DNA of 5,931 nucleotides from Candidatus Firestoneibacteriota bacterium (GCA_043822305.1 JBDRBU010000125.1:1-5931), one strand, 5' to 3'; positions 1 through 5,931 are shown, counted from the first letter of the stretch. Made by a program: numbers and translations. The notes: generated from the letters alone by a model not told the origin.

Positions 1-34
1 TTACTTTAATTTTACTTTTATCAAAATTAACCAT
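1..34 (-). CDS. 5' end of a divergently transcribed gene (MVNFDKSKIKV..., runs off the window); product unknown
   Basis: Minus-strand ATG at 34..32, preceded by a perfect Shine-Dalgarno AGGAGGT (47..41) with a 6-nt spacer; the frame stays open to the window edge. Only 11 codons are visible. Confidence 0.7.
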   Translation of the reverse strand, partial: MVNFDKSKIKV

Positions 35-69
35 TTGGTAACCTCCTTTAAAAGGTATAAACTTTTTCC

Positions 70-98
70 TTTACATATAGGTTACCATATTATATACT
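70..98 (+). promoter_or_regulatory. candidate sigma70/sigmaA promoter (TTTACA-17-TATACT)
   Basis: TTTACA at 70-75 and TATACT at 93-98 are each 5/6 to consensus with a 17-nt spacer. The region is very AT-rich, so a chance match is possible. Confidence 0.4.
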
Positions 99-120
99 AT
101 ATATAATAAAAAATATTACA

Positions 121-149
121 TTAAACTTGAGGAAGTCTCTAATTATAAT
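121..149 (+). promoter_or_regulatory. alternative candidate promoter directly upstream of the leader RNA
   Basis: Perfect TATAAT at 144-149, which would put the TSS near 156, just before the aptamer. The -35 at 17-nt spacing is weak (TTAAAC, 121-126). Confidence 0.4.
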
Positions 150-162
150 ACATAGTAGATTT

Positions 163-220
163 GGGTCCTGAAGTTATATATAAACCTTCAGGAGGGGCAT
201 CATAGATGGTCGGGCCGCCA
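163..220 (+). ncRNA. putative alkali-cation riboswitch aptamer, nhaA-I motif-like (Li+-I / Na+-II classes)
   Basis: GC-rich island in an AT-rich leader. It reads GGGU, then a perfect 8-bp stem TCCTGAAG(166-173)/CTTCAGGA(186-193), GGGG, a small hairpin CATC(198-201)/GATG(205-208), then GGTCGGGCCGCC (208-219). That tail matches my recollection of the nhaA-I consensus 3' end. It overlaps a terminator, and the operon contains a DUF1646 gene, a known association of Na+-sensing riboswitches. Class assignment is from memory. Confidence 0.7.
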
Positions 221-253
221 TCCAATTAAATGATTGGGTGGCGGTTTTTATTT
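214..253 (+). terminator. intrinsic terminator/attenuator (riboswitch expression platform)
   Basis: 13-bp stem GCCGCCATCCAAT(214-226)/ATTGGGTGGCGGT(233-245) with two G-U pairs and a 6-nt loop, followed by TTTTATTT (246-253), immediately before the RBS AGGAGG (254-259). Confidence 0.9.
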
Positions 254-263
254 AGGAGGATTA

Positions 264-1913
264 TTGAAGAGCGTTAGAATTATAAAAGACAAAATTATAC
301 TGGGTGCAACTATAGGTAATTGTGTTCATGTAGCGGGTATATTAAATTTTTTACAGCTGGCTGAAACTGAAGGCTGTAAAACTATATTTTTAGGCAATGC
401 TATTACTATTAATAATTTAATTATTTCAATAAAGAAGATAAAACCCGATATTGTTGCTATAAGTTATCGGTTGACCCCTGAATCAGCTCAAAAGATATTT
501 AATGAATTAAAAAAGAAGGCAAAAGGACTAAAAACAGAATTTATTTTTGGTGGTACTAAGCCTGTTGCAGAAATAGCAGCAAAAACTGGTATATTTTCTA
601 AAGTTTTTACAGGTGAAGAATCAATTCAGGAGATAAAAAATTATTTAAGAGGAGTTAAAGATGACAAAAAAGGTAAATATTTTGCTGACAATCTTGTAGA
701 CAGAATAAACGCGTTATATCCGTATCCATTGATTAGACATCATTATGGCAGACCTACTTTGAAAGAAACAATAAAGGGCGCAAAGTTAATAGCTGAGTCA
801 AAAGCATTGGATATATTGTCTCTTGGTCCTGATCAAAATGCACAGGAGCATTTTTTTCATCCTGAAGAAATGGATAAGAAACAAGATGGAGCAGGCGGAG
901 TACCGTTAAGAAAACCAGAAGATTTAAAAGCGATATATAAAGCAAGCAGATGTGGAAATTTTCCTTTAATTCGTTGTTATGCAGGAACAACAGATTTGAT
1001 TAAGTGGGCGGAAATGTCAGTTAAAACTATTCATAATGCATGGGGAGCAATACCGTTATGTTGGTACAGTGTTTTAGATGGAAGATCAGAAAGGAGTTTG
1101 GAAGAAACAATAAGAGAAAATCAAGATGCTATAAAATGGTATGCGAGAAGAAAAATGCCAGTGGAGGTAAATGAATCTCATCAATGGAGTTTAAGAGATG
1201 CGCATGACAGTTTAGCAGTGGCCATGGCGTTTCTGGCTGCATATAGTGCCAGGGCATTAGGTGTAAAACATTATGTTTCTCAGTATATGTTTAATACCCC
1301 TCCAGGAACTTCTCCCAAAATGGATTTAGCAAAGATGTTAGCAAAAAAAGAAATGATAGAAAGTTTACAAGATAAAAATTTCAAGGTTTTTACCCAAGTC
1401 AGGGCAGGTTTAAGCAGTTTTTCTTCTGATATGGATATAGCTAAAGGACAGTTGTCTGCTTCTGCTGTATTAAGTTTAACGTTAAAACCTCATATATTAC
1501 ATGTTGTTGGTTTTAGTGAAGGAGATCATGCTGTTAAATCAGAAGAATTAATTGAAAGCTGTAAAATAATTCATGGAGTTTTAAAAAACTCTCTTTATGA
1601 TTTGCCTGATATGAAATTAGACCCTCAAGTTCAAAAAAGAAAAAAGGAATTAATAAAGGAAGCTAAAATTTTGTTAAAAGCAATAGCAAGTTTAAAAATG
1701 ACAGAAAAAGGAGATCCTCTAACAAATCCGAGAATTATTGCAAAAGCTATAAAGTTTGGGCTATTAGATGCTCCGCATTTAAAAGGTAATAAAGTGGCTA
1801 AAGGAGAAATTGCAACAAAAATAGTTAACGGTAAATGTGTTGCAATAAATATATTAACGGGTAAAATATTGAACGAAGCAGAACGTATAAAGAAAATAAT
1901 AGAGGAGAATTAG
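264..1913 (+). CDS. cobalamin (B12)-binding domain protein; probable single-chain AdoCbl-dependent mutase-like enzyme (N-terminal B12 Rossmann domain plus C-terminal glutamate-mutase-E-like barrel), ~549 aa
   Basis: N-terminal B12-binding motifs GNCVHVAG (DxHxxG-like), VAISYRL (SxL) and FIFGGT (GG). C-terminal segments LSLGPDQ, GGVP, CYAGTTD, PVEVNE, ARALGVK and FGLLDAP resemble glutamate mutase E subunit segments in the same order. Start moved to TTG 264 because RBS AGGAGG is at 254-259 and the ORF-track start 234 lies inside the terminator stem. Confidence 0.8.
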   Translation: MKSVRIIKDKIILGATIGNCVHVAGILNFLQLAETEGCKTIFLGNAITINNLIISIKKIKPDIVAISYRLTPESAQKIFNELKKKAKGLKTEFIFGGTKPVAEIAAKTGIFSKVFTGEESIQEIKNYLRGVKDDKKGKYFADNLVDRINALYPYPLIRHHYGRPTLKETIKGAKLIAESKALDILSLGPDQNAQEHFFHPEEMDKKQDGAGGVPLRKPEDLKAIYKASRCGNFPLIRCYAGTTDLIKWAEMSVKTIHNAWGAIPLCWYSVLDGRSERSLEETIRENQDAIKWYARRKMPVEVNESHQWSLRDAHDSLAVAMAFLAAYSARALGVKHYVSQYMFNTPPGTSPKMDLAKMLAKKEMIESLQDKNFKVFTQVRAGLSSFSSDMDIAKGQLSASAVLSLTLKPHILHVVGFSEGDHAVKSEELIESCKIIHGVLKNSLYDLPDMKLDPQVQKRKKELIKEAKILLKAIASLKMTEKGDPLTNPRIIAKAIKFGLLDAPHLKGNKVAKGEIATKIVNGKCVAINILTGKILNEAERIKKIIEEN

Positions 1914-1919
1914 CTTAAA

Positions 1920-3383
1920 ATGTGCGGAATAGTTGCTATACAAGGAAAACATACGGAAAAAGAATTGCATGAGATGGTCAAGATACTAAGGCATCGTGGA
2001 CCTGATGATAAAGGATTTTTTACAAAGGGAAATATTTCGCTTGGACAAACCCGCCTTTCTATTATAGATGTTGCAGGAGGACATCAGCCAATTTTCAACG
2101 AAGATAAAACCAAATGTATTGTTTTTAACGGGGAAATTTATAATTTTAGAATTTTAAAAGAACAATTAAAAAGAATACATAAGTTTTCTACAAAGACCGA
2201 TACTGAAATTATATTACATCTTTATGAAGAAGATGGTCCTGAATGTATTAAAAAGTTGGACGGAATGTTTACTTTTGCAATTTATGACAACGGTAAATTA
2301 TTTATAGGAAGGGATAGATTAGGGATTAAACCATTGTATTATGGTACCAAGGATAAAACAGTATATTTTGCATCTGAATTGAAAGCACTACTTCATTGTA
2401 GTTATATAACAACTTTTTTACCGGGATATTATTATACTTCCGATAAAGGTTGCGTAAAATATTATGAAATTCCTAAAGGTGTTTCAATCGGGACTTCGGA
2501 AGGAAATATCTTGAAAATGATAGAATCTCTATTAATTAAGGCGGTAGAAAAAAGATTAATGTCAGATGTTCCTGTCGGAGTATTTTTAAGTGGTGGGATT
2601 GATAGCAGTATAATTGCTGCGATTATGAGAAAAAGAATTCCCGGACTTCATTCTTTTTCTGTTGGAATGAAAGGTTCTAAGGATTTAGAGTATGCAAGAG
2701 AAGTCGCAAAGTTCCTTGACTTAAAACATTATGAGCTTGTTTATACTGTAGATGAGATGATTTTTGCATTGCCGGAAATAATTTATTACCTTGAATCATA
2801 TGATGCTCCTTTAGTTAGGAGTGCAATACCGTGTTATTTTGTATCTAAATTAGCACATCAACATGTTAAAGTAGTGTTAACAGGGGAAGGAGCAGATGAG
2901 TTATTCAGCGGTTATAAATACTTAAGTGAAATTAGGGACGAAAAAGCTCTTTTTGACGAACTTTTTAGAATAACTTATAACTTGCATAATACAAACCTTC
3001 AACGAGTTGATAGACTTACAATGGCTAATTCAGTTGAAGGCAGGGTGCCTTTTCTTGATATAGAATTTCTTACTTATATTTTTAGTATACCTGTTAAATT
3101 AAAATATAGTCATGAAAATCAGGAAAAAAGACTTTTAAGGGAAGCTTTTAAAGAATATTTACCAACCTCAATTGTAAACCGTCCAAAACAAAAGTTTTCA
3201 GATGGAGCAGGCTCGATGGAGGTTTTTAAAAAGATTGCGGAGGATCAAATAACTGATGATGATTTTAGAAAAGAGAATAATAATAAAGCAAGAACCAAGG
3301 AAGAATTGTTTTACTATAGAATTTTCAAAAAATTCTATCCTGATTCAATACTAAATTGTATAGGAAAAACAGAGGTGTTTTAA
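1920..3383 (+). CDS. asnB: asparagine synthetase B family glutamine-hydrolysing amidotransferase (487 aa)
   Basis: Ntn nucleophile MCGI, plus RGPD, RLSIID, FNGEIYN, PP-loop LSGGIDSS, GEGADELF and EGRVPFLD; GAGGAG at 1902-1907. The family is certain, but the physiological substrate is not. Confidence 0.93.
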   Translation: MCGIVAIQGKHTEKELHEMVKILRHRGPDDKGFFTKGNISLGQTRLSIIDVAGGHQPIFNEDKTKCIVFNGEIYNFRILKEQLKRIHKFSTKTDTEIILHLYEEDGPECIKKLDGMFTFAIYDNGKLFIGRDRLGIKPLYYGTKDKTVYFASELKALLHCSYITTFLPGYYYTSDKGCVKYYEIPKGVSIGTSEGNILKMIESLLIKAVEKRLMSDVPVGVFLSGGIDSSIIAAIMRKRIPGLHSFSVGMKGSKDLEYAREVAKFLDLKHYELVYTVDEMIFALPEIIYYLESYDAPLVRSAIPCYFVSKLAHQHVKVVLTGEGADELFSGYKYLSEIRDEKALFDELFRITYNLHNTNLQRVDRLTMANSVEGRVPFLDIEFLTYIFSIPVKLKYSHENQEKRLLREAFKEYLPTSIVNRPKQKFSDGAGSMEVFKKIAEDQITDDDFRKENNNKARTKEELFYYRIFKKFYPDSILNCIGKTEVF

Positions 3384-4528
3384 TGGCATATACAAAAGAT
3401 CAAAAACTTCAAAATTTCATTAAAAAAGTATCTGAAAAGGGCAAAACGATAAAATTCTGTGTTTTAGGTGCCGGGCATGGGGGACTTGCTATGGCGGGCC
3501 ATTTGGCAATAATGGGTTTTAGTGTTAATCTTTATAATAGAAGCGATGAAAGATTAAATGCAGTAAGATGGCATGGTGGGATTAAAGTGAAGGGTGAAGT
3601 CGAGGGGTTTGGTAAGATAGACTTGGCTACTTCTGATATAAAAGAAGCAGTAAAAGATGTTGATGTTTTAATGATTGCAGCTCCAGCGACAGCACATCGT
3701 TTTATTGCCGAAGGTGTAGCCCCGCATTTAAAAGACGGACAGATTATAATTTTAAATCCGGGAAGGACCGGCGGAACACTTGAATTTAGGAAAGTATTAA
3801 ATGATATGCAAGTTAAAACATCAGTGATCTTAGGAGAAGCACAAACTTTTATATATGCTTCAAGAGCAGTTTCTCGAGCAGAAGCGTATATTTTTACCAT
3901 TAAGAATGCTGTAGCAATTGCTACATTACCCGCATACTGGATTCCGGATGTTCTTTCCGTTTTAAAACAAGCATATCCGCAGTTTGTTGCAGGTGATAAT
4001 ATTCTAAAAACAAGCCTTGATAATGTTGGTGCTGTATTTCATCCTGCTTTAACTATTCTTAATGCGGGATGGATTGAAGAAACACACGGGAATTTTGATT
4101 ATTATTTACAGGGGGTTAGTCCTTCTGTTTCCAAAATATTGGAAGATATTGATAAGGAAAGAATATTAGTAGCTGAAAAATTAGGGATTAGAGTTCCTAC
4201 TGCAAGGGAATGGCTTTACTTGACTTATGATTCGGTAGGTAAAGATTTACATGAAGCAATACATGATACACCGGGTTATAGAGGTATAAAAGCACCAGAT
4301 AATATTAATCACAGATACATTTTCGAAGATGTTCCAATGAGTTTGGTGCCAATATCCTCAATAGGAGATATGTTAGGAGTTCCGACTCCAACAATAAAAT
4401 CTATTATATATTTTGCTTCTATTATGCATGGAGTTAATTACTGTAAAGAAGGAAGGACAGTAGAGAAGTTAGGGATAGCGGGATTAACTGTAAAAGAAAT
4501 AAGGCAGTTAGTTGTTGGAATAGAGTAA
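3383..4528 (+). CDS. NAD/NADP-dependent opine (octopine/nopaline) dehydrogenase family protein (~381 aa)
   Basis: Rossmann motif VLGAGHGG, then LNPGRTGG, NVGAVFHP (catalytic His position) and RYIFEDVP (catalytic Asp position), as in Arthrobacter opine dehydrogenase-like proteins. Start set at ATG 3383 (RBS GAGGTG 3373-3378; TAATG overlap with the asnB stop). Confidence 0.9.
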   Translation: MAYTKDQKLQNFIKKVSEKGKTIKFCVLGAGHGGLAMAGHLAIMGFSVNLYNRSDERLNAVRWHGGIKVKGEVEGFGKIDLATSDIKEAVKDVDVLMIAAPATAHRFIAEGVAPHLKDGQIIILNPGRTGGTLEFRKVLNDMQVKTSVILGEAQTFIYASRAVSRAEAYIFTIKNAVAIATLPAYWIPDVLSVLKQAYPQFVAGDNILKTSLDNVGAVFHPALTILNAGWIEETHGNFDYYLQGVSPSVSKILEDIDKERILVAEKLGIRVPTAREWLYLTYDSVGKDLHEAIHDTPGYRGIKAPDNINHRYIFEDVPMSLVPISSIGDMLGVPTPTIKSIIYFASIMHGVNYCKEGRTVEKLGIAGLTVKEIRQLVVGIE

Positions 4529-4546
4529 AAAAAGGAGGAAAAAGTT

Positions 4547-5248
4547 ATGAATATACAATTAACAGAGTTTAATTTATTATGGGAAAAGTTAGTTGAATAT
4601 TTTCCAAAAGTTGCAATAGGCTTAATTCTTTTCAGTATGGGTTTAGTTTTAGCAATTTTTTTAAGATTACTTGTTACAAAGTTGCTTGAATTGATAAGAT
4701 TTAATACTTTAAGCGATAAAACTGGAGTTTCAGAATTCTTAAGAAAAGGTCAGATTAATTATACACCTTCAAAACTTATAGGAAATATAATATTTTGGGC
4801 AATAATTATATTAATATTGTTTTTTATTGCAGATATATCAGGTATAAAGATATTAGGTCCTATGGTTGAAAAGATCGCAAATAATTTTCCAAACATTTTT
4901 GGTACAGTTATAACTTTAATTATTGGGAGTTTAATTGTAATATTTATTGGCAACTTTGTTCAGACAATAGCAAATAATGCTGCTTTTCCGCATGCTAATC
5001 TTTTATCCAGGGCAATAAAGTGGATAGGTATAATATTTGTTTTAATTCTTTCATTTGAAAATTTCAATATTGGATCTAAAACACTAGGGTCAACATTTCT
5101 TATAATTTTGGCAGCAATAGCTTTTGGAATTTCACTGGCATTTGGTATTGGCTGTAAAGACATTGCAAAAGATATAATGGAAAAATTTATACGAAATCTT
5201 GAGGAAAAAAGCAAAAAAGGACCTAAAGGTCCTGATTTAGAAGGTTAA
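4547..5248 (+). CDS. TM_helix-repeat integral membrane protein (CmpX-like / small-conductance mechanosensitive channel-associated), 233 aa
   Basis: RBS AGGAGG at 4533-4538; about 5 hydrophobic segments. Two copies of the TM_helix pattern (LVEYFPKVAIGLILFSMG; IANNFPNIFGTVITLIIG) and a C-terminal LAFGIGCKDIA resembling the LAFGLGGRD motif. No cytoplasmic MscS cage domain. Confidence 0.75.
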   Translation: MNIQLTEFNLLWEKLVEYFPKVAIGLILFSMGLVLAIFLRLLVTKLLELIRFNTLSDKTGVSEFLRKGQINYTPSKLIGNIIFWAIIILILFFIADISGIKILGPMVEKIANNFPNIFGTVITLIIGSLIVIFIGNFVQTIANNAAFPHANLLSRAIKWIGIIFVLILSFENFNIGSKTLGSTFLIILAAIAFGISLAFGIGCKDIAKDIMEKFIRNLEEKSKKGPKGPDLEG

Positions 5249-5263
5249 TCATAAAGGAGAAAA

Positions 5264-5347
5264 ATGGCTGAATATATCCTTTTAGGGATAATGTTTGCAA
5301 TAGCGGTTGTTATGTTTATTGCCATAAAAAGAAGCGAGAAAAAGTAA
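5264..5347 (+). CDS. small single-pass membrane peptide, 27 aa (MAEYILLGIMFAIAVVMFIAIKRSEKK); absent from the ORF track
   Basis: AAGGAG at 5254-5259, ATG 5264, TAA 5345-5347. A 17-residue uninterrupted hydrophobic stretch is followed by a basic tail, and the ORF fills the gap between two operon genes. Confidence 0.7.
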   Translation: MAEYILLGIMFAIAVVMFIAIKRSEKK

Positions 5348-5387
5348 AACACAAATATTATCTTGTAAAAAAGGGGCATAATCCATA

Positions 5388-5789
5388 ATGGTTATATGGC
5401 TATTAGTACTATTATTATCAATCTTTATCCTTCCATTTTTATATAAAAAGATAGAAAAAGAATTAGAAATATTTCTTTTTTTAATGGGAATTCTTTCTCT
5501 AACTATTACTTCTCAATGGAGCTTGCATTTAATACAAGAAAGCCTAATAGAGCCAATAAAAATTACTTTAACAGTTTTTATAGCAGGAATATTATTCAAA
5601 CTAGTTCAAAAACCACTTGACGAGAATCTAAATATTATAGTTAAAAAATTAGGAATGAAATATTTTATATTTTTACTTGTGGCGGGCTTAGGATTATTTT
5701 CGAGTGTAATAACTGCAATAATATCGGCTTTAATCTTAGTCGAAATAATAAGTTGGTACCGTCCTGAATCTTTGACCTACACATCTTAA
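5388..5789 (+). pseudogene. DUF1646 family membrane protein (putative cation transporter), apparently 3'-truncated
   Basis: Family-typical N-terminus LPF..KKIEKELEIFLFLMG, EPIKIT..V..AG and GLFSSVITAIISALILVEII. Resemblance ends at VEIIS (~5753), followed by an unrelated tail WYRPESLTYTS*. It is 133 aa against roughly 330-350 aa as I recall for intact members. Confidence 0.7.
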
Positions 5790-5931
5790 CCAATTCAAGC
5801 CCTCTTTCTATTGTAGCATATCTCATTTTTTTCAAATTGTCAAGAACTTTTTTCTTTTTCTTTTTTACTTTTTTTGTTTTTATTAGCCATCCTTACTAAA
5901 ATTTGCCCTCAAATTGCCCTTTAAACCAACG
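5755..5931. mobile_element. possible end of an inserted element (or assembly junction) interrupting the DUF1646 gene
   Basis: Abrupt loss of coding resemblance and a switch to a T/C-rich + strand. The segment begins GGTACCGTCCTGAATCTTTGACCTACAC, reminiscent of IS terminal inverted repeats. No transposase or partner repeat is visible in the window. Confidence 0.35.
5810..5843 (-). promoter_or_regulatory. candidate minus-strand promoter pointing back into the operon
   Basis: Perfect TTGACA (5843..5838), 17-nt spacer, TATGCT (5820..5815), plus an overlapping extended -10 TGcTACAAT (5818..5810). Confidence 0.5.

Follow-up and report, generated by a model that had tools for sequence, protein, structure and literature searches.

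A candidate cation-riboswitch operon in a Candidatus Firestoneibacteriota bacterium encoding a putative B12 mutase, an opine dehydrogenase and an AsnB-type enzyme

The closest described precedent for the locus analyzed here is a predicted B12-dependent protein family (Zhang et al. 2009, PMC2667541). According to the accessible sections of that paper, the family always lies beside a pfam02317 gene, and several organisms also have an asparagine synthase or D-Ala-D-Ala ligase close by; it was reported from 11 genomes, and those sections do not give its mechanism, the fold of its catalytic part, its regulation or its role. Opine dehydrogenases with Arg111 and Gly198 select L-Asp or L-Glu together with pyruvate and favour Asp over Glu, as stated for the assayed enzymes in the accessible sections of Telek et al. 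2024 (PMC10787698). Among riboswitches of the nhaA-I class, terminator variants were found only in Deltaproteobacteria, a C54U change in a Na+-II RNA broadened its response to Li+, Na+ and NH4+, and the target genes named include no enzyme of the kind described below, with 171 entered as "hypothetical" and 52 as "other" (White et al. 2022, PMC9646797). For osmolyte genes, high Na+ signals ON and high c-di-AMP signals OFF (PMC9337991).

Operon layout and leader RNA

The window is a stretch of 5,931 nt on one strand from a Candidatus Firestoneibacteriota bacterium (GCA_043822305.1 JBDRBU010000125.1:1-5931). A preliminary description of this DNA had proposed a six-gene operon behind a single leader attenuator, and this layout was confirmed: the six co-oriented ORFs on the + strand (264(TTG)-1913, 1920-3383, 3383-4528, 4547-5248, 5264-5347 and 5388-5789) are separated by the expected gaps of 6, -1, 18, 15 and 40 nt, an nhaA-I aptamer with a terminator lies 5′ of ORF1, and, as claimed, there is no internal terminator, the sole terminator-like site on the + strand being the one in the leader (212-247). 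Pfam and NCBIfam matched a B12-binding domain, AsnB, Octopine_DH, an MS-channel TM helix and DUF1646 in the window.

The aptamer occupies 163-223 on the + strand (Rfam RF03057, 42 bits against a gathering threshold of 37, E 5e-6) and is the only such match in the genome. Its pairings are P1 167-173/186-192 and P2 205-209/218-222, with a loop at 210-217 that begins with a U at 210. The intrinsic terminator at 214-253 on the same strand (stem 214-226/233-245, U-rich tail 246-253) takes up the P2 loop and the P2 3′ strand, so that aptamer and terminator are mutually exclusive, which predicts an ON switch; the predicted energies are -22.3 kcal/mol for the terminator versus -5.5 kcal/mol for P2, and the layout matches that of the assayed D. 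propionicus switch. The leader is thus predicted from sequence to be a terminator-controlled, ON-type cation riboswitch of the nhaA-I class (Li+-I/Na+-II). The preliminary description had been right about a cation riboswitch, and it connected DUF1646 genes with Na+ riboswitches; the leader does not belong to the DUF1646/Na+-I class, whose family RF03071 has no match in the window at E<=1, where RF03057 alone was found. While the leader has the intrinsic terminator expected as the expression platform of the Na+-II variant, it carries U at 210 where the D. propionicus RNA has C54. Since this U is the Li+-I-type base, the ligand may be Li+; our preferred reading is an alkali cation, most likely Na+.

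Both ends of the window are formed by repeated DNA. Positions 1-139 hold the end of an insertion-sequence-like element on the - strand, which is not part of the operon; 10 other contigs end in near-identical copies of it. Its boundary at 139 is sharp, and a frame with an RBS that begins at 34 and exits the contig leftwards is probably the start of a transposase. The element stops 4 nt upstream of a TATAAT at 144-149 (+ strand), which is probably the -10 box of the operon promoter and also occurs directly 5′ of the aptamer in L097, a same-order genome. Any -35 box would now be supplied by the element end, and expression here may have been altered. A second mobile-element-like end, with no strand assigned, occupies 5753-5931; it differs from the first, recurs with 100% identity where contigs C91 and C116 end, and has an 83% copy in C63.

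Predicted activities of the encoded enzymes

ORF1 (264-1913, + strand) encodes a 549-aa single-chain AdoCbl mutase-like protein, as judged from Pfam, a structure model and Foldseek/VIA comparisons. An N-terminal B12-binding domain (C-x-H22-x-x-G) is fused to a glutamate-mutase-E-type TIM barrel, and the predicted model (pLDDT 85) finds its best match in glutamate mutase E (Z 30.7, rmsd 3.1, 362 aligned residues, 16% identity), followed by PLP-dependent aminomutases (Z 25-28). PDB sequence searches recovered the B12 domain only, and a profile of close homologues gave no meaningful alignment to GlmE. In the weak alignment obtained with a broad profile (probability 52-70%), Glu419 aligns with the adenosyl-ribose-binding Glu330 of glutamate mutase; it is kept in 35 of 37 distant sequences and in all 40 from Bacillota, and the latter all keep His22 as well. 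The model has the features of the isomerase fold: TIM barrel, Rossmann B12 domain and Co-ligating His, with the ribose-binding Glu placed by the profile alignment. In contrast, of Arg66, Arg100, Arg149 and Glu171, which we take to be the substrate residues of glutamate mutase, the three arginines are replaced in this weak profile alignment (by His160, Gln194 and Tyr239, respectively); the Glu171 region aligns with gaps, and the invariant Asp272 of ORF1 adjoins the aligned position. Because the substrate arginines are replaced and the profile alignment is weak, the rearrangement may differ from that of glutamate mutase. We infer that ORF1 is a putative AdoCbl mutase with a glutamate-mutase fold and a rebuilt pocket.

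Two more specific identities were rejected. A true glutamate mutase serving glutamate fermentation does not fit the replaced arginines, the lack of a Pfam match of ORF1 to PF06368 or the lack of linkage to methylaspartate ammonia-lyase, and a PLP aminomutase does not fit the absence from the ORF1 profile of the PLP-anchoring lysine loop (Lys629), which is an insertion in OAM and 5,6-LAM. The host genome encodes a corrinoid adenosyltransferase; neither GlmL/MutL nor methylaspartate ammonia-lyase was found in it. Among distant relatives of ORF1, three carry a fused GlmL/MutL domain and one a fused ATP-grasp domain; a single relative scores above the MutE Pfam cut-off.

ORF3 (3383-4528, + strand; 381 aa) was assigned as an opine dehydrogenase of the acidic-amino-acid type using Pfam and the specificity residues in PMC10787698. 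Its Arg128, Gly216 and Arg53 correspond to positions 111, 198 and 35 of the Arthrobacter enzyme, and the mODH-type GxGxxG motif and His-Asp dyad (His220, FEDVP motif) are present. The Arg111 and Gly198 positions are kept in 72 of 72 and 71 of 72 covered homologues (38 of 38 in Bacillota), and the Arg35 position, at which NADPH is accepted, in 71 of 71. By analogy with the assayed enzymes, ORF3 very probably joins pyruvate to L-Asp or L-Glu.

ORF2 (1920-3383, + strand; 487 aa) was assigned by NCBIfam as an ATP-dependent amide synthetase of the AsnB family. It scores 579.7 bits against asparagine synthase B (cut-off 499) and, since it passes this ordinary cut-off, could simply make asparagine. 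Against the NAGGN amidotransferase TIGR03104 it reaches 285 of the 570.1 bits needed, and NAGGN synthesis was rejected on this ground. The glutaminase domain of ORF2 is intact (Cys2, Asn70-Gly71, Asp94) and the synthetase motifs are also present, while the glutaminase Cys is missing in 39 of 46 module-linked AsnB copies.

Conservation and control of the module in other genomes

A GTDB search returned at least 573 related stretches, and 77 of 401 sampled Bacillota genomes carry the module; a metagenome scan with ORF1 alone gave one distant locus. Mutase and dehydrogenase are adjacent in 77/80 GTDB loci and 38/40 Bacillota loci, whereas AsnB accompanies them in 51/80 and 3/40; locus counts include related genomes and so are not independent, and the Bacillota AsnB count (absent from 37/40) extends no further than about 1.5 kb downstream. 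The proposed linkage of three enzymes thus stands for mutase and opine dehydrogenase, which form the conserved core across many phyla, with AsnB as an optional accessory. An ATP-grasp ligase adjoins the pair in some other genomes, and a D-Ala-D-Ala-ligase-like gene occurs in 7/40 Bacillota loci.

The membrane genes, which had been regarded as a functional part of the operon, did not keep this status. ORF4 (4547-5248, + strand; 233 aa) has MscS-type conserved TM helices without the channel beta-domain (PF05552 only); genes of its TM_helix type occur in 4/80 related loci and in L097. ORF5 (5264-5347, + strand) encodes a 27-aa single-helix membrane peptide with an RBS; it had no family match in Pfam or NCBIfam and occupies the same place in L097. 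ORF6 is the 5′ third of a gene for DUF1646, a putative cation/H+ antiporter (5388-5752, + strand; PF07854 positions 3-132 of 347), in which only about 121 of about 343 codons are native; from 5753 its frame continues through foreign sequence and ends with a stop at 5789. The rest of this gene was not found in the assembly; the L097 operon carries a full-length 343-aa DUF1646, contig C87 of the host holds an intact paralogue, and a DUF1646 gene lies beside the module in 1/80 loci. With companions this rare (4/80 and 1/80) and the DUF1646 gene broken, a core role was rejected, and ORF4-6 are local extras, probably for ion handling. More broadly, 28/80 loci hold ion or osmotic neighbour genes (MscS, amino-acid permease, ClC, CitMHS/ArsB-type, NhaA, OtsAB, TM_helix or DUF1646), a raw count without background control, and none is listed for 52/80.

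Backing for the osmotic role suggested in the preliminary description came from Bacillota, where a c-di-AMP riboswitch lies 5′ of the module on the same strand in 21/40 loci and none was seen in 19/40. These module-linked switches make up 22 of the 64 c-di-AMP riboswitch matches in those genomes and are the sole match in 8 of them. Switches for c-di-AMP also precede asnB-odh-mutase in L007 and L056. Among the 45 mostly non-Bacillota loci scanned, a riboswitch precedes the module in 3. Cation riboswitches 5′ of the module were found only here, in the same-order relative L097 (nhaA-I and a terminator before the same operon) and in one distant genome (L029), where nhaA-I and a terminator stand before odh-mutase and again before asnB. 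An nhaA-I match in L077 falls between asnB and other genes and was left out of this count, and RF03071 had no match among the scored candidates in 50 module genomes. The cation riboswitch appears to be a lineage-specific regulator of the module, with an uncertain ligand assignment.

Proposed pathway and comparison with known systems

We consider it probable that the operon is switched on by an alkali cation and that its product is a small organic solute, derived from an opine, that protects against osmotic or ionic stress. Rising cation, most likely Na+, would let the leader RNA permit read-through of the terminator. ORF3 would condense pyruvate with L-Asp or L-Glu, using NAD(P)H, to an N-(1-carboxyethyl) amino acid, and ORF1 with adenosylcobalamin would, judging from its fold, carry out a radical rearrangement of the glutamate-mutase type, in the simplest case from the glutamyl skeleton of the opine to a 3-methylaspartyl skeleton; a mutase acting on glutamate ahead of the dehydrogenase would give the identical product. 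We know of no B12 enzyme for which an N-alkylated amino acid of this kind is a substrate. In an optional third step, ORF2 would activate a carboxylate with ATP and then amidate it, which would cut charge and pull the mutase equilibrium. The most likely product would be N-(1-carboxyethyl)-3-methylaspartate and its amide, an exact structure that we offer tentatively. It is a serious possibility, which we stop short of calling probable, that anaerobic bacteria and archaea share a widespread, undescribed route to an osmolyte: a B12 radical mutase of a new class would rearrange an opine into a metabolically inert branched solute, and Na+/Li+ and c-di-AMP riboswitches would have been recruited to it independently.

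The same osmotic role could be served by other chemistry, an unlikely alternative in which the mutase acts on N-(1-carboxyethyl)-aspartate or -glutamate, shifting the nitrogen or rebuilding the carboxyethyl arm, to yield a beta-amino-acid product, such as an N-(2-carboxyethyl) compound or, after reverse action of the dehydrogenase, beta-glutamate, and the AsnB-like enzyme either amidates it or closes a lactam in the manner of beta-lactam synthetase. The rebuilt ORF1 pocket and the rank of PLP-dependent aminomutases next in fold (Z 25-28) would be consistent with this. Beta-lactam synthetase, a sequence relative, lacks the glutaminase Cys, as do 39 of the 46 linked copies; the full glutaminase site of ORF2, however, suits ammonia amidation rather than ring closure. 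The preference for Asp over Glu in the dehydrogenase assays available from PMC10787698 and the control of beta-glutamate and beta-lysine genes by Na+-I riboswitches (PMC9337991) also favour it. Nevertheless, the 1,2-amino shifts described for this fold require PLP and the PLP-anchoring lysine loop is absent, and the top fold match is a carbon-skeleton mutase.

A catabolic role, in which the dehydrogenase splits an opine taken from the environment or from stores and the mutase feeds the carbon skeleton into fermentation, seems quite improbable. Opine dehydrogenases are reversible, glutamate mutase works in fermentation, and peptidases or carriers lie near some loci. However, there is no conserved importer, methylaspartate ammonia-lyase occurs in only 4/50 module genomes, three times next to a true glutamate mutase distinct from the module, and the host genome gave no match to it, the switches sense ions and c-di-AMP rather than a substrate, and the Arg35 that accepts NADPH is present throughout the covered homologues. 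We find it very improbable that the product is not a bulk osmolyte but a cation or metal chelator (an opine-type metallophore or Li+/Na+ buffer) or has a part in homeostasis of the cell wall or of pH. Tricarboxylic opines do resemble known metallophores, and U210 is as in Li+-I switches; c-di-AMP riboswitches control cell-wall genes too (PMC9337991), and some Bacillota loci hold the D-Ala-D-Ala-ligase-like gene. Yet neither an exporter nor a metal ABC importer is conserved among the neighbouring genes, the staphylopine dehydrogenase profile falls under its cut-off, and both switch types converge on osmotic signals. Finally, a corrinoid methyltransferase methylating the opine, suggested by the best sequence matches of the ORF1 N-terminal domain (methyltransferase corrinoid proteins) and the "methionine synthase" label in some databases, is extremely improbable given a barrel that matches glutamate mutase and other AdoCbl isomerases, the absence of the methionine synthase barrel from the best 50 VIA matches, the conserved ribose-binding Glu, the GlmL fusions and the relative above the MutE cut-off.

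If the preferred reading of an opine-derived osmolyte holds, the module would account for roughly one in three c-di-AMP riboswitch matches across the Bacillota genomes studied and would place mODH enzymes in a physiological setting. The adenosylcobalamin mutase reactions known so far are few, and for the ORF1 family, common in anaerobes, the searchable literature has offered no function since the prediction of 2009. Because the substrates of the partner dehydrogenase are known from biocatalysis, a two- or three-enzyme assay could uncover a compatible solute and a B12 radical reaction, both of them new. The leader, a natural terminator-type nhaA-I RNA with U54, would be useful for studying Li+ versus Na+ selectivity.

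Compared with glutamate mutase GlmS/GlmE with GlmL (Clostridium cochlearium, PDB 1CB7/6H9E), the ORF1 family shares the TIM barrel, the His-on B12 domain, the ribose-binding glutamate and, in some relatives, a fused GlmL domain, but ORF1 is a single chain with the B12 domain first, its close homologues have C-x-H instead of D-x-H, the substrate arginines are replaced and there is no linkage to methylaspartate ammonia-lyase. The ATP-dependent carboxylate-activation residues of AsnB, NAGGN amidotransferase and beta-lactam synthetase are shared with the module-linked copies, most of which have lost the glutaminase site. Like the nhaA-I RNAs of White et al. (PMC9646797), the leader has an above-gathering aptamer with a terminator over P2 as in the Na+-II example and the P1 base of the D. 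propionicus RNA, but it retains U where the assayed Na+-II RNA has C at position 54. ORF3 shares fold, His-Asp dyad, Arg111/Gly198 and Arg35 with the mODH enzymes and Arthrobacter 1BG6, and the supplement sequences, judged by eye, resemble its subfamily; in the accessible sections of PMC10787698 these enzymes are treated purely as biocatalysts, with genome context and physiological role absent.

In aminomutase-based solute systems, whose aminomutases we take to be radical-SAM enzymes, a solute likewise arises by radical rearrangement of an amino acid skeleton, with the same pair of signals in control, whereas the module's mutase would be cobalamin-based and coupled to an opine step. The preliminary description knew of no described pathway with this enzyme combination. 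The open literature, apart from subscription papers and bioRxiv supplements, offered no function for the module beyond the linkage of Zhang et al. 2009 (PMC2667541), so that the function appears undescribed while the combination itself is in print. Matched by description in the accessible sections of that paper (an N-terminal B12-binding domain and a pfam02317 neighbour), its family is the ORF1 family, to which the present analysis adds at least 573 GTDB stretches, a predicted glutamate-mutase fold, links to riboswitches and a probable substrate class.

Gene order and conservation of the module

All six ORFs lie on the + strand with spacings of 6, -1, 18, 15 and 40 nt, and + strand terminator-like sites occur in the window only in the leader. 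The recomputed layout and terminator scan thus agree with the preliminary description of six co-oriented genes behind a single leader attenuator. The window is the whole of contig C125 of the host genome (2.15 Mb, 125 contigs, 96.8% complete); this contig has a repeated element with a sharp boundary at each end. The left element end (1-139) has copies at 10 other contig ends and the right one (from 5753) at two. The right element interrupts the DUF1646 gene (ORF6) after ~121 of its ~343 codons; the missing part was not found in the host assembly, where contig C87 carries an intact paralogue. In a relative of the same order (L097) the run is intact and comprises riboswitch, mutase, asnB, dehydrogenase, TM-helix gene, 27-aa peptide, GGDEF gene and DUF1646. 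The closest named ORF1 homologue (72%) is from Candidatus Firestonebacteria. The 27-aa peptide, a conserved single helix with a basic tail encoded 3′ of the TM-helix gene (window 5264-5347; L097 near 11830-11913), had no family match.

One end of the left element sits at 11 contig ends of the host genome, and ~11 further ends carry a related terminal repeat that is probably the element's other end; the element accounts for many assembly breaks. Its insertion-sequence-like end (window 1-149 region) terminates 4 nt upstream of a probable -10 box. Since a sigma-70-like site (10/12) at 70-98 within the element is directed into the operon, the promoter is possibly hybrid or element-borne. The promoter scan returned 28 sites in the window vs. 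27.6 expected by chance.

Among 8000 candidates scored, 5274 were ORF1 relatives. GTDB contains at least 573 confirmed ORF1-related stretches, the best 80 of which were analyzed as loci; these span Bacteroidota, Ignavibacteria, Aminicenantes, Bacillota, Armatimonadota, one Thermoplasmata archaeon and others. We found the dehydrogenase in 77 of these 80 and an AsnB homologue in 51. In Bacillota, 77 of 401 genomes had an ORF1 match, and for 40 of the 77, chosen with a preference for large contigs, we examined the surrounding ~7 kb; with ~1.5 kb downstream covered, these loci contained the dehydrogenase in 38 cases, AsnB in three and a D-Ala-D-Ala-ligase-like ATP-grasp gene in seven. Of the three-enzyme linkage proposed earlier, the mutase-dehydrogenase pair therefore holds across both samples and the AsnB link only in part: because the dehydrogenase is nearly constant and AsnB far less so, the core consists of two genes and the ligase is optional. 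A search of 60 host relatives gave strong ORF1 matches in three same-order genomes and weak ones, confined to the B12 domain, in two others. The proposed association with osmotic membrane proteins was less general, as the best 80 loci included the TM-helix gene in four and DUF1646 in one; ion or osmotic neighbors were present in 28, a count that has no background control and comes from a set in which Bacteroidota are heavily sampled. In six loci, mostly from Aminicenantes (L061, L068, L071, L072, L078, L079), a TldD/PmbA peptidase pair follows odh-mutase in the place of asnB.

The leader riboswitch and regulation elsewhere

The leader matches nhaA-I (RF03057) at 163-223 with 42 bits (gathering threshold 37). 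A terminator stem at 214-245 incorporates the loop of P2 together with the P2 3′ strand. The stem is much more stable than P2 (-22.3 vs. -5.5 kcal/mol), so ligand binding should permit read-through. According to one study, most nhaA-I RNAs sense Li+, Na+ is sensed by a variant that has a terminator and C54, and changing this C54 to U broadened the response to Li+, Na+ and NH4+ (PMC9646797). The window RNA has a terminator, as in the Na+ variant, but a U where C54 stands, and by its sequence it therefore matches neither of the tested types cleanly. Na+ is the favored ligand, on physiological grounds only.

An Rfam scan of 45 of the 80 GTDB loci, several with little upstream DNA, placed switches ahead of module genes in three. 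A c-di-AMP switch occurs in L007 and L056, and in L029 nhaA-I appears twice, before odh-mutase-CBS-Na+/H+ exchanger and before asnB, which suggests that the ligase there is controlled separately yet in parallel. The two copies (L029:6760-13167) are near-identical, both with terminators, and the asnB is Cys-less. Whole-genome searches of 50 module genomes detected nhaA-I in five (seven matches, two ahead of module genes) and, among candidates scored, Na+-I (RF03071) in none. Further nhaA-I switches in module genomes precede OtsAB-like, MscS and ClC-like genes (L082, L083, L084), which is in line with an osmotic regulon.

A same-strand c-di-AMP switch stands in front of the module in 21 of 40 Bacillota loci, 20 times before odh and once before ATP-grasp-odh-mutase; in L171 (4249-4638) such riboswitches lie in tandem upstream of odh-mutase. 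Module-linked switches make up 22 of the 64 c-di-AMP matches in the sampled Bacillota genomes, and are the sole match in eight, a share that far exceeds chance for one operon among thousands, although related genomes are not independent. In the available text of PMC9337991, Na+ turns an osmolyte gene ON and c-di-AMP turns it OFF, and cell-wall genes are likewise under c-di-AMP switches.

Predicted enzymes and product

ORF3 aligns over its full length with the Arthrobacter opine dehydrogenase 1BG6 (E 5e-82). In the portion of Telek et al. (2024, PMC10787698) available, Arg111 and Gly198 select L-Asp and L-Glu, Arg35 marks NADPH acceptance and pyruvate is the favorite keto acid of the tested enzymes. 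The equivalents Arg128, Gly216 and Arg53 are all present in ORF3; among the covered members of 77 linked homologues they are kept in 72/72, 71/72 and 71/71, respectively, and in Bacillota in 38/38, 38/38 and 33/37. With the selecting residues retained, the first product of the module would very likely be N-(1-carboxyethyl)-Asp or -Glu.

The best structural match of the ORF1 model (pLDDT 85) is glutamate mutase E, by both Foldseek and VIA (Z 30.7, rmsd 3.1, 362 residues); VIA scored lysine and ornithine aminomutases at Z 25-28 and methylmalonyl-CoA mutase at 19, and ORF1 lacks the PLP-lysine loop seen in ornithine aminomutase. Profile comparison with three true GlmE proteins gave a weak alignment (probability 52-70%) in which His160, Gln194 and Tyr239 fall on the GlmE substrate residues Arg66, Arg100 and Arg149; conserved new arginines appear at 158, 237, 311 and 380, and the Glu171 region is ambiguous. 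Glu419 falls on Glu330, the residue responsible for binding the adenosyl ribose (PMC4413051, PMC3958899). The cobalt loop is of the C-x-H form in all 23 close sequences and in 36 of the 40 from Bacillota; in a broad set, 17 of 37 sequences have D-x-H. Twenty distant or long relatives included three with a GlmL/MutL domain, one with an ATP-grasp domain and two with a MutE profile match. In the host genome, GlmL had no match, methylaspartate lyase (present in 4 of 50 other module genomes) was not found, and a corrinoid adenosyltransferase is present. Fold, Glu419, altered residues, domain relatives and host gene content together suggest that ORF1 acts like glutamate mutase yet is not one.

A C-terminal GlmL/MutL fusion defines one mutase subfamily (P0149, P0153, P0154; ~1240-aa matches in G234, G193 and G269, the last with plain and long copies together), and P0165, P0167, P0172 and similar proteins form a distant one of 600-630 aa (~30% identity, D-x-H loop). 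One host cluster (L105, C7:27000-32501) combines ABC-transporter genes, a corrinoid adenosyltransferase and a partial AsnB-like gene, and probably serves cobalamin salvage.

ORF2 exceeds the asparagine synthase B cut-off with its glutaminase residues intact, and the window's copy may make asparagine only. Matches in 51 loci yielded 46 linked homologues as ORFs, one of them fragmentary, with one unlinked paralogue excluded; 39 of the 46 lack the N-terminal Cys but keep the synthetase motifs, which points to ATP-dependent amide formation, with glutamine optional, as the conserved role.

The layout, families, fold, residue states, linkage and switch positions were shown here; the pathway is a prediction. 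In it, ORF3 would with strong confidence form an opine, ORF1 would carry out an AdoCbl radical isomerization (well supported as to class, weakly as to substrate), ORF2 would, with moderate confidence, amidate, and the product would serve as a solute, for which our confidence is moderate to strong. Glutamate mutase fragments its substrate glutamate, yielding acrylate plus a glycyl radical, and an N-alkyl glutamate could split likewise. N-(1-carboxyethyl)-3-methylaspartate and its amide would be compatible with all three enzymes, in whichever order, because an aspartate-like skeleton is both favored by the dehydrogenase and amidated by AsnB. We consider a solute pathway with glutamate-mutase-type chemistry reasonably probable, and that exact structure a tentative candidate.

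No published function for the module was found in the literature searched, most subscription papers being outside its reach, and to that extent the preliminary claim of an undescribed pathway stands. The gene linkage itself has been in print since 2009: Zhang et al. predicted the same B12 family with the same neighbors, with no function given in the available part of that paper (PMC2667541). What the window adds is a complete three-enzyme version governed by a terminator-type nhaA-I switch, together with the linkage and switch counts. The feature is real and directly testable, and is built on known kinds, namely a B12 mutase and a riboswitch-controlled osmolyte route.
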